Below the pieces are notes generated by a model. It saw only the letters and a list, made by a program, of their open reading frames with translations. It had not been told where the DNA came from and ran no database searches. 64,000 nt of DNA, taken from contig JAGGYW010000020.1 in NCBI GenBank assembly GCA_021162365.1, forward strand, positions 9,154 to 73,153, given 5' to 3'. Numbering within the stretch: position 1 is the stretch's first letter; each line of letters starts with the position of its first letter. The DNA comes from Nanobdellota archaeon. GTDB lineage: Archaea; Nanobdellota; Nanobdellia; CSSed11-243R1. This document shows, in pieces, positions 1 through 64,000 of the stretch. A program made the translations under genes and the position numbers.

Positions 1-3000
1 ACACTTTCCATAGTGGAACCGATATAGATTGGATAAAATTCGAGTGTATACAAAATGAATCATACAATATTTCTGTGAGCGACTTAAATATCTACATTCA
101 GGTATATGTCCCTGATGGCTCCTCTCTCTCTTTAGATAGTTTTAACTACTACTATGATGGAAGCAGTTATAACATAAAGAGCTCGAAGGTCGTTTTTTAT
201 TGTAGCGAGAATAGCACGGTATATGTTAAATTAGAGTATAAATATTACGCAACAGCAACATACACTGTAAGTGTTATAAACACAAGTGTGCCAGCCAATG
301 AGTGGGATAACTACTACTTTAATGCTTCTTCAATTTCAACAGATGGTACATTGGTTTCAAAATCCTTCTCGTTCTTTTCTAATGATAAAGACTACTTCAA
401 ATTTGATGCAACTGCTGGAAGTATCTATGTAATTGAAACGAATAATGAGTCTGCAAATGTGGACACATATCTAACTCTTTTTGACACTGATGGAAAGACG
501 ATTATTAAAGAGAATGATGATGCTTCCGTTTATCTTAATTCAAGGATTGTGTGGAAGTGCCCTTCAGATGATACATACTACATTAGGGTTTGGGATAGAT
601 ATGGGAGAGAGGGAGATTATACACTTAAAGTATACTCCCCCACAATCACATCTCTACAGACAGATGGAACAAATGTAGGAAAAACATTTTCTAATGGGGA
701 TGCACACTACTTTAGTTTTTCAGCTACTACCGGCAACAGATATATTATAAAAACAATAAATACCTCCGCAAGCACAGATACTTATCTTAAAGTCTACAAT
801 TCCACATTTGATTTGGTCCAATACAATGATGATACATATTATACTGGCTTGCAAGATAAAAACTCATTGACGACAATATACGCGACAAATACGGACACTT
901 ATTATGTTGAAGTTTCAGACTACTATGTTGCTGGCGGAAGCTATGACATTTCTGTAGACTCGAATGTGCCGACCAAGTATAATGATAATTTTGAAGTTGA
1001 TGATGATTTCGCTCTTTCGAATTCAATTTCAGTTGACGGAACACCACAAACACATTCCTTTTATTACTATGGCGAATCCGATTTTGTCAATTTCTCTGCA
1101 ATTGCAGGAAACACATACAGAATTAAAACAGATAACATTGGTGGTAGAATAGTTGATACTTACTTGGTTCTCTACGATAGCAGTCATAAACTAATAGATT
1201 ATAATGATGACATTGGTAGTAGTTGCAGTCTAACCAACATAGACGATTGTCTTTCGGAGATTGACTTTACGCCAGACACATCAGGTGTTTATTATCTCAA
1301 GATTTGGGATATATCTTCTGCTGGAAATAACTACACCCTCTCTGTAGAACAAAACGGGACAATAACAACCACACTTGTAACACCTTCTGCAGATGTAAAT
1401 GTGACCAAGACCGGAATCTTTGAGTTTACTGTTAATGTTTCATGTAGTGGCGGGAGTTGTGGGGATGTTTCTGTTTATTTAGATCCAAAATATTCTGATA
1501 AAGTTGTGGAGAAGAAGGTATATGCCTCAAAAGAATTGCCAACAACAAGGGGAAGATACATCGTCATATTGAAGAATCCTTCCAGTGAATTTTCTACTTC
1601 ATCTGTAAGTTCTGATGTTAAATCCCTTCAGAAGAAGTTTTTGGATACAGCGCCAGATTTGAAGGTTGTCCGAGAGTATTCCTCATTCCCACTATTGTCT
1701 GTTGAATTAACAGGTGAGCAGCTAAGCGCGCTAAAGGACAATCCTTACATACTAGATGTAGTTCCGGATAGGGTTTTCCATGCTACATTAGATGAGAGTG
1801 TGCCACAAATAAAAGCAAATGATACTTGGAATGTTCAATATGCAAACACAAACATTACAGGATTATACCAAACGGTTTGCATACTTGATACAGGAGTTAA
1901 TTATTCTCATCCAGCACTAGCACATGCATATCTTGGTGGCTATGATTTTGTGAATAACGATAGTGATCCTATGGATGATTCTACTGGGAAAGCATATAGT
2001 CATGGGACACATGTTGCCGGTATAATTGTGTCTAATGACACTATCTACCGAGGCGTTGCTCCAAACGCTAAGTTTGTTGCTATTAAGGTTTTGAATTCAG
2101 TTGGTGGCGGGCAGGCGAGTGACATTCTCGCAGGCATTGATTGGTGTATTAACCATTCTTCACAATATAATATTTCTGTAATATCTATGAGTCTAGGTAC
2201 CGAAGGTGTTGGATGGAATGATACAACTTCGTGCGAGCAGGATAACAAAGAATGGATAGACCCCATCCAAACTGCTGTATCTAACGGTATCGCAGTTGTA
2301 GCTGCTTCAGGTAATGATGGATTCTCTGATAAGATAAATGCGCCAGCTTGCTTAGGGGATGTTATTTCTGTTGGTGCAGTTGACAAGAGCGATGAAGTGA
2401 CTAGTTATTCAAATGCAGCATCCATTTTAGATCTACTCGCTCCTGGAAGTGAAATAAATTCTACATGTAGAAATTGTGGATTTATGAGCATGTCTGGTAC
2501 ATCAATGGCAACACCACATGTTTCGGGAGCAATCTTGCTTTTGAATCAATATGAGAAGCTTCGTTTGGGTAGAAACTTAAAGCCAGACGAGGCATTAAAT
2601 TATCTAAAATCTTCTGGCAAGTCTATTTTAGATCCACGAAATGGGTTATCTTTCCCAAGGGTTGATGTGCTTGCAGCAGTTGAGCTTATGAATGGAACGA
2701 AAGATTTAGTGCCCATGGATTCGGGTACCCCATTCTTTACAACAACACACCCACAATACACAAACACAAGTCAAAACCCCTTTACAAATACTTGCCTTAG
2801 TAATATGAAAGATGGGGACTCATGTTTTGTTACATGGGTGGTTAATGCCACTGGAGCTGAAGATACTACATGGGAGTTTTATGCAGAATCAAAGGGTAAC
2901 TTTGCTGGAAGTGAATTAGATTCAATTTCCTCTAAAGTTAATGTGACTATAATCGCAGATGATTTGCCCCCAAATGTGGTTATAATATCTCCTCTAGATA

Positions 3001-5396
3001 GTCAAGTGTTTGGTAGGGGTGAAGTTCATATTAATGCGAGTTCAACGTGCCCTACCTCCCTTATTTCTCAGGTTTCATTTAAGCTTTTCAATTCAACAGG
3101 TGGGTTGGTGAAAAGCGGTAATTTAACAAAAGTTGTTGGAACATTCTATTGGAATACTTCATTTGATACAGCCAATCTAGCTTCTGGGGATTACATTCTA
3201 AATGTGACATCTGTTAATTCGCTAGGTAAATTGAGCTATGCTACGCGGGCAATAGTTATTGATGGTATTTCGCCAAATGTTATAATTCACACAAGTTACC
3301 CACAAAATTCTAGCACGCCTTATTTTAATTTCACAGCAACAGATGATCATAATCTAAGTTATGTATGGTATAAACTTAATGGAGTCGATGTTGCGAAGTA
3401 TCCTGCAAGCGGAACTTCTTTTTCAAGGAATGATACGCTTAATTTAAACTATCCCGGATGGAATTATGTTAAAATCTATGTAAATGATACCTCAAATAAT
3501 ACAATTAGTCGTATAAAAGAGTTTTATGAAATCTCTAAGATGAATGCAACTAAATGGGTGGATGAACACAACGCAACAATCTCCCCGAGTGGAGATGCAA
3601 TATGGAACAATCAAACATTTAACATATCTTTAAGTACAACACACTTTAACGTTACATTATATGATGTCAATGGAGAGCATGTTTGGTGGGATTATGATTT
3701 CTCTTTTGAGGAGAACAACACTGCCTTGAATAATATCACAGAAGATTATGGATTGACTCCCTACATAAACCTTTATCTTGATGAGAATTTAATTAGAGAT
3801 ACCATTTGCGATGGGGCTAACTGCGAGAATCTTACGAATAACGATTACGCAGAGGTTACCTTCTCTCCTAATTCGACAGGATATTATGCTATATACTCCT
3901 GTGGCAGGGGGATTCCAAGCGACTTTTCTTCATGTGAAAAGTTGGATGAATGTAACTCAACAAACAACATGAATTGTTATAATGATACTCCAACGAAAAC
4001 AATTGTTTACCTAAGTCGATTTTCGACATTAGTTGTAGTGAATGACACTACTCCGCCAAATGTTACTATAAATTCGCCAGAAGATAAAGCATATGATATA
4101 AGTAGTGGAATTTTGGTTAACGTTAGTTCTTCTCCAGATACAGTTGTATGTAATTATTCCATCGACAATGGAGCAAATAGTTCATTATCTAAGAATGGAG
4201 ATTATTTCATATCTACATTTGGTCCGATAAAAAATGGAAACCATAACCTGACTGTGTATTGTTGGGATGGTGCAGGTAATTTAGGGAATGATAGTGTTGA
4301 TTTCACAATTTATGATACTAACGCACCTTCAGTAAGTAGTGTGATTACGGATACTTCTAAGACAGCTGTGGAAATAGACTGGACAACAAATGAACCCTCA
4401 GATGGGAAAGTGACTCTTTATTCTGATAGTGCTTGTGGAAGTGAAAAGACATATAAAACAAGCAACACAATGTCACAGGCGCACTCACTAACGTTCGAGG
4501 ATTTATCCCCTGCTACAGATTACAGTTTTAAGGTCACATCAACTGATTATCAGGGAAATGAAGGCACTTCAATATGTTATACCTTTACAACAGATCCTCT
4601 TGAATCTCAGTCAGATGAAGGTGGAGGGGGTGGAGGAAATAGAACAACACAAACAGTAAGGGAAACTTTCTTCTGGAGCACTATCTCTCAAGGGGAGAGC
4701 GTTGTAGCAGATGTCAGAAGTGAATACATACCTGTAGATTCTTTAGAAATTTATTTGTCGAGTGAGATGATTAATGCAAAGTTGGAAGTCGAGTCCTATG
4801 ATGATAATCCACCACCAGGTGTACCTGAAGCACCCGTAGACATAATATACAAGTACTTTGGGATATCCACCAATTTTAATCAATACATAAATTGGATAAA
4901 GATAAAAATTAAAGTTCCAGCAAGTTGGTTTACTAACAATAACTATGACCCCAACAATGTTAGTTTGTATCATTACAGTTATATTTCTGAGAGGTGGGAA
5001 GAGGAGAATATAACTTATCTTGGTGAGTCAGATGGATATCACTTATATAGTGCCATAGTAAATAGCTTGTCTCCTTTTGCCATTTCTGCCGCAGAGCTTG
5101 AAGTCAAAGAATATTGTGGTAATGGAATATGTAACCAAAGTGCTGGCGAAAATTGTTCCACTTGCGAGGTAGATTGCGGGCTTTGTTTAACTAAAATCAT
5201 AAAAAATGAAACGCAAGGCAATTACACGGCAAGTTCCAACATTACTCCTCCCGAGAGCAATAATAACTTTGAAGTTGGATATTTTGAATATGTATTGATA
5301 GGTGTTGCTGTGGGGATAATTGGATTTTTTGTTATTCAGTTTAAATTACTGTCGAGGATGGAAAGACCAAAAAGAAAGAAGAGAAAGAGGCGATGA
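1..5396 (+). CDS. Surface-anchored subtilisin-like (S8) serine protease, 5'-partial (reading frame open to window start; ORF track start at 75 is an internal GTG)
   Basis: Catalytic triad motifs DTGVNYSHP (Asp), HGTHVAGII (His), GTSMATPHVSGA (Ser). Upstream I9-like propeptide. At least 4 N-terminal ~100-aa PPC-like repeats (pattern YYF..S...DG....SF.F.S..DYFKF.A.AG..Y.I.T.N.....DTYL.L.D..G.....NDD). Multiple Ig/FN3-like beta domains downstream. C-terminal TM helix followed by basic tail PKRKKRKRR. Very many N-x-S/T sequons. No stop codon in frame between nt 3 and 75. Confidence 0.85.
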   Translation, partial: TFHSGTDIDWIKFECIQNESYNISVSDLNIYIQVYVPDGSSLSLDSFNYYYDGSSYNIKSSKVVFYCSENSTVYVKLEYKYYATATYTVSVINTSVPANEWDNYYFNASSISTDGTLVSKSFSFFSNDKDYFKFDATAGSIYVIETNNESANVDTYLTLFDTDGKTIIKENDDASVYLNSRIVWKCPSDDTYYIRVWDRYGREGDYTLKVYSPTITSLQTDGTNVGKTFSNGDAHYFSFSATTGNRYIIKTINTSASTDTYLKVYNSTFDLVQYNDDTYYTGLQDKNSLTTIYATNTDTYYVEVSDYYVAGGSYDISVDSNVPTKYNDNFEVDDDFALSNSISVDGTPQTHSFYYYGESDFVNFSAIAGNTYRIKTDNIGGRIVDTYLVLYDSSHKLIDYNDDIGSSCSLTNIDDCLSEIDFTPDTSGVYYLKIWDISSAGNNYTLSVEQNGTITTTLVTPSADVNVTKTGIFEFTVNVSCSGGSCGDVSVYLDPKYSDKVVEKKVYASKELPTTRGRYIVILKNPSSEFSTSSVSSDVKSLQKKFLDTAPDLKVVREYSSFPLLSVELTGEQLSALKDNPYILDVVPDRVFHATLDESVPQIKANDTWNVQYANTNITGLYQTVCILDTGVNYSHPALAHAYLGGYDFVNNDSDPMDDSTGKAYSHGTHVAGIIVSNDTIYRGVAPNAKFVAIKVLNSVGGGQASDILAGIDWCINHSSQYNISVISMSLGTEGVGWNDTTSCEQDNKEWIDPIQTAVSNGIAVVAASGNDGFSDKINAPACLGDVISVGAVDKSDEVTSYSNAASILDLLAPGSEINSTCRNCGFMSMSGTSMATPHVSGAILLLNQYEKLRLGRNLKPDEALNYLKSSGKSILDPRNGLSFPRVDVLAAVELMNGTKDLVPMDSGTPFFTTTHPQYTNTSQNPFTNTCLSNMKDGDSCFVTWVVNATGAEDTTWEFYAESKGNFAGSELDSISSKVNVTIIADDLPPNVVIISPLDSQVFGRGEVHINASSTCPTSLISQVSFKLFNSTGGLVKSGNLTKVVGTFYWNTSFDTANLASGDYILNVTSVNSLGKLSYATRAIVIDGISPNVIIHTSYPQNSSTPYFNFTATDDHNLSYVWYKLNGVDVAKYPASGTSFSRNDTLNLNYPGWNYVKIYVNDTSNNTISRIKEFYEISKMNATKWVDEHNATISPSGDAIWNNQTFNISLSTTHFNVTLYDVNGEHVWWDYDFSFEENNTALNNITEDYGLTPYINLYLDENLIRDTICDGANCENLTNNDYAEVTFSPNSTGYYAIYSCGRGIPSDFSSCEKLDECNSTNNMNCYNDTPTKTIVYLSRFSTLVVVNDTTPPNVTINSPEDKAYDISSGILVNVSSSPDTVVCNYSIDNGANSSLSKNGDYFISTFGPIKNGNHNLTVYCWDGAGNLGNDSVDFTIYDTNAPSVSSVITDTSKTAVEIDWTTNEPSDGKVTLYSDSACGSEKTYKTSNTMSQAHSLTFEDLSPATDYSFKVTSTDYQGNEGTSICYTFTTDPLESQSDEGGGGGGNRTTQTVRETFFWSTISQGESVVADVRSEYIPVDSLEIYLSSEMINAKLEVESYDDNPPPGVPEAPVDIIYKYFGISTNFNQYINWIKIKIKVPASWFTNNNYDPNNVSLYHYSYISERWEEENITYLGESDGYHLYSAIVNSLSPFAISAAELEVKEYCGNGICNQSAGENCSTCEVDCGLCLTKIIKNETQGNYTASSNITPPESNNNFEVGYFEYVLIGVAVGIIGFFVIQFKLLSRMERPKRKKRKRR

Positions 5397-5959
5397 ATCC
5401 AATGAAAAGAGTATTCTTAGGGATCAAAATTCCGCAGGGTGTTTCAAAAGAGGTGTCCCTTTTTCAAAAAGAGTTGAAGAAGATTGATATTGATGCTAAG
5501 TTTGTTGAGGAAGAAAATTTACATATTAATCTTAAGTTTTTTGGCTCCCAGAGTGATGAGATAATTGACAAAATAATAGATGTTGTCAGTAATGTTGTGA
5601 AAGAATTTCAAGGTTTTAAGGTAACCCTCAAGGGAGTGGGTGCTTTTCCAAGTCAAAATTTTATACGGGTTGTCTGGATCGGCGTTCTTTCCAAAGAACT
5701 ACATGAGCTGTTCAACAGATTAGAGGAAAGGTTTGTTGAAATAGGCATCCTTAGTGAAGGTAGAGAATTCACACCACATCTTACGCTTGCGAGGTTGAGA
5801 TCACAAAAAAATAAAAATTTATTAATTGAAAAAATAAGAAGTAGCACAAACAAAGAGTTTGGTGAATTTTTTGTTTCGGAGATATATTTGATTGAAAGCA
5901 AGCTTTCGCCAAAAGGTCCAACATATTCGGATGTGAAAGTTTTCAGGTTAGGAAAATGA
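5393..5959 (+). CDS. 2H phosphoesterase, LigT/ThpR-like (RNA 2',3'-cyclic phosphodiesterase / 2'-5' RNA ligase family)
   Basis: About 185 aa. Two H-x-T/S-x-like motifs (LHINLKF and PHLTLARL) at the expected spacing. ATGA overlap with the upstream stop. Confidence 0.55.
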   Translation: MNPMKRVFLGIKIPQGVSKEVSLFQKELKKIDIDAKFVEEENLHINLKFFGSQSDEIIDKIIDVVSNVVKEFQGFKVTLKGVGAFPSQNFIRVVWIGVLSKELHELFNRLEERFVEIGILSEGREFTPHLTLARLRSQKNKNLLIEKIRSSTNKEFGEFFVSEIYLIESKLSPKGPTYSDVKVFRLGK

Positions 5960-8028
5960 AGAAGACAATAATCATTTGTGAAAAACCAACTGCTGCGAAA
6001 AAGATAGCTACTGCACTTTCTAATGGGAAATTAAAAGTAAAGGAATCAAAGGAAGGAGTTAAGTTTTATGAGTTTAAAATTAAGAATAGGAAGTATATAG
6101 CTGTTCCGGCTGTAGGGCACATATTTGCTTTGAAAGACACAAAGAAAGGATGGGATTACCCCATATTTGATATGGAATGGGTCCCTGTTTTTGAGGCAAA
6201 TAAAAGAGCAGAGTATGCTAAGAAATATTTTGAAACATTTAAAGAAGTTGCTGAAGGCGCAGATGAATTTATTGTTGCTACAGATTTAGATGAGGAAGGA
6301 AGTGTAATTGGATACAATATCCTTCGATTTTTATTTAACAAAAAAGATGCTAAGAGAATGATGTTCTCCACATTAACTAAAGATGATTTACAGAAGGCAT
6401 TCGAAAATTTGAGCAAACATCTTGACTTTGGTAGGATTGAATCAGGACTTACAAGACATTACTTAGATTTTCTTTGGGGTGTAAATGTTTCGAGAGCGTT
6501 AACCCTTTCTATTAAGCACTTTGGCAAAAAACTTAATCACTACTTATTATCTGCAGGAAGAGTACAGACACCCATGCTTTACTTTTTAATAAAGAGAGAA
6601 AAGGAGATTGCTGCCTTCAAGCCAAAACCATACTGGGAGTTGTATGCAGAAATAGCTACGAAGCCAGAGCTAAAAGCACATCACAGAAAACTTAAATTTT
6701 GGAAAAAGGGAGAGGTGGATAAAGCATATAAACATGCTGCAAAAAAGGTGGCGGTTGTAAAGAAGGTATCGAAGACAAAAACAAAAAAGGACCCACCGAA
6801 TCCATTTGATTTGACTTCTCTGCAAACAGAAGCATATAGGTTTTTTGGGTACTCCCCGAAAAGAACTTCGGACATTGCCCAAAATCTTTACACAAAAGGG
6901 TATATATCTTATCCAAGAACCTCCTCTCAAAAATTACCCAAGCAAATAGGGTATGCCTCTATCTTGAAGAACATAGCAAAAATAAAGAAATATGAAAAAG
7001 TTGCAAAGAAGCTTTTGTCAAAAAAAGAGTTGGTACCAAAGGAGGGAAAGAAGAGTGACCCAGCCCACCCAGCAATTTATCCAACAAAGGAAGTGCCAGA
7101 TATATCTAAGCTTCGTCCAGAGGAGAAGAAGCTTTATGATTTAATTGTAAGAAGGTTCCTTGCAGTGTTTGGAGAGCCAGCTATTAGAGAGTCAACTAAG
7201 GTTGTATTTGATATTGGTGGGGAAGATTTTGTTGCAACTGGTTCTAAAACTATAGAAAAAAATTGGATGGAATTTTATGGACCATATGCCAAGTTTGAGG
7301 AGGCAGAATTCCCAGATATTAGTGAAGGAGATAAGTTTAAAGTTAAGAAGTTGGACTTAGTTGAGAAGCAAACTCAACCGCCATCTAGATATTCCCAGGG
7401 ATCGATAGTTAAGGAATTAGAAAAGAGGAATTTGGGAACGAAGGCAACAAGGGCGTCCATTTTACAGACATTATACGATAGAGGGTACATAGAAGGAAAA
7501 AGCATTAAGGTTACTAAATTAGGAATGGCTGTCGGTAAGACCCTTGCGGAAAGTGTGCCTGACTTAACTTCAGAAAATTTAACGAGACAGTTCGAAAAGG
7601 AGATGGAGAAGGTAGAGAAAGGAAAGGTAAAGAGGGAGAAAGTAATTGCTGACGCGATTAAGGTTATTAAGAAAATTTCAAAAGAGTTTAAGGAGAATGA
7701 AAAGAGGATTGGACTAAAAATTGAAAAAGCAATATTAGATACTCAAGAGGAACAAAGCATACTCGGTGAGTGTCCGAAGTGTAAAACTGGTCAACTTAAG
7801 ATTCTTTATTCTCCTAAGACAAAGAAAAGGTTTGTTGGATGCACCAATTACCCTAAGTGTAACAATATCTACCCATTACCTGGAGGTGCAAAGGTTATAA
7901 ATACGGGGAGGATTTGCGAACATTGCCACACACCCATTGTAAAGATTATACGAAAAGGTAAGAGGCCATTTAACATGTGCTTGGATCCAAAGTGCAAAAC
8001 AAAGGAGAGTTGGGGTAAGAAAAAATAA
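5956..8028 (+). CDS. topA: Type IA DNA topoisomerase (topoisomerase I/III-like)
   Basis: N-terminal Toprim motif (IICEKPTAAKKIA, DLDEEG). Active-site tyrosine motif GYISYPRTSS. C-terminal Zn-ribbon repeats (CPKCKTG...CTNYPKC, CEHCHTP). No helicase domain, so not reverse gyrase. Confidence 0.85.
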   Translation: MKKTIIICEKPTAAKKIATALSNGKLKVKESKEGVKFYEFKIKNRKYIAVPAVGHIFALKDTKKGWDYPIFDMEWVPVFEANKRAEYAKKYFETFKEVAEGADEFIVATDLDEEGSVIGYNILRFLFNKKDAKRMMFSTLTKDDLQKAFENLSKHLDFGRIESGLTRHYLDFLWGVNVSRALTLSIKHFGKKLNHYLLSAGRVQTPMLYFLIKREKEIAAFKPKPYWELYAEIATKPELKAHHRKLKFWKKGEVDKAYKHAAKKVAVVKKVSKTKTKKDPPNPFDLTSLQTEAYRFFGYSPKRTSDIAQNLYTKGYISYPRTSSQKLPKQIGYASILKNIAKIKKYEKVAKKLLSKKELVPKEGKKSDPAHPAIYPTKEVPDISKLRPEEKKLYDLIVRRFLAVFGEPAIRESTKVVFDIGGEDFVATGSKTIEKNWMEFYGPYAKFEEAEFPDISEGDKFKVKKLDLVEKQTQPPSRYSQGSIVKELEKRNLGTKATRASILQTLYDRGYIEGKSIKVTKLGMAVGKTLAESVPDLTSENLTRQFEKEMEKVEKGKVKREKVIADAIKVIKKISKEFKENEKRIGLKIEKAILDTQEEQSILGECPKCKTGQLKILYSPKTKKRFVGCTNYPKCNNIYPLPGGAKVINTGRICEHCHTPIVKIIRKGKRPFNMCLDPKCKTKESWGKKK

Positions 8029-8083
8029 TCCCCCACAAGGAGATAACGGCATGTCAATTTTTTCTAATTCTTTTCCATTCCCA

Positions 8084-8091
8084 TTTATACA
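8084..8091 (+). promoter_or_regulatory. Candidate TATA box (TTTATACA) about 25-30 nt upstream of the TrmB-family gene ATG; suggests a leaderless or short-leader transcript
   Basis: AT-rich TATA-like octamer at the canonical archaeal distance from the start codon; not otherwise supported. Confidence 0.25.
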
Positions 8092-8113
8092 AAAGGAATG
8101 AATTATAATATAT

Positions 8114-8872
8114 ATGGTAAACGCGAAAGTGCTTTCATCCCTTAATGCAATTGGCTTGACGCAGTATGAGGCTAAGGTATACACAGCTCTTGCATCTGAA
8201 GGGGTGGCAACTGCAAAGGACATAAGTAATATTTGTGGCATACCTTATGGCAAAGTATACGAGATTTTAACTTCTCTTGCGAATAAAGGATTCATCCTGG
8301 TGCTCCCATCAAAGCCAATGAAATATAAGGTAGTGAATCCTGACAAGGTAGTTGACATCATAAAGAGTAATAATTTAAAGAAAATTGAGGATGCAAAGAA
8401 AGTTATTCTTAAAGAACTACTTCCCATTTTTAATAAACACGATTCATCTGGTTTTGAGGATGTTTATTGGGTGATTCACGGAAGGTCTGCAATTAATAAA
8501 AAGATTTCTGAGCTATTGAGTAAGGCAAAGAAGTATATCTACATCTTAACTTCTCCTAATGGAATAATTCGTTTAGGTTGTTGTGCAGAGTTAATAACGA
8601 AAGCTGCAAAAAAAGGAGTGAATGTTGTAATAATCTCCAAAGTTACGGATGAAAATAAGCAAATAGTAAAGCAGTTTAAATCATGTAAGATAATTAATTC
8701 AGATGTAAAGGGACATCTTGTATTAATAGATGGGAAAGAAGTTCTATTTTTTGACGCCATCCCAGATGATACTGATGTTAACTATGGGAGAGATAGTGGC
8801 ATTTTATCTCAGAATCCTGCCTTTGTGCAGTTCATGGAGTCATTTTTTGAGCTTCGCAGCAAATTCAAGTAG
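8114..8872 (+). CDS. TrmB-family transcriptional regulator (wHTH plus C-terminal sugar-binding-like domain)
   Basis: N-terminal motif LTQYEAKVYTALASEGVATAKDISNICGIPYGKVYEILTSLANKGFI is typical of the archaeal TrmB HTH; about 250 aa. Confidence 0.65.
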   Translation: MVNAKVLSSLNAIGLTQYEAKVYTALASEGVATAKDISNICGIPYGKVYEILTSLANKGFILVLPSKPMKYKVVNPDKVVDIIKSNNLKKIEDAKKVILKELLPIFNKHDSSGFEDVYWVIHGRSAINKKISELLSKAKKYIYILTSPNGIIRLGCCAELITKAAKKGVNVVIISKVTDENKQIVKQFKSCKIINSDVKGHLVLIDGKEVLFFDAIPDDTDVNYGRDSGILSQNPAFVQFMESFFELRSKFK

Positions 8873-9755
8873 TTACAATTGGAGAATCTAACAGCAAAAT
8901 TGTGTGCTCTGTTTGGGCGACCATCCCTCCACTTTCCTCTTTTAACACAGAGAAGTTATGCAGAATTCCATTTCTGGTTAGCTCTCTAAGTCCAAGCTCT
9001 AATCCAAAAGTACCTACTTCTTTTGCTAGCCATCTTTTCCCAAATGGCAATGTTTGATAATTCTCGCTAACAAAGTTTAAGATTTTTCTTGCAGTTTGAC
9101 TTCGTATCGGCTTCGGGTTCTCTAACATGAAAATATCTGATTTCATTGCATCTATTACTCTGCCAACACCATTTGTTGCAAATGGTTCAATTGCTATTGC
9201 CATTCCTTCTTCTAATTTTAAGGTGCTCCTGTTATCAAAATTTGGTATTGTTGGTGGTGTGTGATTTTGGTATTGCTCTAATCCGTGCCCGGAAAGATTA
9301 GCAATTGGAACAAAACCTTTTGACTTTATCGCATCTTCAATCACAGCACCAATTTTCGATATTTCTACCCCAGGCTTTGCAACATCAATTGCTGCCTTAA
9401 CCGCTTCTTCGCTTGCTTTTATTAGCTCATTCCAATTTTTAGTTCCAACCTCTATTGTTATTGCTGTATCAGCAATGTGTCCATCGACATGTACACCAAC
9501 ATCAACTTTTACCAAATCTCCTTTTTTGAATATAGTTTCATCATTAACTGTTGGTGTCCAGTGTGCGGCGATTTCATTTACAGAAAGATTCATGGGCCAC
9601 GCTGGCTTTCCACTAAGTTTAATTATTTCTTTCTCAAGTTTTTCTGCAACATCTAATGTTTTTGCATTTTCTTTTATTATCTCTCTTGCCAATTCTTTTA
9701 TTTTTTTGGCAATCTCACCTGCTTTTTTGTACTTTTCAATTACTTCTTCTTCCAT
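8865..9755 (-). CDS. map: Methionine aminopeptidase type 2 (archaeal MetAP2)
   Basis: Pita-bread metalloprotease motifs (AHWTPT, DLVKVDVGVHVDGHIADTAITI, HG..., metal-binding E/H residues). Start set at the internal Met (MEEEV) to avoid a 44-nt overlap with the polB stop; the ORF-track start at 9800 remains possible. Confidence 0.8.
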   Translation of the reverse strand: MEEEVIEKYKKAGEIAKKIKELAREIIKENAKTLDVAEKLEKEIIKLSGKPAWPMNLSVNEIAAHWTPTVNDETIFKKGDLVKVDVGVHVDGHIADTAITIEVGTKNWNELIKASEEAVKAAIDVAKPGVEISKIGAVIEDAIKSKGFVPIANLSGHGLEQYQNHTPPTIPNFDNRSTLKLEEGMAIAIEPFATNGVGRVIDAMKSDIFMLENPKPIRSQTARKILNFVSENYQTLPFGKRWLAKEVGTFGLELGLRELTRNGILHNFSVLKEESGGMVAQTEHTILLLDSPIVTT

Positions 9756-9756
9756 C

Positions 9757-12216
9757 TCAACCACCAAAAAATCCTCCAAGTTTTGTTTGGCGCTTCCCAA
9801 GCAGTTCGTCTTTACTTACACCTATAACTTCAAAAATTCTTTCTACTGCTGGTAACACTTGATTGTTTATATAATACTCGGGGTCATATTCTAACTTTCT
9901 CTCCAAAACTTCTTCTAATATAAATGCTTTGTCGGATATACTACCACTACCTTTAACAATTACATATTTAATTATTTGCCCTGGCTCAAATGTGTATCCT
10001 TTTTCTCTTGCTTTAATTGCTGCAGAAACATGCGGACCTATTGATTCATAATCCTCTATTCTTCTCGTCAACTGTGTGTAGATGGTTACTTCCTCGACTG
10101 GCATGTCTCCTGCTTTTAGCTTCTTAATTGTGTCAAGAACTATGTTGATTGCTTCTTCTTTTGAGCCATCTATCAGAATTGCTCTTAACACTTTCATCTG
10201 GGTGTCTTTTGCAATTTTTGACCAATCTCTTCTTACCCACTCTAACCCTTTTATGGTTAAGTTTCCTAAAGTGTCTGCTAATGCGTATCTTTTTTTTGCT
10301 ATGAAAATGCCCCTTGAGTAAAATCCTTGGAAGTCAAGTTCCATCATTTCTGGGAGGGATGAATTAACCTCTTCTATGAACTTTTCAGCTTCCTCCAAGC
10401 TTTTGTTTTCTAGAGATATAAAAAGCGAATCTGTGTCTGCATACAACACTTTGAACTCTCTTTTTTCAGCTTCATCAATTACTTTTTTGATATAATGTCT
10501 TCCAAGAGCAGTTATGCTTGCGGCACACTCCCAGCAATACCATCTGCTTCGGGCAAACCCAAGATACCCATACATTGCATTTGCAATTGTTTTAATGGCA
10601 TAACTTCTTGCAGATAATATTGTATAATCCTCATCTTCTTTAGTTAGAGTTTTTAAGATTTCTTTAATTCTCACTCTTCTGTTTATTAAATCTTCTAGCA
10701 GCTGTGGGATGAACCCCTTATGTTTCTTGCAGAAGGAATATTTTTTTCCCTCTATCTCTGGGGTGGTATACCCTTCTTTGCAACAATCACAGAAAAGTGT
10801 TGTAGGGCAAATGTTGTACGATACAATTATGCTTGGATAAAGCGAACGAAAGTCATAAACTACCACGTTTTCATAAAGTCCAAGTGCAGGGGAGTGAACA
10901 TATGCACCCTCATACGATCTGCTTAATCTATTTGTTACAAAACTGCCAACCGGTTTTGGTGGGATTAGCTCCTTGAATTCATGTGCATTTTTTGCCAAAA
11001 ACCATTCTACACACTGTCCATAAGTCATTCTGCTGACATCAAACGGGGTCTGCCCAACAATTTTTGTGAGCTCTACTATTAATGCAAATAATTTTTCCAT
11101 GAGCTTAAGTGTTATCTCTGCATCCTTCATAGAATACTCAATCATTTTCTTTAGGTCTTCTCCACCACTATCCCACATTTTAGATATTTCAGTCCAGTGG
11201 AACCCATCCACCTTTGTTTCACCGATTAGCTCGTCTGCGACGGAATTCAAGTCGTAAGTTTCCGTTTTTAATGTTGGACCGAGTATGTTTTTAATAAACA
11301 AGTACAAATCAATATGAGGTATTCCAATAATCTTGGCGGAATGTCCTATGCCTCGTCTGTTAATTTTTAGCTTTGAATTATCTACTCCAAGTGTTAGGTC
11401 AATTTTGTATTTCTTTGCCCTCTCGTTTATATAAGGGAAGTCAAAATTGTCGCTGTTATATCCAACAATTATGTGTGGTTTTTCTTTTTCTATAGTTTCC
11501 ATGAACTTGATTAATACATCCATCTCTGATTCGACGATCTCCGCGTATTCTGAGTTACACCTTTTCCAAGTTATCACTTTATTTGTCCCATAATTTGTGG
11601 CTATCGAAATCATGAGAATGGGGTCTTTACTCGGTCGCGGATTCCCAATCGGATTATATGTCTCTATGTCCACCGCCATTATCTTTACATTCTCCATGAA
11701 CTCACTACTTGTTTCTTCAATATCCTCCGCTTCTAAGATATAATCCGCCTTATACTTTTTTGAGTCAATTCGTTCCCCCTCGCATCTGACCCTTGTAAAC
11801 ATTTTGAATTTCTTATCCATCAAATATCTTTTTTTGATTCCTATGTCTGTTTCCACTACCTCACTGACACCTGGCAGAGTTTTGATTACATCTTTAATGT
11901 GCCGTATGTCAGAGAATTTTTCCACCCACACTTTTAAAGAATTCACTTTTCTTCCAATTAAGTTTAATTCGTACTCCTCAACTTTTATTGGTTTTATCTT
12001 TTCTTCTCCATTGCTTAATTCAAGTTCCTTTAAGATGTTAATTACTTCTTCTTTTTTGTCTTTATCTACTATAACAAAAAAATACGGCCTAAAAGATTTA
12101 TCTACAACAATTACTCTCTCTCCACCTTTTGTATATCCAAATATCACTATTGCTTCGTCCTTTTCGTCGTAATCTACATCAAATGGATAAAATTCAATTA
12201 TTGTTTTCCCCATCAA
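9757..12216 (-). CDS. polB: Family B DNA polymerase (PolB); no intein apparent
   Basis: Exonuclease motifs (VDIETYN), polymerase motif A (DFRSLYPSII) and motif C (YADTDSLF). 819 aa, a normal length for an intein-free archaeal PolB. Confidence 0.9.
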   Translation of the reverse strand: MMGKTIIEFYPFDVDYDEKDEAIVIFGYTKGGERVIVVDKSFRPYFFVIVDKDKKEEVINILKELELSNGEEKIKPIKVEEYELNLIGRKVNSLKVWVEKFSDIRHIKDVIKTLPGVSEVVETDIGIKKRYLMDKKFKMFTRVRCEGERIDSKKYKADYILEAEDIEETSSEFMENVKIMAVDIETYNPIGNPRPSKDPILMISIATNYGTNKVITWKRCNSEYAEIVESEMDVLIKFMETIEKEKPHIIVGYNSDNFDFPYINERAKKYKIDLTLGVDNSKLKINRRGIGHSAKIIGIPHIDLYLFIKNILGPTLKTETYDLNSVADELIGETKVDGFHWTEISKMWDSGGEDLKKMIEYSMKDAEITLKLMEKLFALIVELTKIVGQTPFDVSRMTYGQCVEWFLAKNAHEFKELIPPKPVGSFVTNRLSRSYEGAYVHSPALGLYENVVVYDFRSLYPSIIVSYNICPTTLFCDCCKEGYTTPEIEGKKYSFCKKHKGFIPQLLEDLINRRVRIKEILKTLTKEDEDYTILSARSYAIKTIANAMYGYLGFARSRWYCWECAASITALGRHYIKKVIDEAEKREFKVLYADTDSLFISLENKSLEEAEKFIEEVNSSLPEMMELDFQGFYSRGIFIAKKRYALADTLGNLTIKGLEWVRRDWSKIAKDTQMKVLRAILIDGSKEEAINIVLDTIKKLKAGDMPVEEVTIYTQLTRRIEDYESIGPHVSAAIKAREKGYTFEPGQIIKYVIVKGSGSISDKAFILEEVLERKLEYDPEYYINNQVLPAVERIFEVIGVSKDELLGKRQTKLGGFFGG

Positions 12217-12251
12217 AAGATATTAATCTTGCGAAGTATTTAAACTATCCT

Positions 12252-14225
12252 ATGAAAGACTCATTAACCTTCATAGAAATTATGGTTTTGATTAGGGAAT
12301 TGAAGGAATTAGTTGGGGCAAGAGTTGAGAAAATATATCAGCTAAGTAGAAATGAAGTTGTCTTTTATTTGTATAAAGGAGAGAAAAAGATATTGAAAAT
12401 TGATGTCCCAAAGGTTGTTTGCCTTACAGAGTATAAAAAGGAAAATCCTGAAACACCATCCCATTTTTCTATGTTTTTGAGGAAGCATCTTAACAATGCA
12501 ATTATAGTAGATGTGTTGCAGCCAGATAATGAAAGGATTATAGAAATTAAATTTAGAAAAGGGGAGAAGAATTATAGTTTATTTTGCGAGCTATTCAGTA
12601 AGGGGAACATTATTCTCTGTGATGATAATAAAAAAATATTGATTCCTTTGTTTGCCCAGTCATGGAGAGATAGGGATATTCGTCATGGTGAGACCTATGT
12701 TTTGCCCCCAAAGAGAGTGGAAGTAAATGATCTAGATTTTAGTAAATTTAGTCAACTTCTAATTGATTCTGGTAAGGATGTAGTTAGAAGTTTGGCAACA
12801 ACGCTTAGTGTTGGGGGGACATATGCAGAAGAACTTTGCTATATTTCAAATATTGATAAGCACGCACTACCGCAAGACCTCTCCCAAGAACAGCTTAGAA
12901 TTTTATTTGATAACTTCATCAAATTAATTGAAAGAGCAAAAATAGGAACAATAGAAGCAAACGTTATCTTTGAGATAAACTCTCCCGTAGATGTCCAACC
13001 CTTTTTGCTTGAGATTTATGCAGATAAGAAAAAAAGGATTTTTAATAGTTACAACGAAGCGCTTGATTTTTACTTTGCGAATTATGTCGCCACATCAACA
13101 ACTAAGCAATATTCAGATGCTGTTTTAAAGGAAATCGTTAAGCAAGAAGCAATCCTTAAACAACACGAGAATTACCTAAAAGAATTGCAAGAAAAGTCGG
13201 CGCTATTTAAAGAACAGGCAGATTTTATATACCAACACCTTGGGGAGATAAGTGACTTATTAAAAGTAATTCATGATGCAAAGGAGAAGGGATATTCTTG
13301 GGACGAAATAATTAATAAGATAGAGTGGAAGAAGAGAGAGGGAAATCGCGAGGCGATGTTAATAAAAGAGATACGTCCAACGGATGCAATTATCGTGCTT
13401 AGTAACGGCACGCAGATAGACATGCGCAAAAGCGCGACCGAGAATGGAAATGAGTTGTACGAGAAGTCAAAAAAGCTTGCATCTAAAATTGATGGTGTAA
13501 AGTCAACAATCTCTCTCGTGAAGGAAAAAATACAGCGTTTGAAAGAAAAAGAGGAAACTATAGAAGTTATTGCTCCGAAGAAGATTGAAAGAAGAGAAAG
13601 AGAATGGTACGAGAAATTTTATTGGTTCTTTACAAGTGGGGGTAAATTGGTGATTGCTGGCAAGGATGCCACACAGAATGAGATTCTAATCAAGAAATAT
13701 CTTGAGCAAAATGACATTGTGTTTCATGCGGATGTTTATGGCTCCCCGTTTGTAATAATGAAGGATGGTAAGAATAGCAATGAAGAAGACAAGAGAGAAG
13801 CAGCCATTTTCACCTTGTGTCACTCAAGGGCTTGGAAGAATAAAAGAGTTGAAAGTGTGTATTGGGTGCTTCCTGAGCAGGTTTCAAAGAAGGCACCAAG
13901 TGGGGAGTACATCGGAAGAGGGGCATTCATGATTTATGGCAGGAAGAATTACATTAAAGATGTTGAATTGAGGTTTGGCGTGGGCGTCCAGCTTGATCCA
14001 TTTAGGGTTGTGTCGGGTCCTGTTGAAAATGTCAGAAGAAGGGCAAAATATTACGCTGTTTTAATACCAGGGGATAAGAGCAAGGATGCAATTGCAAAAG
14101 AGGTTAAAACTTATTTACAAAATGTTGCAAGGGAAGAGCATAAACAAATGATTAATAGTATCTCTATAGAAGAAATAAAACAACATGTTTTAGATAGTTC
14201 TAATGTATTTGGTGTGGTAGAATGA
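12252..14225 (+). CDS. NFACT-family protein (Rqc2/NEMF/FbpA homolog; ribosome quality-control factor)
   Basis: N-terminal NFACT-N-like region, central coiled coil, and C-terminal NFACT-R/DUF814-like segment (FHADVYGSPFVIMKDGK). Start moved to ATG 12252 (MKDSL...) because the 12129 start overlaps polB. Confidence 0.65.
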   Translation: MKDSLTFIEIMVLIRELKELVGARVEKIYQLSRNEVVFYLYKGEKKILKIDVPKVVCLTEYKKENPETPSHFSMFLRKHLNNAIIVDVLQPDNERIIEIKFRKGEKNYSLFCELFSKGNIILCDDNKKILIPLFAQSWRDRDIRHGETYVLPPKRVEVNDLDFSKFSQLLIDSGKDVVRSLATTLSVGGTYAEELCYISNIDKHALPQDLSQEQLRILFDNFIKLIERAKIGTIEANVIFEINSPVDVQPFLLEIYADKKKRIFNSYNEALDFYFANYVATSTTKQYSDAVLKEIVKQEAILKQHENYLKELQEKSALFKEQADFIYQHLGEISDLLKVIHDAKEKGYSWDEIINKIEWKKREGNREAMLIKEIRPTDAIIVLSNGTQIDMRKSATENGNELYEKSKKLASKIDGVKSTISLVKEKIQRLKEKEETIEVIAPKKIERREREWYEKFYWFFTSGGKLVIAGKDATQNEILIKKYLEQNDIVFHADVYGSPFVIMKDGKNSNEEDKREAAIFTLCHSRAWKNKRVESVYWVLPEQVSKKAPSGEYIGRGAFMIYGRKNYIKDVELRFGVGVQLDPFRVVSGPVENVRRRAKYYAVLIPGDKSKDAIAKEVKTYLQNVAREEHKQMINSISIEEIKQHVLDSSNVFGVVE

Positions 14226-14620
14226 TGGAAATAACTTTGCCAACTTCGAAGAAGTATGAATTAATTGATATAACTGAAAAGGTTGCTAGGTTTGTTAAAG
14301 ATATTAAAGATGGCATTTGTTTAGTTTATACACCACATGCTACTGCAGGAATAATAATTAACGAAAATTGGGATGAAAGTGTTCAGGATGATTTTATTAA
14401 TTTGCTTAACAAGCTAATCCCAGAAGGAAAGTGGAAGCATGATAAAATTGATGGAAACGGTGCTGCTCACTTAAAGGCTTCAATTGTTGGTCCAAGCGAG
14501 ATGATTCCAGTTAAAGATGGAAAACTTCAGCTTGGAAGGTGGCAAAATATATTCTTCTGCGAGTTTGATGGCCCGCGCAAGGAGAGAAAAATAATTGTAA
14601 AGGTGGTAAAATGCATGTAG
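14222..14620 (+). CDS. yjbQ: YjbQ/UPF0047 family protein (secondary thiamine-phosphate synthase enzyme family)
   Basis: 132 aa with conserved stretches (VYTPHATAGIIINENWDE, DGNGAAHLKASIVGPS, LQLGRWQNIFFCEFDGPR) typical of YjbQ. Confidence 0.7.
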   Translation: MMEITLPTSKKYELIDITEKVARFVKDIKDGICLVYTPHATAGIIINENWDESVQDDFINLLNKLIPEGKWKHDKIDGNGAAHLKASIVGPSEMIPVKDGKLQLGRWQNIFFCEFDGPRKERKIIVKVVKCM

Positions 14621-15291
14621 GAATTATAATGGATGGCAACAGAAGATATGCGAAGATGAAGAAACTTTTTCCAAGATTTAGAGGGCATCTTGAAGGGAAA
14701 AAAGCATTAGAAACTCTTTTGAAGGCATGGATTAAGATGAAGGAACCAAAATATCTTACCCTATATGCCTTCTCACTTTATAACTTTAAGAATAGAAGTT
14801 CTCTAGAAAAGAAGTTTATATTCGCTCTTTTAAAAAAGGGATTTATGGAGCTACTTAAGTATGAGGATGTATTCAAGCGTGAAGTCAGAATTAATTTCAT
14901 AGGTGATACCACTAAATGTCCTAAGAGCTTGCTAAATGTTATAGATGAGGTTATTGAAAAAACAAAGAATCACAAAAAGAAGTTTCTCACATTTGCAATT
15001 TGTTATGATGGTCAGCAGGAAATAGTTGATGCAGTTAACGAGATTCTAACCTCCAAAGGGAAGAAGGTGACAGTGAATAACTTCAAAAAGTATCTTTATA
15101 CAAGGGAGTTGCCCCCAGTTGATTTGATAGTTCGCACTGGAGGGGAGAAGAGGTTATCGGGATTTTTACTTTGGGATACATCGTATGCGGAGTTAATCTT
15201 TAGAGAAGAAACTTGGCCAGAGTACAATGTTACCATGTTGAAACAGGACATTTCTGAATTCAGAAGAAGAAAGAGAAGATTCGGAAAGTAA
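14611..15291 (+). CDS. uppS: Undecaprenyl/dolichyl-type cis-prenyl diphosphate synthase (UPP synthase family)
   Basis: HVGIIMDGNRRYA matches the UppS signature (GIIMDGNRRWA). Conserved C-terminal RTGGEKRLSGFLLW motif. Confidence 0.85.
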   Translation: MHVGIIMDGNRRYAKMKKLFPRFRGHLEGKKALETLLKAWIKMKEPKYLTLYAFSLYNFKNRSSLEKKFIFALLKKGFMELLKYEDVFKREVRINFIGDTTKCPKSLLNVIDEVIEKTKNHKKKFLTFAICYDGQQEIVDAVNEILTSKGKKVTVNNFKKYLYTRELPPVDLIVRTGGEKRLSGFLLWDTSYAELIFREETWPEYNVTMLKQDISEFRRRKRRFGK

Positions 15292-15319
15292 TAAAAATGC
15301 GTAGATTTTTGGTGTTAGT

Positions 15320-16333
15320 ATGGAATTAATTGATAAGTTTAATCTTGTAAAGCAAAACACAGTTGAGATTTTGACAGAAGATGAATTAAAAGAATTATTG
15401 GAGTCAAAAAAGAATCCAACAGCTTATTGGGGGATTGCCCCCACAGGACCAGTTCATATGGGTTACTTGGCTACGATGGGTAAAATTTTTGACTTTATGA
15501 AAGCAGGAATAAAAACAAAAATATTAATTGCTGATATTCATGCTGCCTTAGATGACTTAAAAGCACCTTGGGGAGAAATAGAAAAAAGAAGAGAGTATGT
15601 TAAAAAATGCCTTGAGCTTGCAATTCCTTGGGAGAAAAAACCAGAATTTGTTTTTGGCTCCGATTATGAGTTATCAAGAGAATACCAGGCAGATGTTTTA
15701 AAGATGGCTTCGATAACAACCGTAAAAAGAGCTATGCGTGCTGCTTCTGAAGTAACCCGTATGAAAAACCCAAAGGTTTCGGAGTTAATTTACCCAATTA
15801 TGCAGTCTCTCGATGAAGAATACCTTGGGGTAGATATACAACTTGGTGGAATAGATCAAAGGCATATTCTTGCTTTTGCAAGGGAGTACCTCCCAAAGCT
15901 TGGATATAAAGCAAGGGTTGAAGTGATGACCCCTTTGATTGTAAGCTTAAAAGGTCCAGGAGTTAAAATGAGTGCATCTATCCCTGAAACAAGTATCAAG
16001 GTTCATGATTCAGAAGAGGCGATTAGGGAAAAAATAAAGAAGGCATATTGCCCAGCAGGTGAGGTGAAGGATAATCCTATTTTGCAGCTTTTCAAATATG
16101 TTGTTTTCCCAATTAGGGGGAGCGTCACAATTGAGCGTCCGGAGAAATTTGGCGGGAACGTCAGTTTTGAATTTTATGAAGATTTAGAGAGGATGTTTAA
16201 GGAAAAAGAATTGCATCCACTTGATGTAAAAGCCGCACTCACGAATGAGTTAGTTGAGATATTTTCTAAGGTTAGAAACTACTTTGAAAAACACAAAGAT
16301 GAATTAAAGGAACTAGGCGAACAGTTTGTATAA
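15320..16333 (+). CDS. tyrS: Tyrosyl-tRNA synthetase, archaeal type
   Basis: HIGH-like motif (PTGPVHMGY) and KMSAS (KMSKS) motif. Strong resemblance to archaeal TyrRS (KKAYCPAG, RPEKFGG, KELHP segments). Confidence 0.8.
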   Translation: MELIDKFNLVKQNTVEILTEDELKELLESKKNPTAYWGIAPTGPVHMGYLATMGKIFDFMKAGIKTKILIADIHAALDDLKAPWGEIEKRREYVKKCLELAIPWEKKPEFVFGSDYELSREYQADVLKMASITTVKRAMRAASEVTRMKNPKVSELIYPIMQSLDEEYLGVDIQLGGIDQRHILAFAREYLPKLGYKARVEVMTPLIVSLKGPGVKMSASIPETSIKVHDSEEAIREKIKKAYCPAGEVKDNPILQLFKYVVFPIRGSVTIERPEKFGGNVSFEFYEDLERMFKEKELHPLDVKAALTNELVEIFSKVRNYFEKHKDELKELGEQFV

Positions 16334-16348
16334 TGTTTTTTAATAAAT

Positions 16349-16400
16349 CTTCTTTCTTTTAGTGCAGGTTTTCTTTCTTTTTAAGAAAGAAAAAGTGCTA
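16349..16400. terminator. T-rich tract plus about 11-bp hairpin (TTTTCTTTCTTT/AAGAAAGAAAAA) between convergent tyrS and the helicase gene; candidate bidirectional terminator; copy A of a repeated ~47-nt element
   Basis: Perfect inverted repeat flanked by oligo-T tracts, located between two gene 3' ends. A near-identical copy lies at 56111-56158. Confidence 0.45.
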
Positions 16401-19166
16401 CCAGAAAATCCTCGTTTCTATGAATTGTTTCTCAGCTTTTATTATATCCTTTATTAAAGCATCTTCATCTTCATGGAACCTATTTAGGATTCTTTTTCCT
16501 ACTTTTGGGCCAATTCCATATCCAGAAAGAACAAATACTGCTTTCCACCCATAGTTAATAAACATCTCTGCTGTTTCTTCAAACTTGGTGAGGAATCTTA
16601 TCTCTTCTTGTTTAAGTTTTTGTTTTGATATATACCTCTTAAGAATATTTTTTGCGAGTTCGCTTTCTTTAAAAGGCACAAACCCAATTAATTTTGCTCC
16701 ACATTTTGGACACTTTAGTTCCTTAGGTAAGTTTCTTACGGAGAAAACACCAATTGACTCGCCACAATTTAGGCATCCAAACCAAAACTTCCTGCTCAAG
16801 AGACGTTCTTTTACTAAGGTATATACTTCTTTTATTTTTCCCTTTGGTTTTATGAGGTGAGTGGTATACCTTAATCCTTCAACGCCAAGCGGAGAAATTT
16901 CATAATTAGGAGAGTTAATTATCTCTATCTCCCCATTTTTTATTTTCTTTAGTATGTCAACTGCATTCTTGACGTCAAGTTTTTCTCTTAGTATTTCTTT
17001 CACAGCTTCTAAGTAGATGAAGGTGTTGTTGTAAACGTTTGTCAGCCGTGATACAACATATTGGGAAAATTCTGCATCTTTGCTTACCACGCCGAAGCGT
17101 TTGGCCACCTGATAAAATCTAAATAAAAACACAGATGTATTCTTTAAGGATTTTATTATTATATCATCTACCCATTCGGGTTGTGTCTCCTTTATCGCTT
17201 CAAATATTTGCTCTTGCCCAATTATTTCTGGCATCTTAAATATCAATCTGTATGCATCATTATGCACTCCTATGGATGTCCCGACTTTGGAGGCAAGCAT
17301 AGCACCAATTGCTTTCGATAATGTTTGATTTACTTTGCTACCAAAGCATGAGTGGACAATCGTATAGTCCTCATACGACTCAATAAACATTTTCTTGCTT
17401 GTTGGGATGACAAATTCTTCTTTTTGTTTTTTAAGCTCGCCCAGCGTAAATTCTTCTCTCAAATCACCCGCAAGCTTTGCAATCTCCATAGGGACAGGTA
17501 TTAACTCCCCTTCCCAACTTGGTATTGCACCTTCACCCTCTTCGCTGGATACTACAATGACTTTGTCCTCTTCAACATCTACTACTCTCCATACCTCCCC
17601 TTTCATTATGAATTGAGCTCCTCTTTTTACATGCTCTGCTACAAATCCTTGATGAAGTATCCCAATCACTTTGTTGAGGTCCGATGCAAACACTTTATAA
17701 TCCTTCTCGTGAGGGATCATGGATAAATTTTCAAAGTAGTAAAGTAGCCCCTTTCTTGTTCGATATATTCCATTCTCCTTTTCCCCAATTAGTCGTATAT
17801 CCTTCATTAGGTCAATCATTGCTTCTATCTCTTTCATTGTTAAATCTCTATAAGGGTATGCTTTTGATACAATTGAAAATATATCCTCTTTTGTAGGTGT
17901 TTTTTCCTCATTTTGGAAATCCATACATATTCCAACAATTTGGTGGGCTAAGACATCAAATGGCTTCTCAGGAATTGTAGGCTCCTCAAGCCACCCTTCT
18001 CTTATCTTCTTCACAATTGCAAGCGACTCTAAGTAATCATCTATTGTATTACAAATAATCTCTCCTTTAGAGATTCTACCAACTCCATGACCGCTTCTTC
18101 CAACCCGTTGAATCAACTTTGTTGCCTGCCTTGGGGATCCATATTGAATAACCAAATCCACACTTCCAATATCTATCCCAAGCTCTAAAGAGGATGTGGA
18201 TATAATTGCTTTTAGTTCACCATTTTTGAATTTTTTTTCAACATCTAATCTAACATCTTTTGAAAGGGAAGAATGATGAACGGCAATTTTGGCATCAGGC
18301 TGCCATGTTTTAAATTTAACTCCCAAAGATTCAGCTGTTTCTCTTGTGTTCACAAAAATAATTGTCGACCTACTTTTCTTTATTAAATCATCCATTTTCC
18401 TCAGGCAGTATGCTATGTTTGGAGTAGTCCCAAGCTCTTTTGCAAGGGAAAAATCTTCTATTGTTGGCTTAGGGTAATCTACGTTGAATTCGTATTTCTT
18501 TTCAGAGCGCGCATCAATGATTTCACATTCTTTATTTGTTAGAAATTTAGCTATCCTCTTTGGGTCTCCTATTGTTGCAGACAGCCCGATTCGTTGAAAC
18601 TCTCGTTTGCATAACAATCTTAGTCTTTCTAATGCAAGTGTAAGCTGCGCTCCTCTCTTGTTTTCGCAGAGCTCATGTATTTCATCAATAATTACATATT
18701 CTACATTTTTTAGAAGCTCTCTAAACCGTTTGCCAATTAGTATCGCCTGAAGAGTTTCTGGCGTAGAAATTAGAACATCCGCCGGGTCAACAAGTTGTTG
18801 TGCTCTTTCCTTTTTTGTGGTGTCCCCATGCCTTAAATCTACTTCCAACCCAATATAACTTGCAAGTTTTATTATTCTATCAAGGATATCCCTATTTAGG
18901 CTTTTTAATGGAGTAATATACAACAATCTTATTCCTTTTTTGTTCTTGTTTTCAATAAGTTTGTTGAATATTGGTAAAATTGCCGCTAAAGTTTTGCCAT
19001 GTCCTGTTGGAGCAATGATTAATATATCCTTCCCCTTTGATATGTTTGGAATGGCTAATTTTTGAGGGAGAGTGCTATCTAAGTAACCTTGTTTTTTAAG
19101 CCATTCTTGTATTTTTGGAGTAAGTACTTCAAACGACATATTACCACTATTTTTTAAAGTTTGCAC
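16398..19166 (-). CDS. lhr: Lhr-type superfamily-2 ATP-dependent helicase with C-terminal zinc ribbon
   Basis: Walker A (APTGHGKT) and DEIHE (DEAH) box. Lhr-like N-terminus (LTPKIQEWLKKQGY...LPQKLAIPNISKGKDILIIAPTGHGKTLAAILP...LYITPLKSLNRD). 922 aa. C-terminal CLNCGESIG...CPKCGAKL. Confidence 0.8.
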   Translation of the reverse strand: MQTLKNSGNMSFEVLTPKIQEWLKKQGYLDSTLPQKLAIPNISKGKDILIIAPTGHGKTLAAILPIFNKLIENKNKKGIRLLYITPLKSLNRDILDRIIKLASYIGLEVDLRHGDTTKKERAQQLVDPADVLISTPETLQAILIGKRFRELLKNVEYVIIDEIHELCENKRGAQLTLALERLRLLCKREFQRIGLSATIGDPKRIAKFLTNKECEIIDARSEKKYEFNVDYPKPTIEDFSLAKELGTTPNIAYCLRKMDDLIKKSRSTIIFVNTRETAESLGVKFKTWQPDAKIAVHHSSLSKDVRLDVEKKFKNGELKAIISTSSLELGIDIGSVDLVIQYGSPRQATKLIQRVGRSGHGVGRISKGEIICNTIDDYLESLAIVKKIREGWLEEPTIPEKPFDVLAHQIVGICMDFQNEEKTPTKEDIFSIVSKAYPYRDLTMKEIEAMIDLMKDIRLIGEKENGIYRTRKGLLYYFENLSMIPHEKDYKVFASDLNKVIGILHQGFVAEHVKRGAQFIMKGEVWRVVDVEEDKVIVVSSEEGEGAIPSWEGELIPVPMEIAKLAGDLREEFTLGELKKQKEEFVIPTSKKMFIESYEDYTIVHSCFGSKVNQTLSKAIGAMLASKVGTSIGVHNDAYRLIFKMPEIIGQEQIFEAIKETQPEWVDDIIIKSLKNTSVFLFRFYQVAKRFGVVSKDAEFSQYVVSRLTNVYNNTFIYLEAVKEILREKLDVKNAVDILKKIKNGEIEIINSPNYEISPLGVEGLRYTTHLIKPKGKIKEVYTLVKERLLSRKFWFGCLNCGESIGVFSVRNLPKELKCPKCGAKLIGFVPFKESELAKNILKRYISKQKLKQEEIRFLTKFEETAEMFINYGWKAVFVLSGYGIGPKVGKRILNRFHEDEDALIKDIIKAEKQFIETRIFW

Positions 19167-19181
19167 AGATTATATTTTACT

Positions 19182-20429
19182 ATGGATTCCATACTCAAAA
19201 AGGTGTTGAAAAAGATAACTCCAACGAAAGTAGAGATAGATAAATTAAATTCTGTTATAAACCTTTCTAAGTCAAAACTTGAGGAGCAGATAGATAAAAT
19301 GAAAATAAATGCAGAAGTTTTTGTTGGTGGAAGTATTGCAAAAGGAACATGGTTAAAGGGAAAACATGATGTTGATTTATTTGTTAGGTTTGATGGGTAT
19401 AATGAAGATGAAATTGGAGATATACTAACAAAAATTGTAAAATCTGCTTTTGGTAAGTGTATAATAATGCATGGGAGCAGAGATTATTGCAAAGTTAATT
19501 TCAAGGGATATGAAATTGAGTTTGTCCCAGTTATGAAGATTGCATCACCAGGCGATGCAAGGAACAGCATGGACGCTTCATTATTTCATGTTGGTTATGT
19601 AAAAGAAAAAATTCTAAGGGATCCCAAGCTTGCAGATGAGATTAGATTATTCAAGGCATTCGCAAGGACGTGTGGAGTATATGGTGCAGAAACACACATT
19701 TCTGGAATTTCGGGATATGTCAGTGAACTTCTTATGATTTACTTTGGTTCATTTAGAAATTTAGTTGAAAAGTCAGACGAGCTTAAACCTCCAATTTTCA
19801 TAGATATAGAACATCACTACCCTTCTATATCCACCATTAAGAATGCACTGTCAAGTTCTAAGTTAAAATCACCCATTATTTTGATAGACCCTGTCTTAAA
19901 AAGCAGGAATGCATGTGCAGCCCTCAGTTACACAACTTTTTCACATCTCTTACTTTCATTGAGATTGTTCAAGAGAAAGCCATCTGCATCCTTCTTCAGG
20001 GAGCGTAAGGTTTCTCTTGATGACATAAAGAAGAGAAGTAGGATTAGGGGGACAATACTTGTTATGGAGAAAGTAAAATTAAGTAAGGACACAAAAAAAG
20101 ATATATTTCTTGCTAAATTAAACAAACTTCTTAATAGAATTAGATCTTCAATTGAAAGAGAGGGTATAGAAGTGTATGGCTTTGGATATATTGTTGAGGA
20201 TAAGTTCGTTTTAATTTATTTTGAGATTGAAACTCTAAAGCTTTCGAAAGTAAAGAAGCACTATGGGCCACCGGTATGGGTCCCAAAAGAGCATTTTGAT
20301 GCGTTTGTTAAAAAGTGGAAGAAAGTGTATATAGAAGGTGTGAATTTGGTTTGCGATGTTAAACGTAAGGAAACAAATGTTCGAAAAATTGTTAAATCAA
20401 TAGTTAGCAAGGGTCTTAAAGATGTATGA
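19182..20429 (+). CDS. cca: CCA-adding enzyme (archaeal class I tRNA nucleotidyltransferase)
   Basis: GGSIAKGTWLKGKHDVDLFVRF nucleotidyltransferase motif at the N-terminus; about 415 aa. Start set at MDSILKK to avoid a divergent overlap with lhr. Confidence 0.85.
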   Translation: MDSILKKVLKKITPTKVEIDKLNSVINLSKSKLEEQIDKMKINAEVFVGGSIAKGTWLKGKHDVDLFVRFDGYNEDEIGDILTKIVKSAFGKCIIMHGSRDYCKVNFKGYEIEFVPVMKIASPGDARNSMDASLFHVGYVKEKILRDPKLADEIRLFKAFARTCGVYGAETHISGISGYVSELLMIYFGSFRNLVEKSDELKPPIFIDIEHHYPSISTIKNALSSSKLKSPIILIDPVLKSRNACAALSYTTFSHLLLSLRLFKRKPSASFFRERKVSLDDIKKRSRIRGTILVMEKVKLSKDTKKDIFLAKLNKLLNRIRSSIEREGIEVYGFGYIVEDKFVLIYFEIETLKLSKVKKHYGPPVWVPKEHFDAFVKKWKKVYIEGVNLVCDVKRKETNVRKIVKSIVSKGLKDV

Positions 20430-21345
20430 GGACTATTCAAAATTTCTTCTTAATAGATTTAAGAAACTTTTTAAAGATGATTTCAAAAAAGTTATGAAGG
20501 TATATTCTACTCAGCCACGTAAAGCAATTAGAGTAAATACTTTAAAAACAAGTGTTGGGTGGTGTCTCTCAAGATTGGAAAAGAAAGGATTTAAGTTTTC
20601 AAAGGTCCCTTGGAGTGGATATACTTTTTTTGTAGAAAAAGAGCCAAAGGCACTTTCATCTACTACAGAATACTTGCTCGGCTTTTTTTACATTTTGGAC
20701 CCAACAAGTGTGCTTCCACCTATTGAGCTTTCTCCCAAGGTAGGAGAGGTTGTTCTGGATATGACTGCTGCTCCTGGAGGGAAGACAACACACTTATCTC
20801 AGATGATGAAAAATAAAGGGGTAATCGTCGCGTTAGAAAAGAACAAGCAAAGAATACACTCACTAGTTAATAATATTGAGCGAATGGGCTCTGAAAATGT
20901 GATTGTTGTCAAATTAGACGCAAGAAATGCGAGGAAATTAAACATAAAATTTGATAAGGTCTTGTTGGATACACCTTGTTCATCAGATGGCACTATAGGT
21001 AAGAATCCAGAGTTAAAGAAGAGAATTAAAAAGGAAGATTACTTAAAATTCCCAAAGATGCAGCGTTCCCTTGTGAGAGCAGCACATTCTGTCCTTAAAA
21101 GAGGAGGTATTTTGCTTTACTCTACTTGCTCCACAGCTCCAGAAGAAAATGAGGAAGTTGTTGAGTTTGCAGTAGAAAATCTTGGATTTAAACTGCTCCC
21201 ATTAAAGACGAAGGAATTTCTTTATGAAGGGATGACAGAATTTTTTGGGAAGCCACATAGCGAATATCTAAGTAGGTGTGGGAGGATTATGCCTTTTCAG
21301 TACAACACCCAAGCATTTTTCCTTGCAAAACTTAAGAAGACATAA
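20422..21345 (+). CDS. NOL1/NOP2/Sun-family RNA cytosine-C5 methyltransferase
   Basis: SAM-binding (DMTAAPGGKT) and catalytic Cys motifs (DTPCSSDG, STCS) of the NSUN/RsmB family. Confidence 0.8.
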   Translation: MYEDYSKFLLNRFKKLFKDDFKKVMKVYSTQPRKAIRVNTLKTSVGWCLSRLEKKGFKFSKVPWSGYTFFVEKEPKALSSTTEYLLGFFYILDPTSVLPPIELSPKVGEVVLDMTAAPGGKTTHLSQMMKNKGVIVALEKNKQRIHSLVNNIERMGSENVIVVKLDARNARKLNIKFDKVLLDTPCSSDGTIGKNPELKKRIKKEDYLKFPKMQRSLVRAAHSVLKRGGILLYSTCSTAPEENEEVVEFAVENLGFKLLPLKTKEFLYEGMTEFFGKPHSEYLSRCGRIMPFQYNTQAFFLAKLKKT

Positions 21346-21514
21346 TCTTTTTTGAGAGTAGATGTAGAAGCGCCCCAGCAATTACCAATATACTTGAAAT
21401 TAATTTGTCCCAGAAAAATGAGATAAACCCACTCACTACAAGCACCAATGCAATTAAGTTTAAAACAATATGTTTTTCCATAGGCTTATATTTAAGTTTT
21501 TCATCTTTAAATTT

Positions 21515-22006
21515 ATGGGTTTCGTAAAAGTAGACGCAAGGGAATTTAAATGGCTAGACTCTATTCTGCCTAAAGTTACTTCCCTTTTTAATGATAAAGT
21601 CTTGCTTTTGAAAGATGGGAAAGAATTATATCTCCTTACGGATGATGTATATACTTCATTTAAAAAGTTAAACAAACCTCCGGAGTTTGCGGGCGTTTTA
21701 TTTGCAAACATTTCAGATGAAGTAAAGTTTAGTTTTTATGTTGCGGATAACTATTTTAAATTCGGTAAAAGAAAGGTTATAGTTAACAAATACGGGGAGG
21801 AAAAATTTCTCTACAAGCGAAATCTGACAGGTAAACACATAATAAGTTTTACCAACGACTTTTCTGAAGGGGACCTTGTTTTAGTTGTAAACAAGGTGGG
21901 GGATGTATTAGGGTTTGGCAAAGCTCTTTTTTCAGCTAAAGATGGAATCAGGCAAGGGACATTAATTAAAAATGTATTAGATAAAGGTTACTTTGTCAAA
22001 CATTAG
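21515..22006 (+). CDS. PUA-domain protein, Nip7-like (60S biogenesis factor homolog)
   Basis: About 163 aa. C-terminal PUA-like segment (GDLVLVVNKVGDVLGFGKALFSAKDG). Size and architecture as in archaeal Nip7. Start taken at MGFVKV. Confidence 0.45.
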   Translation: MGFVKVDAREFKWLDSILPKVTSLFNDKVLLLKDGKELYLLTDDVYTSFKKLNKPPEFAGVLFANISDEVKFSFYVADNYFKFGKRKVIVNKYGEEKFLYKRNLTGKHIISFTNDFSEGDLVLVVNKVGDVLGFGKALFSAKDGIRQGTLIKNVLDKGYFVKH

Positions 22007-22008
22007 TT

Positions 22009-22698
22009 TTAAACTCTTGTTAAATCTATGAGGATTACTCCCGTCTTTTTTATTGCTTTTGAGAGAGGCCCACTTGGTTCGGAAGAATATCCAGAAACAA
22101 GTGGATTAAAAGAAGGCATTATTATTACATTTATCATTTTGTCGCTTTTATATCTCTTTAGTTTATCAATCTCCAATTCTCCAACTATCCAGCACGGGTA
22201 TTTGTGAGTAACACCAGATTTGTCTTTGAGTTTAAGTGTTGGGTGAGTATGTGCCATTACTATCAATTTACTTTTTAAGATGGCTTCGCTTGGATATTTA
22301 TGCCCATGGATGAAGAGCACATCATCTATTTTTAATTCACCCACTACAACAATATTCTTCGTAGGAATTAATTTTTCAATGTTGCCATCATGATTCCCTT
22401 TTATAATTACTATTTCATCAAATAGTTCTGAGATTGCCCTTAGAAATCGTTTTACTTCAAATGTTTCTTCCAAAGTTATGTGGGGTATGTTGTGCTTGAC
22501 ATCCCCAAGTAAAATTAATTTGTTTGTGTTTGTTTTATCTCTTAATCTTTTTATTCTTTCTACAAAGCTTTTTGATTGGCGGGGAATAGTGTATCCCTTC
22601 TCTTTTAGTACTTTTCCGTATCCAAGATGTAAGTCTGCAATAACTAAGTAATCTTTATACACTAACACCCCTTCATTTTTTACGAATTGTATTTCCAT
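22009..22698 (-). CDS. Calcineurin-like metallophosphoesterase (small Mre11/SbcD-like phosphoesterase)
   Basis: Phosphoesterase motifs DLHLG, GDVKHN, GNHD, GH...HTH in canonical order; 229 aa. Confidence 0.7.
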   Translation of the reverse strand: MEIQFVKNEGVLVYKDYLVIADLHLGYGKVLKEKGYTIPRQSKSFVERIKRLRDKTNTNKLILLGDVKHNIPHITLEETFEVKRFLRAISELFDEIVIIKGNHDGNIEKLIPTKNIVVVGELKIDDVLFIHGHKYPSEAILKSKLIVMAHTHPTLKLKDKSGVTHKYPCWIVGELEIDKLKRYKSDKMINVIIMPSFNPLVSGYSSEPSGPLSKAIKKTGVILIDLTRV

Positions 22699-22735
22699 CC
22701 AAAGTTATTTATTCTTTAATCATATTTAAAATCCT

Positions 22736-23263
22736 ATGGAGCAATGTATTTTTTGTAACATAGTTGCAGGGAAAATCCCGAGTTACAAAGTTTACGAAGA
22801 TGAGTTTCTTGTAGCTATTTTGGACATAAACCCAGCAAATCCAGGGCATATCGTTTTGCTCCCCAAGCCACACATAAGGTCGATTATGGAGTTGTCCCCA
22901 CAGCAACTTTCAAAGTTAGCAATTGTTGCTCGTGCCCTTTCGCTAGCATTACTAGAATTTGGTGCTGAAGGCGTAAATTTTTTGTATTCTATGGGTGAAG
23001 CTGCTGGCCAGAGGAGCCCTCATCTTTTAATTCACATAATCCCAAGATACAAAGAGGACAAAGTCAGGTTTATTTGGGAACCAAAGAAATTCTCAGAAGA
23101 GGATTTAAAAAAGCACCAGCAGAAGCTTTCTTCGTTAATAAATAAAAGCGTCCAAACACAGCAACAAGTCCACCAGCCGCCGCAACAACGGGTTGTCAAA
23201 AAAGAAGAACCACAGCAGAAACGAATTTATTCTCTTGAGCCCAGACATGGTGGGTATTGGTAG
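22736..23263 (+). CDS. HIT-family (histidine triad) nucleotide hydrolase with Q/P-rich C-terminal tail
   Basis: N-terminal CIFCNIVAGKIPSYKVYEDE and histidine-triad region (HLLIHIIPRY). The last ~45 aa are Q/P-rich low complexity. Confidence 0.7.
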   Translation: MEQCIFCNIVAGKIPSYKVYEDEFLVAILDINPANPGHIVLLPKPHIRSIMELSPQQLSKLAIVARALSLALLEFGAEGVNFLYSMGEAAGQRSPHLLIHIIPRYKEDKVRFIWEPKKFSEEDLKKHQQKLSSLINKSVQTQQQVHQPPQQRVVKKEEPQQKRIYSLEPRHGGYW

Positions 23264-24085
23264 CTAAATAAAAAGAAGTTTCAGTAGGATGTTTCCAAAC
23301 AATATTGTTATTATCAACGATATTAGGAAGGATGGAACGAATGGAATCCCTATTTTAATTTTTACTTTCTTTATCTTTGATTTCGCTTTTTTGAGCTTTT
23401 TAATATCCGAAATTGTTAGGCCAATATTTCGTTTTTTAACATACACTTTCCCATTTAATTTTATGTCGTTAACGAGCCAATCTCCTTCAGTTAGTTTGTC
23501 AATTGGGACATACCTCTCCATTAATTTGTTTTCTATTTTTTTGATGAACAATAGTGATGTAAGGGATATAACCACTATTGCGCCAAGGAATGCAACTGCA
23601 GGAGGCAGAGTATAAAACATTGCAATTATTAATCCCATCGACACAATAAGAGAAAGCTTTTGGTATATGTTAAACTTAAGTTTCTTATGGCTTTTGAGTG
23701 CTAAGATTGCTATTCCGGCAATCCCATAAAATGCACCGACAAACAAGGTGTTTAGTAGGAAGTTTGCGAAAAATGGTATTCTTTCTCCAGGGAAGGAGCA
23801 CATTAAAATACCAATTCCCGCCATTATTTTTACATCTCCTCCCCCCCATTGACCTGTTTTGTACATCATGTATGCAAATCCAGCAAGGGCTGCGAATGAG
23901 ATGGGGACCCAAAGAAGTACACTCACATCTTTACTGAAGATATACCAAATGATTCTTATTGCAATTGCAATTGCAATAAAAAAGTAGCTTAAGAAGTCCG
24001 GGACTTCACGTGTTTTTATGTCATTTATGCTTGCTATAGTTAGCATTATCAATGATGTGGTAATTGCAATTAGTTGAAACAACAT
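23264..24085 (-). CDS. A24-family type IV prepilin / preflagellin peptidase (PibD/FlaK-like)
   Basis: Polytopic membrane protein carrying both catalytic Asp motifs (NDIKTREVPDFL and WGGGDVKIMAGIG). Confidence 0.65.
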   Translation of the reverse strand: MLFQLIAITTSLIMLTIASINDIKTREVPDFLSYFFIAIAIAIRIIWYIFSKDVSVLLWVPISFAALAGFAYMMYKTGQWGGGDVKIMAGIGILMCSFPGERIPFFANFLLNTLFVGAFYGIAGIAILALKSHKKLKFNIYQKLSLIVSMGLIIAMFYTLPPAVAFLGAIVVISLTSLLFIKKIENKLMERYVPIDKLTEGDWLVNDIKLNGKVYVKKRNIGLTISDIKKLKKAKSKIKKVKIKIGIPFVPSFLISLIITILFGNILLKLLFI

Positions 24086-24122
24086 AAAAAAGATTAAAAA
24101 AGTATTGTTTATAATTCTTGTT

Positions 24123-24878
24123 ATGGCACTTTACTTAATTGGACTTGGATTGTATGATGAGAAGGACATCTCCGTTAAGGGACTGGAAGCTGCTAAAAAG
24201 TGTAATAAACTCTTCATGGAAGAGTATACTTCCAAGCTTGGTGTTGATAAATCAAAAGTGGAAAGCTTAATTGGAAAAGAAATAATCCTTCTGCGAAGAA
24301 GAGATGTAGAGCAATCTGATCTTTTAATTAACGAAGCATCAAAAGGGGATGTTGCTTTTCTTGTGGGCGGGGATCCGTTAACTGCTACAACTCATATTGA
24401 TATTCTAATCCAAGCAAGAAAGAAGGGGATTAAAACAAAAGTTATACACGCTTCTTCCATTTATACTTCTGTTTGCGAATCCGGGCTTTTCATCTACAAA
24501 TTTGGGAAGAGTTGTTCTATTCCTTTTCCAACGGAAAATTATAATCCAAGCTCCTTTTATGACACAATTGTTGAAAACTTAAAGATGGGACTGCACACAA
24601 TCGTATTTTTAGATATTCACGGGGAAGAAAATAGATTTATGACAGTTAATGAAGGACTTAAAAGAATTCTTGAGGTAGCAAAAGAGAGGAAGGATAATCA
24701 AATTAACGAGGAAACTCTTGCAGTTGGTTTTGCAAGAATGGGATCGGATGACCAAGTAATTAAATTTGGTAAGATAAAATATTTAATTAACTTTGATTTC
24801 GGAGCACCGCAACACATTTTAGTAATTCCTGGAAAGCTACATTTTGTAGAAGAAGAGGCACTTAAATTGTATCAATAA
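24123..24878 (+). CDS. dph5: Diphthine synthase
   Basis: N-terminus MALYLIGLGLYDEKDISVKGLEAAKK matches the diphthine synthase signature; about 250 aa tetrapyrrole-methylase fold. Confidence 0.85.
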   Translation: MALYLIGLGLYDEKDISVKGLEAAKKCNKLFMEEYTSKLGVDKSKVESLIGKEIILLRRRDVEQSDLLINEASKGDVAFLVGGDPLTATTHIDILIQARKKGIKTKVIHASSIYTSVCESGLFIYKFGKSCSIPFPTENYNPSSFYDTIVENLKMGLHTIVFLDIHGEENRFMTVNEGLKRILEVAKERKDNQINEETLAVGFARMGSDDQVIKFGKIKYLINFDFGAPQHILVIPGKLHFVEEEALKLYQ

Positions 24879-25702
24879 ATTTTAAAGTCAACAACGACCC
24901 TCCAAATTCGTGGTGCAAGTTGCCCACATTTTCTCTTCCGTAAGATTCTTGTTTTCCTTCTCAATTTTTTCTCTGCATCTTTTATTTTCTTAATTGCACC
25001 TTTAAACAATTCTTCCTCTGGAAGGAAGAAGTAACAATGCACAATTGCATTTGGTTTTGCTACATAGAAAGCAACATCAAGAAATTCCCACGCATGCATA
25101 GGTAGATTCATTATGATTCTATCTGCCCTGTGTTTCCATCTGTGTTTTTTCACTACTTTTCTACAATCTCCAACATATGCCTCAATCTTGTCTTCAACTT
25201 TGTTTAGCTTTGCATTTTCTTTTAGGTACTTTATCGCGTGCGGATTTATATCAATTACAACAACTTTTTTGGCTCTTTTTGCAGCAGGAATTGCATAGGG
25301 GCCAACGCCTGAAAATAGATCAAAGACAACTTCATCCTTCTTTATTTGATTTACAACTCTCAGGTGTTCTGTTCCAAGCCGTGGCGAGAAGTAAACCTTG
25401 TTTATATCTAATTTTAACCTTACCCCATTCTCAACATGAATTGTTTCTGTCCTTTTTTCTCCTGCAATTACTTTGACTGGTCTTACCCTCTCTTCTCCTG
25501 AGGTAGGTCCTATCTTTTTTACAACAACTTTCACATTCTTATGTAGCTTCATTATCGCGTCCGCAATTATTTTTTCTTTTTTTTCAATATTTGGTGGTAT
25601 CTCTATCTGTGCTATATCCCCCACTATGTCAAAACCACGTCTAACTGAAGCTAATTCCTCCTTACTTAGCTTGCCTTTGAGAATTTCTTTAAGAGTTGCC
25701 AT
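24872..25702 (-). CDS. Met-10+-like class I SAM-dependent tRNA methyltransferase (Trm5/Taw2 family)
   Basis: VFDLFSGVGPYAIPAA SAM motif and NPH...NLP motif characteristic of Trm5/Taw2. Confidence 0.7.
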   Translation of the reverse strand: MATLKEILKGKLSKEELASVRRGFDIVGDIAQIEIPPNIEKKEKIIADAIMKLHKNVKVVVKKIGPTSGEERVRPVKVIAGEKRTETIHVENGVRLKLDINKVYFSPRLGTEHLRVVNQIKKDEVVFDLFSGVGPYAIPAAKRAKKVVVIDINPHAIKYLKENAKLNKVEDKIEAYVGDCRKVVKKHRWKHRADRIIMNLPMHAWEFLDVAFYVAKPNAIVHCYFFLPEEELFKGAIKKIKDAEKKLRRKTRILRKRKCGQLAPRIWRVVVDFKIY

Positions 25703-26654
25703 TGTTTAACACAGAACCCCTTCCAAGAGTTGTTGAGATTTTTACCCCATCTCCAATTTTACACCCAATGTCTAAAATTGAGTTTACAATATGGCAATTG
25801 TTTCCTATTTTATTATCTTCAAATATAACTGAATTTTTTATTATGCAGTCCCTACCAATTTCTGTCCCGTTATATATTACTACAGGACCAACAAGTTTTG
25901 TTCCTTCACCTATTTTTACATTCTCATCTATCCAGTTTTCTTTTCCATATTTTCTTAATATATACGCTGTTGCTTCAAGATAAGAAGATGGTCTCCCCAC
26001 ATCGACCCAAAATGAATCACTTACAAAGCCATTTATCTTTCCACCCTTTTGTAATATTAGTGGGAATAGCATGCCTGTTGAATCGAGAAATTTCTTTGGT
26101 ATATACTCTATGATCTTTGGCTCCATTATGTATACACCCGTAGAAATCAAGTTGCTCGGCTCTTTTCCAATTGGTGGTTTTTCAACAAACTCAGTTATTC
26201 TAATCCCATCCAATTTTGCAACACCATACCTCCATGGCGTCTCCGTTTTGGCTAGAGCTATTGTGACAACAGCAGGGTTTTCTTTATGAAACCCAAACAT
26301 TTCTTTTAAGTTTATATCAGTAATATTATCTCCAAGAACTAATGCAAATGTTTCATTTATCTTAGATTTTTCAACAGCATATTTTATTGCTCCTGCACCA
26401 CCCAGTCTTTGGGGCTCTTTTATGAAATAGATATTTGCATTTACCTTATTTTCAGAAAAATATTTCTCAATTGCTTCAAATAACTCGTGGCTCCCTATTG
26501 ATATCCATATTTCATTAACCCCATTTTCAATTAAGTAATCAACGATGTGTCTTAGCATAGGTTTATCTACAATAGGGAGCATGTGTTTTGGCCTAACAAA
26601 TGTGAGCGGTTGCAGCCGTGTTCCAAAACCACCGGCTAAGATTATTGCTTTCAT
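25689..26654 (-). CDS. Sugar-1-phosphate nucleotidylyltransferase with C-terminal left-handed beta-helix (hexapeptide) domain
   Basis: MKAIILAGGFGTRLQPLT NTP-transferase signature. C-terminal hexapeptide repeats (IGEGTKLVGPVVI..., IGNNCHIVNSIL...). Confidence 0.8.
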   Translation of the reverse strand: MKAIILAGGFGTRLQPLTFVRPKHMLPIVDKPMLRHIVDYLIENGVNEIWISIGSHELFEAIEKYFSENKVNANIYFIKEPQRLGGAGAIKYAVEKSKINETFALVLGDNITDINLKEMFGFHKENPAVVTIALAKTETPWRYGVAKLDGIRITEFVEKPPIGKEPSNLISTGVYIMEPKIIEYIPKKFLDSTGMLFPLILQKGGKINGFVSDSFWVDVGRPSSYLEATAYILRKYGKENWIDENVKIGEGTKLVGPVVIYNGTEIGRDCIIKNSVIFEDNKIGNNCHIVNSILDIGCKIGDGVKISTTLGRGSVLNNGNS

Positions 26655-27568
26655 TTTTTGTCCCTCAAATAGTTTAAGGTGTCAATAATTGCTTCCTTTA
26701 TGTTATACTTGGGTGCCCATCCAAGCGACTTTAGTTTCTTAATTGAAAGCAACATTTGTGGGATGTCCCCAGGCCAACCAATCTTCCCACCAGTAAACTT
26801 AAATTTGACATTACTTAGTCCAAGTTCATTAACAATTAGTTCTGCAATTCCCTTAACAGAAATCTGTTCTTCGCTTCCCACATTAAATACATCATATTTT
26901 TTGTTTAACTTTTCTGCTGTGAAAACTGTTGCATCAACACAATCTTTTACATGCAAGTATGATTTCTTTTGTGTTCCATCGCCAAGGATTTCAAGTTCAT
27001 TTGGATTTTTCAATAACTTGTGATAAAAATCAAATATTATTCCATGCGTTGATTTCGGGCCAATGATATTTGCATATCTTAACGATAGGCAGTTTATTCC
27101 ATACAAATTTGAGTAACTCATCATATAATTTTCACTTGATGCTTTTGCGGCCCCGTAGTTGCTGATGGGCTTTATTGGTGCTTCTTCAGGTGTTGGAATT
27201 TCAGCTATCCCATATACAACAGAACTTGATGAGAAAACAAATTTCTTGACATCATTTATTCTTGCTGCTTCCAGGACATTAAGCGTTCCCTTTGCATCAA
27301 TTTCAAAGTTTTTAATTGGTTCATAATAGCTCTTTCTGACATCTGGGTCTGCAGCAAGGTGATAGATAATCTCTACATCCTTTGCGGCTTCTTTTAGTTT
27401 TTCTAAATCTAGGATACTTCCTTTGATTATTTCACAGTTTATTCCATCTAAAAATTCCTTTTTTCCGCTCGAAAAGTTGTCATAAACAATTACTTCACGT
27501 TCTTTTGAGAGTTTTTCAACTAAGTGACTCCCAATGAATCCTGCCCCACCCGTTACTAATATTTTCAT
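26651..27568 (-). CDS. NAD-dependent nucleotide-sugar epimerase/dehydratase (UDP-glucose 4-epimerase family)
   Basis: MKILVTGGAGFIGSHL Rossmann motif and YxxxK catalytic region. Confidence 0.8.
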   Translation of the reverse strand: MKILVTGGAGFIGSHLVEKLSKEREVIVYDNFSSGKKEFLDGINCEIIKGSILDLEKLKEAAKDVEIIYHLAADPDVRKSYYEPIKNFEIDAKGTLNVLEAARINDVKKFVFSSSSVVYGIAEIPTPEEAPIKPISNYGAAKASSENYMMSYSNLYGINCLSLRYANIIGPKSTHGIIFDFYHKLLKNPNELEILGDGTQKKSYLHVKDCVDATVFTAEKLNKKYDVFNVGSEEQISVKGIAELIVNELGLSNVKFKFTGGKIGWPGDIPQMLLSIKKLKSLGWAPKYNIKEAIIDTLNYLRDKK

Positions 27569-27643
27569 AAAGACTCTTAGATTTTTAACATTAAAAAAGG
27601 TTGCTTAATAAGTTTTTTAACTAATTATCTGTGTATATCATAT

Positions 27644-28285
27644 ATGGTAAAACCAATTTTTATTGGAATGGGTGGTAGCTCAGGTTCTGGAAAAACAACT
27701 GTTGCAAGGAAATTACTTGAGGAACTCCCTAAGATAAGTAAAAAGATAGGGAAAGAATTGAAGGGTGTTGTTATATCCATGGATGATTACTACAAAGATT
27801 TATCTCATCTACCTTTAAGCGAAAGGAAGAAAGTTAACTTAGATGACCCAAGGCAAATTGATTTTAACTTGTTAAATAGGCAAATGAATCAGCTTTTGAA
27901 GAGAAGGGCCATTAAGAAGCCAATTCATTCTTTTGAAAAGTTTACTCAATTGAAGAGGAGGGAGTTGGTTGGCCCCGTTGATGTAATAATCCTTGAGGGG
28001 ATATTTGCTCTCTATAACAAGAAGTTGTTAAGTAAAATGGATTATAAGGTGTTTGTAATGACAGACCCAAGAATATCCATCCTACGTAGAATTTATAGGG
28101 ATACTATTGAACGTGGAAGAGATTTGAAAGATTCAATAGAGTATACTTTAAACGTTGTTATCCCCATGCATGATAAATATGTTTTTCCGACGCGGAAAAA
28201 TGCAGATTTTTTAATAATTTGGGAAGGTAATGCAACTAGGGCAATCAGTGGGCTAAAAGCATTAATTATTGACTATTTCGAATAA
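27644..28285 (+). CDS. udk: Uridine kinase
   Basis: P-loop GMGGSSGSGKTT, DDYYKD, and the udk hallmark RRIYRDTIERGRD. Confidence 0.8.
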   Translation: MVKPIFIGMGGSSGSGKTTVARKLLEELPKISKKIGKELKGVVISMDDYYKDLSHLPLSERKKVNLDDPRQIDFNLLNRQMNQLLKRRAIKKPIHSFEKFTQLKRRELVGPVDVIILEGIFALYNKKLLSKMDYKVFVMTDPRISILRRIYRDTIERGRDLKDSIEYTLNVVIPMHDKYVFPTRKNADFLIIWEGNATRAISGLKALIIDYFE

Positions 28286-28320
28286 AAATATTTATTAACT
28301 CCTCTTAGGTTTCCTTATTT

Positions 28321-29763
28321 ATGTCAGAGTTAAGAAAAATAGTTAAAAGCTCAATTTATGTTTTTGCAGCGTTTGTAATTGCTGCTGTATTTGGATACCT
28401 TTCTAAAGTTTTGTTGGCAAGGATGCTTGGTCCATCCGAGTTTGGTATGTTCACTCTCTCACTTACTGTTACATATATTTTCTCTGCTTTTGCAATAGCA
28501 GGTGTCGGTACATCTATCACATACTATCTATCCAAAGAAAAAGACAAAAGTAGGAGAAATGCATTTTTCTCTGCGTTATTTTTAATTTCGGTTTTATCTC
28601 TCTTACTGCTTTCAGTTGTGCTTATTTTATTTCCTTCAAAAATCGCATCTATATTTGGAAACACTAATCTGGTAAATATCTCATATTTCCTTGCGGGGTT
28701 CACTTTTCTTTATGGGATTACACGCGTTATGTATTCTATACTTCGTGGGGAGGAAAAATCGAAAGTGTTTGCAATATTCTATGCAGCAATTCCCACATTA
28801 TATTTTACTCTAATCTACTTACTAAAAGTGTCTACGGCACGTCAAGCGCTTCTGTTTTACGTCGTTACATATCTTTCAATTGATTTGTTTTTGTTTCCAT
28901 ATATCTCCAAAAAAGTTAAGTTTGTAAAACCAGATTTTAATCTTGTTAAGAAGGTGTTTTCTTTTTCTGTTGTGTTGTTTTTGGTTGAGGTCCTTTTTAG
29001 CTTAAGAAGATGGACAGATGTTTGGATGCTTAGCTTGCTTTCAAGTGTAGCAAATATTGGGTTTTATAATGTTGCCGCGCTTTCTGCTTTTGCATTTAAC
29101 ATGGCGTTGATGTCTATGAACTTTTTATATCTCCCAGTATCAAATAAGTTATTCCATCAAAACAAGTTATCCCGTCTCCGCGAAGTGTACAACAAAATTT
29201 GTTTTATACTGACGATGGTAGTTTCCCCATTTGCCATTGCTCTTACTATATTTGCCCCACAGTTTATCTCGCTTGTGTTTGGAAGGACCTATCTTCCTTC
29301 TGTAGCTCCTTTTTCAATTTTAATGGTATCCACTTTAGTGAATGTTATGTTCGGCCCTAATTGGACAAATTTAGTAATAAGGCAAGAGAAAAGACTTTTA
29401 GTTTTATTTGCATTGTTTGCACTTATATTGAATGCTATCCTTAACTATTTGTTTATACCAACTTGGGGTATTGCTGGCGCCGCAATAGCAACAGCAGTTT
29501 CAATTATTGCGTGGAATGTAATAACTACAATTGCTATTTGGAAAAAGCAGAAGATGACGCCTTTCTCTAAGAGCATGTTTAAATCTTTGTCTCTTGCATT
29601 GGTAGTCTCAATTCCATTCTTGGTTGCAAGATACTTTGTTTCTCTTTCGGTTCTTTGGGCAATAATCTTTGGAATAGGATATTTATCCCTTTATACATTG
29701 CTTGTAGATAGATTTGTAATAAAATTAAGGAAGGTAGTTAGTTTTGTATTTAGACTTTCATAA
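28321..29763 (+). CDS. Wzx-like oligosaccharide flippase (MOP/polysaccharide biosynthesis family, about 12 TM)
   Basis: 480-aa polytopic membrane protein with the repeated 6+6 TM topology typical of PST/Wzx flippases, inside the glycosylation cluster. Confidence 0.6.
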   Translation: MSELRKIVKSSIYVFAAFVIAAVFGYLSKVLLARMLGPSEFGMFTLSLTVTYIFSAFAIAGVGTSITYYLSKEKDKSRRNAFFSALFLISVLSLLLLSVVLILFPSKIASIFGNTNLVNISYFLAGFTFLYGITRVMYSILRGEEKSKVFAIFYAAIPTLYFTLIYLLKVSTARQALLFYVVTYLSIDLFLFPYISKKVKFVKPDFNLVKKVFSFSVVLFLVEVLFSLRRWTDVWMLSLLSSVANIGFYNVAALSAFAFNMALMSMNFLYLPVSNKLFHQNKLSRLREVYNKICFILTMVVSPFAIALTIFAPQFISLVFGRTYLPSVAPFSILMVSTLVNVMFGPNWTNLVIRQEKRLLVLFALFALILNAILNYLFIPTWGIAGAAIATAVSIIAWNVITTIAIWKKQKMTPFSKSMFKSLSLALVVSIPFLVARYFVSLSVLWAIIFGIGYLSLYTLLVDRFVIKLRKVVSFVFRLS

Positions 29764-29797
29764 GGTTTTTGAATAATTGATATGACGTTGGAGAATA

Positions 29798-31105
29798 CTA
29801 TGTGAGGATATTCCTTACTATCTCAGCTGGTTTTTTAGATAATTTCTTAACTTTTGGAATGTTCTTTCTTAACTTTTCTTTTATCTTTGTTTTGTTGTGT
29901 AATAATTGTTCAAACTTATCTTTTAAGATATTAAGAGACACCTTGTCTATGGGGATCACATATTCTTCTAGATTTAGCATTCTCATTATTCCTCTTGTTT
30001 TTGGTAGATATTCTATCGCGATTGTCGGTACGTACATAGATAACGCGAATATGTTAGAGTGCATTCGTGTCCCTACGAAATAGTCCATACCACCTATGAG
30101 TGCCTTTATTTCAAGTGGGGAAAGATCTTCTTTTATGATAATAAATTTACTTTTGTGCTTAACTCTAGTTTTTATTAGACTTGCTATTTCTCTGTCGTCA
30201 CTATACTTTTCGATGTTTACACTTTTGACGGAAGGAGTTAATATGACTTGTGGGATAAACACAGTGTGCATTTTATATTTTACCCACAAGAAGTCGATGA
30301 ATCTTGCTATTGTATTGATATAATTTTCAATTCTTTCTTTTTTATCCTTTGAGTGTGGGAATTTCCAGTATCTTACAGTTAGCCCAACCCTTTTTTTAGG
30401 TAAGTCGTATCTTTTTGATATAGAAGCTATGTCACTGCTGGATGGATTTGGTAAGCTAAATGCTGCGTCAGCGACTAATATTGCTTCTTTTTTTACTTTC
30501 ATTTTTTTTAAATATTCTAATGATACCTTCTCCCTTACAGTAATTAGTGTGACTCTGTTTAACACGTATCTTGCGAACATAATTAAAATTTTTGAGTAGA
30601 AAGGGCCTATAGACTGTGCATATATCACCACTGGTTTTTTCAGCAATATCCCAAAAAATATATTTAATAAATGAATTACACTCCCAAAACCACCGAGCAA
30701 GAATCCACCACCACAGCTTATGATTATATCTGCTGAAATATACTTGTCAATAGCTAGTTTCTCTTCTTTTGTTAATAACTTGTATATTCTAATGTTAAAT
30801 ACCCTCATTAACAATATAAAAAGTAGTATCCTTACTGCTATTACTGAGAGCATCATTGCCCACACAATCTTAGATTTTGAGTTTGTAAATGGTGTGTTAT
30901 ATCTTGGTGAGCCAATAAGATTTCTAACAACTGTTATGTTGTATTTTTGATATAGTTTTATATCTTCTTGTGGTGTAAATGTAGCAACACTAATCGATGG
31001 ATTATCTAGAGTTTTGTTTAAGTCATTAATCATTCCTAGTATTATCCCCGCGTCTCCTTTGTTTAGTCGGGTGCATAAGTCAATTATATGTATTTTCGTT
31101 TCCAT
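29798..31105 (-). CDS. Polysaccharide pyruvyl transferase family protein (CsaB/WcaK-like)
   Basis: N-terminal N-x-GD motif (LNKGDAGIILG) and the size class of pyruvyl transferases. Start chosen at METKIHII. Confidence 0.45.
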   Translation of the reverse strand: METKIHIIDLCTRLNKGDAGIILGMINDLNKTLDNPSISVATFTPQEDIKLYQKYNITVVRNLIGSPRYNTPFTNSKSKIVWAMMLSVIAVRILLFILLMRVFNIRIYKLLTKEEKLAIDKYISADIIISCGGGFLLGGFGSVIHLLNIFFGILLKKPVVIYAQSIGPFYSKILIMFARYVLNRVTLITVREKVSLEYLKKMKVKKEAILVADAAFSLPNPSSSDIASISKRYDLPKKRVGLTVRYWKFPHSKDKKERIENYINTIARFIDFLWVKYKMHTVFIPQVILTPSVKSVNIEKYSDDREIASLIKTRVKHKSKFIIIKEDLSPLEIKALIGGMDYFVGTRMHSNIFALSMYVPTIAIEYLPKTRGIMRMLNLEEYVIPIDKVSLNILKDKFEQLLHNKTKIKEKLRKNIPKVKKLSKKPAEIVRNILT

Positions 31106-32183
31106 TTTTGGATAGCCCCATATATACATTGAGTATTTTTTTTATTATGGTATCCCACGCAAATATTTTTTTTACGGTGTTTGTAGCGTTTCTTGACAAT
31201 TTAATTCTAAGTTTTTTGTCGTTGTGGAGTTTAGTGATTGCTCTTGTAAGACTCCTTACCGAATTTGGTTTGATTAAAATTCCATTCTTGCCGTCTTTGA
31301 TCATCTCTGGGATACCACCCACATTGGTTGCGATTACTGGTTTTCCATAGCTCATTGTTTCGAGAATAGCAATTGGAAATGCTTCATGTAGTGATGGGAA
31401 AACAACCATTTCAGCGGATAGTATCTCCTTTTTGAGCTTGCTGTATGGGAGGTACCCAAGTAACTTCACATTTTTTATTTTTTTATGTTTAATATATTCC
31501 TTTATTCTATTGTATAAAGGACCTTTCCCCACGATGTAAAATGTAAACCCTGTTAGAACTCGCGCGGCATCTAATAGGGTGAAGATCCCCTTTTCCTTAC
31601 TTAATCTTCCGAAAAAAAGAATTTTTCTTTGTGCGTATTTATGGTTGCTCACTTTTGTCGTATTAACTCCATTGTAAATAACTTTAATTTTACTTTTAGA
31701 CACACCACTTCTTAAGAGGATTTCTTTGGAGTAATTAGAGACAGCGATTATATTATCGGATTTATTTAGGTAGTGCACCAATATTTTTCTAAGTATTATG
31801 TTAGTTATTGATTTATGCCCGCCAGTTAGATGAAAAGTTACACTCACAGTTTTCCCACAAAATTTTAGCAAAGGGATGAGAAAAACAAAAGGAAACTCCC
31901 CAAGTTGTATTGAGAATAACTTGGGTAGTTTATCTCTGTTTAATAGGACATACAAGTATGCATACAATACGAAGGAAATGCTTCTTATGTATCTCCCAAA
32001 ATTTATAAATGGGATCTTATGGATTTTAATTTTTTTTAGATAATATGAGGGGTACTTATATGTAATTACTTCGACGTGGACTCCTTTTCTTTTAAGTAAT
32101 CTTATCATATCTTCTGCATATTTTGTGACACCCCCGCCTTTGTACCATTTGCTCTTTAATGGAGTTATAATGCATATTTCCAT
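31080..32183 (-). CDS. GT4-family glycosyltransferase
   Basis: C-terminal E-x7-E motif region (EAFPIAILETMSYGKPVIAT). Confidence 0.8.
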   Translation of the reverse strand: MEICIITPLKSKWYKGGGVTKYAEDMIRLLKRKGVHVEVITYKYPSYYLKKIKIHKIPFINFGRYIRSISFVLYAYLYVLLNRDKLPKLFSIQLGEFPFVFLIPLLKFCGKTVSVTFHLTGGHKSITNIILRKILVHYLNKSDNIIAVSNYSKEILLRSGVSKSKIKVIYNGVNTTKVSNHKYAQRKILFFGRLSKEKGIFTLLDAARVLTGFTFYIVGKGPLYNRIKEYIKHKKIKNVKLLGYLPYSKLKKEILSAEMVVFPSLHEAFPIAILETMSYGKPVIATNVGGIPEMIKDGKNGILIKPNSVRSLTRAITKLHNDKKLRIKLSRNATNTVKKIFAWDTIIKKILNVYMGLSKNGNENTYN

Positions 32184-33238
32184 TATTTCACCAACGTAAT
32201 TATTTCCTTAACAATCTTATCCCAGCTATATTCTTTTTTCACTTTCTTAAATCCATTTTCCGCGATTTTTTGGCGTAGTTTTTTATTTTTTGCAAGTTTG
32301 TTTATCCACATTTCTAATTTTGATATGTCTCCCTTCGTTAGTATCACTAGTTCTTTTCCGCTTTTGAATCTTTTTTTAATGTCTCCGATATCATATGCGA
32401 TACATGCAGTCCTTGCTGCCATCGCTTCTAATAATACTATTGGCATACCCTCATAATAAGAAGGCATCACAAAAATGTCAGCGTGCTTTAGGTAGGGAGT
32501 AACATCATTAACAAACCCAATAAAGTGACAGTTTGGTATTCTATCACACATCTTTTTTACTTTATCCTTTTCTGGGCCTTTTCCAATGATATAAACACCA
32601 ATCTCTTTTGACAATTGCTTGGATACTCTTATAATATCATAAACACCTTTTGATGGGATAAGTCTACCTACAAAAAGGACATTAACTTCATACTTGAACA
32701 CTTTCGGCTTCTTAACTCTTTTTCTGAATTTATTAATATCAACCCCATTTGGGATAACTGGCACTTTTTTTCCTCTAACTTTGGATACTTCCTTTGCGCT
32801 TTCATAATCAACCGCGAATACTTTGGTAGCGTGTTTAAAAGTGTAATGCTCCATTAACTTTAATATAAACTTTACAGGTTTTGGCCAGTCGCTCCTTAAA
32901 TATCCTATACCGTGTGCAACATAAACTATTGGAATCTTTTTGAAAAAGAAAGTTGTTCCAAAACCATGGACTGCATCATTTACATAAATCACGTCTGGCT
33001 TTATTTTTCTAAGTTCTAGAAGCGAGAAAGGTAGCATGGAAAGTTTATTTGTGTATCTACCAGGTATATAATATACTCTATGTATTTTAACCCCATTGAG
33101 TCTTACTTTGTTGTCTTTATTAACAATTAAGTGGACTTCGTTTCCAAGCTTTGCCAATCTAGGAGCTACATTTTTTATGTGTGTTTCAATTCCACCCGGT
33201 TCATTTAGGTTTTTTAGTCCAACGATTGCAACTCTCAT
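32183..33238 (-). CDS. GT4-family glycosyltransferase
   Basis: EGMPIVLLEAMAARTACIAYD motif. Start set at MRVAIVG, which abuts the upstream gene stop. Confidence 0.8.
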   Translation of the reverse strand: MRVAIVGLKNLNEPGGIETHIKNVAPRLAKLGNEVHLIVNKDNKVRLNGVKIHRVYYIPGRYTNKLSMLPFSLLELRKIKPDVIYVNDAVHGFGTTFFFKKIPIVYVAHGIGYLRSDWPKPVKFILKLMEHYTFKHATKVFAVDYESAKEVSKVRGKKVPVIPNGVDINKFRKRVKKPKVFKYEVNVLFVGRLIPSKGVYDIIRVSKQLSKEIGVYIIGKGPEKDKVKKMCDRIPNCHFIGFVNDVTPYLKHADIFVMPSYYEGMPIVLLEAMAARTACIAYDIGDIKKRFKSGKELVILTKGDISKLEMWINKLAKNKKLRQKIAENGFKKVKKEYSWDKIVKEIITLVK

Positions 33239-33615
33239 TTCCACACCACCATAACCACACCAGCTACGATGGTAAATATCCCTATCCATCTAATTAATGT
33301 GATTCTCTCGCCTAAGACGAAGACAGACAATATCGCCGCTACTATATAACTTACTGCGATTATAGGGTATAACATACTTAGCTCTCCTTTTGAAAGGGCT
33401 GCAAGATAAATAATCGTTGAAATGGCATATATAACCACCCCGGCTAAGATATATCTGTTTGTTGCGATTATCTTTAAGAATTGCTTTGTCATTTCTATAA
33501 CAGATATCTCTCCAACATCTGTCATTCCTTTTTTGAAGAGCACTTGGGCACTTCCACCCAAAATTGCCGCACTTACTACAAGCAACAATATAATTACCTC
33601 CATTTTACCACCCAT
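33235..33615 (-). CDS. Small 4-TM DMT/EamA-type membrane protein (ArnE/ArnF-like candidate lipid-linked sugar flippase subunit)
   Basis: 126 aa, four predicted TM helices, conserved G/E in the middle helices; context in the glycosylation operon. Confidence 0.4.
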   Translation of the reverse strand: MGGKMEVIILLLVVSAAILGGSAQVLFKKGMTDVGEISVIEMTKQFLKIIATNRYILAGVVIYAISTIIYLAALSKGELSMLYPIIAVSYIVAAILSVFVLGERITLIRWIGIFTIVAGVVMVVWK

Positions 33616-33619
33616 TTTC

Positions 33620-34063
33620 TCACCAAATTATGTTTAGCACACCAATTGTGCTAAGGGTTACAATTACTCCTGCAATTGTTACCCCAATAGATATCACAAT
33701 GAAGGATTTCCACCATTCGATATCAAATAACCAAGCAATTATTGTTCCAGTCCATGCGCCAGTTAGAGGTAGGGGGATTGCAACAAAAGGGATCAATCCC
33801 CATATGCCATACTTCTCCATTTGTTTATGTCCTTTTTTTCTAATCCTTTCGATTTGCTTATGCATAAAATTATTTTTTCTTAAATGTTCGTAAAAAAATT
33901 CGAGCCCGAAGTATATGGGAAAAAACACTAACGAATTAAATATCACTGCAACAATAAAAACAATAAGTGGATTCATTCCAAGCGCGATTCCTGTGGGAAT
34001 TGCCCCACGTAGTTCGCTTATTGGTATAACTGAAAGTAAAATTACAACTAATTCATTAATCAT
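33620..34063 (-). CDS. Small polytopic membrane protein, COG2426-like
   Basis: SELRGAIPTGIALG motif and a 4-TM layout. The family name 'small multidrug export protein' is from memory. Start chosen at MINELVV, abutting the aglH-like stop. Confidence 0.35.
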   Translation of the reverse strand: MINELVVILLSVIPISELRGAIPTGIALGMNPLIVFIVAVIFNSLVFFPIYFGLEFFYEHLRKNNFMHKQIERIRKKGHKQMEKYGIWGLIPFVAIPLPLTGAWTGTIIAWLFDIEWWKSFIVISIGVTIAGVIVTLSTIGVLNIIW

Positions 34064-35106
34064 ATCATCACCAAAAACACAACAGAGCACCATATAACGA
34101 ATGAGAGTATAATTATTAAACTAACTTGCCATTCCTTAAACCTACCTAGCTTCATTACAACATGTGTGAGGGAATACACTTTTCTGTATGGTGCTTTCAG
34201 AGTCTCATCTTTTTGTAGTACACCAAAGTTTTCTGCTTTAAACTTACTCCTTGCTTTTAGGATTAACTCGATAAACCATGGGGCAAAGAGAAGCAATGCG
34301 AATTTTTCTACATTTCCGATTATTGCTACAATTGCCGTAGCACCGCCAATTAAATAATCGAGACCGCCAGGGAAAATTTTTGCAGGATACCAATTATATC
34401 TTATAAAAGCAATTAGCGTTGCTACGAGTACAAATGAGATTATTGTAGCACCATATGCTCCGTGAACGTATGAATACATCCCTAGAAATGACAATAATAC
34501 AATACCTAACCCCGGCGTTAATCCATTAAATCCAGCAAGCATGTTTGTCGCATTTGCAGCTCCAAGAACTGCAATTGGAATTATAACAAGTGGATATAAA
34601 ATTCCAACTTCAATGGCGCCAAAGAAAGGAAGGTGTAATATGTGCTCTCCAGCACCTGTTGCCATTAATGGTAATGCTGCAAGCGCCATAAGCAGTGGTT
34701 GTTGGTATTGTGCTAATCCAATTCTTTTATGTTTTTCAAATCCATTCTTCCCTTCTCTTTTTTTAATAAGTGTAGTTAATTCATCGAGCGAGGCAATGAA
34801 TGTTAGGATAATTAGTGATGTAATTGCACTTAAAAAGTATAGTAATTCTTTTTCCGTCATTGAATGAATTATGTATTGCTGGGCAAATATGTATGCAAAC
34901 ACCCCAATTATAAACCCAAATATGATTGGTGGTGCACCCATTTCCGGGATTTTAGGATTTCCTCTTTTCATCAGATCTCTGCCTACAATACCCTCAAGTT
35001 TTAGGATTCTAATAAATTGTGGTGTTATTGCATACGTTGTTAAGAATGCAAGAAAGGAAGGGATTAAAATGGAAAGATACATCTTACCACCCCTCTTCAT
35101 TTTCAA
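34060..35106 (-). CDS. Polyprenyl-phosphate N-acetylhexosamine-1-phosphate transferase (MraY/WecA/AglH family, GT4 Pfam PF00953)
   Basis: Polytopic membrane protein with the conserved NATNMLAGFNGL motif (N-x-x-N-x-x-D-G-hh-D-G-L equivalent). Confidence 0.75.
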   Translation of the reverse strand: MKMKRGGKMYLSILIPSFLAFLTTYAITPQFIRILKLEGIVGRDLMKRGNPKIPEMGAPPIIFGFIIGVFAYIFAQQYIIHSMTEKELLYFLSAITSLIILTFIASLDELTTLIKKREGKNGFEKHKRIGLAQYQQPLLMALAALPLMATGAGEHILHLPFFGAIEVGILYPLVIIPIAVLGAANATNMLAGFNGLTPGLGIVLLSFLGMYSYVHGAYGATIISFVLVATLIAFIRYNWYPAKIFPGGLDYLIGGATAIVAIIGNVEKFALLLFAPWFIELILKARSKFKAENFGVLQKDETLKAPYRKVYSLTHVVMKLGRFKEWQVSLIIILSFVIWCSVVFLVMI

Positions 35107-37669
35107 GAGCAGTCCAGTTGTACTTGTATATTCTTATGATTGGACCAGCACCTCTTGCCGTATTTACATCAAGTTTGTACCCATTGTCGTATACCTTTTC
35201 GAATCCACTTATATTTCTGTCAAGAAGGAAAAGTTGTGTGAATAGGATATCCTTTGATTTGTATGGAATATTTATAATTCCCCCATCCACAGGAAGAGCA
35301 CATGTTGGTACTCCCGTTACATTTAACTCAAAACATCCTTTGTGTTCAACACATATACATTCAACTGGAAGTACTTCCATACTCCTAGTTACTTCATCAT
35401 ATATCTGTGCAAGTAAAGGCCCTGTCGTATTTTGGGTTGCAGGCTGTATGTAACTCATTAAATGTGTTTTCTCCCCATTGTACATCATGCTCCCGACTCT
35501 AAAATCTTTCATGATTGGAGGGTATCCTGTTAAAGGATGATAAATAATTAAAAGAGGATACTCTTTGTATTCTTTTAGGTTATTTGGAACGACGCTTTGG
35601 TCTCTTACCAGCCCATACACGCTAAATGTCATTTCTCTACCATGTGTGCCTTCGCTTAAGCTACCAAGCCTCGCTATTTGTACAAATTTTAATATGTCTT
35701 CAGATGGGATTACAAAATAAACATCCTTCCCAGTAAGGTGATATTTGTCTGTAAACCAAAGAATTTCAGAATAGTTAAATGCATTAAATACATGACCTCC
35801 AATGTCGTAGTTTCTCACAACATGAAAATTACCTGGATCGCCAACGGTTGGTCTATTTGCCATAGTTTGGATTAAATAACCATAATCCCACCAGTGAGTA
35901 AATATTGAATCTTGTGGTGTATTCTCTTTTATCCAATCTGTTGCTTCATACCACTTGCTAAGGCTTGCTCCAGGATTCATATGTGCTACTGCTGTGGATA
36001 CGGCAAAAAATGACGGGACTATTACGAGAATGCTTAACACAATTGCAGCAACAATTACCCAATTTTCTTTATGTGATCCCCCCCACTTTATTAACCATTT
36101 GATGAAGTATCCTGCAAGAATTGCAGCTGGTGTAGCCATAATGAAGAATAATCTAACTGCTCCGTTGGTTGCAATTATTGATATTAAATACCACGAGATT
36201 AATAATAATCCCATAGAATCAATTTTCTTTAGCTCTTCTTTTTTGTTTGCAATTAAAACTGCTAAGAGAACAGCGCCGAATATACCTGCGTACACAATTT
36301 GCGGGGAAAATATCGTATTTACCCACGCGTATTTGAAATCATTAGTGAAATGTTCAAATGTAAGCGCTAGTGTAAATATTGCAAATGCCCAAGTTAGATA
36401 ATTCCCATATTTTATCTCTTTGAATTTATCCCTAAATAAGAGAATCGCTCCTGTAAAGAACATTAAAAATACTAGCCCGAATGACACATAGGTGTTGCCC
36501 ATCCCAATAGATATGCCAAACACATTCCACCAGCTTGTTCCACCACCAATAAATGTTGGAGGTTGATTTTCGCTAACAGTCTGCCCAAATACATTTAACG
36601 TTAATGGGGTTGACAACCTACCCACCATATAATTTATTCTATCAGAAACAAATGAAGGACCTAATAGAATTGTTGCACCAACTAAAAGGATTGCAACTCC
36701 AATTAAAATTGCAGTTATCCCCGTAGGGATTATCTTGATTTTTTCTTTTAGCTTCCTCATAAAACTTAGCTTGTCAAATGAAACAAATACTCCACCAATT
36801 ACTATTGCAGCAATTGGTATTTGGAATTGTATTGATTTGTAAAATTTAAGGAACCCACCATACTTTAGGGTTAGTAGTGACGTGAATATGTATGTAAATA
36901 GCAGCCATACTAAGAATGTTTTTAATTTTCTTTCATCAAGTTTTTCAAACAATACTTCAAATATTAGGAACAAAGAGATGTATAAAACTATAAATATAAA
37001 CAACCCTGATGAAAATGCTGCAAGCCCTGTGAATATGCCTGCTGCGATGCTTAGTAAGTAGTGTTTGCGTTGTTCTTTTTCCTTATACGCTTTTATGAAT
37101 AAATACATAGAAATCATAAATAGTGGAAGGAATAATGGTTCTTTTTCTAGGAATCCCCCAACCGTTCTTAAGAGAATTGCTGGGGAAAACGCCAATATAC
37201 CTGTTGAAATTAAAGCAATCTTCTCATCATTTAGTAATTCTTTGGACAGGAAGAAAAATGCTATGAGCGCTATTACAAACAGTGATGGCGCATAATACGC
37301 CGCTATGTCGAACATATTTACGTTTGGATTTAATTTATGCACAAAGTTATAAATATAACCTGCTAAATATGCTGTAAATGCATTTTCTCTTTTTGTATCA
37401 AATCCTTCGGGGTAGTACCTTAGTGTATCATTTGCTGGTAGACTTCCTTTTTCAGCGACAATAGTAGAATATCTCAAGAACACGTATGGGTCGTCTGGGC
37501 TTATCAAATATTTATGTTGTAATTGAGGGACGTCTCTTGTTCTAGAATAAAATCCACCTAATAGTAGGAGTATAAGTAAAATGTATGTAATTATCTTTTG
37601 ATTTCTTTTGAAGAAATCAAAAATCTTGTCAAAGTCAATTTCTATTTCTTTTTTTTCATTTTCATCCAT
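35084..37669 (-). CDS. aglB: Archaeal oligosaccharyltransferase AglB (STT3 homolog)
   Basis: 861 aa, N-terminal 13-TM domain, and the diagnostic WWDYG motif (FTHWWDYGYLIQ). Confidence 0.9.
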   Translation of the reverse strand: MDENEKKEIEIDFDKIFDFFKRNQKIITYILLILLLLGGFYSRTRDVPQLQHKYLISPDDPYVFLRYSTIVAEKGSLPANDTLRYYPEGFDTKRENAFTAYLAGYIYNFVHKLNPNVNMFDIAAYYAPSLFVIALIAFFFLSKELLNDEKIALISTGILAFSPAILLRTVGGFLEKEPLFLPLFMISMYLFIKAYKEKEQRKHYLLSIAAGIFTGLAAFSSGLFIFIVLYISLFLIFEVLFEKLDERKLKTFLVWLLFTYIFTSLLTLKYGGFLKFYKSIQFQIPIAAIVIGGVFVSFDKLSFMRKLKEKIKIIPTGITAILIGVAILLVGATILLGPSFVSDRINYMVGRLSTPLTLNVFGQTVSENQPPTFIGGGTSWWNVFGISIGMGNTYVSFGLVFLMFFTGAILLFRDKFKEIKYGNYLTWAFAIFTLALTFEHFTNDFKYAWVNTIFSPQIVYAGIFGAVLLAVLIANKKEELKKIDSMGLLLISWYLISIIATNGAVRLFFIMATPAAILAGYFIKWLIKWGGSHKENWVIVAAIVLSILVIVPSFFAVSTAVAHMNPGASLSKWYEATDWIKENTPQDSIFTHWWDYGYLIQTMANRPTVGDPGNFHVVRNYDIGGHVFNAFNYSEILWFTDKYHLTGKDVYFVIPSEDILKFVQIARLGSLSEGTHGREMTFSVYGLVRDQSVVPNNLKEYKEYPLLIIYHPLTGYPPIMKDFRVGSMMYNGEKTHLMSYIQPATQNTTGPLLAQIYDEVTRSMEVLPVECICVEHKGCFELNVTGVPTCALPVDGGIINIPYKSKDILFTQLFLLDRNISGFEKVYDNGYKLDVNTARGAGPIIRIYKYNWTALENEEGW

Positions 37670-37679
37670 AACATCACCT

Positions 37680-38639
37680 TCAGCTAAATAACAGTGGCGT
37701 CACACTCACTTCAAGTAATGCACCAATTATTAACAGCAACACAGCTAATGCAATTAAGTCAAAAGAATCAAGCACAATTTCATAAAACTTTGGGTCCTTA
37801 TAATCTGACTTAACAACAGCGGCAGAAATTATTCCTCCCGCGATTGCTCCAAGGAAATAGGCACCTATCTCCGGGAGGCCATGTATCATGTATCTTGCTA
37901 CACCGAGAGAACTGGCTTTGAAGTATGCGGAGACTCCACCACCTAATGTACCTATTTGTCTCTTGATGAAGTTGCCCATAGCTACTGCAAGTATGCTTGA
38001 GTTCCATGCGAGGATAAATATTGCTCCTGCACCGTATAAAAATGAGAATAACAAGGAGAATAAAAGCACCTTGAAATTATTTAGCAGTATAATCTTTAAA
38101 CTTTCTTCTGCTGTGAAGGCACCTTGGATTGCACTTCCTGAGAAATTTGAAGGACCCAATATTGAAGTGATAGTTTTAATTTGCTTAGAGAAAAGTAAAT
38201 TTACTGTTTCGCTGGGGAGGAAAATATATGTGAATATAAACAATACTAAAAATCCAAAGAACATATAAGTGAACACTAAAAATACATCCATGTGTGATCT
38301 TATCAGTGGCATTTTTTTCGCAATTTTTAGGGTCTCCATTTCCTCTTCTTCTTCCACTGTTAGCACATTTATCAGAAGTGGAAGTGCGGCGAGCGTTGTA
38401 AGGAAAATTATAGAAATGCTTGGATCATCGGGAAATATAAAATATGCAAGAACGACAGCTACTGCAGCATAAAATATTCCTAGCATGAATGCGCTTGTTG
38501 GTTTTTCTCTGACATGTGTTGGGCTTAAAATGTTTTCTAAAACCATAAACAAAATTAAAAAAAGAAAAGTTATATAGCTTACTGAATTAATTTTTTGTAT
38601 GGGTGTTAATTTAAAGGACCTCATACTTGCGAAAGACAT
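37680..38639 (-). CDS. DUF95/SpoIIM-family polytopic membrane protein
   Basis: Conserved HGLPEIGAYFLGAIAGG motif of DUF95. The start is uncertain: 38639 would overlap the divergent fen start, and an internal Met near 38549 is plausible. Confidence 0.5.
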   Translation of the reverse strand: MSFASMRSFKLTPIQKINSVSYITFLFLILFMVLENILSPTHVREKPTSAFMLGIFYAAVAVVLAYFIFPDDPSISIIFLTTLAALPLLINVLTVEEEEEMETLKIAKKMPLIRSHMDVFLVFTYMFFGFLVLFIFTYIFLPSETVNLLFSKQIKTITSILGPSNFSGSAIQGAFTAEESLKIILLNNFKVLLFSLLFSFLYGAGAIFILAWNSSILAVAMGNFIKRQIGTLGGGVSAYFKASSLGVARYMIHGLPEIGAYFLGAIAGGIISAAVVKSDYKDPKFYEIVLDSFDLIALAVLLLIIGALLEVSVTPLLFS

Positions 38640-39609
38640 CAGGCTTAAAGATCTTTCTGGAAAAAAAATTGGAATAGATGCGTATAACTGGACCTATCAA
38701 TTCCTTTCCACCATACGACTAAGGACAGGTGAGCTTTTAACGGATAGTAAGGGAAGGGTGACCTCCCACCTAATTGGGATATTCAACAGGACAATTAACT
38801 TGTTAAGAGAGGGAATAAAACCTGTCTATGTTTGGGATGGAGCGCCCCCTCCATTTAAACACAAAACTTTGGAGGAGAGAGAAAGGATTAAACAAAGAGC
38901 TGAGGAGGCGTTTAAAAAGGCTGAAACCGAAGAAGAGAGAAGGAAGTATGCACAGCAAATCTCACGCCTGACAGAGGATATGATTTCTGACGCAAACAAA
39001 CTTCTTGAATTGATGGGTGTTCCGTACTTAAATGCCCCAAGTGAAGGTGAAGCACAGATTTCACACATGGTTTCCAGGGGAGATTTATGGGCTTGTGCAT
39101 CTCAGGACTGGGATTCCCTGCTTTTTGGCAGTAAAATACTTGTTAGGAATCTTTCTATCTCAGGGAAAAAGAAATTACCACGTACCAGAATTTTTAGGAC
39201 TATCAATCCTCAGATAATTTTGTTGGATGAAAATTTGAGGAGACTTGGTATAAGTAGGGAGCAGTTAATTATAATTGGCATGTTGATAGGCACTGACTAC
39301 TGCAGCGGTGTTAGAGGATTCGGTCCGAAGAAGTCTTTAGAGCTTGTTAAAAAGGAGAGAACATTAGATAATGTGTTGAAGGTTGTTAAATGGGAGTGCG
39401 AAGCAGACCCACACAAAATTTTTGATTGGTTTTTGCATCCAAAGGTGACAGATAACTATTCTTTAGAATGGGAAGAAATAGATAAGGAGAAGTTGACTAA
39501 ATTCTTAGTTGATGAGCATGATTTTAGCTTGGAGAGGGTTGAAAGTCAATTGAAGCAAATCTCGGAAGAAAACACTAAGCAAACAGGTTTAGGTAAATTT
39601 TTAAAGTAG
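38599..39609 (+). CDS. fen: Flap endonuclease 1
   Basis: N-terminal MGVNLKDLI...KKIGIDAYNWTYQFL (XPG-N), XPG-I acidic residues and helix-hairpin-helix region; 336 aa. Confidence 0.9.
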   Translation: MGVNLKDLILAKDIRLKDLSGKKIGIDAYNWTYQFLSTIRLRTGELLTDSKGRVTSHLIGIFNRTINLLREGIKPVYVWDGAPPPFKHKTLEERERIKQRAEEAFKKAETEEERRKYAQQISRLTEDMISDANKLLELMGVPYLNAPSEGEAQISHMVSRGDLWACASQDWDSLLFGSKILVRNLSISGKKKLPRTRIFRTINPQIILLDENLRRLGISREQLIIIGMLIGTDYCSGVRGFGPKKSLELVKKERTLDNVLKVVKWECEADPHKIFDWFLHPKVTDNYSLEWEEIDKEKLTKFLVDEHDFSLERVESQLKQISEENTKQTGLGKFLK

Positions 39610-39628
39610 CAATTAACTCTTTCTTTTC

Positions 39629-40444
39629 ATGGTTAATAACACATTTGTAGAGGTAATATTGTCAGCTCTTCCTGGTGAGGGAATCTTGCCATATATTGCA
39701 ACTTTTTTAATTATACTTTTCTTCGGATGGATAACAGGCAAAATCATAAGATGGGTTGTACATAAGATTTTACACATTGTTGGTGTTGATAAATTCACAA
39801 AATCAACAAATAGAGTAGTTAGTAAGTTAGGATATCGGGGAACAACAGTTGACTTTGTTTCCGACTTATGTAAATGGGTGGTTTATTTAATTTTTATTAG
39901 CATTGCAGCCCAGCTAATATTTGGTGAGCAGCTTTTAAGTAATATGCTCCTATCCACCATGACATACCTACCAAAAGTAGTTGTTGCAATTATTTTCATA
40001 ATTGGTGGTTTAATAATTGGGGACCTTCTTGGAGCAATTGTTTCAAACCTAGTTAGCAGATTCCCATTAAAACTGGAAGAAAAGAGTCTAATTGTTTCAT
40101 TATCTTCAGCGGTCACTAAAGTTTTGGTTGTACTTGTCGCCATAGTAATTGCGCTTAATGTTATTGGAGTGTATGTAGAGATACTAACAGTTGGATTTGG
40201 TATAATTGCACTGACAATATCTTTGTTTATTCTAATTGGCACAAAGGATTTGGCAATTAATATTTTTGCAGGGATGTACCTCCATTCTTTTAAAAATTTC
40301 AGAAAGGGAATAAACGTGGAAGTTGATGGAATAAGGGGAACAATTAAAGAGATAGGTTTAGTTTTTACAACAATAACAAACGGAAAGAGTGAGTTTCATA
40401 TCCCCAATTACATTTTTATGAGGAAGAGCTTTGTGATTAAGTGA
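39629..40444 (+). CDS. Small-conductance mechanosensitive channel (MscS family)
   Basis: Three N-terminal TM helices plus C-terminal MscS beta-domain (GINVEVDGIRGTIKEIGLVFTTITNGKSEFHIPN). Confidence 0.75.
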   Translation: MVNNTFVEVILSALPGEGILPYIATFLIILFFGWITGKIIRWVVHKILHIVGVDKFTKSTNRVVSKLGYRGTTVDFVSDLCKWVVYLIFISIAAQLIFGEQLLSNMLLSTMTYLPKVVVAIIFIIGGLIIGDLLGAIVSNLVSRFPLKLEEKSLIVSLSSAVTKVLVVLVAIVIALNVIGVYVEILTVGFGIIALTISLFILIGTKDLAINIFAGMYLHSFKNFRKGINVEVDGIRGTIKEIGLVFTTITNGKSEFHIPNYIFMRKSFVIK

Positions 40445-40448
40445 TATT

Positions 40449-40814
40449 ATGAAAAAGGTAGTAATTGGATTAGTTGAGCCTGTAAAGGTTATTGGTAAGA
40501 AAAGGGCAGTTAAACTTTTAGCAAAAATTGATACTGGCGCAGCAAGGAGTAGCTTAGATGAGGGAGTTGCAGAGCAACTTGATTTGGGACCCGTTGTTAA
40601 GTTTGTAAGGGTAAAATCTGCTGTTGCGGATAAGATGTACGATAGGCGCCCGGTTTACAGAGCAAGAATTGAAATTGGTGGTAAAAAAATTCCAGTCGAA
40701 ATAAGTACTGCAGATAGAAGAAGGTTGAAGTATAAGATGATTATTGGTAGAGACATTCTTCGTTCTAATTTCATAGTTGATGTAGAACACACATATAAGA
40801 CTGTTAAGAGGTGA
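40449..40814 (+). CDS. RimK-associated retropepsin-like putative protease (Pfam Zn_protease/DUF785)
   Basis: 121 aa with a DTGAARSS motif in the position of the DUF785 aspartyl-protease-like fold. Immediately upstream of two ATP-grasp genes. Confidence 0.6.
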   Translation: MKKVVIGLVEPVKVIGKKRAVKLLAKIDTGAARSSLDEGVAEQLDLGPVVKFVRVKSAVADKMYDRRPVYRARIEIGGKKIPVEISTADRRRLKYKMIIGRDILRSNFIVDVEHTYKTVKR

Positions 40815-41692
40815 CTATGGTAAACTTACTTGTTTTAGCGCCAAGGAAGAAGTCTATTTCCACAGATATGTTGATTTCGGCAGCTAAAAGAATGTTTAAG
40901 AGAGTAGATTTTGTGCCGTTGAGAGAAGTTTCACTTGAAGTGTCAGATAAATTTGGTGTGTTACATGATGAAATTTCTCTTTTAGATTATGATTATGTTC
41001 TCCCACGAATCGATTCAAAGCACGCAAGTTTTGGATACCACATAATTAAGATGCTTGATTTCTTTGATGTGAAAAAACCTTATCCAGCAGAGAGCATATT
41101 AATTGCTCACAATAAATTTGCCACAATATTTGAAGCAAAAAAGAATGGCGTACCCGTTCCACGCACCATTTATACTTTCTCACAAAAGTCTGCAAATGAA
41201 ACAATACACCGTATGAGTTTTCCTGTAGTAGTTAAATTGGTAAGCTCTTTCGGTGGGAAGGGTGTTCTTTTTGTTGAAGGGGAAACTGCCGCAAGGAGTG
41301 TTTTCAAGACGATGGATGTTTTAAAACAAGATTTACTGATAGAGGATTATATAGAAAACCCTGGAGAAGACATACGTGGAATTGTTGCAGGGGACGAGAT
41401 TGTAGGTAGTTTCAAGAGGGTCGCAAGAAAAGGAGAGAAACGTTCTAATTTTTTCCTTGGTGGGAAGCCAAAGGAGTATACCTTAACCGAGGAAGAGAAG
41501 GAGATTTGTTTCAAGGCAGCAGAGGCAGTTAAGTCAAAAATAGTAGCGGTGGATATGATACAAAGTAAAGAAGGACCAAAGGTTATTGAGGTTAATTTAA
41601 ATCCAGGGATAAAGGCAATGGCGCAGACAGAAACAGGTAAGGATGTGGCTAAAAAAATAGTTCGTTTTTGCCATAATGAAACAAAGAGGTAA
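40811..41692 (+). CDS. RimK-family ATP-grasp ligase (alpha-L-glutamate ligase-like)
   Basis: ATP-grasp motifs: glycine-rich loop SSFGGKGVLFV, catalytic region ...DMIQSKEGPKVIEVNLNPG. Confidence 0.75.
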   Translation: MTMVNLLVLAPRKKSISTDMLISAAKRMFKRVDFVPLREVSLEVSDKFGVLHDEISLLDYDYVLPRIDSKHASFGYHIIKMLDFFDVKKPYPAESILIAHNKFATIFEAKKNGVPVPRTIYTFSQKSANETIHRMSFPVVVKLVSSFGGKGVLFVEGETAARSVFKTMDVLKQDLLIEDYIENPGEDIRGIVAGDEIVGSFKRVARKGEKRSNFFLGGKPKEYTLTEEEKEICFKAAEAVKSKIVAVDMIQSKEGPKVIEVNLNPGIKAMAQTETGKDVAKKIVRFCHNETKR

Positions 41693-41695
41693 GTT

Positions 41696-42583
41696 ATGAG
41701 AATTTGTTATGTTGGCCAAAATAGTAAGAAAGAAACTGACGAGCTCCTTATTAGTAACTTTAAGGAGCTGGGTGAAGTTAAGTATGTCAAAATATCTAAT
41801 ATCTCCCTTCTTATAGATGGTGGGATCAACTTTGTATATGAGTATGAAGATTTGTCTAAATTCAATATCATCTTTTTTAGGGTCCCCCGCTCTAAGTATA
41901 CATTGGCGGCTTCAATTCTTGAGGCGCTCCCAGAGAGTGTGATTCACTTAAATTCGCCGAGGTCGTTTTACAACGCATCTTCTCGCTTGTCTTTATATCG
42001 GAATTTATCCCATGCAGGAATTAATGTCCCCAAAGTAATCTTTGCGGACAACCCTCAAACATCCATTTTTGATTTGAAACTTTTGAGATTCCCAATTTTG
42101 ATAAAGGTCCCGACAGATAAAAACAAAGTTATGCTTGCAAATTCCCAGCAAGAAGCAAAGTCTATGGTAGATGCACTTCAGGTGTTGGAGCAACCGATAC
42201 TTTTTGAAGAGTATTATCCAGAGGCGAGAGTTATTCAAGCGTATGTTTTGGGGGATGAGGTGATTGCAACGCTAGTTAAAGACCCCGAAGATATAAATTA
42301 TGCTGGTGGGGAAGTTAAGAAGCACACACCTTCTAAAAAGATAATACGGACGGCATTAGATGTTGCAAATGCTCTAAATGCAGAATACATGCGTGTAGAT
42401 ATATTAGATACAGCCAGACCAATTGTAATTGATGTTAATTTGTGTCCTTTTTTAAGTGAGGCAATTAAAGCTAGTGGTGTTGATATTGCAAAAAAAGTTG
42501 CGTCTTATCTAAAGTCAAAGTATGAATCTATAGAGAATGCATCAAAACTTTTTGATGAGGTAAAATCAATGTTTACTCCTTGA
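41696..42583 (+). CDS. Divergent RimK-like ATP-grasp paralog with degenerate glycine-rich loop
   Basis: Same overall ATP-grasp layout (…RVDILDTARPIVIDVNLCP) but the glycine-rich phosphate-binding loop is replaced by KVPTDKNKVMLA. Confidence 0.55.
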   Translation: MRICYVGQNSKKETDELLISNFKELGEVKYVKISNISLLIDGGINFVYEYEDLSKFNIIFFRVPRSKYTLAASILEALPESVIHLNSPRSFYNASSRLSLYRNLSHAGINVPKVIFADNPQTSIFDLKLLRFPILIKVPTDKNKVMLANSQQEAKSMVDALQVLEQPILFEEYYPEARVIQAYVLGDEVIATLVKDPEDINYAGGEVKKHTPSKKIIRTALDVANALNAEYMRVDILDTARPIVIDVNLCPFLSEAIKASGVDIAKKVASYLKSKYESIENASKLFDEVKSMFTP

Positions 42584-43205
42584 AACCATATTTGCCAATT
42601 AACGGCACGAACACAAACGGACCCAAATCAATCTTTTCTATATTTTTCTTTTTAATGATGAGCATCAACCTTTGTAAGTGTTCTTTTTCTCCAACTGGGA
42701 TGACCATCCTCCCCCCAAATGAGAGTTGGTCTACTAAAACTTCTGGGATTTTTGGTGCACATGCGGTAACAATAATACAATCAAACGGTGCTTTTTCTTT
42801 TAGTCCTTCACTACCATCGCCGTGTATAACTTCCACATTTTTGTAATTCCTTAAATTCTTCTTTGCAAATTCAACAAGCTCCTTTATTCGCTCAATAGTG
42901 TATACTTTGCCCGGCTTTACTATCTCTGCTAATATTGCAGCTTGATAACCGCTACCTGTTCCTATCTCTAAAACTTTATCTCCTTTATGTGGCTGTAGTG
43001 CTTCAGTCATGATTGCTACGGTTGTTGGTTGTGAAATTGTTTGTCCTGCAAGAATTGGAAGCGGCTGGTCAACATACGCTAACTTTTTGTATTCATTGAC
43101 ACAAAAATCCTTCCTATCTACTTTTAAGAATGCTGAGATTATTTCTTTTGTCTTCAAACTACCATTGCTTACCAAATGATTTACAAGCTCTTCGTTTGAA
43201 TTCAT
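42573..43205 (-). CDS. pcm: Protein-L-isoaspartate O-methyltransferase
   Basis: SAM motif LEIGTGSGYQAAILAEIV and the PIMT-typical N-terminal QTISQP and C-terminal regions. Confidence 0.85.
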   Translation of the reverse strand: MNSNEELVNHLVSNGSLKTKEIISAFLKVDRKDFCVNEYKKLAYVDQPLPILAGQTISQPTTVAIMTEALQPHKGDKVLEIGTGSGYQAAILAEIVKPGKVYTIERIKELVEFAKKNLRNYKNVEVIHGDGSEGLKEKAPFDCIIVTACAPKIPEVLVDQLSFGGRMVIPVGEKEHLQRLMLIIKKKNIEKIDLGPFVFVPLIGKYGFKE

Positions 43206-44137
43206 CTTAACATACCTCTTATAATTACATCCGTGGCTTCTCCTTCAGTAAGTCCTTTTGACATAAGTGATTCAAGCTGTTTCCTATTTACCTTACCTAA
43301 AGAAGCTTCATGGGTTACTCTAGCGTTCTTGTTATATACCTCAACGATAGGGATTGCTGAGATTTTCCCGTTTCCTTCAATTATTTCAGTGCAATCAACA
43401 TGCCCAACACTTCCATCCCCTATACCTTTCATCACGCTCTTAACAATACATGAGGAATTTTCTGCTGTAGCAACTCTGCTCTTAAGAAGCCCGTGGGAAT
43501 TCCTCCCAGCTAGCTCCATATACTCTATGATAGAAATTATATCTTTCTTCTTGCCAAAAGCTTTTGTGCACACATCCCCACGTGCATTGTCCAACAATAT
43601 AATTTTATAATTCAACTCTAGCCTGCCCAACACCCCTTCCTTTGAAGCAAAAATAGATTTATATGACGCCCTATCTCCTGCCTCAATTTCAACATCTGCT
43701 TTTACGTGTGCACCGTGTTTTCCATGAAAATGCTCTTCTTCATAAATTAACTTTGAGTTTTTACCAATTTCGAACTTGCCTTTCATGAAGTGCTTAACAT
43801 CTTTTGAGTTTGGGAAGAAACAATGCGACAAAATTTTCATTTCCGAATTGGACTCCATTTTCAAATTAACAATTATCCTTTGCGCCCATTCTTTTTTTAT
43901 CACACCCATACACATATGAACAGGAATTTTTAATTTTACATTTCTCTTTAGAATTAAATCAATATAAATTGAACTTCCCCTTTTTCTCGTGTTTATAATT
44001 AATCCTTCTATATCTTTTTTATCCAAAACTTTGCTCTCATTAATTATCACTCTCGGACTAGATAGCAAATCTTCTGAAACAAAACCACTTTTCTCATACT
44101 CTTCTATAAACTTTTTGAATTCTTCTTCGAAATTCAT
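43202..44137 (-). CDS. SufB/SufD-family Fe-S cluster assembly protein (short archaeal SufBD)
   Basis: Beta-helix core and conserved C-terminal segment (KGLTEGEATDVIIRGML). Operon with sufC (4-nt overlap). Confidence 0.7.
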   Translation of the reverse strand: MNFEEEFKKFIEEYEKSGFVSEDLLSSPRVIINESKVLDKKDIEGLIINTRKRGSSIYIDLILKRNVKLKIPVHMCMGVIKKEWAQRIIVNLKMESNSEMKILSHCFFPNSKDVKHFMKGKFEIGKNSKLIYEEEHFHGKHGAHVKADVEIEAGDRASYKSIFASKEGVLGRLELNYKIILLDNARGDVCTKAFGKKKDIISIIEYMELAGRNSHGLLKSRVATAENSSCIVKSVMKGIGDGSVGHVDCTEIIEGNGKISAIPIVEVYNKNARVTHEASLGKVNRKQLESLMSKGLTEGEATDVIIRGMLR

Positions 44138-44808
44138 TTTAATCCCTTAAAGAGTTTGTTAATTTCCTTAGGTGCCCCACTTGCTACAATTTTACCATTA
44201 ACCATTAAGTGAGCTTTATCTGCAATTGAAGTCATACTTTCTTTATGGGTGATTAATAAAATAGTGCTCCCATTCTTATTCATCTCAAGAATAATTTTTT
44301 TTATTCTATTTATAGAAACCATGTCAATTCCAGAATCAGGCTCATCTAAGATAATTAACTCTGGATTCGCTGCAAGAAGAGATGCTAATTCCACCCTTTT
44401 CCTTTCTCCACCACTTAAACTATCATCTAAAAACCTCTCCGAATATTTAGCAGGAAGCCCAACTTTTTCCAGTATTTTTCTAATTTCTTCAATTGATTTT
44501 GCGCTATCTATTTTAATATATTCTCTAATTTTTATACCCTCAAAAGATGGGGGGCTTTGTTGCATAAATCGTATACCTTGCTTAGCTCTTTTAGTTATAG
44601 AAAGGTTAGATATTTCCCTCTCTTTAAATAAAATTTTTCCATTTGCTTTTTCTATACCCATAATTGCTCTTGCAAGGGTTGATTTGCCTGCCCCATTTGC
44701 ACCAAGAACAGCATGTATTTCTCCTTTATTTATCGAAAAAGAAATGTTTCTAAGGATGCTTCTTCCTTCCTTTTCCAAAGAGACATCTACTAACCTTAGG
44801 ATGTGCAT
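44134..44808 (-). CDS. sufC: SufC Fe-S cluster assembly ABC ATPase
   Basis: Walker A GANGAGKSTL, ABC signature LSGGE, Walker B ILDEPDSGID, and H-loop. Confidence 0.85.
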   Translation of the reverse strand: MHILRLVDVSLEKEGRSILRNISFSINKGEIHAVLGANGAGKSTLARAIMGIEKANGKILFKEREISNLSITKRAKQGIRFMQQSPPSFEGIKIREYIKIDSAKSIEEIRKILEKVGLPAKYSERFLDDSLSGGERKRVELASLLAANPELIILDEPDSGIDMVSINRIKKIILEMNKNGSTILLITHKESMTSIADKAHLMVNGKIVASGAPKEINKLFKGLK

Positions 44809-44881
44809 ATGTCAGGATAGATATTATCTGCTTAAAAGTTTAATGATTAGTTTTAAAAAGAGAGGAATTTTGTTCCAAATC

Positions 44882-45934
44882 ATGTGTCTACCAAAAATTA
44901 GGGGTGTTAAGGGTAGGAAGATTGCAGTAGCCATGAGTGGGGGGGTTGATAGTTCTGTTACTGCCTTTTTACTTAAAGAATCTGGAGCAGAAGTTTTTGG
45001 TATAACTATGAAAACAATTCCAGCTACATTTGAAGATGTGAAGCAAGCGAAAATTGTAGCGAAACAACTTGAAATACCTCACTATGTAATTGATTTAAAG
45101 AAAATTTTTGAAAAGGAAGTAATTGATTATTTTGTGAAGGAAAGTTTGAAGGGGAAGAATCCAAACCCATGTGTGCCCTGTAATCAAAAGGTTAAGTTCG
45201 GGGCTCTAGTTAGAGAAGCAAAGAAACTTGGCGCTGAGTTAGTTGCCACAGGACATTATGCACGACTAACAAAAAGAGGAAACAAAGTTACCTTAAGGCG
45301 GCCGGTTGACATTAGAAAGGATCAGTCATATGTTCTTTCTATGCTTCCAAAGAAGGTTTTCTTTGATCTTTTGTTTCCCATAGGAAACTTTACAAAAGAA
45401 GAAGTGAGGAAAATTGCAAAAGAGGATGATATTCATGTTTTTAACAAGCCAGAAAATCAGGATCTCTGTTTTCTTGATAAAGAAAAAGGTGATTTTATTG
45501 AAGAAAGAATTCACAAAAAAGTAGGTGAGGGATATATTGTTGATAAGCGTGGGAATATCTTAGGAAAGCATAAAGGATACATCCACTACACTGTCGGGCA
45601 ACGAAAAGGTTTGGGATTAAATACTCATAAAAAATTATATGTTATAGATATACATCCAAGAAAAAATGAAGTTGTTGTTGGTGAGAGAAAAGATTTATTT
45701 TATGATCACTTTTATGTTAATAGATTAAATTGGGTTTCAATAGAACCTCCAGAGAAACCAATCTTAGCACAAGTGTTGGTAAGAAATAAAACACAGCCAA
45801 AAAGAGTAAGAATAATTCCTGAAGGAAAAAAAGCAAAAGTTGTTCCATTAGAACCGATATGGGCTGTCTCGCCGGGGCAGATAGCTGTTTTTATTAAGAA
45901 AGATGTTGTACTTGGAGGGGGTTGGATAATTTGA
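44882..45934 (+). CDS. mnmA: tRNA-specific 2-thiouridylase MnmA
   Basis: PP-loop AVAMSGGVDSSV, catalytic Cys region CNQKVKFG, C-terminal beta-barrel. The ORF-track N-terminal 211 aa (44249-44881) is antisense to sufC and rejected. An alternative start at ATG 44843 is possible. Confidence 0.85.
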   Translation: MCLPKIRGVKGRKIAVAMSGGVDSSVTAFLLKESGAEVFGITMKTIPATFEDVKQAKIVAKQLEIPHYVIDLKKIFEKEVIDYFVKESLKGKNPNPCVPCNQKVKFGALVREAKKLGAELVATGHYARLTKRGNKVTLRRPVDIRKDQSYVLSMLPKKVFFDLLFPIGNFTKEEVRKIAKEDDIHVFNKPENQDLCFLDKEKGDFIEERIHKKVGEGYIVDKRGNILGKHKGYIHYTVGQRKGLGLNTHKKLYVIDIHPRKNEVVVGERKDLFYDHFYVNRLNWVSIEPPEKPILAQVLVRNKTQPKRVRIIPEGKKAKVVPLEPIWAVSPGQIAVFIKKDVVLGGGWII

Positions 45935-46488
45935 AGTTACCTTCGAGAGAAGAGTGTTTCAAGCTTTTGGAGAAGTATGAATCTTTTCCCCATATTGTTG
46001 AACACAGTAAATTAGTAAATAAAATTGCAGTATATCTGGCTAAAAAACTTAAGGAAAAAGGAGTTAACATAAATGTTGAGTTAGTTGATAGGGCTTCTCT
46101 TCTTCATGACATTGGCAAATCTATTGTTATAAGGATGGACGCTCAAAGGGCAAATACAATTGAGGACAATCACCATATTGTCGGTGAGGAAATTTTAACA
46201 AAGGAAGGCTATCCTGAGCTGGCAAAGATCGTTAGGAAGCACTCCCTTAAAGAAATCCAAAATTTAGAAACGTGGGAAGAAAAGGTTGTTCATTACGCCG
46301 ACTTGAGAGTTAGGCATTCTTCGATTGTAGGTGTGAAAGAAAGGGTTGAAGATATTGTGAGAAGATATAAAGTCCCTCCAGAGAAAAGAATTGATAAAAA
46401 AGTAATTTTTGCTCTTGAAAAAGAGATTTATGGTATAATTGGGGGCTCGCCAGATAAGCTAAAAGAGGAGATTAAAAGTGAACATTAA
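45922..46488 (+). CDS. HD-domain phosphohydrolase
   Basis: H...HD...H...D metal-binding pattern (LLHDIGK, HH, HYAD). Confidence 0.6.
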   Translation: MDNLKLPSREECFKLLEKYESFPHIVEHSKLVNKIAVYLAKKLKEKGVNINVELVDRASLLHDIGKSIVIRMDAQRANTIEDNHHIVGEEILTKEGYPELAKIVRKHSLKEIQNLETWEEKVVHYADLRVRHSSIVGVKERVEDIVRRYKVPPEKRIDKKVIFALEKEIYGIIGGSPDKLKEEIKSEH

Positions 46489-46741
46489 GGTAGCTGCTGA
46501 GCGCGAGATGAAGAGGATGGAAGAAATTTTTAATAACATCAAAATTTCGAATAACAAAAAAGCTGACGAGTTTTATTCCTTTGCTGAGAATTATTTCATG
46601 GATGGAAAATATTTTTTTGGGAAGAAGAAATACATAGAATCATTTGAAGCGTTTATAATTTCATGGGCATACTTGGATATTGGACTAAAACTAAAGTTAT
46701 TTAAAGTTGATAAATCTGTTAAGAAATATTTTACTTCTTAA
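46478..46741 (+). CDS. Hypothetical small protein
   Basis: 87-aa ORF overlapping the HD gene stop (likely co-transcribed); no family recognised. Confidence 0.3.
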   Translation: MNIKVAAEREMKRMEEIFNNIKISNNKKADEFYSFAENYFMDGKYFFGKKKYIESFEAFIISWAYLDIGLKLKLFKVDKSVKKYFTS

Positions 46742-46792
46742 CTTTGTTTTTATAATTTTCAATTGCCTTTTTGAGGTTTTTTATGTGTTGAT

Positions 46793-46987
46793 TCATATGC
46801 TTTTTATACACTTTACATATGGTGATTCGGTGGAGGCATTTGCTTCCTTTTCTTTTAATAGCAAAGATAGCGCCTCTCCTTCAACTCCTTCGAACCAAAA
46901 TCCAACTAAGTTCTCTTTTGAAGTTTCGAATTTATGACTCCCTTTATTTTCTAAATTTCTTCCATTAGCTTGTTTTTTTAGGCCCAT
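46793..46987 (-). CDS. Hypothetical small basic protein
   Basis: 64-aa ORF whose start abuts the cysteine desulfurase stop (possible operon partner). The overlapping plus-strand ORF 46707-46937 looks spurious (low complexity). Confidence 0.25.
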   Translation of the reverse strand: MGLKKQANGRNLENKGSHKFETSKENLVGFWFEGVEGEALSLLLKEKEANASTESPYVKCIKSI

Positions 46988-48205
46988 TTAATTCACCATC
47001 TCAGCGATTTCCTTCACAGCATTTACGAATTTTTCTACTTCATTTAAATTATTATACAGATATAAGGATGCTCTTACAGAACCGTTTATTCCGATTTTTT
47101 TGTGCATAGGCATTGTACAATGATGTCCACTTCTCACACAAATGTTATATTTTGAATCAAGAATTGCAGCAACATCATGGCAATCCAGTCCGGAAATGTT
47201 AAAAGAAACGAGACCGCCACGCTTGCTCCACTCTTTTGGACCATAAATTACTACCTCTTCTATTTTTTGTAGCTCCTCAAGGGCATATTTAATCAACTTT
47301 TGTTCATGTGCCCATATCTTTTCCATTCCAATTTTTGATAGAAAGTCAATTGCAACCCCAAACGCATATCCATCTGCAATGTTTGCAGTCCCAGCCTCGA
47401 ATTTCCATGGAAGTTTGTTTACTTTGTATTGGTTGTAATCCACTTCAGATATCATGTCTCCTCCTCCGAGGAACGGGCTTAATTCTTCAAGTTTCTCTTT
47501 TTTACCATATAAAACACCAATCCCGGTTGGACCACACATTTTGTGGGATGAAAAAGCTAAGAAGTCGCAGCCAATTTTCTTTACATCAATTGGCATGTGG
47601 GGTACTGACTGCGCGCCATCCACAATAAATGTTATACCCTTTTCTTTTGCTATCCTTCCAATTTCTTTGACTGGATTTATTGTTCCTAAAAAATTGGATA
47701 TGTGTACTGTGCTAATCACTTTCGTCTTTTTAGTAAGCATTTCATTTAAATTATCAATGTTAATCTCTCCATTTTCATTGACTTTTAAGTACTTCAATAT
47801 CACACCCTTGTCTTTCAGCATCATCCATGGAACAAGATTGGAGTGGTGCTCCATTTCTGTTACAATTACTTCATCCCCCTTTGATAAGTTAAGTGATTTT
47901 GCTACTAAGTTAATTGACTCTGTGGTGTTTTTAGTGAACACTATTTCCTCTCTCCCATCTGCATTAATAAATTTGGCAACTTTGTCATGCGCTTCCTCGT
48001 ACATTTCTGATGCTTCTTGCGATAACTTATAAAGCCCTCTGTGGATGTTCGCGTAATGGTTTTCGTAAAAATCTTTAAGTGCATTTATCACAACCCGTGG
48101 TTTTTGCGTAGATGCAGCATTGTCTAAGAAAATTATTGATTTTCCATTTATTTTTCTTTTAAGGAACGGGAAGTTTTCCCTTATCTTCTCATTCAAGCAT
48201 TTCAC
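46988..48205 (-). CDS. sufS: Cysteine desulfurase (class V aminotransferase, SufS/Csd type)
   Basis: PLP-lysine motif SSHKMCGPTGIGVLYG and conserved HHSN, TGxxxD regions. Confidence 0.85.
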   Translation of the reverse strand: MKCLNEKIRENFPFLKRKINGKSIIFLDNAASTQKPRVVINALKDFYENHYANIHRGLYKLSQEASEMYEEAHDKVAKFINADGREEIVFTKNTTESINLVAKSLNLSKGDEVIVTEMEHHSNLVPWMMLKDKGVILKYLKVNENGEINIDNLNEMLTKKTKVISTVHISNFLGTINPVKEIGRIAKEKGITFIVDGAQSVPHMPIDVKKIGCDFLAFSSHKMCGPTGIGVLYGKKEKLEELSPFLGGGDMISEVDYNQYKVNKLPWKFEAGTANIADGYAFGVAIDFLSKIGMEKIWAHEQKLIKYALEELQKIEEVVIYGPKEWSKRGGLVSFNISGLDCHDVAAILDSKYNICVRSGHHCTMPMHKKIGINGSVRASLYLYNNLNEVEKFVNAVKEIAEMVN

Positions 48206-48578
48206 CTTTTGATTTATACTCTCTGTGTAATTTTTCCACTCTTCGTCGAGTTACGTAGTTTTTATGATGTTTAAACCCCCCACCCATACTAAAGGGTACA
48301 TGAAGTAATTCGTGGATTATTACTTTTTCTTTTTCATGAGGTGGTAAGTTGTCAAAATTTTCAGATATAACCTCAATTACATAGTGCCCTTTAATCCCTA
48401 ATGCCTTCTGCCAAATTTTCGAGAGTGCATGGCATCTTGCAATTGTCCTTTTTGCCTTAGAGCCCCTACTTTTTACACAAATTATTCTGTTTAGGTCGAT
48501 GTGATTCATATTTAGTTTTTTGACTATGTCTTTGACTTTTGATTCTATCTCAGGAGAAAGCTCATATTTTATTGCCAT
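48189..48578 (-). CDS. Minimal HExxH zinc metallopeptidase-like protein (SprT/Wss1-like)
   Basis: 129 aa; the single conserved motif is KVIIHELLHV followed by G/H-rich GGGFKHH. Confidence 0.4.
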   Translation of the reverse strand: MAIKYELSPEIESKVKDIVKKLNMNHIDLNRIICVKSRGSKAKRTIARCHALSKIWQKALGIKGHYVIEVISENFDNLPPHEKEKVIIHELLHVPFSMGGGFKHHKNYVTRRRVEKLHREYKSKGEMLE

Positions 48579-48580
48579 TT

Positions 48581-48946
48581 TTATCTTACTATGACTTTTC
48601 CTGTCATTTCTGGATTAAACTCAGATGAGTAAATATACACCCCACTTTCATCAAATACGTGTTCATATCTCTCGTTTGGAAGTAATATTGGACTTTTGAA
48701 ATCCGCGCCGACAACCCTTTGCCTAGTTTCACATTTATTTACCCATACTATTTTATCGCCTGCATTAATTGTGATTTCTTCTGGAGTGAATCCCTCGTCT
48801 TCTATGAGAATGGTGTTGGTTCCACCATACTTCTCAGGCTCATTAAATATTCTTACTCTTTCTTCGGGGTATACCATTATTAGATATACTATAAACAATG
48901 CAATTAGAGCTGCAATTATTATTGAAGCTATTGGTGTTTTTCCCAT
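48581..48946 (-). CDS. Membrane-anchored cupredoxin-like small protein lacking canonical Cu ligands
   Basis: N-terminal TM anchor. The pattern F.PEEITINAGDKIVWVN....Q....D.......G.Y.Y.S..NPEMTGKVIV resembles plastocyanin-type beta-sandwiches, but His/Cys/His ligands are absent. Confidence 0.3.
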   Translation of the reverse strand: MGKTPIASIIIAALIALFIVYLIMVYPEERVRIFNEPEKYGGTNTILIEDEGFTPEEITINAGDKIVWVNKCETRQRVVGADFKSPILLPNERYEHVFDESGVYIYSSEFNPEMTGKVIVR

Positions 48947-48977
48947 ATAAATTGGTAGGAATTAGTGGTATAAAAAG

Positions 48978-49862
48978 CTAATCCAACCCAACTTCTTTCC
49001 AAAGTTTTCTTAACATGCTTGGCATAAAGCCTAATGATGGATAGAATACAGGTAAATCTGTCCTTGCCTCAAATTTACCAACATACTTCTGTGGAACAAC
49101 TATTGCTTTGGCGTTTTCAAGTTTGGCTATGTCTACAGCTCTTCCAATTTTGTCTTTAGCGTTAGAAATATTGTAGTAAGTTAATACATCTTCAGTATAG
49201 TAGTATTTTTTGTCAAAATTTTTTGCCCTCTTTTTGTTCTTTCCTGCATCTGCTATAACTATTTCGCATCCTCTCCTTGCCATTAACCACACATTTATCC
49301 ATGATTCAACGTCGTTTGTTGTGAAACAAAGAACTTTACCTTGGGTGCCAATAGGGAGCCCGCCCCAGCCTTTGTAAAACTCATAAAACACATATGTTTC
49401 TTTCTTATCTACCTCAAAAGAAATATTTATATCATATTTTTCTAGGTCAACTTTTGCACCTGTTTTTTCCACAATGTATGCCCCAACTTCCGAACTAATT
49501 TGCATGGAAGTTAATGGGAATTTTTTAAATCTCCTTCTTGTTGTGATTCTAAACTTTTTCTTTTTGCTCTTTTTGTAAATCTTAAGTGCTGTCTTCTTCA
49601 TTTCCTCCAAGTCAGTTTTTATTATCTGCGCAGGGGAATATGAAACAACTCCAAAAACATTTTTAATTACCTTCAACACTTTTTTCATTTGCTTGCACCA
49701 CACATAGATACGCGCCCCCCTCTGTCTTATTTTTTCAATTTCGATTTTATTTTCAAGCAAGGCACGAGAAAGGTTGTCCATAAGTTTCTTTTCAAATTCT
49801 CTTCTAACCCAATATGATTTTATTCCAATTTCTCCATATCTTACGATAATCACTTTTTCCAT
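48978..49862 (-). CDS. ThiI-like protein (N-terminal ferredoxin-like + THUMP domain) with degenerate PP-loop domain
   Basis: N-terminus MEKVIIVRYGEIGIKSYWVRREFEKKL matches the ThiI start. Where ThiI has GKVLVLLSGGIDSPVA this protein has GKVLCFTTNDVESWIN. Only about 295 aa. Confidence 0.55.
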   Translation of the reverse strand: MEKVIIVRYGEIGIKSYWVRREFEKKLMDNLSRALLENKIEIEKIRQRGARIYVWCKQMKKVLKVIKNVFGVVSYSPAQIIKTDLEEMKKTALKIYKKSKKKKFRITTRRRFKKFPLTSMQISSEVGAYIVEKTGAKVDLEKYDINISFEVDKKETYVFYEFYKGWGGLPIGTQGKVLCFTTNDVESWINVWLMARRGCEIVIADAGKNKKRAKNFDKKYYYTEDVLTYYNISNAKDKIGRAVDIAKLENAKAIVVPQKYVGKFEARTDLPVFYPSLGFMPSMLRKLWKEVGLD

Positions 49863-50059
49863 ATTAGCACCCAATAAAAGATGTTTGCCAAAAGCAGAAT
49901 TGTGAGTATAACAGTAAATATTAAAAAATAATCAATTGCTGCGCCAAAAGAGTACGCTGTATAAAGAAGGGCCCACATAATTACCAGTGAAAGAGCCGAG
50001 GAAAAAACCACAACCTCTCTTTTATTTTTGATATTTCCACTTAAAATTTTTCTTAGCAT
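49850..50059 (-). CDS. Possible small 2-TM membrane protein
   Basis: The C-terminal 55 aa of the ORF are strongly hydrophobic. Start trimmed to an internal Met to avoid overlap with the divergent gene at 50135. Weak support. Confidence 0.2.
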   Translation of the reverse strand: MLRKILSGNIKNKREVVVFSSALSLVIMWALLYTAYSFGAAIDYFLIFTVILTILLLANIFYWVLIWKK

Positions 50060-50134
50060 ATAATGTGGTAAGCGAAACACATTTATAATGGTAACTTTTA
50101 GGTTTAACAATAAACATAGATAGGGGTGAAAATT

Positions 50135-51118
50135 TTGAGCGAAGAAAAACACAAGATAAAAATTTCTAAGCTGCAATTGTTCCAAGTTTTAACAGTTGTT
50201 TTAGCAATAGCACTACTTGCTAGCTTTGCAGTAAAGACAACAGGGTGCATGGTTGCAGATGTTGACACTGTTGGCAAGAACACAGTTGACTTTATTAACA
50301 ATAACTTGCTTCCACCCGGAGTATCAGCAACATACATTAATGGGAGGAGTTCGCATGGGATGTACAATTTGTCTGTTACAATAGGTAATCAAACAGGGAA
50401 CTTATTTGTTAGTGCAGATGGAAAACTTTTGTTCATTAACCCAATTGATATGTCACAAAGTATGAGTAATCCACAACAAGACCAACAACAACAAACGGAA
50501 ATTCCAAAGACAGATAAGCCAGTAGTTAAGTTGTTTGTGATGAGCTATTGTCCATTTGGAACACAAATGGAAAAAGGAATAATTCCAGTGATAAAAACAC
50601 TCGGCGACAAGATTGACTTCCAAGTGGAATTTGTGTACTATGCTATGCACGGAGAGAAAGAAATTAAGGAGAATATGTTACAAGTATGTATACAGAAGGA
50701 GTATAGAGACAAATATATTGACTACTTAGAGTGCTTCCTTGAAGCGGGAGATTCGCAGGGTTGTATAGAAAAGATTGGATTTAACAATGCTACATTAACT
50801 ACATGTATGGACAACTTAGATACAGAATATAACATAACTGCAATGTATAACGACCAGAGCACATGGTTGAGCGGCAGATATCCACTTTTCCCTGTAGACA
50901 AAGCAGACAACGATAAGTATAATGTTGGTGGGTCACCAACATTAGTAATCAATGATGTTGTTGTACAAAGTGGAAGAGATTCGGCAAGTTTGCTAAGTAC
51001 AATTTGTTCAGCATTCACAAATCCACCAGAAGAATGTAATACAGAGTTGTCTTCGACAACACCCTCTCCAGGATTTGGATATGAGGGAAGCGGAACAAAC
51101 AGTGGAAGTTGTGGCTAA
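50135..51118 (+). CDS. Secreted/membrane-anchored DsbA-like thioredoxin-fold protein with single-Cys CPFG motif and Q-rich linker
   Basis: N-terminal TM/signal. DsbA-like pattern KLFVMSYCPFG...VEFVYYAMHG...NVGGSPTLVIND, with CxxC replaced by CPFG. Start assigned to TTG 50135, 6 nt after a GGGGTGA Shine-Dalgarno (ORF track uses GTG 50126). Confidence 0.45.
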   Translation: MSEEKHKIKISKLQLFQVLTVVLAIALLASFAVKTTGCMVADVDTVGKNTVDFINNNLLPPGVSATYINGRSSHGMYNLSVTIGNQTGNLFVSADGKLLFINPIDMSQSMSNPQQDQQQQTEIPKTDKPVVKLFVMSYCPFGTQMEKGIIPVIKTLGDKIDFQVEFVYYAMHGEKEIKENMLQVCIQKEYRDKYIDYLECFLEAGDSQGCIEKIGFNNATLTTCMDNLDTEYNITAMYNDQSTWLSGRYPLFPVDKADNDKYNVGGSPTLVINDVVVQSGRDSASLLSTICSAFTNPPEECNTELSSTTPSPGFGYEGSGTNSGSCG

Positions 51119-51393
51119 AGAAGCTTTTCATAAATTTTTTTTATTATTTCTTTTGCTTTTTCTTCATCTTTAATTTCTTTGACTAGAACTCTACCATCCT
51201 TGAATATATTGATTGTGTATTTGTTTTTCGCAATTATCATGTCCTTTAGGGATAGTTTTATTTCGTATCCTTCCTTTTTGAGAATTTCCTTAGCTTTTGA
51301 CATATCTATCTTTACTAACTTCTTGACAACTCCTTGGAAGGCTGCGCCGGTTGTACAAGGTTTGAATATATAATAGTTACTCTTCATTTTCAA
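51115..51393 (-). CDS. Hypothetical small protein
   Basis: 92-aa K-rich ORF in an operon-like arrangement; no family recognised. Confidence 0.3.
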   Translation of the reverse strand: MKMKSNYYIFKPCTTGAAFQGVVKKLVKIDMSKAKEILKKEGYEIKLSLKDMIIAKNKYTINIFKDGRVLVKEIKDEEKAKEIIKKIYEKLL

Positions 51394-51664
51394 TTATCCT
51401 TACAGGGCTTTCCCCCCATTTGTATTCAATGTTTATGTCATCGAGCTTCTTTTTCCACTTTCTTAAATCCATATCTTCTGGCTCAAATATTAGAATAACT
51501 TCATCTGTTTCTGCATAAATACGAAGTACGTTTCCTTTGTCACTTGTATCTAAGTTTATGTAAAACTTTGGATTATCAAGCCTTCCAAACTCTTTTTGGA
51601 ATTCATCCCAGTCATAAATTATTTTTGCTTCCATCCTTTCACCTTCTTTGACATGTAGTACCAT
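51377..51664 (-). CDS. Hypothetical small protein
   Basis: 95-aa ORF overlapping neighbours by a few codons; no family recognised. Confidence 0.3.
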   Translation of the reverse strand: MVLHVKEGERMEAKIIYDWDEFQKEFGRLDNPKFYINLDTSDKGNVLRIYAETDEVILIFEPEDMDLRKWKKKLDDINIEYKWGESPVRIIENEE

Positions 51665-52047
51665 TCCATATGGAAATGATAATCTTTTAACACAGCGTCT
51701 ACTTTTAACCCTTGCTTTTTATAGAATTTTATAGCAGATTTGTTTCTCTCATGCGTTTTTATTATTATCCTGAAGCATCCTTTGTCCTTAGCAAAATTTT
51801 CAACAGCTTTCCAAAGTTTTGTTCCAACGCCTTTACCCCGATGGTCTTTAGAAACAATAAACTCGTCAACATAACATGCTCCACCATTGATAATACATGC
51901 TATGCATCCAAGGATTGTTTTACTTTCTTTGGCGCAAAAAATGTATTTTTTCTCGTCCCAATCTACATTTATTGAGTTGTCATACTCTTCCCATGCTTTT
52001 TCTAAAAAATATTTTGCTTCTTTTTCAGATACTTTCTCTATTTTCAT
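51619..52047 (-). CDS. GNAT-family N-acetyltransferase
   Basis: Acetyl-CoA binding motif (DHRGKGVGTKLWKAVENFAKDKG) and a GNAT C-terminal FYKKQGL segment. Confidence 0.75.
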   Translation of the reverse strand: MKIEKVSEKEAKYFLEKAWEEYDNSINVDWDEKKYIFCAKESKTILGCIACIINGGACYVDEFIVSKDHRGKGVGTKLWKAVENFAKDKGCFRIIIKTHERNKSAIKFYKKQGLKVDAVLKDYHFHMEWYYMSKKVKGWKQK

Positions 52048-52104
52048 AAAATATCTACACGTGGTTGTGAGTTATATTTTAGTGGAAAAAGTGGACAACA
52101 TCTC

Positions 52105-52878
52105 TTGAAATTAATAAATCACTATTTGGTTTCAAATGACATGGATTATATCATCTCAGAGCTTGCTGGTGCTATTGTTGGTGACGGACATATTGTTGAC
52201 AATAGAAAATATTCTTTGTATATCTATGGGAATGCGACGGAAGATTTTTGTTATTTGAGATATTTGTCGTCTCATTTTGAAAAGTTATTTGGCATATCTC
52301 CAAGGTTAGGTATAAGAGTATATAAAAATGGGCGTGCCGCGATATTACAAATCCACAATAAAGATGTCGTAAGATTTTTTACTAAAGTGGTTGGGATCCC
52401 CGCTGGAAACAAAATATACTCAGTGAGCATACCAAGTTTTGTAGATGAAAGTAATATCAAGTATTTTGTAAGGGGGTTATTCGACACGGATGGGTGTATA
52501 GTATTTACGAAGTCTAAAACGAATTCTCTATTTCCTACCTATCCGAGAATTGAAATAAAGACATCTAGTGGTAAGTTGAGTTCACAACTAATAGATGTGT
52601 TAAACAATATAGGGTTTAAAGTAAACTTACGAAGAGATGGAACTTCAAACATAATATACGTTAGTGGAAATCTCCAGGTTGATAAGTGGTTTGGGGAAAT
52701 TGGTTCGAGTAATTTAAAAAATCTAGTTAAGTTCCAATTTTGGAGGTGCTTTGGGTATCACTTGCCTGGATTAGACGTAGGATCTAGATTAAAAATATTA
52801 AAGCGGGCGGGGAGAGTCGAACTCCCTTCTACCGGTGACTGCCAATCATTGCTTAAACAGCTCATCTCACCGAGTTAG
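52105..52878 (+). CDS. Free-standing double-motif LAGLIDADG homing endonuclease
   Basis: Two LAGLIDADG motifs about 100 aa apart (ISELAGAIVGDGHI and FVRGLFDTDGCIV), as in single-chain enzymes like I-DmoI. The last ~25 codons run antisense across the tRNA gene and are probably read-through. Confidence 0.7.
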   Translation: MKLINHYLVSNDMDYIISELAGAIVGDGHIVDNRKYSLYIYGNATEDFCYLRYLSSHFEKLFGISPRLGIRVYKNGRAAILQIHNKDVVRFFTKVVGIPAGNKIYSVSIPSFVDESNIKYFVRGLFDTDGCIVFTKSKTNSLFPTYPRIEIKTSSGKLSSQLIDVLNNIGFKVNLRRDGTSNIIYVSGNLQVDKWFGEIGSSNLKNLVKFQFWRCFGYHLPGLDVGSRLKILKRAGRVELPSTGDCQSLLKQLISPS

Positions 52879-52936
52879 ACCGACTGCAGCTTCGACTCCA
52901 AGTGGAACGGTCGCATAGCCGGTCTGCCACGCCCGC
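52802..52936 (-). tRNA. tRNA gene with about 55-60 nt of inserted intron sequence; isotype unresolved (a UUCCACU loop after a GACCG stem could indicate anticodon CCA/Trp, unconfirmed)
   Basis: Minus-strand transcript begins GCGGGCG-U. It ends GGGAG-UUCGACU-CUCCC-CGCCCGC-U: canonical T-arm with TPsiCGA-like loop, plus a perfect 7-bp acceptor stem. About 103 nt lie between the acceptor 5' strand and the T-arm where about 41 are expected. CCA is not encoded. Confidence 0.6.
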
Positions 52937-52976
52937 ACAACTGAAACTAAATGGCTTTGTTTTAAATTCTTTTTCT

Positions 52977-53414
52977 TTAATCAAGAATTGTTTCTAATTG
53001 TGGTTCTTTTTGTGTTATATAAAATTTAAATCTCCCAATATTGTTTTTTACTATTTTTATAGACATATCTATTATTCTTTCACATTCCCCAGGAAAAGAT
53101 GGGATAATTTGCCTGCTGGCGTACCCTCCTGGCTTAACCTTTCTGTGGACTTCTTCATATACCTCGGGATGTTGATTTAAAAATGATTTGAATTTTTTCC
53201 TGTGTATTGGACTCCATTTTTTTTCAGAATCTTTGTAATCCTCAAATAGCCCCATTCCAATTATTGCTTGAACCAAATTATCATAAAATTCATTAACATT
53301 GTTAATCCCAAATTCCTTAGATTCAGTCACAGCACCATACTCGGTCATTACTTTTATGTATATATCTATAAATGGCGTGCATCTGGCTTTTACATGCTCA
53401 TAAACAGTAACCAA
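52977..53414 (-). CDS. Hypothetical protein
   Basis: 145-aa ORF with good coding bias; no family recognised. Confidence 0.35.
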   Translation of the reverse strand: MVTVYEHVKARCTPFIDIYIKVMTEYGAVTESKEFGINNVNEFYDNLVQAIIGMGLFEDYKDSEKKWSPIHRKKFKSFLNQHPEVYEEVHRKVKPGGYASRQIIPSFPGECERIIDMSIKIVKNNIGRFKFYITQKEPQLETILD

Positions 53415-53458
53415 TTTTTTACACCCCCTTGTGAAGTCAATTAAGCGTTAGTCATTTT

Positions 53459-54880
53459 TTAAATTCTTTTTCTTAACTTTGGACCATCTGGGGTATCCTG
53501 TAACTCCCATCCCATTTCACGAATTTTCTCACGAATTTCATCCGCTTTTCTAAAGTCTTTTTTCTTTCTTGCTTCTTCCCTTTCTTCAACGAGTTTTTTT
53601 ATCTCTTCAGGAACCTCAGCTTTCTCATGTTCTAAAATCCCAAGCACTTTGTCAAACTCAAGCATAACCTCTTTTACCTCTTTAGCATTTTTTTCTCCAA
53701 ATTTGTTATCTGCAATTAATTTATTAATCTCAGACACAAATTCATGAATTGCTGCCATTGCAAGTGGCACATTCAAATCATCATCCATAGCTTCTTCAAA
53801 TTTTTTCTTTGCGTCAGCAATTAGTTCTTTTACTTTCTCATTGTATATCCCTTCATTAATCTCATCAAGTTTTTCCATAAATTCTATCAATCGATTCACT
53901 GTTGTTTCTGCATCTTTCAAACCTTCAAATGTAAAGTTCAGCTGCGAGCGGTAGTGCGCATTCATTAAGAGGTATCTAACTGCCTTTGGTGAATATCCTT
54001 TTGCCAAAACATCACGGAGGGTGTAAAAGTTATTATATCTCTTTGACATCTTCTTTCCTTCTACAAGCACCCACTCATTGTGGAACCAGTATCTAACAAA
54101 CTGCTTTCCGGTTGCTGCCTCGCTTTGTGCAATTTCGTTTTCGTGGTGCGGAAATATTAAATCAACACCCCCAGCATGGATATCTAAAGTTTCTCCAAGG
54201 TATTTCATGCTCATAGCTGAACATTCAATGTGCCAACCTGGGCGCCCGCGAATTGTTTCTTCTTTTCCATCAATGGTAAACTTCACATTCCAGAAAACAT
54301 CTCCATCTTCCGGCGTCCATGCTTTCCAAAGCGCGAAGTCATTAGCTTCTTCTTTCTCATATTCATCTTGTTTTACCCTTGCCCCCACCTTTAACTCGCT
54401 AACTTTTATGCCCGAAAGCTTTCCATATTCTTTGAACTTGGAAACATCATAGTATATTGAGTTATCTTCTCCTTTATAAGCAAAGCCTTTGTCAATTAAG
54501 GTTTGAATTAGTTTTCTCATATCTTCTATGTGTTCAGTTGCTTTTGCATAAACATCTGCGGGCAAAAGATTAAGCTTCTTTGAATCTTCAAAAAATGCTT
54601 TGGTATATCTTTCTGTGAATTCTTTTAGCGAAATCCCTTCTTTTTGACTATCTCTAATGGTTTTGTCATCTACATCTGTTAAGTTCATGACATGCTTTAC
54701 ACTATATCCTTTGTAAAGAAGATACCTTTTGAGTATATCTTGTGCAACATAACTCCTAAAGTTTCCAATATGAGCATAATTGTAAACAGTAGGCCCGCAA
54801 GTATATAATCTCACCAATTTGTCTTCAAGTGGCTTAAATTCTTCCTTTTTTCTTCCAAGAGTGTTAAATAAAACTAACAT
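53459..54880 (-). CDS. cysS: Cysteinyl-tRNA synthetase
   Basis: CGPTVYNYAHIGNFRS (HIGH-type), zinc-binding Cys residues, KMSKR (KMSKS), and anticodon-binding C-terminal domain; 473 aa. Confidence 0.9.
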   Translation of the reverse strand: MLVLFNTLGRKKEEFKPLEDKLVRLYTCGPTVYNYAHIGNFRSYVAQDILKRYLLYKGYSVKHVMNLTDVDDKTIRDSQKEGISLKEFTERYTKAFFEDSKKLNLLPADVYAKATEHIEDMRKLIQTLIDKGFAYKGEDNSIYYDVSKFKEYGKLSGIKVSELKVGARVKQDEYEKEEANDFALWKAWTPEDGDVFWNVKFTIDGKEETIRGRPGWHIECSAMSMKYLGETLDIHAGGVDLIFPHHENEIAQSEAATGKQFVRYWFHNEWVLVEGKKMSKRYNNFYTLRDVLAKGYSPKAVRYLLMNAHYRSQLNFTFEGLKDAETTVNRLIEFMEKLDEINEGIYNEKVKELIADAKKKFEEAMDDDLNVPLAMAAIHEFVSEINKLIADNKFGEKNAKEVKEVMLEFDKVLGILEHEKAEVPEEIKKLVEEREEARKKKDFRKADEIREKIREMGWELQDTPDGPKLRKRI

Positions 54881-55627
54881 TTAATCACCTCCAAAATTAA
54901 AAAGTTGGGTACTAAAATATCTTTCTGCACCATCTGGGAGAACTGTTAGCACAATCCCTTTTAGTTTCTTTGCTACAAAAACATTTGCGCCAGATGAGAC
55001 ACCAACTGCAATTCCTTCCTTTTTTGCTATTTCTCTTGCAGTTTTTATTGCATCTTTGCTGCTTACTTTTACTATTTTGTCAATCTCTATCTTATTAAGT
55101 AATGGTGTTTCTACGTCGTCGCCTATACCTTCTATTTTGTGATTTTTCTCTTTTGGTAGGACGCCAATTATTTTTATCTTAGGAAATTTTTCTTTCAACG
55201 CTTTTCCTATGCCAGAAAGTGTTCCACCAGTTCCAATCCCCGCAACGAAGTAGTCAATTCTGTAGAATACTTTAGCGATTTTCTCCCCCACTTTATAGTG
55301 TGCTATAAAGTTTGCTTCATTTTCAAATTGATTTAAGAATACTCCTTTTTTCTTCTTTGATAGTTTCTTTGCAATTTCTTTTGCTTCTTCCATATTTTTT
55401 AATAGGATTACTTTTGCCCCAAACAACTCAATTAGTTTTTCCCTTTCTTTGCTTGCCCCTTTTTGCATAATGATAGTTACCTTCTTGCCGAGTTTTGCTC
55501 CAATGGCAGCAACAGAAATTCCTGTATTCCCTGTACTTGCTTCAATAATATGTTCCTCTTTAACTCCTTTTAGCATTTCATACACGACTCTATCTTTTAT
55601 GCTTCCTGTCAGATTAAATCTCTCCAC
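54881..55627 (-). CDS. Cysteine synthase (CysK/CysM-like PLP enzyme), compact; non-ATG (GTG) start or N-terminally truncated
   Basis: PLP-lysine motif GSIKDR, asparagine loop TSGNTG-like (STGNTG), glycine loop GTGGT. The motif lysine sits at residue 11 from a GTG start. The in-frame upstream stretch (…LVTKSEVIELRKISKNLFASVERFNLTGSIKDR) still looks CysK-like but has no ATG before a stop 22 codons upstream. Confidence 0.6.
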   Translation of the reverse strand: MERFNLTGSIKDRVVYEMLKGVKEEHIIEASTGNTGISVAAIGAKLGKKVTIIMQKGASKEREKLIELFGAKVILLKNMEEAKEIAKKLSKKKKGVFLNQFENEANFIAHYKVGEKIAKVFYRIDYFVAGIGTGGTLSGIGKALKEKFPKIKIIGVLPKEKNHKIEGIGDDVETPLLNKIEIDKIVKVSSKDAIKTAREIAKKEGIAVGVSSGANVFVAKKLKGIVLTVLPDGAERYFSTQLFNFGGD

Positions 55628-55798
55628 GCTTGCAAATAAGTTTTTAGAAATCTTTCTAAGTTCAATAACTTCCGATTTAGTTACTAAGGCAAACTAAATC
55701 ACCTTTCATTTTACCACCTCCAGAGACAGCTCTAGAAAAATCTTTAGAATTAGTTGCAGAGATAAGCACCTTTCATATTATTCACACTTTGATTGTAG

Positions 55799-55808
55799 TT
55801 TATAAATT
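55799..55808 (+). promoter_or_regulatory. Candidate archaeal TATA box (TTTATAAATT) inside a long intergenic region, not obviously associated with an annotated gene
   Basis: Consensus-like TATA octamer. Region downstream (55835-56110) has locally elevated GC and inverted repeats. See findings. Confidence 0.3.
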
Positions 55809-56110
55809 TTAAGGTTCAGGTGGCCAGCCAAAGAGGGAATTTAGCTTGCGACGCACGACTTTATTTTTGAGCGATATAATTACTGCAATAATCACAATTG
55901 CCAACAATACCCACGGCCAATATACGCTTACTTCGTATGGTAATTCCATGTGGAATTGTAACACTTAAACAATTAAATAAATTTCTTTTTCTTTTGCAAG
56001 CAAAAGCGCCCGGAAAAGTTTCTCTTTGGTGCAGCTTCTTTTCCGCCAGCGCTTTTCTAAAGGGCTGTAAGAAGGTGCTAAGAAAAGCTGTATCAAAAGA
56101 ACCTAAGAGA

Positions 56111-56158
56111 TTTCTTTCTTTAGTGCAGGTTTCTTTCTTTTTAAGAAAGAAAAGTGCG
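56111..56158. repeat. Copy B of the ~47-nt T-tract/hairpin element (TTCTTTCTTTAGTGCAGGTTTCTTTCTTTTTAAGAAAGAAAAGTGC); terminator-like
   Basis: Aligns with 16349-16400 with about 3 single-nt indels. Contains an ~11-bp perfect hairpin. Confidence 0.5.
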
Positions 56159-56295
56159 TGGGGAACTCATTAGCTACCCTGTATCTCATCGGCTTTCGCC
56201 TCGTTGGGTGTTACACTTAATCATCGTTCCCTAATTAAATAAACAACGAATCTTTTATAAGTTTATTACATCTAATAGCTTTTGGGGTGAATTTT

Positions 56296-56421
56296 ATGGT
56301 TTGTAGCGGGTTGCTTGAATATCTGCGAAAAGAGTATGGACTTGTTCCTGTAATCCTTATGCCTCCCTACACTCCTTTAATAGGAGAGCCAGAGGATTAC
56401 AAGCGCAAGGAGAGACCATGA
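56296..56421 (+). CDS. Small upstream ORF (41 aa) translationally coupled to the next gene
   Basis: ATG 6 nt downstream of a GGGGTGA Shine-Dalgarno. Its TGA stop overlaps the ATG of the 56418 gene (ccATGAgg). Its 20-nt leader is identical to that of the 58201 gene. Confidence 0.4.
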   Translation: MVCSGLLEYLRKEYGLVPVILMPPYTPLIGEPEDYKRKERP

Positions 56422-56702
56422 GGAAAAAGGAATTGTGGTATTTTTACTTTGGATTGGCTTCTATTTTTATAGTCATTGGTTTTTTCTGGCTTTTTAGTTA
56501 CTATGCGTCTTTCCCCATTTACATCAAGTCAGCTCTCAACGAAAGCATCCACTCAAATTCTACTACACTTGTTGTTGAAAAACCACCTTTTCCTTGGGTT
56601 GCGCTTTTCCTTGTCATATTTGGCACAGCAACTTTTTTAATCTCTAAATATTTCTATGATAAAGAGGGATATCATGTTAAAAGAACCAGAAAGCATGGAT
56701 GA
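56418..56702 (+). CDS. Small 2-TM membrane protein, hypothetical
   Basis: 94 aa with two hydrophobic helices; SD-like AGGAGAGA upstream. Confidence 0.45.
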   Translation: MRKKELWYFYFGLASIFIVIGFFWLFSYYASFPIYIKSALNESIHSNSTTLVVEKPPFPWVALFLVIFGTATFLISKYFYDKEGYHVKRTRKHG

Positions 56703-56934
56703 ATGTTCCTTTTTTACAAGAAGGATTTTAGATGATGGCACAAAGTTAGTTGCATGGGTGCCTAAGGACACAAATATTGTTAATGTGAAGTATACTTGTG
56801 GCGAATGTGGCAAAAGTGGCGAAATAACACAAGAGTTTAAGAAGCCGATAACTTTTGTCTGTCAGTTTTGTGGTCACAAAATTGTTGTTGAACCATTAAA
56901 CAAGAGAAGGGGCAGAAGAAAGAAAAAAGCTTAG
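56674..56934 (+). CDS. Small zinc-ribbon protein with basic C-terminal tail
   Basis: CGECGK...CQFCGH four-Cys ribbon; C-terminus RRGRRKKKA. Start chosen at ATG 56674 (preceded by GAGGGA SD) rather than 56656. Confidence 0.45.
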   Translation: MLKEPESMDECSFFTRRILDDGTKLVAWVPKDTNIVNVKYTCGECGKSGEITQEFKKPITFVCQFCGHKIVVEPLNKRRGRRKKKA

Positions 56935-57311
56935 ATTCCTTCATATTTGAACATTAGCGTTTCTCCATTTGATACAATGTAATTCTCAATTGATTTATTT
57001 ATCTCTTGGAGTGCCCCATTTTTTATTGAGTATGCATGCCACTCACTTATATCTGTGTTACAATAATCAGCAATGCAATATATACTCCCATTTTGTATGT
57101 CTACAGAGTATGCAAAAGAAGATAGTGCCATCAGGGCTGTTGTGTTTTCTCCAACACCAATTATATTTTTGTATATTTTACCATTGCCCATATCCACTAC
57201 TATTGTTACATCTTGACTTGATGATTTTTTTCCGCTAAACACGACAAGCGTTGAAGACAAGAATATTGCCACTATCACCAATGACACAATTGCTTTCTTG
57301 CTTAGTTTCAT
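56931..57311 (-). CDS. Signal-anchored small secreted beta-rich protein, hypothetical
   Basis: N-terminal TM/signal (AIVSLVIVAIFLSSTLVVF), about 100-aa extracytoplasmic domain with conserved Cys pair. Confidence 0.4.
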   Translation of the reverse strand: MKLSKKAIVSLVIVAIFLSSTLVVFSGKKSSSQDVTIVVDMGNGKIYKNIIGVGENTTALMALSSFAYSVDIQNGSIYCIADYCNTDISEWHAYSIKNGALQEINKSIENYIVSNGETLMFKYEGI

Positions 57312-57398
57312 ACGCCATTAAATTTGATGTCCATTTAAAAAGTTTTCAAATAGCAACATATATAAATTACTATTCTGTAGTAGATACAGGGGTGCACA

Positions 57399-58124
57399 AT
57401 GGGCAAGAAAAAAGAAAATCCATTAGAACCAGAAATAAAATCCTTAGAGGAGGGATTGTTTAATCCTACGGACGATGATGCATTTCCCCCACTTATTGAT
57501 GCAATAGAAAATATAGGAGATGTGAAGAACTATTTGAAATGGATGCAACAGGAATATAATAGAAAGATTATGTCTTTGGAGGAAGAGGTAAGGGAACATG
57601 GAGATGAATTAATTTCTGTTTTAACAGAAGTTAGTTCCCTAAGAGAAAGTGTTGAAACTCTCGGGATGGTAGTTAAGGACGAACTCCCAAAATATATGGA
57701 AAGAGTTGATTCGAACGCTAGAGAAATTTCTAAGGTGTATAAAGAGGTAGAAGAGATTGCTAAAACCCTTACTGCGAGATTAGAAGCTATTGAAGCAAGC
57801 ATCTCTGTTATTTCTAGTTCAAAAAGTGAGACTCCAACGTATAAACCAGAGAAGGAGTACGAGGGGAGGATTATTAGTTATTTAAAAAATGGTAGAGAAA
57901 CAAGAGGAGTTATACCAGGAGAGCCTTATTCTGTCATTGTTAAGTTTGGAGATAACTCTTACAGTGGTCCCGTCGAGGTTGATTTTGAATTGGAAGGTAA
58001 AAGTGAACTTGTTTTAAAAACAAGGTCAGAAGCAGAGAATGGCAGAGCTTTTTGTGAGGATGTGTTTGTGCTACCTAAAGGGTATAAGCTTAAAAGTGTA
58101 AAAATCATTGTCACTAACGAGTAG
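57399..58124 (+). CDS. Hypothetical coiled-coil protein with C-terminal beta domain
   Basis: 241 aa. Acidic/coiled-coil N-terminal two-thirds; compact C-terminal domain. Confidence 0.45.
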   Translation: MGKKKENPLEPEIKSLEEGLFNPTDDDAFPPLIDAIENIGDVKNYLKWMQQEYNRKIMSLEEEVREHGDELISVLTEVSSLRESVETLGMVVKDELPKYMERVDSNAREISKVYKEVEEIAKTLTARLEAIEASISVISSSKSETPTYKPEKEYEGRIISYLKNGRETRGVIPGEPYSVIVKFGDNSYSGPVEVDFELEGKSELVLKTRSEAENGRAFCEDVFVLPKGYKLKSVKIIVTNE

Positions 58125-58200
58125 TTATATACGAAAGATTTATAAAGGGCAAATTCATAACAAAACATAAGAAAATTATAACTCAAAAGGGGTGAATTTT

Positions 58201-58971
58201 ATGGTTTGGCCTTGGAGTAGGAAAAAAGAAGAGGAGGATGATGGTATGGGAAAGTTAGTTTATGAATTGGATGGACCGTTGTCTAACAAATTTATTAAAG
58301 AAGTTTTAGCAGCATCAGAAGAGAAGGCAAGAGAAGTAATTGCAGATATTGTTGGTGAAAATGCAAGTGACGACACAATTAATGATTATGTAAACTTAGC
58401 TGTGGCTGCAGTAGGTGGAATGCTAAAGAGATTTGGAGAGGAATATAGGAGAGGACAAGATACTGAGTTAGAAGTAATCATAGGTCCTGCGGATGAACCT
58501 GGTCTCGCACCAATAGGAACAGATATACATGTTCTTCCACAGAACTACAATAAACCAATCAAAGAAAACAACTTAGGTGTTGGTTCACTTGAGACAATGG
58601 TATATAAGGACAACAATAGACAAGTGGTAGTTCAACCAATTCCATTTGGTGTAGCAGTAAGTGTTGAAAATAAATTTGGAGACAACCTATATTTAGTAGG
58701 TGTGGATGTTGAGAGGAAGATAGTTTATGATAAGGATGTAAAAGATAACTTAATAGTGAAAAAGAAGGAAGTACCAACAGCATTGGAAGATGCAAACATA
58801 ATTGATACAACTCCAGCAGATACAGCATTGATTAGAATGGCATACAACAGGAAGGAAGATTGGGCTGAGGAAAGAGCAATTACAGCTTACACAAAGAGAA
58901 GTAACAATAAGCAACCAGTGCCTAACCCACATAGAAGTAATCCACCAGCTAATCCACCAGCGACACCATAG
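58201..58971 (+). CDS. Hypothetical protein with acidic N-terminus and Pro-rich C-terminal tail
   Basis: 256 aa. ATG 58201 follows GGGGTGA SD (ORF track starts at in-SD GTG 58192). C-terminus PNPHRSNPPANPPATP. No family recognised. Confidence 0.5.
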   Translation: MVWPWSRKKEEEDDGMGKLVYELDGPLSNKFIKEVLAASEEKAREVIADIVGENASDDTINDYVNLAVAAVGGMLKRFGEEYRRGQDTELEVIIGPADEPGLAPIGTDIHVLPQNYNKPIKENNLGVGSLETMVYKDNNRQVVVQPIPFGVAVSVENKFGDNLYLVGVDVERKIVYDKDVKDNLIVKKKEVPTALEDANIIDTTPADTALIRMAYNRKEDWAEERAITAYTKRSNNKQPVPNPHRSNPPANPPATP

Positions 58972-59055
58972 TTTTTTCTTTTTTCTTTGTAGTTTTGTTA
59001 TTTATTAATAATAAACTATTTAATTAATAAATTATTACCAAATATTGGTGATGTA

Positions 59056-60420
59056 ATGGCAGATACCAATCCACTAGCTTCAGTTTTTGGCGTAATTTGG
59101 GGTGCATGGCTCGCTTTAATGACTGCCTTGGACCCTACGACAGTTAATAATCCTATTGCATGTACTTTAGCATCTTTAGTTTTTGGAGTTATATTCTATA
59201 TAATTTTAACAATCGCTATTAGTAAAATTACAGAAGGTCACAACTTAGAAGAAAGTTTAATTAAGTGGGTGAATTTCCTTGTAACTGTAGGGTTCACATT
59301 GTTAATGATTCAGCAGGGATATGTCTACTTGATCGCATCAATGATGTCTTTGATGGTTTTCATGATAGTGTTAATCTTTGGATTGCTTTTCTTCTATTAC
59401 ATATATGCTCATGGCAAGAAGTTTGCCAAGGGTGCATATGAAACATCGAAGAGTGCGAGGTTCCTTAAAGATGCTTTAAGAGAGAGAAGAGAAGAGAAAT
59501 TAAGAAGAAAGGAAGCAATTCTTGAAGAAAATAAAACACTGCAGGAGATGGGAGAACAACTCAGGCTTGTGGACAGGGAATGTAAATACTATCAGGGATT
59601 GGTAGAGTATTTAAAGAATGTTTTTAGAACACTCAAATGGAAAAATCTTTCTTCAGCGTCTAGAAAGGTGATATCAAACTATCTCGCTCAGGTCAAATCT
59701 GCATTGGTTAAATATCAATCTTTGGAATTACACGAGTTAGTTGATATAAACAAGAGAGAGGATATTTTAATATCTCTTCTGAGAAAGGAGGAAAAAGCCG
59801 CAAGAAAACAAATAGCTGATATCGAAAAGATACTAAGTACAATGGATGGGCGCAAAAAGCAAACAAAAGAGTATAAAAAGAAACTGGCCACCCTAAAAGA
59901 AGAACTTAATAAGGAGATAAAGAAATCCGAAAAGTTCATATCTTCACGGATCACCACACTGAAGAATGAGATCACTTCTTTAATGAATGAGAAAAGAAAA
60001 TTGTCTGAGAAGTTGATAAAATTGTTGGATTATAAGTTCGTGGTTGTTAATAAAACAATTCTCAAGACCGCAGAAGAATTGTATGAAAAATGTGTCGAGT
60101 TGTATAAAAAAATAGAAGAAGAGCTTGCTGATGAACGTAGGAGAGCATATACATCTCATGAGTTAGAGAAGATAATAGATGAGATAAATATCCTGCTCAA
60201 CGAAATTCAGAATGCAATGCCTAAAAAACCACCAGTGGGTGGGGAAAATGAGGTTAATTTGATTTTTAATGGTACTAAGGCAGAATGTCCGTTGTGTAAG
60301 AAAGTGATAACAAACAATTATGATAAAAGAAAGCCAAAGACACATAAATGTAGCAAGACAGGTAAAACATATACTATTGATTGGGAGAAGCATATATTGA
60401 AGGTAAAAGGTGGTAAATAA
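59056..60420 (+). CDS. Membrane protein with 4 N-terminal TM helices, about 280-aa coiled coil and C-terminal zinc ribbon
   Basis: Hydrophobic N-terminal about 120 aa, long heptad-rich K/E segment, C-terminal CPLCKKVITNNYDKRKPKTHKCSKTG. Confidence 0.55.
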   Translation: MADTNPLASVFGVIWGAWLALMTALDPTTVNNPIACTLASLVFGVIFYIILTIAISKITEGHNLEESLIKWVNFLVTVGFTLLMIQQGYVYLIASMMSLMVFMIVLIFGLLFFYYIYAHGKKFAKGAYETSKSARFLKDALRERREEKLRRKEAILEENKTLQEMGEQLRLVDRECKYYQGLVEYLKNVFRTLKWKNLSSASRKVISNYLAQVKSALVKYQSLELHELVDINKREDILISLLRKEEKAARKQIADIEKILSTMDGRKKQTKEYKKKLATLKEELNKEIKKSEKFISSRITTLKNEITSLMNEKRKLSEKLIKLLDYKFVVVNKTILKTAEELYEKCVELYKKIEEELADERRRAYTSHELEKIIDEINILLNEIQNAMPKKPPVGGENEVNLIFNGTKAECPLCKKVITNNYDKRKPKTHKCSKTGKTYTIDWEKHILKVKGGK

Positions 60421-60941
60421 TGGCAGAATCAATAATTGTTGGTGGATTGGAAACATTAAGACATATGGGATTTTTTGATTTTTTCCTACCATTCTTGCTA
60501 TTCTTTGCTATAATCTATGCGGCTTTAGATAAAACACAGGTTTTTGGCGCTGATAAGAAAGACACAAACGCCATAATTGCTCTTGTAATTGCTCTTATTG
60601 CTTCAACAACAAGTTGGGTATTAAAGGGCGTAGCAGGTTTCCTTCCATGGGTGGGTTTCATAGCTCTTATTGTTGTCGCCTTTTTAATGCTTGCAGCGTT
60701 AGTATATGGTGGCGAGGTAAATAAATTGTATGAAAGCCCATGGGTAAAAGGGCTCGCTCTTTTATTTGTCGTGATTGCCCTTGGAGCAGGATTATACTAT
60801 GGATTGGGACTTAACGAAACACTTGGTGGAATTGGTAGTGGGATATCAGATGAAGATGTTGCAGTGATTCTTGCTTTGATAATTGGAATTGTTGCTTTTG
60901 CAGTTATAGTCAAAAGTCCAGGTAGCTCAAAAAGTAAGTAG
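60420..60941 (+). CDS. Polytopic membrane protein, paralog 1 of a tandem triplet
   Basis: 173 aa, about 5 TM. N-terminus GFFDFFLPFLLFFAIIYAAL shared with paralog 3; C-terminus ISDEDVAVILALIIGIVAFAVIV shared with paralog 2. Confidence 0.6.
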   Translation: MAESIIVGGLETLRHMGFFDFFLPFLLFFAIIYAALDKTQVFGADKKDTNAIIALVIALIASTTSWVLKGVAGFLPWVGFIALIVVAFLMLAALVYGGEVNKLYESPWVKGLALLFVVIALGAGLYYGLGLNETLGGIGSGISDEDVAVILALIIGIVAFAVIVKSPGSSKSK

Positions 60942-60951
60942 GTGATGTAAG

Positions 60952-61545
60952 ATGGTTACTCTTTCAGGTGTTGTACAAAATCTTTGGGGTATGGCAGTCG
61001 GATTAGTTCCAGCAGGAGTGCAGCCAATCCACTTTTGGCTGACGTTTATGATAACCCTTGCAATAGTATTTTTATTGCTGCAATTTATAAAAATCTTTGA
61101 GGATCATCGCGGCTCCGCTTTCATAGTCGCGGTAGTCATATCCTACTTTGTGGCAAGTAGCGCTTTTGCAACAATTATTATAGCAAAGTTATTCCCAAAT
61201 GTTGGTATCGCGTTAATGGCAATCTTAGGGTTAATGATGGTAATTGCTTTACTATCTCCAAGTTCAATAAGTGGGGGTACAAATTGGTCAAGACTGATTG
61301 TTTTAATTGCGCTTGTATTTGTAATATGGGCGACATATTCGTCTGTCGCGCCGGAGCTGCAAGCAGCAGGGGTTATATCTTCCACAGGTGGCGGTGGAGT
61401 TTCAATTTCGGATCAGGATGCAGCTACAATTGTTGCAGCTTTGATAGTAATTGGTGTAGTATATATGATTGTTTCTCCGAAAAAAGATAATAGAAAATCC
61501 TTCCTAAGGGACTTCTTTAACGCCCTTAAGGGGAAGGAATTGTAG
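60952..61545 (+). CDS. Polytopic membrane protein, paralog 2 of a tandem triplet
   Basis: 197 aa, about 5 TM; G-rich loop GGGGVSISDQDAATIVAALIVIGVVYMIV similar to paralog 1. Confidence 0.6.
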   Translation: MVTLSGVVQNLWGMAVGLVPAGVQPIHFWLTFMITLAIVFLLLQFIKIFEDHRGSAFIVAVVISYFVASSAFATIIIAKLFPNVGIALMAILGLMMVIALLSPSSISGGTNWSRLIVLIALVFVIWATYSSVAPELQAAGVISSTGGGGVSISDQDAATIVAALIVIGVVYMIVSPKKDNRKSFLRDFFNALKGKEL

Positions 61546-61554
61546 GTGATATAA

Positions 61555-62148
61555 ATGGCAACTTTACTTCAATCAATAGGATTTTTCAAGGACCTCTTTG
61601 ACTTTTTCCTACCATTCCTATTAGTGTTTTCAGTAGTTTATGCAATTTTAGTTAAAACAAAGTTCCTTACAGAAGATGCAAATGTTAATGCATTAGTTGC
61701 TCTTGCAATCTCCTTGGTTGTTGTGTTATCAAGGGCAGGGGAGTTTTTGATGCAACTGACACCATTTATGGCGACATTTTTCATAATACTTTTCTTTGTA
61801 TTAATGTTGTTTTTATTCTTCGGGGTAGATTTAAGCAAAGCTATGCAGAGTAAGGCTGTAATTGTTTTGATAATTGTCATTAGCGCAATATTTGTGTTTT
61901 ATGTGTTAGGTAACTTTTTAAGCCCAGAAGCGCAAATGGCTACAGCAGCCACTTCTAATGTTAGTGGTAATGTTACTGTAACAGCGTCACCTGACGTCTT
62001 TGTTGCAAGTGAGAAGACATGTGACTTTTCAGCTATTTCTGGAGGTCATGCAGTAGTTTGCATAATAAGCAATCCTAAATTCCTAGGAGCAATAACAGTA
62101 CTAGGTCTATTAGCAATAGTGACTTTCTTTGTAGTGTATAAACCCTAG
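61555..62148 (+). CDS. Polytopic membrane protein, paralog 3 of a tandem triplet
   Basis: 197 aa. N-terminus LFDFFLPFLLVFSVVYAIL nearly identical to paralog 1. Extracellular T/S/V-rich segment with sequons. Confidence 0.6.
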   Translation: MATLLQSIGFFKDLFDFFLPFLLVFSVVYAILVKTKFLTEDANVNALVALAISLVVVLSRAGEFLMQLTPFMATFFIILFFVLMLFLFFGVDLSKAMQSKAVIVLIIVISAIFVFYVLGNFLSPEAQMATAATSNVSGNVTVTASPDVFVASEKTCDFSAISGGHAVVCIISNPKFLGAITVLGLLAIVTFFVVYKP

Positions 62149-62897
62149 TGTTTTTTCATTTTTTCTACAATTTTTCTAAGTTCTTTTATTTCCTCCGCTA
62201 GTCCTGGGATAAGTTTGCCCATGACTTTTTCTAGTGCTTCCATCTCTGTATTTACATTGTTAATTGTTTCTTTATATTCCTCAGTTTTTGAGACAAGGAC
62301 TTTTGAGAAATCATCAACTCTTTTGTTGAGTTCTGTAACCTTAGCACTTAAGTTGGACACTTTTTCGTCTACTCTTGCTTTCCATGCGTCTAACTTTGAT
62401 ATCTTTTGTTCTACTTCCTTCCACTTTTCTTCGATTATATCTTCAATTATTCTTTGTAGTTCATCTACTAACCCTTCTGTTCCTGCTGGCACGCTTGGTG
62501 CGGGTTGGGAAGGAATCTGTGGAGTTGGTTTTGGCATTTCAGGAGCTGGAGGTACACCTGGCATTGGTGGAAGTTCGGGTGATTCAGGAACTGGAGGCAT
62601 TTCAGGAAGTGGTGGCAATTCTGGAGCTTGAGGTGCTCCTGGCTGTGGAGGTAACTCTGGTGTTGGAGGCATTGGTGGTAATTCTGGGGATGCAACCGCG
62701 CTTTTTATTTCCGCCTGTGAAAGGGCATCCCTAATCTGTTGCAAGCTATATCCTTGTGCCCTTAGCTGATTTGCAATTTGTGCATTTGACAATCCTTGTG
62801 CTTTCATGTTTAGAACTTGTGAAACAGGAATTGTATTGTTTTCAGGTAAAACAGGTATTTCCTCTTCTTTCTTTTTTCCGAACAACTTAAAAGCCAA
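62145..62897 (-). CDS. Hypothetical protein: MxFKLFGKKK N-terminus, HTH-like segment, Pro-rich PELPPMP repeats, C-terminal coiled coil
   Basis: N-terminus MAFKLFGKKKEEE. GLSNAQIANQLRAQGYSLQQIRDAL resembles a sigma-70 region-4/LuxR-type HTH. About 65-aa proline repeat region, then about 110-aa coiled coil. Confidence 0.5.
   Translation of the reverse strand: MAFKLFGKKKEEEIPVLPENNTIPVSQVLNMKAQGLSNAQIANQLRAQGYSLQQIRDALSQAEIKSAVASPELPPMPPTPELPPQPGAPQAPELPPLPEMPPVPESPELPPMPGVPPAPEMPKPTPQIPSQPAPSVPAGTEGLVDELQRIIEDIIEEKWKEVEQKISKLDAWKARVDEKVSNLSAKVTELNKRVDDFSKVLVSKTEEYKETINNVNTEMEALEKVMGKLIPGLAEEIKELRKIVEKMKKH
62489..62690 (-). repeat. Imperfect tandem repeats encoding P-E-L-P-P-M/L-P units within the 62145-62897 CDS
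   Basis: Repeated GGAGG/TGG-rich 18-21-nt DNA units on the plus strand encode a poly-Pro linker. Not CRISPR: no spacers, coding, irregular. Confidence 0.5.
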
Positions 62898-62908
62898 TTT
62901 AGCTCACC

Positions 62909-63319
62909 TCACTTTTTTAATTTTTTGAGTTTTTCTTCAACAATTTCTTCAACATCCTCTCTTGTTATAAATCTCGTAATGTCTATCATGTTTATGTATT
63001 TTTCTAACACTTTAACATCGCTAAGTCTTGCGGTGGATGCCAGCTCTTTTACAACTCTTCTAAGGAGCTCTTTTGCCTCATCAAGCTCTTTTCTTAGAGC
63101 AGAGATTTCTCCCTTTGAATCAGATATCTCATCCATTAAATCTTTTATTTTGGAGGATAATGTTTCGTCTAAAACTTGCAGTTTGTCTCTTGTTTGTTTT
63201 AGTCTTTCTTCTATCAATCTTGTTCTCTCATTTAATTGAGTTATTTTTTTTAAAATGTTTTGCACATCAATTTGTGTGCTTGGTTTTTGTTGCGGCTTAC
63301 CACCGAGCAAGTTTCCCAT
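62909..63319 (-). CDS. Small coiled-coil protein, ESCRT-III/Snf7-like N-terminus (tentative)
   Basis: MGNLLGGKPQQKPSTQIDVQNILKKITQLNERTRLIEERLKQ resembles the Snf7/CHMP4 N-terminus (…FGKxxxxxPTPQEAIQRLRDTEEMLSKKQEFLEKKIEQ). All-helical, about 136 aa. Start at ATG 63319 preceded by AGAGGAG SD. Confidence 0.4.
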   Translation of the reverse strand: MGNLLGGKPQQKPSTQIDVQNILKKITQLNERTRLIEERLKQTRDKLQVLDETLSSKIKDLMDEISDSKGEISALRKELDEAKELLRRVVKELASTARLSDVKVLEKYINMIDITRFITREDVEEIVEEKLKKLKK

Positions 63320-63421
63320 TTTTATCTCCTCTTTAAAAAAGGTAAATATCAATATATAATTATCTATTCCTAAAATATATAATTGCTTGCAAATATAAAA
63401 TATATAGGTTAGGTGAGTCGG

Positions 63422-64000
63422 ATGGTCAAAAAAGAAAGAAAATGTTTTGATTATGAGATAGTTAGAGAAGGTGGAGAAATAAACTTAGTGATAAATACAA
63501 TTGGCTGCCCTTTTTATCCTTCTTTAGAAGATAGCGAAATAACCATGGAGAAAACAATTAACATTCTCATAGAAGTCGGAGGGGTAACAACAATAACATT
63601 TCAGGCGGAAAGAAATTACATCTATCCGTATGAACAAGTAAAACTCTTGAACGAGATTGCATCTGTATATGTTTACCTAATCAAGCAACGGGATATTTTG
63701 AAGATAGATTCAACGGATACAGAGTGCATAGCAACTTATTCTGAGATGATTCATACTGTAAGGCAAATCGTAATGGAACAAATGAAAAGAGATCCTATTG
63801 GTGCATATGTAACAGCTCTGAGAACAAAAAGGGAAAAGAAGGCACAGCTTGAACTTCAGGAAAACAAAAGCAGGTGCCTGAAGAAATTCATTGAAATTTT
63901 GGATGAAATCATAGATAAACTTGGAAGAACATATATGATAAAGCTTGCAAAACCTTACCTTGCAGGATATAAAGTTGGTTCTCGTGACTTGTACTTTAAG
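63422..64000 (+). CDS. Hypothetical protein, 3'-partial (ORF continues beyond window end)
   Basis: Open frame from ATG 63422 to the window end (193 aa so far). Not in the ORF track because no stop is reached. Weak resemblance to N-terminal domains of archaeal GspE/FlaI-type secretion ATPases, unverified. Confidence 0.4.
   Translation, partial: MVKKERKCFDYEIVREGGEINLVINTIGCPFYPSLEDSEITMEKTINILIEVGGVTTITFQAERNYIYPYEQVKLLNEIASVYVYLIKQRDILKIDSTDTECIATYSEMIHTVRQIVMEQMKRDPIGAYVTALRTKREKKAQLELQENKSRCLKKFIEILDEIIDKLGRTYMIKLAKPYLAGYKVGSRDLYFK

Follow-up and report, generated by a model that had tools for sequence, protein, structure and literature searches.

The gene considered here lies on the reverse strand of the window (the whole 64-kb stretch of DNA that was analysed), and encodes a ThiI-like protein of 294 amino acids, identical to NCBI MCD6576210.1 (locus tag J7K73_03560) and annotated by NCBI as 'hypothetical protein'. 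An alternative TTG start would yield a protein of 298 aa and extend the ORF to position 49874; this extension is absent in homologues, whose start is MEKVI. At the other end, the ATG of the next gene is only 31 nt away from the stop codon, so no remnant of the lost C-terminus is found 3' of the ORF. The ORF and its parts are as follows.

48978..49862, minus strand: ThiI-like (PH1313-type) ORF, 294 aa, ATG start
49635..49853, minus strand: ferredoxin-like domain at the N-terminus (NFLD), residues 4-76, from Pfam PF22025 and alignment to 4KR6
49386..49616, minus strand: THUMP domain, residues 83-159, from Pfam PF02926
49347..49364, minus strand: GGLPIG linker motif between the THUMP and Rossmann-like domains, residues 167-172, with G168 and P170 invariant
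49302..49319, minus strand: TNDVES at the position of the SGGxDS PP-loop, residues 182-187, from alignments and translation
48981..49346, minus strand: shortened Rossmann-like domain, residues 173-294, four strands with helices in the model

Judging by the predicted functions of its neighbours, the gene sits in an island devoted to cysteine and tRNA thiolation, which comprises the following features.

49850..50059, minus strand: small ORF of 69 aa with two TM segments, overlapping the ThiI-like start and heading the same-strand string
48581..48946, minus strand: membrane-anchored cupredoxin-like protein, 31 nt downstream of the ThiI-like gene, its position kept in relatives to 43% identity
48189..48578, minus strand: PhageMetallopep/SprT-like small metallopeptidase-like protein, a member of the ThiI-like gene string
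46988..48205, minus strand: SufS-family cysteine desulfurase, last in the string (TIGR01979, 553 bits, above the cutoff of 475)
46478..46741, plus strand: DUF357 protein, found repeatedly, in several lineages, close to a short ThiI-like gene or a thiolase gene
44903..45934, plus strand: bacterial-type MnmA (tRNA 2-thiouridine-34 synthase, CxxC type; NF001138, 378 bits, above the cutoff of 284)
44134-44808 and 43202-44137, minus strand: SufC and one SufB/D-like protein, a minimal Fe-S assembly pair
53459..54880, minus strand: cysteinyl-tRNA synthetase (CysS), syntenic with the ThiI-like gene across the clade

The string running from the ThiI-like gene through the cupredoxin-like and metallopeptidase-like genes to sufS, which shares 17 nt with the gene before it, lies on one strand; with MnmA, SufC/SufB-like and CysS close by, this arrangement is kept in the clade down to 43-45% identity. 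The small upstream TM ORFs of different lineages, when compared with one another, displayed no clear homology. An earlier note on this DNA had described a sulfur-trafficking neighbourhood of MnmA, cysteine desulfurase and SufBCD; the first two are borne out by the scores listed above, whereas 'SufBCD' proves to be SufC with a single SufB/D-like protein.

Domains retained and catalytic motifs lost

The N-terminal part of the protein matches the Pfam families ThiI_fer (PF22025; residues 4-76, E 1.8e-15) and THUMP (PF02926; residues 83-159, E 2.9e-16), in agreement with the ThiI-like look of this part described in the earlier note. The match to the ThiI PP-loop domain (PF02568) spans residues 172-231 only and, at 19.6 bits, falls below the cutoff of 20.5, while the full-length ThiI model (TIGR00342) reaches 165.6 bits where 264.5 are required, with only model positions 1-204 of 373 covered. 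The replacement of the SGGxDS PP-loop, claimed in the same note, is confirmed by two alignments: LLSGGIDSPVAAYL of the ThiI-like protein pairs with CFTTNDVESWINVW of Bacillus anthracis ThiI (PDB 2C5S) in a phmmer alignment, and T182-N-D-V-E-S187 is placed on S-G-G-I-D-S by hmmalign to a catalytic-domain profile; window positions 49302-49319 (minus strand) translate as TNDVES. The family consensus here reads [ESD]-[DN]-x-x-S and falls short of a PP-loop by one residue.

Alignments also reveal no CxxC insert, no GDS/GES-x-GQVASQT motif, no third Cys and no counterpart to the C-terminal ∼90 aa of ThiI. The only cysteines of the protein are C57, C179 and C199, none of which (0/3) aligns with the third Cys or the CxxC, the regions that would bear these being deleted. 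Since the PP-loop is absent, ATP binding and U8 adenylation would not be expected of this protein, in line with the inability to adenylate U8 proposed earlier; with the Fe-S/persulfide cysteines, substrate-binding motif and C-terminal subdomain lost as well, it should carry out no uridine adenylation or thiolation of its own.

In ThiI, the ferredoxin-like and THUMP domains together clamp the acceptor stem of tRNA and its 3'-CCA end, the latter being bound by the THUMP groove, and dimers form through the Rossmann-like core; the ThiI-like protein keeps both this module and this core. Alignment to Thermotoga maritima ThiI (4KR6) matches R8, Y9, E11, G13, K15, R20 and R51 with RNA-contacting loops of that protein; of its 10 ACCA-contacting residues (RNA and ACCA contacts as given in PMC4041423), 5 are identical and 3 conservatively replaced in the ThiI-like protein.

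An AlphaFold model of the protein (pLDDT 93.7) has as its top PDB fold match, over the whole chain, 1VBK (PH1313; Foldseek E 5e-30, TM 0.82), with 2C5S and 4KR7, both structures of ThiI, ranking next. That the protein is, by these comparisons, of the PH1313/1VBK type had been overlooked in the earlier note. THUMP methyltransferases of the Trm11/Trm14/TrmN group were considered and rejected: the TIGR01177 model reaches 17.4 bits (cutoff 316.5), within the THUMP region only, and the Trm11/Trm14 fold is superimposed with a TM of ∼0.4 and an rmsd >10 Å, vs. a TM of 0.8 to ThiI and 1VBK. Scores and fold together rule out the Tan1 and Trm11/14 identities that the earlier note had named as refuting its view, and the protein is regarded as ThiI-derived.

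Size and conservation of the family

Sequence comparison places the protein in a large, conserved family of PP-loop-less ThiI-like proteins (the short forms) of ∼265-335 aa, and it is an ordinary member of this PH1313-type family, already known but functionally unexplained. Among the best 150 cluster representatives, 130 are no longer than 335 aa and lack the PP-loop, and the short forms make up over 130 clusters at the 50% identity level. Eight residues (E11, K15, G71, G168, P170, R197, G198 and P275) are invariant among 154 members, a further five in the THUMP domain (F104, R110, S119, G127 and V138) are near-invariant, and 85% of members retain C199; the variant is therefore well represented in relatives, which the earlier note had proposed to check.

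Neighbor-joining trees group the short forms of Pyrococcus and Palaeococcus with full-length Thermococcales ThiI (100% bootstrap) and place those of DPANN archaea elsewhere, with deep nodes poorly supported. The DPANN and Pyrococcus short forms are probably separate offshoots and not orthologues, and several archaeal lineages, Thermococcales separately, appear to have retained or evolved the short architecture.

This conservation effectively refutes the suggestion, made in the earlier note, of a decaying pseudo-enzyme. Although every catalytic motif is gone, as would be seen in a functionless relic of thiI, the ORF is intact and equal in length to orthologues that share 41-70% identity with it, synteny is conserved, and over 150 diverse sequences keep the architecture, each half with its invariant residues. 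The architecture also arose or persisted independently in Thermococcales, whose short forms cluster with the full-length ThiI of Thermococcus. We regard such decay as scarcely credible. Frameshift or truncation was likewise rejected, given the 31 nt between the stop codon and the next gene and the equal length of the orthologues.

The shortened C-terminal domain could in principle have been remodelled to bind another ligand and catalyze a different reaction at tRNA position 8 or 9. It is well folded (pLDDT >90) and of conserved length, and most members retain C199, but its conserved positions are R197, G198, P275 and the hydrophobic core, with no new polar motif. Moreover, the RG(C) motif occurs in ordinary ThiI too, the P. 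furiosus member has zero cysteines, and Foldseek matches comprise only ThiI or PP-loop ATPases, so that a cryptic enzyme seems very improbable.

Stand-alone ThiI catalytic domains in relatives

In six loci from two lineages, a short form adjoins a gene for a ∼190-aa 'headless' ThiI catalytic domain, the two genes being arranged in tandem in Thermococcales (L031, L032, L088) and divergently in Nanoarchaeia, which belong to the window's phylum (L085, L170, L172); in L170, a cysteine desulfurase is encoded within the operon of the short form. These adjacent domains score 190-199 bits against PF02568 and possess S-G-G-I-D-S, CxxC, GQVASQT, RPL and the third Cys, with no THUMP domain. Stand-alone domains are abundant in DPANN archaea, where 120 of 120 top matches measure 180-222 aa. 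Thermococcus presents a series of degeneration, in which the THUMP-bearing ThiI of 380 aa has mostly lost the third Cys and the stand-alone domain encoded downstream has all catalytic residues. The short form of P. furiosus (L004) has no adjoining stand-alone domain, and that species has a separate active full-length TtuI (PF1288), so the partner may differ between lineages.

Neither a stand-alone ThiI catalytic domain nor an intact thiI was found in the 64-kb window: a six-frame search with the catalytic-domain profile matched only the ThiI-like ORF and MnmA, which is the only PP-loop enzyme of the window and also the sole match there to an NcsA/TtuA-like profile. The same holds for the ±10 kb around the gene in eight relatives from the clade (L002, L003, L005-L008, L010, L089), in which no stand-alone domain was detected and MnmA was again the only PP-loop enzyme. 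The adjacency is absent from the majority of short-form loci, as it is from the majority of those stand-alone loci that have long flanks. Among the best 80 of 300 matches in a scan of GTDB representatives, with a pattern blind to stand-alone domains, no second ThiI-type locus appeared in six close-clade MAGs, and a metagenome scan with the stand-alone family retrieved mostly bacterial full-length ThiI and short contigs, adding no cases of adjacency.

A possible two-component 4-thiouridine synthase

The ThiI dimer works in trans, the THUMP module of one subunit presenting U8 to the other's active site (PMC4041423). Based on this geometry and on the short forms that adjoin an intact catalytic domain, we give about an even chance to the view that the ThiI-like protein is a PH1313-type pseudo-enzyme and one of the two components of a 4-thiouridine synthase, namely the subunit that presents tRNA and has no catalytic role. 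Its ferredoxin-like and THUMP module would present tRNA to the active site of a catalytic ThiI-type PP-loop subunit, most likely the ∼190-aa 'headless' stand-alone domain widespread in DPANN archaea, and sulfur would be supplied by the cysteine desulfurase (SufS) of the same gene string. As the 64-kb window contains no catalytic partner, this mechanism, including tRNA binding, heterodimerisation, an s4U8 product and the very existence of the partner, is what we infer for this genome. Of the readings considered, the tRNA-binding adaptor proposed in the earlier note is the one that family-wide conservation and gene context support best; the enzyme likeliest to be recruited would be a stand-alone ThiI catalytic domain and not MnmA.

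More tentatively, at somewhat below an even chance, the same division of labor may extend to PH1313-type short forms at large, these being catalytically dead tRNA-presenting subunits and the ∼190-aa [4Fe-4S]-type ThiI domain the catalytic one. Such a split would be usual in DPANN archaea and in part of Thermococcales and Thermoplasmatota, and would make use of the in-trans arrangement of subunits in the ThiI dimer.

Alternatively, the protein might target tRNA to, or scaffold, some other thiolase (MnmA, or an NcsA/TtuA-like enzyme in Woesearchaeota-type relatives) or dock a desulfurase, the product being s2U or another thio-modification and not s4U8. Precedents are available, as the dead paralogue Ncs2/Ctu2 pairs with Ncs6/Ctu1 and the THUMP-only protein Tan1 with Kre33. 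A separate PP-loop thiolase gene is present in 13 of 24 short-form loci vs. 4 of 59 loci with full-length ThiI (p = 6e-6 by Fisher's test, from only ∼2-3 independent clades); MnmA is syntenic across the whole clade of the window; and one locus (L080) contains an overlapping string of IscS, IscU, short form and NcsA-like genes. However, full-length ThiI also adjoins ATP_bind_3 genes in 4 Thermoplasmatota loci, so thiolase clustering may reflect co-regulation instead of partnership. Furthermore, MnmA has tRNA-binding domains of its own (a PRC-barrel and a C-terminal barrel were found) and targets U34, distant from the acceptor end from which THUMP measures, and the residual domain of the short form has its homologue in the dimerisation domain of ThiI and not in NcsA or MnmA. 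We therefore consider service to another thiolase unlikely.

A protein that binds tRNA with no partner at all, whether as a tRNA chaperone, a CCA-end sensor, or a competitor or regulator of acceptor-stem modification, would agree with the lack of a catalytic partner in the 64-kb window, with the absence of sulfur-related neighbours from four short-form loci (L050, L077, L086, L087), and with the better conservation of the RNA-binding module (mean top-residue frequency 0.49 in the N-terminal half vs. 0.38 in the C-terminal half). Yet the residual Rossmann-like domain is never lost, which, together with its invariant R197, G198 and P275, argues for a role of its own; cysteine desulfurase linkage of short forms recurs in distant lineages, and stand-alone ThiI catalytic domains adjoin the short form in the six loci described above. 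A free-standing function accordingly appears quite unlikely.

The size and conservation of the family, along with the adjoining 'headless' domain in two lineages, turn the orphan structure PH1313 into a testable hypothesis. A two-component 4-thiouridine synthase, if real, would be previously undescribed; it would add a pseudo-enzyme/enzyme heterodimer, analogous to Ncs2/Ncs6, to tRNA thiolation, explain s4U production in reduced DPANN genomes, and correct the annotation of thousands of proteins named 'ThiI', 'QueC' or 'hypothetical'.

Comparison with known systems

The only studied member of the short-form family is PH1313 of Pyrococcus horikoshii, which was reportedly crystallised in 2005 (PDB 1VBK). 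A 2023 review of THUMP enzymes describes PH1313 as a ThiI-like protein of unconfirmed activity (PMC9957541), and literature on PH1313/1VBK function, split ThiI and DPANN ThiI yielded only 'activity not confirmed'. PH1313 and the ThiI-like protein share an NFLD, a THUMP domain and a shortened Rossmann-like domain with neither PP-loop nor C-terminal subdomain, with the same deletions in alignment, and 1VBK is the best PDB sequence match of the latter (phmmer E 1.3e-46, residues 4-214). They are similar in length (307 vs. 294 aa), but identity is only ∼31-35%. In contrast to the gene string of the window, which ends in SufS, the short form of P. furiosus (L004) has no adjoining desulfurase.

ThiI/TtuI proteins (2C5S; T. 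maritima 4KR6/7; the [4Fe-4S] TtuI of M. maripaludis and P. furiosus) are homologous over residues 1-205 of the ThiI-like protein, sharing the NFLD, THUMP domain, GGLPxG linker and first beta-alpha-beta unit of the catalytic domain. Their CCA-contacting residues are largely conserved in it, and its gene, like many thiI genes, is linked to a cysteine desulfurase. Unlike ThiI/TtuI, it lacks SGGxDS, CxxC+C, the Cys344-type cysteine, GQVASQT and the C-terminal subdomain.

A non-catalytic helper of a tRNA enzyme, analogous to the role proposed here, is seen in Ncs2/Ctu2 (a dead PP-loop paralogue) with Ncs6/Ctu1, and in Tan1/THUMPD1 (THUMP-only) with Kre33/NAT10. The ThiI-like protein falls outside the Ncs2 and Tan1 sequence families and, in its putative partnership, differs in joining a THUMP module and a dead catalytic domain in one polypeptide.

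Finally, proteins that consist of a stand-alone ThiI domain (NCBIfam NF006222/PRK08349 'hypothetical protein'; a frequent annotation is '7-cyano-7-deazaguanine synthase') share homology with the C-terminal half of the ThiI-like protein. None is encoded in the window; in composition they are complementary to the short form, having all catalytic residues and no NFLD or THUMP domain, and they occur in the same lineages (DPANN, Thermoplasmata and Thermococcales).

Loss of the ThiI catalytic motifs

The ThiI-like gene belongs to a closely spaced string on the reverse strand (window positions):

49850-50059 (-): small ORF, 69 aa, two TM segments, first in the string; overlaps the 5' end of the ThiI-like gene
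48978-49862 (-): ThiI-like gene, second, 294 aa; ATG at 49862, stop codon at 48978-48980
49302-49319 (-): TNDVES at the PP-loop position (translation)
48581-48946 (-): cupredoxin-like protein, third
48189-48578 (-): metallopeptidase-like protein, fourth
46988-48205 (-): SufS, fifth

Starting at a TTG four codons earlier would lengthen the protein to 298 aa, but homologues all start MEKVI. The next gene begins 31 nt past the ThiI-like stop codon, so no C-terminal remnant lies downstream; the cupredoxin-like and metallopeptidase-like genes are 2 nt apart, and the latter overlaps SufS by 17 nt. Small TM ORFs also fill the first position in relatives (L002, L003, L085, L172), with no clear homology.

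As the earlier note had described, the N-terminal part is of ThiI type, with Pfam placing the ThiI ferredoxin-like domain (NFLD) at residues 4-76 and THUMP at 83-159. The ThiI catalytic domain (PF02568) matches residues 172-231 only, below cutoff, and TIGR00342 (NCBIfam ThiI) reaches 165.6 bits where its cutoff is 264.5, covering only model positions 1-204 of 373. Replacement of the PP-loop, also claimed there, is borne out by the catalytic-domain profile, on which T182-N-D-V-E-S187 falls on S-G-G-I-D-S, and by alignment to Bacillus anthracis ThiI (2C5S), where LLSGGIDSPVAAYL lies opposite CFTTNDVESWINVW. The noted shortening holds (~90 C-terminal residues are gone), but the losses are wider, taking in the CxxC insert, the GDS/GES-x-GQVASQT motif and the third cluster cysteine; none of the three cysteines present (C57, C179, C199) aligns with a catalytic cysteine.

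An AlphaFold model built from 23 homologues (mean pLDDT 93.7, pTM 0.87) predicts an NFLD, a THUMP domain and a Rossmann-like domain of four strands. Its top Foldseek match in the PDB is 1VBK (Pyrococcus horikoshii PH1313; E 5e-30, TM 0.82), followed by the ThiI structures 2C5S, 4KR7 and 4KR6. Trm11, Trm14 and TrmN, which match through THUMP only (TM ~0.4), were rejected as identities.

A conserved family of short forms

The protein is identical to NCBI MCD6576210.1, labelled ‘hypothetical protein’ in a Nanoarchaeota MAG, and its orthologues (41-70% identity) have unchanged length and identical deletions. A profile search over 1.84 billion cluster representatives yielded 6181 matches, and 130 of the best 150 are short forms, at most 335 aa long and without S[GDSA]GxDS. 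Across 154 short-form sequences, E11, K15, G71, G168, P170, R197, G198 and P275 are invariant, R8, Y9, R20, R51, F104, R110, S119, G127 and V138 are at least 90% conserved, and C199 is conserved at 85%. Such conservation in a large family speaks against the decaying pseudo-enzyme that the earlier note had entertained, making a relic extremely improbable; a cryptic new enzyme is hardly more attractive, as no new polar motif is conserved.

The conserved N-terminal positions match RNA-contacting elements of Thermotoga maritima ThiI (the Arg10-Lys19 loop, Arg21, Arg46), and five of the ten ThiI residues contacting the 3'-ACCA end are identical in the window protein, with three more conservatively replaced. 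Since these contacts are largely kept, acceptor-end binding is likely retained. In NJ trees, the short forms of Pyrococcus and Palaeococcus join full-length Thermococcales ThiI at 100% bootstrap and lie away from those of DPANN and Thermoplasmatales, deep nodes not being separated; several lineages have thus either evolved or kept this architecture.

Stand-alone ThiI catalytic domains

In six loci of relatives a short form adjoins a ~185-200-aa protein consisting purely of a ThiI catalytic domain (PF02568, 190-199 bits); stand-alone domains also lie in L011 and L171:

L031, L032, L088 (Palaeococcus ferrophilus): tandem with the short form, Thermococcales
L085, L172, L170 (Ca. Tiddalikarchaeum anstoanum): divergent from the short form, Nanoarchaeia (the window's phylum)
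L011 9980-11143 and 11743-12336: Thermococcus 380-aa ThiI and stand-alone domain
L171 10001-10612: stand-alone domain gene overlapping the start of cysS (10609-12027), Nanoarchaeota MAG

These domains start directly with MKAVxLLSGGIDSPVA, and the PP-loop, CxxC, GQVASQT, RPL and third Cys are invariant. A dedicated search gave 7126 matches, the best 120 all 180-222 aa long; named matches come from Nanoarchaeia, Nanoarchaeota, Woesearchaeota, Altiarchaeales, Hydrothermarchaeota and Thermoplasmata. Their annotations read hypothetical, QueC or ‘tRNA sulfurtransferase’, and the family corresponds to NCBIfam NF006222 (‘hypothetical protein’).

In most Thermococcus 380-aa THUMP-bearing ThiI proteins (L011-L034) the third [4Fe-4S] Cys is replaced by I, V or M, and a ~195-aa stand-alone domain (SSGIDS, CxxC, C) with all catalytic residues lies 0-1.5 kb downstream; in L031, L032 and L088 the THUMP-bearing protein is already a short form. 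This looks like a degeneration series, and points to a possible dependence of even ‘full-length’ Thermococcus ThiI on a separate catalytic subunit.

Short form and stand-alone domain are complementary halves, a predicted tRNA-binding head on a dead body and a live body lacking a head. Because the ThiI homodimer works in trans (PMC4041423), a heterodimer would bring the U8 of a short-form-bound tRNA into the stand-alone domain's active site, with sulfur supplied via the linked desulfurase (short form and cysteine desulfurase share one operon in L170). We give about an even chance that the window protein serves a two-component s4U synthase as the non-catalytic subunit that presents the tRNA. Motif loss, fold, conservation, gene context and the adjacency in relatives are observed, whereas binding of tRNA, heterodimer formation, the identity of the product and, most of all, the existence of a catalytic partner in this genome are inferred. 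Catalytic-domain and NcsA/TtuA-like profiles found no partner in the 64-kb window, nor was one found within 10 kb on either side in eight clade relatives (L002, L003, L005-L008, L010, L089). That the protein acts partnerless, as a tRNA chaperone or regulator, is unlikely.

Upstream of the L171 stand-alone domain gene are a cysteine desulfurase gene and thioredoxin-like genes; together with cysS, this is the same gene set as around the window's short form.

Sulfur-related neighbourhood

The window also contains, close by, genes for an HD protein, a thioredoxin/GILT-like protein, CysS and a cysteine-synthase-like PALP enzyme, together with:

46478-46741 (+): DUF357 (PF04010)
44903-45934 (+): MnmA, bacterial type, CVPC (CxxC); NF001138, 378 bits, above cutoff
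43202-44808 (-): SufC and one SufB/D-like protein, a minimal Fe-S assembly pair
52105-52878 (+): free-standing LAGLIDADG_3 homing-endonuclease-like ORF, 257 aa, between a GNAT gene and cysS
51115-51393 (-): 92-aa ORF, weak single TBP-domain match (E 1.2e-5), kept upstream of the ThiI-like gene across the clade

Of the sulfur-trafficking genes proposed earlier, MnmA and the desulfurase SufS are present, but ‘SufBCD’ reduces to SufC and a single protein weakly matching SmsB, SufD and SufB. Archaea normally use NcsA for s2U34; here a bacterial-type MnmA is kept across a whole DPANN clade.

The window gene order persists in L001-L003, L005-L010 and L089, down to 43-45% identity, and IscS/NifS-type desulfurases adjoin more distant short forms (L038, L056, L080, L170). 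NcsA/TtuA-like PP-loop enzymes (PF01171 plus zinc ribbon) lie near several short forms, and a separate thiolase gene occurs in 13 of 24 short-form versus 4 of 59 full-length loci (p = 6e-6), representing just 2-3 independent clades. Such clustering would fit a protein that serves MnmA, NcsA-like enzymes or the desulfurase as adaptor. MnmA, however, already carries tRNA-binding domains and acts on U34, and intact ThiI genes also cluster with such thiolases, leaving this a rather unlikely role.

DUF357 genes recur a few kb from short forms and PP-loop thiolases (MnmA, NcsA-like, stand-alone ThiI domain) across DPANN lineages and Pyrococcus furiosus (L004 9318-9614, L035 12041-12343, L085 6010-6294, L089 9728-10003, L170 2045-2326, L172 6603-6893), and may be an extra thiolation-island component or chance synteny of small genomes. 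In Woesearchaeota-type loci, ~185-230-aa proteins adjoin NcsA-like or short ThiI-like genes:

L058 5522-6130; L038 6064-6720; L063 12873-13538: start MFVDIVFPKNNE
L071 10779-11333: start MKLDIVMPKDNE
L062 804-1520: start MYADIVFPKNNE

The two scanned (L058, L071) weakly match RNase P p30, lending these loci a tRNA-processing flavour.

Comparison with known ThiI-like proteins

The literature searched assigns no function to PH1313-type proteins and describes no split ThiI; a split enzyme, if true, would genuinely interest those who study tRNA modification, and is directly testable. Pyrococcus has several ThiI homologues (PMC9957541), and s4U is present in P. furiosus tRNA (PMC7668247). The active enzyme there is PF1288, a [4Fe-4S] TtuI with CxxC+C (PMC9825150), and P. 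furiosus also encodes a short form (P0067) entirely without cysteine, so that short form and real enzyme coexist there. PH1313 itself is described in a 2023 review as a ‘ThiI-like protein’ with conserved residues missing and activity not confirmed (PMC9957541). It is the best PDB match of the window protein by sequence too (E 1.3e-46) and shares its PP-loop loss, reading GIL-HDELS at that position; the window protein is a member of this known, functionally unexplained group.

Follow-up and report, generated by a model that had tools for sequence, protein, structure and literature searches.

Free-standing homing endonuclease genes are familiar from phages, where they include the seg and mob genes of T4, with SegB located in the T4 tRNA gene cluster, and F-CphI, which resides beside a psbA intron. 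The phage systems have been reviewed (PMC3943268, PMC3984707). Several bulge-helix-bulge (BHB) introns in one archaeal tRNA gene, or BHB introns at non-canonical sites, have been described from Thermoproteales, Nanoarchaeum equitans and ARMAN-2, and the DPANN setting includes splicing endonucleases that accept a broad range of substrates (PMC4090602, PMC4033280, PMC3239211). Finally, tRNA genes contain the attachment sites of integrative elements such as SSV-type viruses, a context that includes the hypothesis of Randau and Soll in the form in which it is cited in PMC4090602.

Here we describe a locus in a 64-kb stretch of DNA from a Nanobdellota archaeon, the whole of which we refer to as the window. 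The locus very probably combines two independent things that lie side by side, a tRNA-Cys with two introns and a free-standing LAGLIDADG cassette whose family is found at the borders of tRNA genes. Judged from sequence comparisons, the tRNA would be a further member of the known multi-intron kind, and for the endonuclease family no earlier account of an association with tRNA borders was found.

A 134-nt tRNA gene can be read directly on the minus strand of the window from 52936 to 52803 (with nt 1 at 52936 and the window coordinate equalling 52937 - nt). It carries the textbook ends that had been noted in the original prediction, a 7-bp acceptor stem (GCGGGCG/CGCCCGC) and a T arm (GGGAG-UUCGACU-CUCCC), and is followed by a discriminator U (nt 135) at 52802, while its body is about 64 nt longer than expected for a tRNA. 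A custom search of both strands for a 7-bp acceptor stem combined with a T arm located exactly one such site in the 64 kb, and returned false positives in 2 of 327 windows of 700 nt elsewhere. In the window, ARAGORN in default mode finds no tRNA and Rfam no match at gathering score, and ARAGORN -i places a tRNA at c[52802,52936], but with a wrong single intron of 66 nt. A metagenome scan with a 24-mer covering the T arm and the acceptor 3' strand (GGGAGTTCGACTCTCCCCGCCCGC) yielded 32 loci and no relative of the tRNA-Cys, with all of the loci being other tRNAs, mostly with encoded CCA ends, and several evidently tRNA-Leu.

The splice pattern was identified from combinations of strict 3-4-3 BHB candidates, of which 4671 were tried for the window and 5052 for the relative L001, in conjunction with a strict in-house cloverleaf test. 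This procedure replaced the pass/fail result of ARAGORN, which we rejected as selector after it had accepted 29,730 distinct products from 259,078 artificial one- or two-intron deletions, a lack of discrimination that arises because its score is governed by the acceptor stem and T arm, both of which are good here. The removal of introns at nt 30-46 and 54-100 (54-98 in L001) is the only combination that results in a strict cloverleaf in both sequences. It defines the following predicted parts:

52803..52936, minus strand: tRNA-Cys(GCA) gene, assigned from its acceptor stem and T arm, ARAGORN on the spliced form, the unique BHB and cloverleaf solution and homologues in L001, L116/L117 and L118.
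52908..52936, minus strand: exon 1 (nt 1-29), with the acceptor 5' strand, U8, G9, the D arm GCAG-ACCGGCU-AUGC, G26 and anticodon-stem positions 27-30 (ACCG).
52891..52907, minus strand: intron 1, 17 nt at tRNA position 30/31, a non-canonical site within the anticodon stem, with a strict 3-4-3 BHB.
52884..52890, minus strand: exon 2 (nt 47-53), with G31 followed by C32 U33 G34 C35 A36 G37.
52837..52883, minus strand: intron 2, 47 nt at the canonical position 37/38, with a BHB.
52803..52836, minus strand: exon 3 (nt 101-134), with A38, the anticodon-stem 3' strand CCGGU, the variable loop AGAA, the T arm and the acceptor 3' strand.

The suspicion that the overlong body harbours one or several introns, possibly at non-canonical positions, is thus borne out by two introns, one of them at 30/31. 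In the BHB of intron 1, the central helix C24GAC27/G41UCG44 is flanked by the bulges CG|U and AA|G and an inner helix UCC/GGA with a 4-nt loop, and its outer helix is weak (1 bp). The BHB of intron 2 consists of the central helix C48UGC51/G95CAG98, the bulges AG|U and UC|A, an inner helix of nt 55-59 and 90-94 and an outer helix that is the anticodon stem itself and which becomes complete only after the removal of intron 1. Taking out both introns leaves a clean 70-nt cloverleaf with a 7-bp acceptor stem, a 5-bp anticodon stem, the 7-nt anticodon loop CUGCAGA including U33 and G37, a 5-bp T stem and a discriminator U, which upholds the identification as a tRNA. This spliced sequence passes the in-house test and is recognized as tRNA-Cys(GCA) by ARAGORN in default mode, both for the window and L001. 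Its identity is indicated by the anticodon GCA (52885-52887) in a 7-nt loop, G37 and the discriminator U73. U73 and GCA are identity elements of CysRS, and the CysRS gene adjoins the tRNA in the window, L116/L117 and L119.

Other parts of the original prediction require revision. The D arm, which had been considered impossible to draw after U8 unless sequence is spliced out, follows directly upon U8-G9 as GCA/UGC plus a G13.A22 pair. The two near-direct repeats that had been related to BHB mimicry are present as similar segments at nt 8-18 (UGGCAGACCGG) and nt 93-105 (UGGCAGUCACCGG), and the second does lie in a BHB, but it reads GUGGUCACCGG in L001 and the repeat is thus not conserved. Since nt 93-105 constitute the 3' half of the intron-2 BHB, with GCAG pairing with CUGC of the anticodon loop, UCA as bulge and CCGG as strand of the anticodon stem, the resemblance to nt 8-18 is a by-product.

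The single 66-nt intron reported by ARAGORN -i and -if would instead interrupt the anticodon loop of a tRNA-Trp(CCA) or tRNA-Glu(CUC), perhaps in combination with a box C/D guide. A guide of this type is carried by the euryarchaeal pre-tRNA-Trp intron, and nt 72-75 ([A/C]UGA, D'-like) and 88-92 (AUGAU) bear resemblance to C'/D' boxes. We nevertheless regard this reading as extremely unlikely. Both models require a G.A pair at 27-43, lack nucleotide 26, contain a 3-nt variable loop and allow no BHB to be drawn at their junctions, and the discriminator U, which fits Cys, argues against either of them. The Trp model additionally places a pyrimidine at position 37, and the CCA that ARAGORN reads as its anticodon is CCU in L116/L117 and L118. 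Readings of nt 69-93 as box C/D guide intron or K-turn were rejected, with motifs that are partial, no terminal C (RUGAUGA) or D (CUGA) boxes and AUGAU being the 3' strand of the intron-2 inner helix.

The same two-intron gene is found in L001, L116/L117 and L118. Intron 1 is present in the window, L001, L116 and L118 and absent from the outgroup L119, which contains a single canonical intron of 35 nt together with the same D arm, CUGCAGA loop and U73. Across the four relatives, the intron interiors vary and the exons are invariant, the exceptions being one T-stem wobble and positions 15 and 48; within exon 1 only position 15 differs (C or U), and exon 2 is identical in all relatives. On the branch of the window, the only two exon changes concern positions 15 and 48 (C15/A48 vs U15/G48). 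These positions form the Levitt tertiary pair in tRNAs generally. The central helix of intron 2 is maintained in L001 via two G.U pairs. In the inner helix of this intron, G.U is exchanged for A-U or G-C among the relatives, and in L116 the helix is weak, with only 3 bp.

This pattern bears on the question of whether the locus might be a decayed tRNA-like pseudogene, which would agree with its being overlooked by default tRNA finders and Rfam and with a predicted MFE fold that differs from the splicing-competent fold. A pseudogene is extremely improbable in light of exons that stay nearly invariant, with diverging intron interiors, in four genomes that share only 73-78% identity in a neighbouring protein, two BHB motifs that both conform to strict 3-4-3, exon changes of the window that fall on the Levitt pair and a conserved place beside CysRS.

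The predicted fold of the full-length precursor is a pseudo-cloverleaf with an exposed intron-1 BHB and with intron 2 base-paired to the D arm and the 3' junction. A conformer with the intron-1 BHB lies within 2-4 kcal/mol of the MFE, and the conformer with the intron-2 BHB, which is not the predicted lowest-energy fold, is found 7.6-9.3 kcal/mol above the MFE even without intron 1. The pseudo-cloverleaf with its exposed BHB suggests an ordered splicing of the precursor, intron 1 before intron 2. Cleavage by the archaeal splicing endonuclease would be expected behind nucleotide 2 of every 3-nt bulge, with the site at 30/31 calling for an enzyme that accepts non-canonical sites, of (alpha-beta)2 or epsilon2 type; once intron 1 is out, the RNA would refold into the anticodon stem and the intron-2 BHB, and ligation after both excisions would yield the 70-nt tRNA. 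The splicing, its order and the mature tRNA are in this sense predictions from sequence and computed folds. A further helix, H3 (nt 76-80 with 95-99), displays three compensatory changes between the window and L001, but was rejected with mismatches in L116 and L118.

The two-intron solution recovers a tRNA-Cys of the source genome that is invisible to default tRNA finders and Rfam. DPANN genomes are already under suspicion of lacking essential functions, and genes of this kind would be counted among the missing ones.

On the opposite strand, the original prediction of a free-standing LAGLIDADG ORF with two motifs that ends inside the tRNA holds:

52141..52878, plus strand: free-standing LAGLIDADG homing endonuclease ORF, from ATG at 52141 to the stop codon TAG at 52876-52878 within tRNA intron 2.
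52162..52188, plus strand: LAGLIDADG motif 1, LAGAIVGDG, with the catalytic Asp codon at 52183-52185; G-D-G is at least 90% conserved in the family alignment A1.
52468..52494, plus strand: LAGLIDADG motif 2, VRGLFDTDG, with the catalytic Asp codon at 52489-52491; R-G...D-G is invariant in A1.
52803..52878, plus strand: read-through tail of the ORF, roughly KRAGRVELPSTGDCQSLLKQLISPS, covering exon 3 and 42 nt of intron 2 of the tRNA in antisense.

The corresponding NCBI model J7K73_03585 starts at TTG 52105. The protein matches Pfam LAGLIDADG_3 (PF14528) with E = 1.8e-11 and 44.6 bits (cutoff 22.5), and the profile of its family retrieves I-Tsp061I (E = 7.5e-14), I-DmoI and intein endonucleases. 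An AlphaFold2 model (pLDDT 90.9) contains two alpha-beta-beta-alpha-beta-beta-alpha halves, with the confidence dropping to 63 and then 52 over the read-through tail. In Foldseek, it is related with a probability of 1.00 to I-Tsp061I, I-DmoI, I-SceI, I-AniI and PI-SceI, with I-Tsp061I (2dch) as closest match at a TM-score of 0.74 and I-DmoI at about 0.70 (normalised to target length), and with WhiA and maturases also among the structural matches. Judged by its motifs and the modelled fold, the ORF is an intact two-domain LAGLIDADG endonuclease with predicted activity, and neither of the catalytic Asp residues, whose loss had been considered in the original prediction, is disabled.

Comparison of homologous tRNA loci, which had been proposed as a check, places the endonuclease gene in the window and L001, whereas it is absent in L116/L117, L118 and L119. 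L116/L117 and L118 are syntenic and have kept both introns without the ORF, which is thus an inserted cassette and not derived from an intron. The insertion and its counterparts are described as:

52088..52788, plus strand: inserted endonuclease cassette, approximate, consisting of about 50 nt of upstream sequence and the ORF body, with boundaries that are fuzzy by several nt.
L118 CTCCCCGCCCGCTTTGCAATTTTCTCTAAAAGG and L116 CTCTCCGCCCGCTTTCAAATTCTTGCTTCCACTAAAG: candidate empty sites at the junction of the tRNA-Cys trailer and the downstream spacer.

The ORF body occupies the spacer between the tRNA 3' end and a GNAT gene, with the cassette of about 700 bp inserted at about 14 nt past the tRNA 3' end in convergent orientation. 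Similarity to L116 covers the tRNA and a trailer of about 14 nt and returns, on the near side of the GNAT gene and upstream of it, at TTCCACTAAA[A/G]ATATAA (window 52072-52087). Between L001, which has the gene, and L118, which does not, 816 nt are replaced by 46 nt; these two are the closest pair in neighbouring-gene identity (78%). As the cassette has no stop codon of its own, translation would continue through the trailer and 76 nt of antisense tRNA (52803-52878, the extent of the overlap of the two genes) to the TAG in intron 2. With a neighbouring protein that is only about 73-78% identical between genomes with and without the gene, an ancestral presence of the cassette followed by two losses would account for the distribution equally well as recent mobility.

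These results also bear on the proposal that the gene is the degenerated or relocated remnant of a former mobile intron of the tRNA, or that it takes part in a collaborative homing where the introns protect its carrier. The nearest archaeal structures, I-Tsp061I and I-DmoI, are encoded in rRNA introns, and intron-bearing tRNAs are somewhat commoner beside members of the family, with 36/61 (59%) vs 14/36 (39%), an enrichment that is not significant (p = 0.06). However, the ORF is located on the opposite strand past the tRNA 3' end, outside of the introns save for its read-through tail, relatives without the ORF have identical introns and about 40% of the family-adjacent tRNAs are intron-less. 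Similarly, collaborative homing of the F-CphI type implies the co-occurrence of intron and endonuclease gene, with the target site interrupted by the intron, but alleles without endonuclease carry both introns unchanged. We thus consider a descent from, or a cooperation with, the tRNA introns as very unlikely.

The endonuclease belongs to a family of at least 463 genes found in DPANN archaea and a few CPR bacteria. A tRNA boundary is located within 150 nt of the ORF end in 58/78 family loci, compared to 3/77 at the ORF start and 1-4 of 63-70 loci at offsets of 1-2 kb, both of which served as controls. After addition of Rfam and a tRNA-ends finder, at least 67 of the 78 loci have a tRNA that abuts the 3' end of the ORF, and the vicinity of a tRNA, regarded as unusual for a free-standing endonuclease in the original prediction, is instead the rule for this family. 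Adjacent tRNAs that were re-tested in Rfam all score between 51 and 76 bits (20/20). Many different tRNAs serve as partners, some genomes contain several copies, and homologues end at differing points within their own adjacent tRNAs. Similarity between the endonucleases follows the identity and orientation of the adjacent tRNA, with a median identity of 55% in same-tRNA compared to 30% in different-tRNA pairs. A 237-aa gene adjoining the ORF145 homologue in L120 was considered as another endonuclease and rejected, as its sequence is membrane-protein-like and shows no similarity.

A constant association of this kind could also be expected if the protein had been domesticated for the tRNA gene, either as WhiA-like DNA-binding regulator or as RNA maturase resembling bI3 or I-AniI. 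In line with such a role, hundreds of DPANN species have intact ORFs, it is invariably the 3' end of the ORF that points toward a tRNA, the ORF sits where the tRNA promoter would be in same-strand cases, and WhiA and maturases feature among the structural matches. Conversely, the varied tRNA partners and multiple copies in certain genomes are at odds with domestication, as is the conservation (90% or more) of the catalytic Asp residues, which WhiA-type proteins have lost. Domestication, although included in the original prediction, is not favoured because relatives that are close and share the tRNA differ in whether they have the endonuclease, and we judge it unlikely.

Intron-less homing is the most likely mechanism by which the selfish cassette would spread. 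The enzyme would cut the empty site beside the tRNA in genomes without the cassette, and the break would be repaired from a cassette-bearing copy, with the conserved tRNA as homology on the flank, so that the cassette would be transferred. Since the insertion would interrupt the target site, it would also protect its carrier. If the insertion is located about 12-14 nt past the tRNA, a target of 20-22 bp would hardly touch the tRNA itself. Homing alone leaves the need for a tRNA neighbour and the constant orientation of the ORF 3' end unexplained. It is quite conceivable, if somewhat short of probable, that this LAGLIDADG family, spread over DPANN and some CPR, has specialised in tRNA borders, with one tRNA and orientation per lineage and an ORF that invariably ends within the tRNA gene or next to it and takes from it a stop codon and perhaps also 3'-end processing or termination, in a distinct strategy of 'tRNA-flank homing'.

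If true, such a strategy would be a candidate pressure on the architecture of tRNA genes in reduced genomes and would bear on the old idea of tRNA introns and split genes as defence against tRNA-targeting elements. It raises the questions of whether tRNA genes serve these nucleases as target, homology arm or transcript end, and whether there is a link to the heavy disruption of archaeal tRNAs. The empty and filled sites at tRNA-Cys offer a simple, testable system for the persistence of selfish nucleases in tiny symbiont genomes.

The tRNA-Cys resembles known multi-intron archaeal tRNAs in its short 3-4-3 BHB introns, one at the canonical 37/38 and one elsewhere, and in being overlooked by standard finders. 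In the literature searched, we found neither a tRNA-Cys with introns at 30/31 and 37/38 in this Nanoarchaeota clade nor a conserved alternative precursor fold, with intron 2 pairing with the D arm and 3' junction, as a described feature. For a LAGLIDADG family tied to DPANN tRNA borders, we found no description in a literature covered mainly for non-subscription journals, which is weak evidence of novelty. The endonuclease shares the two-domain monomeric LAGLIDADG fold and both catalytic acidic residues with I-Tsp061I (PDB 2dch) and I-DmoI, with only about 19% identity. Whereas the genes of the latter two lie within BHB introns of rRNA and have the intron-less rDNA as their homing site, the present gene is intergenic beside a tRNA and contained in no intron or intein. 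As for integrative elements with tRNA attachment sites, a conserved tRNA gene is the landmark for the insertion of selfish DNA, yet the insert is one gene of about 700 bp instead of an island, and comparison of its boundaries with relatives revealed no integrase and no duplicated tRNA 3' fragment. With the free-standing endonucleases of phages it has in common that the gene lies between conserved genes and is present or absent at the same position among relatives, and presumably that it spreads when an empty allele is cut and the gene is copied during repair. Unlike the phage enzymes, which are of GIY-YIG, HNH and other types, it is of LAGLIDADG type and comes from the cellular genomes of DPANN and CPR, its ORF is fused into the tRNA gene without a stop codon of its own, and it is a whole family, and not a single gene, that is bound to tRNA borders.

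The window, with a G+C content of about 35%, carries on its minus strand, from position 52936 to 52803, a tRNA gene whose ends had been recognized in the original prediction and are borne out by direct reading of this strand. The 7 bp of its acceptor stem (GCGGGCG/CGCCCGC) pair perfectly, its T arm reads GGGAG-UUCGACU-CUCCC and its body measures 134 nt; a custom search combining stem and T arm returned this site alone in the window, with false positives in 2 of 327 control windows elsewhere. The gene was missed across the 64 kb by ARAGORN in default mode and by Rfam at the gathering score, and the sole match of Rfam in E-value mode was an 18-bit tRNA-Sec covering the 3' part of the gene. With introns allowed, ARAGORN placed one tRNA at exactly these ends and proposed a single 66-nt intron. 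The resulting models, Glu CUC or, with the intron constrained to 37/38, Trp CCA, were rejected: the anticodon call is unstable, a G·A pair closes the 4-bp anticodon stem, nucleotide 26 is missing and the variable loop contains 3 nt. In the related loci L116/L117 (GCA_027007025.1) and L118, the triplet taken as the Trp anticodon CCA is CCU. Neither ARAGORN, Rfam nor a tRNA-ends finder detected a further tRNA within window positions 1-64000.

Joining nt 1-29, 47-53 and 101-134 (with nt 1 at 52936) yields the 70-nt sequence GCGGGCG-UG-GCAG-ACCGGCU-AUGC-G-ACCGG-CUGCAGA-CCGGU-AGAA-GGGAG-UUCGACU-CUCCC-CGCCCGC, in which the discriminator is U and C48-U-G-C-A-G53 forms a textbook tRNA-Cys anticodon loop. 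Both removed segments are flanked by a strict 3-4-3 bulge-helix-bulge (BHB) motif, with the cut predicted after the second bulge nucleotide:

nt 30-46, minus strand: intron 1 at position 30/31; central helix C24GAC27/G41UCG44, bulges CG|U and AA|G, inner helix UCC/GGA
nt 54-100, minus strand: intron 2 at position 37/38; central helix C48UGC51/G95CAG98, bulges AG|U and UC|A, outer helix formed by the anticodon stem, inner helix 55-59/90-94

Acceptance by ARAGORN, used as criterion for the splice pattern in a first attempt, was without discriminating power. In an unbiased test, all strict 3-4-3 candidates (178 in the window and 184 in the homologous locus L001) were deleted singly or as non-overlapping pairs and a strict cloverleaf was demanded. 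Solutions were obtained for one of 4671 combinations in the window and three of 5052 in L001, and the one common to both is the proposed intron pair. The spliced sequences of both genes are recognized as tRNA-Cys(GCA) by ARAGORN in default mode. The predicted intron-containing tRNA thus folds into a cloverleaf upon removal of two introns, one of which is located off the canonical site. It is a further case of multiple and non-canonical BHB introns, for which there is ample precedent in Crenarchaeota, N. equitans and ARMAN; the endonucleases that cut them, of the (alpha-beta)2 and epsilon2 types, are equally well described (PMC4090602, PMC4033280, PMC3239211).

The locus L001 was reached via the LAGLIDADG homologue P0002 (57% identity) and carries the same tRNA on the strand opposite to its LAGLIDADG ORF, while L116/L117, L118 and the outgroup L119 were reached via homologues of a neighbouring GILT-like protein. 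The same two-intron tRNA-Cys is found in L116/L117 and L118. In the four-way alignment, the variable parts are the loop of intron 1 and the interior of intron 2, whereas the exons are invariant except for position 15 (window 52922; C in the window, U in L001, L116 and L118), position 48 (window 52827; A in the window, G in the other three) and one T-stem wobble. In tRNAs generally, positions 15 and 48 make up the Levitt tertiary pair. They are the only exon positions substituted on the branch leading to the window and change together there, which, as one event, is suggestive only; in a helix of the precursor (H1, described below), position 15 has nt 57 as its partner. In L119, which its GILT identity (about 60%) marks as an outgroup, the tRNA-Cys (5083-5217, minus strand) shares the D arm, the loop and U73 with the window, and its only intron is the canonical one of 35 nt, AACGGAUCUUGCUGAUUAAAAGAUGAUGUGAAGAG; the intron at 30/31 is therefore a gain specific to the clade of the window. 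Within the L119 intron, the strings CUGA and GAUGAUG recall box D'/C'.

The minimum free energy (MFE) fold of the full-length precursor differs from the splicing-competent fold and contains two additional helices:

52877-52925 (tRNA nt 12-60), minus strand: H1 region, D arm paired with the 5' portion of intron 2
52832-52873 (nt 64-105), minus strand: H2, intron-2 nt 64-70 paired with nt 99-105 over the 3' splice junction

In H1, nt 13-20 of exon 1 pair with nt 52-59 of intron 2 in all four relatives, with compensatory changes at pair 15-57 (C-G, U-A, U·G and U-A). H1 and H2 combine with the acceptor stem and the T arm into a conserved pseudo-cloverleaf that exposes the intron-1 BHB and hides that of intron 2. 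In nearest-neighbour energies, which ignore tertiary contacts and proteins, the intron-1 BHB, which caps the H1 arm, costs just 2-4 kcal/mol over the MFE, and the intron-2 BHB conformer lies 15-20 kcal/mol above it with intron 1 present and 7.6-9.3 kcal/mol after its removal. From these values we infer that splicing might be ordered and accompanied by refolding. The two similar interior segments pointed out in the original prediction do exist, but their resemblance to a direct repeat is a by-product of these pairings and is not conserved in L001.

On the tRNA strand, a PALP enzyme, CysRS and a 145-aa ORF precede tRNA-Cys, and beyond it lie an oppositely oriented LAGLIDADG ORF, a GNAT acetyltransferase gene, two small ORFs and the gene for the GILT-like thiol reductase:

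53459-54880, minus strand: CysRS
52977-53414, minus strand: 145-aa ORF between CysRS and the tRNA
52105 (TTG, NCBI model) or 52141 (ATG) to 52876-52878 (TAG), plus strand: LAGLIDADG ORF

The LAGLIDADG ORF encodes the same protein as NCBI entry J7K73_03585 from a Nanoarchaeota MAG, which assigns the window to a DPANN archaeon; judged from the starts of homologues, ATG 52141 is more likely to be the true start. As predicted, the double-motif ORF ends within the tRNA gene. The protein matches Pfam LAGLIDADG_3 and a PHROG family annotated as endonuclease. Its match to I-Tsp061I is weak as a single sequence, whereas a 15-member family profile aligns over nearly the whole length (E = 7.5e-14), followed by intein endonucleases and I-DmoI. 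An AlphaFold2 model (pLDDT 90.9, pTM 0.88) shows two alpha-beta-beta-alpha-beta-beta-alpha halves and groups with monomeric LAGLIDADG enzymes in Foldseek. Both catalytic Asp residues, whose loss would have pointed to a disabled enzyme, are intact and conserved across the family. Model confidence collapses over the last ~25 residues, exactly those whose codons lie opposite tRNA exon 3 and a stretch of intron 2, and this tail is best seen as read-through.

The endonuclease is absent from L116/L117, where the order is GILT, small ORF, GNAT, tRNA-Cys and CysRS, and from L118, which has the flanks of L001. Pairwise similarity spans the tRNA and ~10-14 nt of trailer and resumes just upstream of the next gene, with 46 nt in L118 corresponding to 816 nt in L001 at the same site. 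The window and L116 show the same pattern, with the far boundary at a common motif, TTCCACTAAA[A/G]ATATAA (window 52072-52087). The insert consists of one gene, ~700 bp including ~50 nt of upstream sequence, and its region contains neither an integrase nor a duplicated tRNA piece. The idea that it could be the remnant of a mobile intron does not hold, as the insert is located outside the tRNA and the two-intron tRNA-Cys is also found in the loci lacking the gene. By GILT identity, L001 and L118 are the closest pair (78%) and differ in gene presence, therefore requiring at least two gain or loss events. The endonucleases of the window and L001 are 57% identical, less than a neighbouring gene (74%). 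At the other side of the tRNA, the 145-aa ORF resides in a 497-bp segment bounded by two identical 18-nt direct repeats, AAGAAAAAGAATTTAAAA in the orientation of the tRNA (window 52960-52977 and 53457-53474), and is missing in L116/L117 and L119, where CysRS is directly upstream of the tRNA (gap of ~40 nt in L116). L116 contains a single copy of the repeat, which covers both the stop codon of CysRS and the probable TATA box of the tRNA, and the segment looks like a second insertion with target duplication. The 145-aa ORF matches neither Pfam nor PHROG and has just 2 homologues among 5.8 billion proteins.

A scan with the motif RG[LI]FDTDG[CS] in one genome per GTDB species identified at least 463 relatives of the endonuclease, nearly all in DPANN lineages and a few in CPR bacteria. 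Among the best 80 of these loci, 58 of 78 have a tRNA boundary no more than 150 nt from where the ORF match ends, as called by ARAGORN run both with introns allowed and without; at the ORF start the corresponding number is 3 of 77, and positions offset by 1-2 kb give 1-4 of 63-70. Rfam adds two loci and the tRNA-ends finder seven, the latter with long bodies and probably several introns, for a total of at least 67 of 78; two more loci run off the contig at the ORF end. All 20 re-tested adjacent tRNAs were confirmed by Rfam (51-76 bits). Across the loci, the adjacent tRNAs represent many isoacceptors; 34 share the strand of the ORF and 23 lie opposite to it, and the ORF stop codon mostly falls within the tRNA gene. 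The arrangement, originally regarded as unusual, is thus typical of the family. Median endonuclease identity is 55% in same-tRNA pairs versus 30% in different-tRNA pairs, and for 31 of 51 members the nearest neighbour has both the same tRNA and the same orientation, despite anticodon calls by ARAGORN being unreliable for intron-bearing genes. Such tracking would be expected of site-faithful homing lineages.

Certain family members (L006 and L036, acceptor AGCGGGG/CCCCGCU; L016, L017, L020 and L037, AGCCCCG or AGCCCUG) abut tRNA-like genes of 94-180 nt with an A1-U72 pair, a feature of archaeal initiator tRNA. Most of these genes were missed by ARAGORN and Rfam, and they are probably further multi-intron tRNAs. 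In L015 (Aenigmatarchaeota), two tRNA genes of opposite orientation, 3593-3679 (plus) and 3688-3758 (minus), are packed directly after the ORF end. Family genes in L004, L007, L013, L014, L023-L025 and others reside on contigs of third-party assemblies titled 'uncultured Methanosarcinales archaeon', labels that look doubtful because the closest relatives come from Woesearchaeota-type genomes.

As a mechanism, the endonuclease would cut the empty site and the cassette would spread by repair-mediated copying, with the conserved tRNA serving as one homology arm. That the ORF always faces the tRNA with its 3' end may, as one possibility, reflect a cassette without its own stop codon and terminator that borrows both from the tRNA side; in the window, the complement of the tRNA promoter, which is T-rich, follows directly after the tRNA on the ORF strand. 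Another possibility is that the cassette moves to new targets via tRNA-gene similarity on that side. The value of these observations lies chiefly in the family-level pattern and in a pair of empty and filled sites ready for experiment. Our literature search, of incomplete coverage, found no work that connects LAGLIDADG genes of the free-standing type with the borders of tRNA genes in DPANN. Bacterial tRNA genes are known to harbour group I introns carrying endonuclease genes (PMC13011429), a layout different from the free-standing gene in the window. The latter is a free-standing homing endonuclease gene, and as such of a known kind, here of the LAGLIDADG type in cellular DPANN genomes and with a family-wide tie to tRNA borders.

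Follow-up and report, generated by a model that had tools for sequence, protein, structure and literature searches.

What occupies a 0.8-kb interval that the first-pass annotation described as gene-free and as the possible seat of an unannotated noncoding RNA? The interval lies in a 64-kb stretch of DNA, which was analyzed at its full length and is called the window here. It very probably represents a compact minus-strand gene array of a DPANN (Nanoarchaeota-type) archaeon, composed of a small RNA (sRNA), a small gene, and the leader of cysK. Genes do lie in the interval: the minus strand carries a conserved 46-aa open reading frame (ORF) at 55809-55949 and the cysK coding region with its leader at 55628-55709. 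The suspicion of a noncoding RNA was correct in kind. However, the RNA that is present is 71 nt long and lies on the minus strand (56231-56161), whereas the one proposed was a plus-strand RNA of about 300 nt.

The proposed RNA, an SRP RNA, RNase P RNA, or novel sRNA, would span about 55835 to 56160, bracketed by a TATA-like element and a T-tract hairpin. The sequence TTTATAAATT is indeed found at 55799-55808, but it sits just past the small-ORF stop codon and upstream of the cysK leader and is most plausibly a minus-strand promoter. The 91-codon ORF at 55898-56173 and the CTTTTGC-AA-GCAAAAG inverted repeat at 55991-56006 are also present; the fold of this 7-nt palindrome is at chance level (z = +0.7). 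The reported GC enrichment is real but modest, since the 0.46 reached at 56000-56099 compares with 0.47 in the nearby cysS coding sequence. Folding of 55835-56160 does not exceed chance on either strand (z = -1.95 on the plus strand, with 3 of 100 shuffles folding equally well, and z = -1.63 on the minus strand). No Rfam model, including the SRP RNA and RNase P RNA covariance models, matches the window at gathering score; nothing credible appears in 55500-56500 at E ≤ 10, and the same holds for an Rfam search of five relatives. ARAGORN detects no tRNA or tmRNA in the window, and a scan for sigma-70 promoters and intrinsic terminators returns chance-level matches. Moreover, the conserved protein-coding gene at 55809-55949 occupies the opposite strand, and 55982-56124 is missing from all six relatives that retain the flanking genes. 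A stable plus-strand RNA bounded by the TATA (55799-55808) and the hairpin near 56160 is thus exceedingly unlikely, despite its bracketing elements and the plus-strand fold, and the Rfam result counts against it on the terms that the first-pass annotation had itself set.

The 71-nt element at 56161-56231 (minus strand) is identified as a box C/D sRNA by its boxes, its homologues, and a covariance model. All four boxes are present in the canonical order, and a 6-bp terminal stem (56231-56226 with 56166-56161) closes C and D. From the 5' end, the RNA comprises the C box AUGAUUA (56224-56218), the D' guide AGUGUAACACCCA (56217-56205), the D' box ACGA (56204-56201), a 3-bp helix capped by a GNRA tetraloop, GGCGAAAGCC (56200-56191), the C' box AUGAGAU (56189-56183), the D guide ACAGGGUAGCUA (56182-56171), and the D box AUGA (56170-56167). 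A scan for the C/D-box pattern yields this one match in 64 kb, against 0.02 expected from Markov simulations. The outer pairing of GGGAAC (56161-56166) with GTTCCC (56226-56231) had been recognized as a closed structure at 56161-56232 but assigned to the leader of a plus-strand operon. This placement fails because the TATA of that operon lies downstream of the element, and it was also rejected on the ground that the box motifs exist on the minus strand only. An H/ACA sRNA was considered as well and rejected; the 3' tail C-ACG-CAC-UUUU lacks an ACA box, and the internal loops are taken up by C/D-type boxes.

Homologues of the sRNA are found in six other genomes. Five orthologues (L003, L002, L082, L086, and L087) occur in conserved synteny. 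The sixth, in L088/L096, is unlinked and reads AUGAUGA-12 nt-CUGA-UUU-AUGAUGA-12 nt-CCGA. This canonical orthologue was recovered in L088 by covariance model R1, which had not been seeded with it (40.7 bits, E = 6e-9), and it shares the GGGAAC/GUUCCC stem and the guide cores with the window's sRNA. The covariance-model search also returned a weak match in L042 (16.8 bits), and a pattern scan of metagenomes gave three matches, of which only L082 is a true homologue. The C box matches the RUGAUGA consensus at six of seven positions in the window and at all seven (AUGAUGA) in L002, L082, and L088. The D box is AUGA in the window and L003, CAGA in L002 and L082, and CCGA in L086, L087, and L088, with the GA invariant; the window's C and D boxes are thus each one base off consensus. 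The internal boxes likewise vary, from ACGA and AUGAGAU in the window to CUGA-UUU-AUGAUGA in L088, and of the two guide spacers, C/D' and C'/D, both are 12 nt long in L088; in the window they measure 13 and 12 nt, respectively.

Compensatory changes are seen in both kink-turns. Across 6-7 sequences, all from one clade, 88.9% of the proposed pair cells are paired, compared with at most 51% in controls with slid partners, and four pairs change on both sides. C-box position 6 covaries with D-box position 1 (U:A with G:C), C' position 5 covaries with D' position 2 (G:C with A:U), and two A-U pairs of the terminal stem are replaced by G-C. The tetraloop between D' and C' is GAAA, GCAA, or GAGA, and always GNRA.

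The sRNA resembles archaeal box C/D sRNAs, such as the 26 of N. equitans and the sR families of Pyrococcus, in its C-guide-D'-C'-guide-D order, its 12-13-nt spacers, the GA dinucleotides of its kink-turns, and its short terminal stem. A TATA promoter of its own and guide cores conserved between orthologues are further shared features, as is a likely target in the 23S domain V hotspot, judged only from heterologous rRNA. Unlike those sRNAs, it has the C box AUGAUUA and the D box AUGA, two deviations that pair together. It also matches no Rfam family, which is expected because the archaeal C/D models of Rfam are lineage-specific. Finally, D' and C' are joined by a 3-bp GNRA helix in six of the seven genomes instead of a 3-9-nt K-loop, which brings the sRNA to 71 nt, beyond the usual 50-60 nt.

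A TATA-like promoter, CTTATAAAAG (56252-56261, minus strand), precedes the 5' end of the sRNA by about 29 nt. YTTATAA is invariant at the same distance upstream of the sRNA in the window, L003, L002, L082, L086 (alignment A4), and L087, whereas the unlinked L096 orthologue has TTTTTAAA 22 nt upstream. Promoter-like TATA elements therefore precede the sRNA in seven loci. The element at 56261-56252 would drive transcription of the sRNA; because it is palindromic, the divergent plus-strand operon beginning at 56287 could use it as well.

Transcription of the sRNA would stop at a T-tract hairpin (56157-56125) that begins 3 nt past the 3' stem. The hairpin GCAC-UUUUCUUUCUU-AAA-AAGAAAGAAA-CCUGC (56125-56157) is terminator-like in both directions and has a predicted folding energy of -12.4 kcal/mol (z = -4.4), which none of 200 shuffles attained. 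As the first-pass annotation noted for about 56111-56158, it is copy B of a repeat. A pattern search finds two matches, against 0.00 expected; copy A (16349-16399) lies between the convergent ORFs 15320-16333 (plus) and 16398-19166 (minus). A weaker equivalent follows the sRNA in L002, and in L004 and L087 the cysK leader carries an insertion of the same motif. The adjoining spacer at 55982-56124 is unconserved, contains two weak hairpin-like repeats of the terminator motif, and supports no gene or RNA. It has no other copy in 1.2 Mb of related DNA, and its folds are not significant. The distance from the sRNA to the small ORF is 210 nt here, whereas relatives have 118, 104, 55, 53, and 40 nt. 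The spacer was also examined as a possible repeat or mobile element, but nothing in it recurs apart from the hairpin motif. In L001, a second assembly of this sequence, a scaffold gap falls near 56068.

The C and D boxes with the terminal stem form one kink-turn and the D' and C' boxes with the GNRA-capped helix a second; by analogy with all characterized archaeal C/D sRNAs, L7Ae, Nop5, and fibrillarin would assemble on both. A fibrillarin motif search within the 64-kb window gave no match. The 12-13-nt spacers would then direct 2'-O-methylation to the nucleotide that pairs with guide position 5, counted upstream from D or D'. For the D guide, the most likely target is domain V of 23S rRNA, immediately 5' of the GGGAUAACAG segment in the peptidyl-transferase ring, where the corresponding E. 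coli nucleotide is U2438. The target sequences predicted for this lineage are UAGC[U]ACCCUG in 23S rRNA for the D guide and GGG[U]GUU for the D' guide. In L088, the 10 guide positions nearest the D box are complementary to AAGCUACCCUAG followed by GGAUAACAG in the 23S rRNA of Halomicrobium, a heterologous haloarchaeal rRNA. The window's D guide forms nine consecutive pairs at the same site (2434-2445 in E. coli numbering). Corrected for the number of guides and rRNAs compared, the chance probability of this target is about 0.05-0.1. Where the guide variants differ (G or A), they face a position that is C in the archaeal 23S rRNA analyzed and U in eukaryotic 25S/28S rRNA. Searches of 1.2 Mb of related loci found no rRNA, and a scan of viral contigs for the predicted 23S target variant gave no match. 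Domain V around the peptidyl-transferase center is a conserved methylation hotspot, and Nanoarchaeum has 26 C/D sRNA genes (PMC7994747).

Against E. coli 16S and 23S rRNA, the guides find only sites with 2-3 mismatches; the best of these, the 790 loop of 16S rRNA, was rejected. Pairing of the D' guide with the A-loop at U2552 needs a mismatch beside the target base, and this guide has no convincing rRNA site in the sequences searched. The lack of a D' target is one reason to ask whether the element is a methylation guide at all. It might instead be a cis-acting or protein-binding kink-turn RNA (e.g., an L7Ae-binding regulatory structure), either as part of the small-ORF/cysK 5' UTR or with an antisense or leader role toward the divergent operon. 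The two kink-turn motifs are the best-supported features of the element, which in six genomes immediately precedes the small ORF in the same orientation, and L7Ae-bound kink-turns in archaeal mRNAs are documented (PMC5539422). However, the L088/L096 orthologue is 3 kb from the small ORF and has its own TATA and a different neighbor. A TATA box also separates the element from the small ORF, and the TATA of the plus-strand operon lies downstream of the element and so leaves it outside that leader. Furthermore, the spacers, and not the boxes alone, are most conserved; AACACCC and CAGGGUA(G/A)CU are shared with the unlinked copy, as expected of guides. These features argue for a methylation guide and make a purely regulatory kink-turn improbable.

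Downstream of the sRNA, the ORF at 55809-55949 (minus strand) encodes a single-pass membrane protein of 46 aa, MELPYEVSVYWPWVLLAIVIIAVIISLKNKVVRRKLNSLFGWPPEP. Conservation extends to L002, L003, L004, L082, L086, L087, and L088, with many synonymous changes, a coding-type pattern of substitution, and the C-terminal SLFGWPPEP is invariant. Only four clusters among 5.8 billion proteins contain it. The cluster with 100% identity is the NCBI entry 'hypothetical protein J7K73_03605 [Nanoarchaeota archaeon]', and Pfam has no match to the 46-aa protein. A second TATA box, TTTATTTAA (55973-55981, minus strand), lies 23 nt upstream of the ATG in alignment A2, and its variants (T)TTTTAATT and TTTATTTAATT keep a fixed distance to the ATG in the window, L003, L002, and L004. 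Because of this short distance, the mRNA is probably leaderless; the TATA at 55981-55973 would thus drive a leaderless transcript for a lineage-specific membrane protein. The AATTCCA-TG-TGGAATT inverted repeat, previously listed as a sign of RNA structure, is present at 55942-55957, where it merely holds the ATG of this ORF (55949-55947).

The left 180 nt of the interval appear to hold a duplicated leader and the true 5' end of cysK-cysS. The TATA listed by the first-pass annotation, read on the minus strand as TTTATAAAC (55798-55806), lies between the small-ORF stop and the cysK leader. It is kept in L004 and L088 and absent from L086 and L087, in which the leader follows the small ORF directly. 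Next comes a leader ORF with a Cys codon, uORF1 (55750-55776, minus strand), which encodes MKGAYLCN and resembles a duplicated cysK start cassette. A direct repeat links 55697-55713 and 55764-55780. The uORF1 product is MKG(A/D/V)YLC(N/G) in the window, L004, L086, L087, and L088 and MESDYLCWFCI in L082, each followed by a stop. A Shine-Dalgarno sequence (SD), GGAGGTG (55721-55715), and an ATG ORF encoding MKGDLVCLSN before its stop (55709-55677) then make up a minus-strand unit at 55677-55721 in the frame one nucleotide upstream of cysK. This unit is the probable true translation start of cysK. The out-of-frame SD and ATG are found in all 11 loci of the clade, whereas the outgroups L016 and L030 have an ordinary in-frame cysK ATG.

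The cysK frame itself is open from 55693, and its coding region (54881-55690, minus strand) encodes a PALP-family cysteine synthase (Pfam PALP, E = 7e-54), the match beginning at profile position 28. A TAG at 55696-55694 interrupts the frame in all five close genomes. The first canonical start in this frame comes no earlier than the GTG at 55627, and this codon is ATT or ATA in three of five genomes. Six of the 11 loci lack any canonical start upstream of conserved residues. A +1 frameshift at a cysteine codon seems to be the only route to the start of cysK. The candidate shift site is GUU UGC C (55688-55694, minus strand), in which GUU would occupy the P site and the Cys codon (55691-55689) the A site. 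The UGC is invariant and is the only position at which both frames are open in all 11 loci. An SD-like GGUGAU, AGGUGGU, or GGGGUGAU ends 6 nt before it in 10 loci and 7 nt before it in L095. The P-site codon and next base are GUU U in five loci and CUU U in one, which can re-pair at two of three positions, and CUC U in the other five, which allows no re-pairing.

In the proposed mechanism, ribosomes would initiate at the strong SD and ATG, read 6-10 codons (M-K-x-G-D-L-V) in the frame one nucleotide upstream of cysK, and then meet the UGC with the SD-like GGUGAU 6 nt upstream. With plentiful Cys-tRNACys, UGC would be decoded and translation would terminate within 0-19 codons. With scarce Cys-tRNACys, ribosomes would shift +1 onto GCN (Ala; GCC in the window) and make CysK. 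The expected junction peptides are MKGDLV joined to ALVTK in the window and MNKTKLGGRL joined to AESILDIVGNTP in the sister clade. On the sequence evidence, we regard it as an evenly balanced proposition that cysK, and possibly cysS too, is switched on by a programmed +1 frameshift at a 'hungry' Cys codon in this DPANN clade.

The arrangement resembles that of E. coli prfB (AGG GGG UAU CUU UGA C). Both have a short zero-frame ORF with a good SD and ATG, an internal SD-like element ending 6 nt before the A-site codon, and the main protein in the +1 frame. A P-site NUU followed by U is shared by six of the 11 cysK loci, and the feedback logic is alike, as shifting would rise when the A-site decoding factor is scarce. 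However, the A-site codon is a stop in prfB and the sense codon UGC in cysK, so the sensed quantity would be Cys-tRNACys instead of release factor. Also unlike prfB, cysK encodes a biosynthetic enzyme of an archaeon, and its shift is a prediction from sequence. Since the CUC P site of five loci cannot re-pair in +1, these sites are closer to the Ty3 type, in which the incoming tRNA is out of frame. The leader also recalls bacterial attenuators (trpL, hisL), which likewise use a short SD-led ORF with codons for the amino acid of the downstream gene and in which pausing at those codons would be the signal. In contrast to attenuators, each cysK leader has one regulatory codon and overlaps the structural gene in another frame, and no terminator or antiterminator structures were found in it (fold z = +0.2). 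The same fold value led to rejection of an RNA switch in the leader. Reassignment of TAG was rejected because TAG ends 10 of the long ORFs, compared with 18 for TAA and 15 for TGA, and in relatives it also closes the small ORF. Transcriptional slippage was rejected for want of a conserved homopolymer run, and a Ty1-like CUU-AGU slip because relatives have CCU-AGC or CAA-AAC there.

Two other readings of the cysK start merit consideration. The SD and ATG ORF may be a regulatory leader peptide, with cysK translated by coupling or reinitiation at a GTG ('VVDSAES') or a non-canonical start and no frameshift. An in-frame GTG just inside the uORF in five of the 11 loci is consistent with this reading, as are the attenuator-like Cys codons before Cys genes and an extra uORF, MVVKLCC and a stop, in L090. 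However, the GTG lacks an SD, reinitiation would be awkward in several loci because the uORF there ends 8-19 codons past this GTG, and six loci offer no in-frame start that could be used ahead of conserved residues. Together with the lack of significant structure in the leader RNA, this makes translation without a frameshift possible but doubtful. Alternatively, cysK may be a decaying pseudogene, or a gene truncated at its N-terminus and starting at GTG 55627, with the leader as the wreckage of an old 5' end. TGA and TAG stops lie in the cysK frame near the ancestral start in five genomes, L002 and L003 have lost cysK, and L082 carries an internal deletion in it. In the 22 codons past the TAG, differences by codon position (46/33/52) show a weaker third-position bias than in the body (176/84/303). 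The body values nevertheless indicate purifying selection, and about 230 codons are intact in five genomes that are only 77-82% identical. Directly past the TAG, synonymous Leu codon changes (CTT/TTA/TTG/CTA and TTA/CTA) indicate that the cysK frame is translated there. The replacement of GTG 55627 by ATT or ATA also speaks against decay or truncation, as does the retention of the neighboring-frame SD and ATG throughout the clade. Likewise, L089 of the sister clade lacks a canonical start yet keeps the GNTP motif. We therefore consider a decayed or truncated cysK unlikely.

For the biology of these organisms, the sRNA adds a conserved, promoter-bearing C/D guide to a DPANN lineage without such annotations, which is useful rather than surprising. 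It points to a methylation site beside the peptidyl-transferase center that may still be maintained in these reduced genomes. Its orthologues show that the form of the C'/D' motif can change even between closely related genomes, a K-loop in one case corresponding to a GNRA-capped kink-turn helix in the others. For cysK, 11 independent assemblies all place the ribosome-binding site and ATG out of frame, with the Cys codon as the sole meeting point of the two frames. Gene callers truncate or mis-start the gene, calling 231-248 aa instead of about 275, and metabolic reconstructions of these organisms may consequently score cysteine synthesis wrongly. The cysK start could matter more than the sRNA and, if true, would represent a new cysteine-sensing regulatory logic; we know of no other natural amino-acid biosynthesis gene controlled by frameshifting at the codon of its own amino acid. 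For recoding in Archaea, a 2021 review gives only one cellular case, a -1 event (PMC8211752). If true, programmed +1 frameshifting would be seen at cysK for the first time in a cellular gene of an archaeon.

By its sequence, the window is assigned to a DPANN archaeon. The encoded CysS shares 81-87% identity with that of the MAGs L002-L005, labelled archaeon, Nanobdellati, Micrarchaeota, and Nanoarchaeota, and a protein encoded within 55628-56417 is 100% identical to an NCBI "Nanoarchaeota archaeon" entry. TAA, TGA, and TAG are all in normal use as stops, and no tRNAs were found in the window. Genes are tightly packed, and for this reason the 0.8-kb gap at 55628-56417 stands out. Related loci were obtained through CysS, through a DNA pattern, and through homologues of two proteins. 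Alignment with the closest relatives divides the interval into conserved and unconserved blocks, and every conserved block lies on the minus strand.

The first-pass annotation had read this interval as gene-free and as a plausible source of a plus-strand RNA of about 300 nt. The sequence features it listed are all where it placed them. Among the structural features, the T-tract hairpin and the element at 56161-56231 are non-trivial by folding statistics, but the others are trivial. The proposed 326-nt transcript is matched in folding by approximately 3-6% of shuffles on either strand, and the supposed GC enrichment (local value 0.46) falls inside the range of adjacent coding sequence. An Rfam scan of the window gave no match at the gathering score, and relaxing the threshold to E <= 10 (55500-56500) brought up noise alone. 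The palindrome AATTCCA-TG-TGGAATT, taken for RNA structure, is the start codon of a 46-residue protein gene. As that annotation sensed, the interval does contain an unannotated RNA gene and a recurring terminator-like hairpin, but the RNA lies on the other strand and in a different segment.

The RNA gene is a 71-nt minus-strand element (56231-56161) with the predicted anatomy of a box C/D sRNA. Its sequence, GGGAAC-G-AUGAUUA-AGUGUAACACCCA-ACGA-GGCGAAAGCC-G-AUGAGAU-ACAGGGUAGCUA-AUGA-GUUCCC, comprises the terminal stem, C box, a 13-nt spacer, D' box, a 3-bp helix with a GAAA tetraloop, C' box, a 12-nt spacer, D box, and the closing strand of the terminal stem. Scanned with a deliberately loose C/D pattern that required four or more base pairs in the terminal stem, the 64-kb window yields one match versus 0.02 expected from 200 first-order Markov simulations, which serves only as a sanity check because the pattern was composed after the sequence was seen. 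A TATA-like element (YTTATAA; TTTTTAAA in the related locus L096) lies 22-29 nt upstream at a constant distance in seven of seven loci, and the 3' stem is followed by a T-rich tract or hairpin. A single palindromic TATA element, CTTTTATAAG, at 56250-56261 separates the sRNA (minus) from the small-ORF operon (plus). Its distance to each putative start point is about 25-30 nt, suggesting that the two share a bidirectional promoter core. Apart from a C'/D' architecture that is mildly unusual, the sRNA is an ordinary kind of molecule, a box C/D guide, and of modest interest alone.

Orthologues occur in L003, L002, L082, L086, and L087 with the same synteny: the divergent small-ORF operon, the sRNA, the small ORF, and then cysK or cysS. 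Changes among the aligned orthologues are those that paired kink-turns would predict. The C box AUGAUUA accompanies the D box AUGA, and AUGAUGA or AUGAAGA accompanies CAGA or CCGA, so that C6:D1 is U:A or G:C; C'5:D'2 is likewise G:C or A:U. L086 and L087 carry G-C in place of both A-U pairs of the terminal stem, and the tetraloop (GAAA, GCAA, or GAGA) is GNRA throughout. In the six-sequence alignment, standard pairs fill 88.9% of pair cells versus 19-51% in slid controls, and four pairs show changes on both sides. A covariance model built on these six sequences recovers a seventh copy outside the model, in L088 (40.7 bits, E ~6e-9 over 1 Mb). This copy, unlinked to the small ORF, is fully canonical (GGGAAC-A-AUGAUGA-UAUGAACACCCU-CUGA-UUU-AUGAUGA-GCAGGGUAGCUU-CCGA-GUUCCC) and shares the guide cores AACACCC and CAGGGUAGCU with the model sequences. 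Spacers kept between the linked helix form and the unlinked K-loop form are what guide function would be expected to produce. A weak match at L042 9052-9130 (minus) scores 16.8 bits; a GGC-AAGA-GCC helix occupies the corresponding position but the boxes are poor, and the hit could be either noise or a very remote relative.

C/D sRNAs are known in Nanoarchaeum, and methylation is concentrated in domain V, a conserved hotspot (PMC7994747). Because rRNA is absent from all fetched related loci and E. coli rRNA offers no good site for the guides, targets were sought in a haloarchaeal operon from a Halomicrobium plasmid. The D guide is complementary to Halomicrobium 23S AAGCUACCCUAG, directly 5' of the universal peptidyl-transferase-ring sequence GGGAUAACAG. 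The L088 guide pairs at the 10 positions closest to the D box, and the window guide at nine consecutive positions. By the fifth-nucleotide rule, this pairing suggests methylation of the U equivalent to E. coli U2438, as numbered here from the BLAST register. The guide variants GUAGCU and GUAACU differ by a G/A opposite the C of archaeal AGCUACC; eukaryotic 25S/28S reads AGUUACC here, so that this position would be C or U in nature. A 10-mer match in 5.9 kb is expected by chance about 0.006 times per guide, or about 0.05-0.1 times allowing for the variants and rRNAs tried, so that the assignment to this site in a heterologous haloarchaeal rRNA is a suggestion short of proof. For the D' guide (target core GGGUGUU), the E. 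coli and Halomicrobium rRNAs offer no convincing site. Placing it on the A loop would put the methyl at U2552 but requires a mismatch adjoining the target.

The T-tract hairpin (56157-56125; fold z = -4.4) begins 3 nt after the sRNA, and a similar second copy at 16349-16399 lies between two convergent genes. The hairpin's symmetry, with a T-tract on either strand, makes it a plausible terminator of transcription both ways. A 17-nt motif of the hairpin also occurs as an insertion in the L004 and L087 cysK leaders. The A/T-only palindromic core (CTTTCTT-AAAAA/TTTTT-AAGAAAG) recurs at unrelated places (window 16349-16399 and 56111-56158; L004 ~1282; L087 ~2867), namely a convergent gene pair, the sRNA 3' flank, and two relatives' cysK leaders, which could mean either a small terminator module used in several places or a miniature palindrome that is mobile. 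The spacer beyond it (56124-55982, ~140 nt) contains two degenerate echoes of the motif and has no counterpart in the relatives, whose sRNA-to-ORF spacer is 40-118 nt; no similar sequence occurs elsewhere in 1.2 Mb of related DNA. L001, an ENA record in which the identical sequence was assembled independently, carries a scaffold gap of 10 Ns with a 3-nt duplication at ~625-640 (window ~56068). Because this gap falls in the unconserved spacer, assembly may affect the exact sequence given for 55982-56124.

The 46-residue gene runs on the minus strand from ATG 55949 to TAA 55809. Its product has one hydrophobic helix and a C-terminal SLFGWPPEP, and the gene is found in seven relatives with abundant synonymous change. 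The protein has no Pfam match and forms only four clusters in a 5.8-billion-protein collection, one being the NCBI hypothetical protein. Given the conserved TTTATTTAA 23 nt upstream of the ATG, the mRNA should be leaderless.

The remaining block (55628-55806, minus) is the 5' end of cysK. The annotated PALP ORF (54881-55627) begins its match at Pfam profile position 28, and upstream of this start the cysK frame is still conserved as protein (FALVTKSEVIELRKISKNLFAS), with synonymous Leu changes (CTT/TTA/TTG/CTA) across five genomes. The window has no ATG, GTG, or TTG in this upstream frame before 55627. Three of the five genomes have ATT or ATA in place of the GTG at 55627, and a TAG common to all five closes the frame two codons further up. 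Gene callers cut CysK to 231-248 aa or start it at an unsupported GTG. A strong SD (GGAGGTG) and ATG at 55721-55707 (minus) instead open a frame one nt upstream of that of cysK, encoding MKGDLVCLSN-stop; this start cassette spans 55721-55677.

Adding a sister clade of six loci (~65% identical, several called with a GTG start, "VVDSAES...") gave 11 loci (window, L004, L086-L090, and L092-L095), and all 11 have the SD and ATG in the neighbouring frame, one nt upstream of the enzyme frame. The short ORF reads M(N/K)K..LGG(R/D)(L/V)C up to an invariant UGC and ends 0-19 codons later, with TGA immediately next in L089 and L092. As the cysK frame opens 2-26 nt upstream of the UGC, this Cys codon is the sole +1 shift position fitting all 11, being the one point where both frames are open throughout. 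Ten of the 11 loci have a GGT-rich SD-like element (GGUGAU in the window) that stops 6 nt short of the UGC, the same spacing as the stimulatory SD of E. coli prfB. The conceptual product, MKGDLV-ALVTKSEVIEL... (hyphen at the shift), fills in the 27 residues that the PALP match lacks. Outgroup cysK genes (L016 and L030, 46% identity) have ordinary in-frame ATGs.

We give an even chance that a "hungry" Cys codon here promotes a programmed, cysteine-sensing +1 frameshift. The short ORF could instead be a leader peptide followed by reinitiation, but six of the 11 loci offer no usable start. Nor does a pseudogene or truncated gene fit well, since the gene body is under purifying selection, as its differences by codon position (176/84/303) show. 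Among cellular archaea, a 2021 review lists a single established -1 frameshift and names no +1 event (PMC8211752).

The start cassette is partly duplicated in the window's clade, uORF1 (MKGAYLCN-stop, 55776-55750, minus) being the extra copy, with its +1 frame open into the second cassette. Such a second short Cys-codon ORF also precedes the cassette in L082 (MESDYLCWFCI-stop) and L090 (MVVKLCC-stop, ~1110-1135). Directly after this ORF comes CTAATTCTAAAGATTTTTCTAGAG, which is highly conserved. The ORF's +1 frame runs without a stop into the next ATG, and the ORF looks like a partial tandem duplication of the cassette. The small ORF lies directly upstream of cysS in L002 (9720-10000) and L003 (9710-10000, both minus), where cysK is missing, and L082 250-470 (minus) retains only the leader and the last ~20 codons after an internal deletion; cysK is therefore dispensable in some relatives, being lost in part of the clade and under selection in the rest. 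The cysK stop/cysS start junction is GGTGATTAAATGTTAGTTTTG in L082; in the window (54878-54895) one ORF directly adjoins the other. This junction resembles the frameshift cassette GGTGATTTAGTTTGCC (55688-55703), which may be chance or a trace of the cassette's origin. The start cassette itself increases the interest of the interval: reproducible across 11 assemblies, it may represent a new type of amino-acid-sensing recoding.
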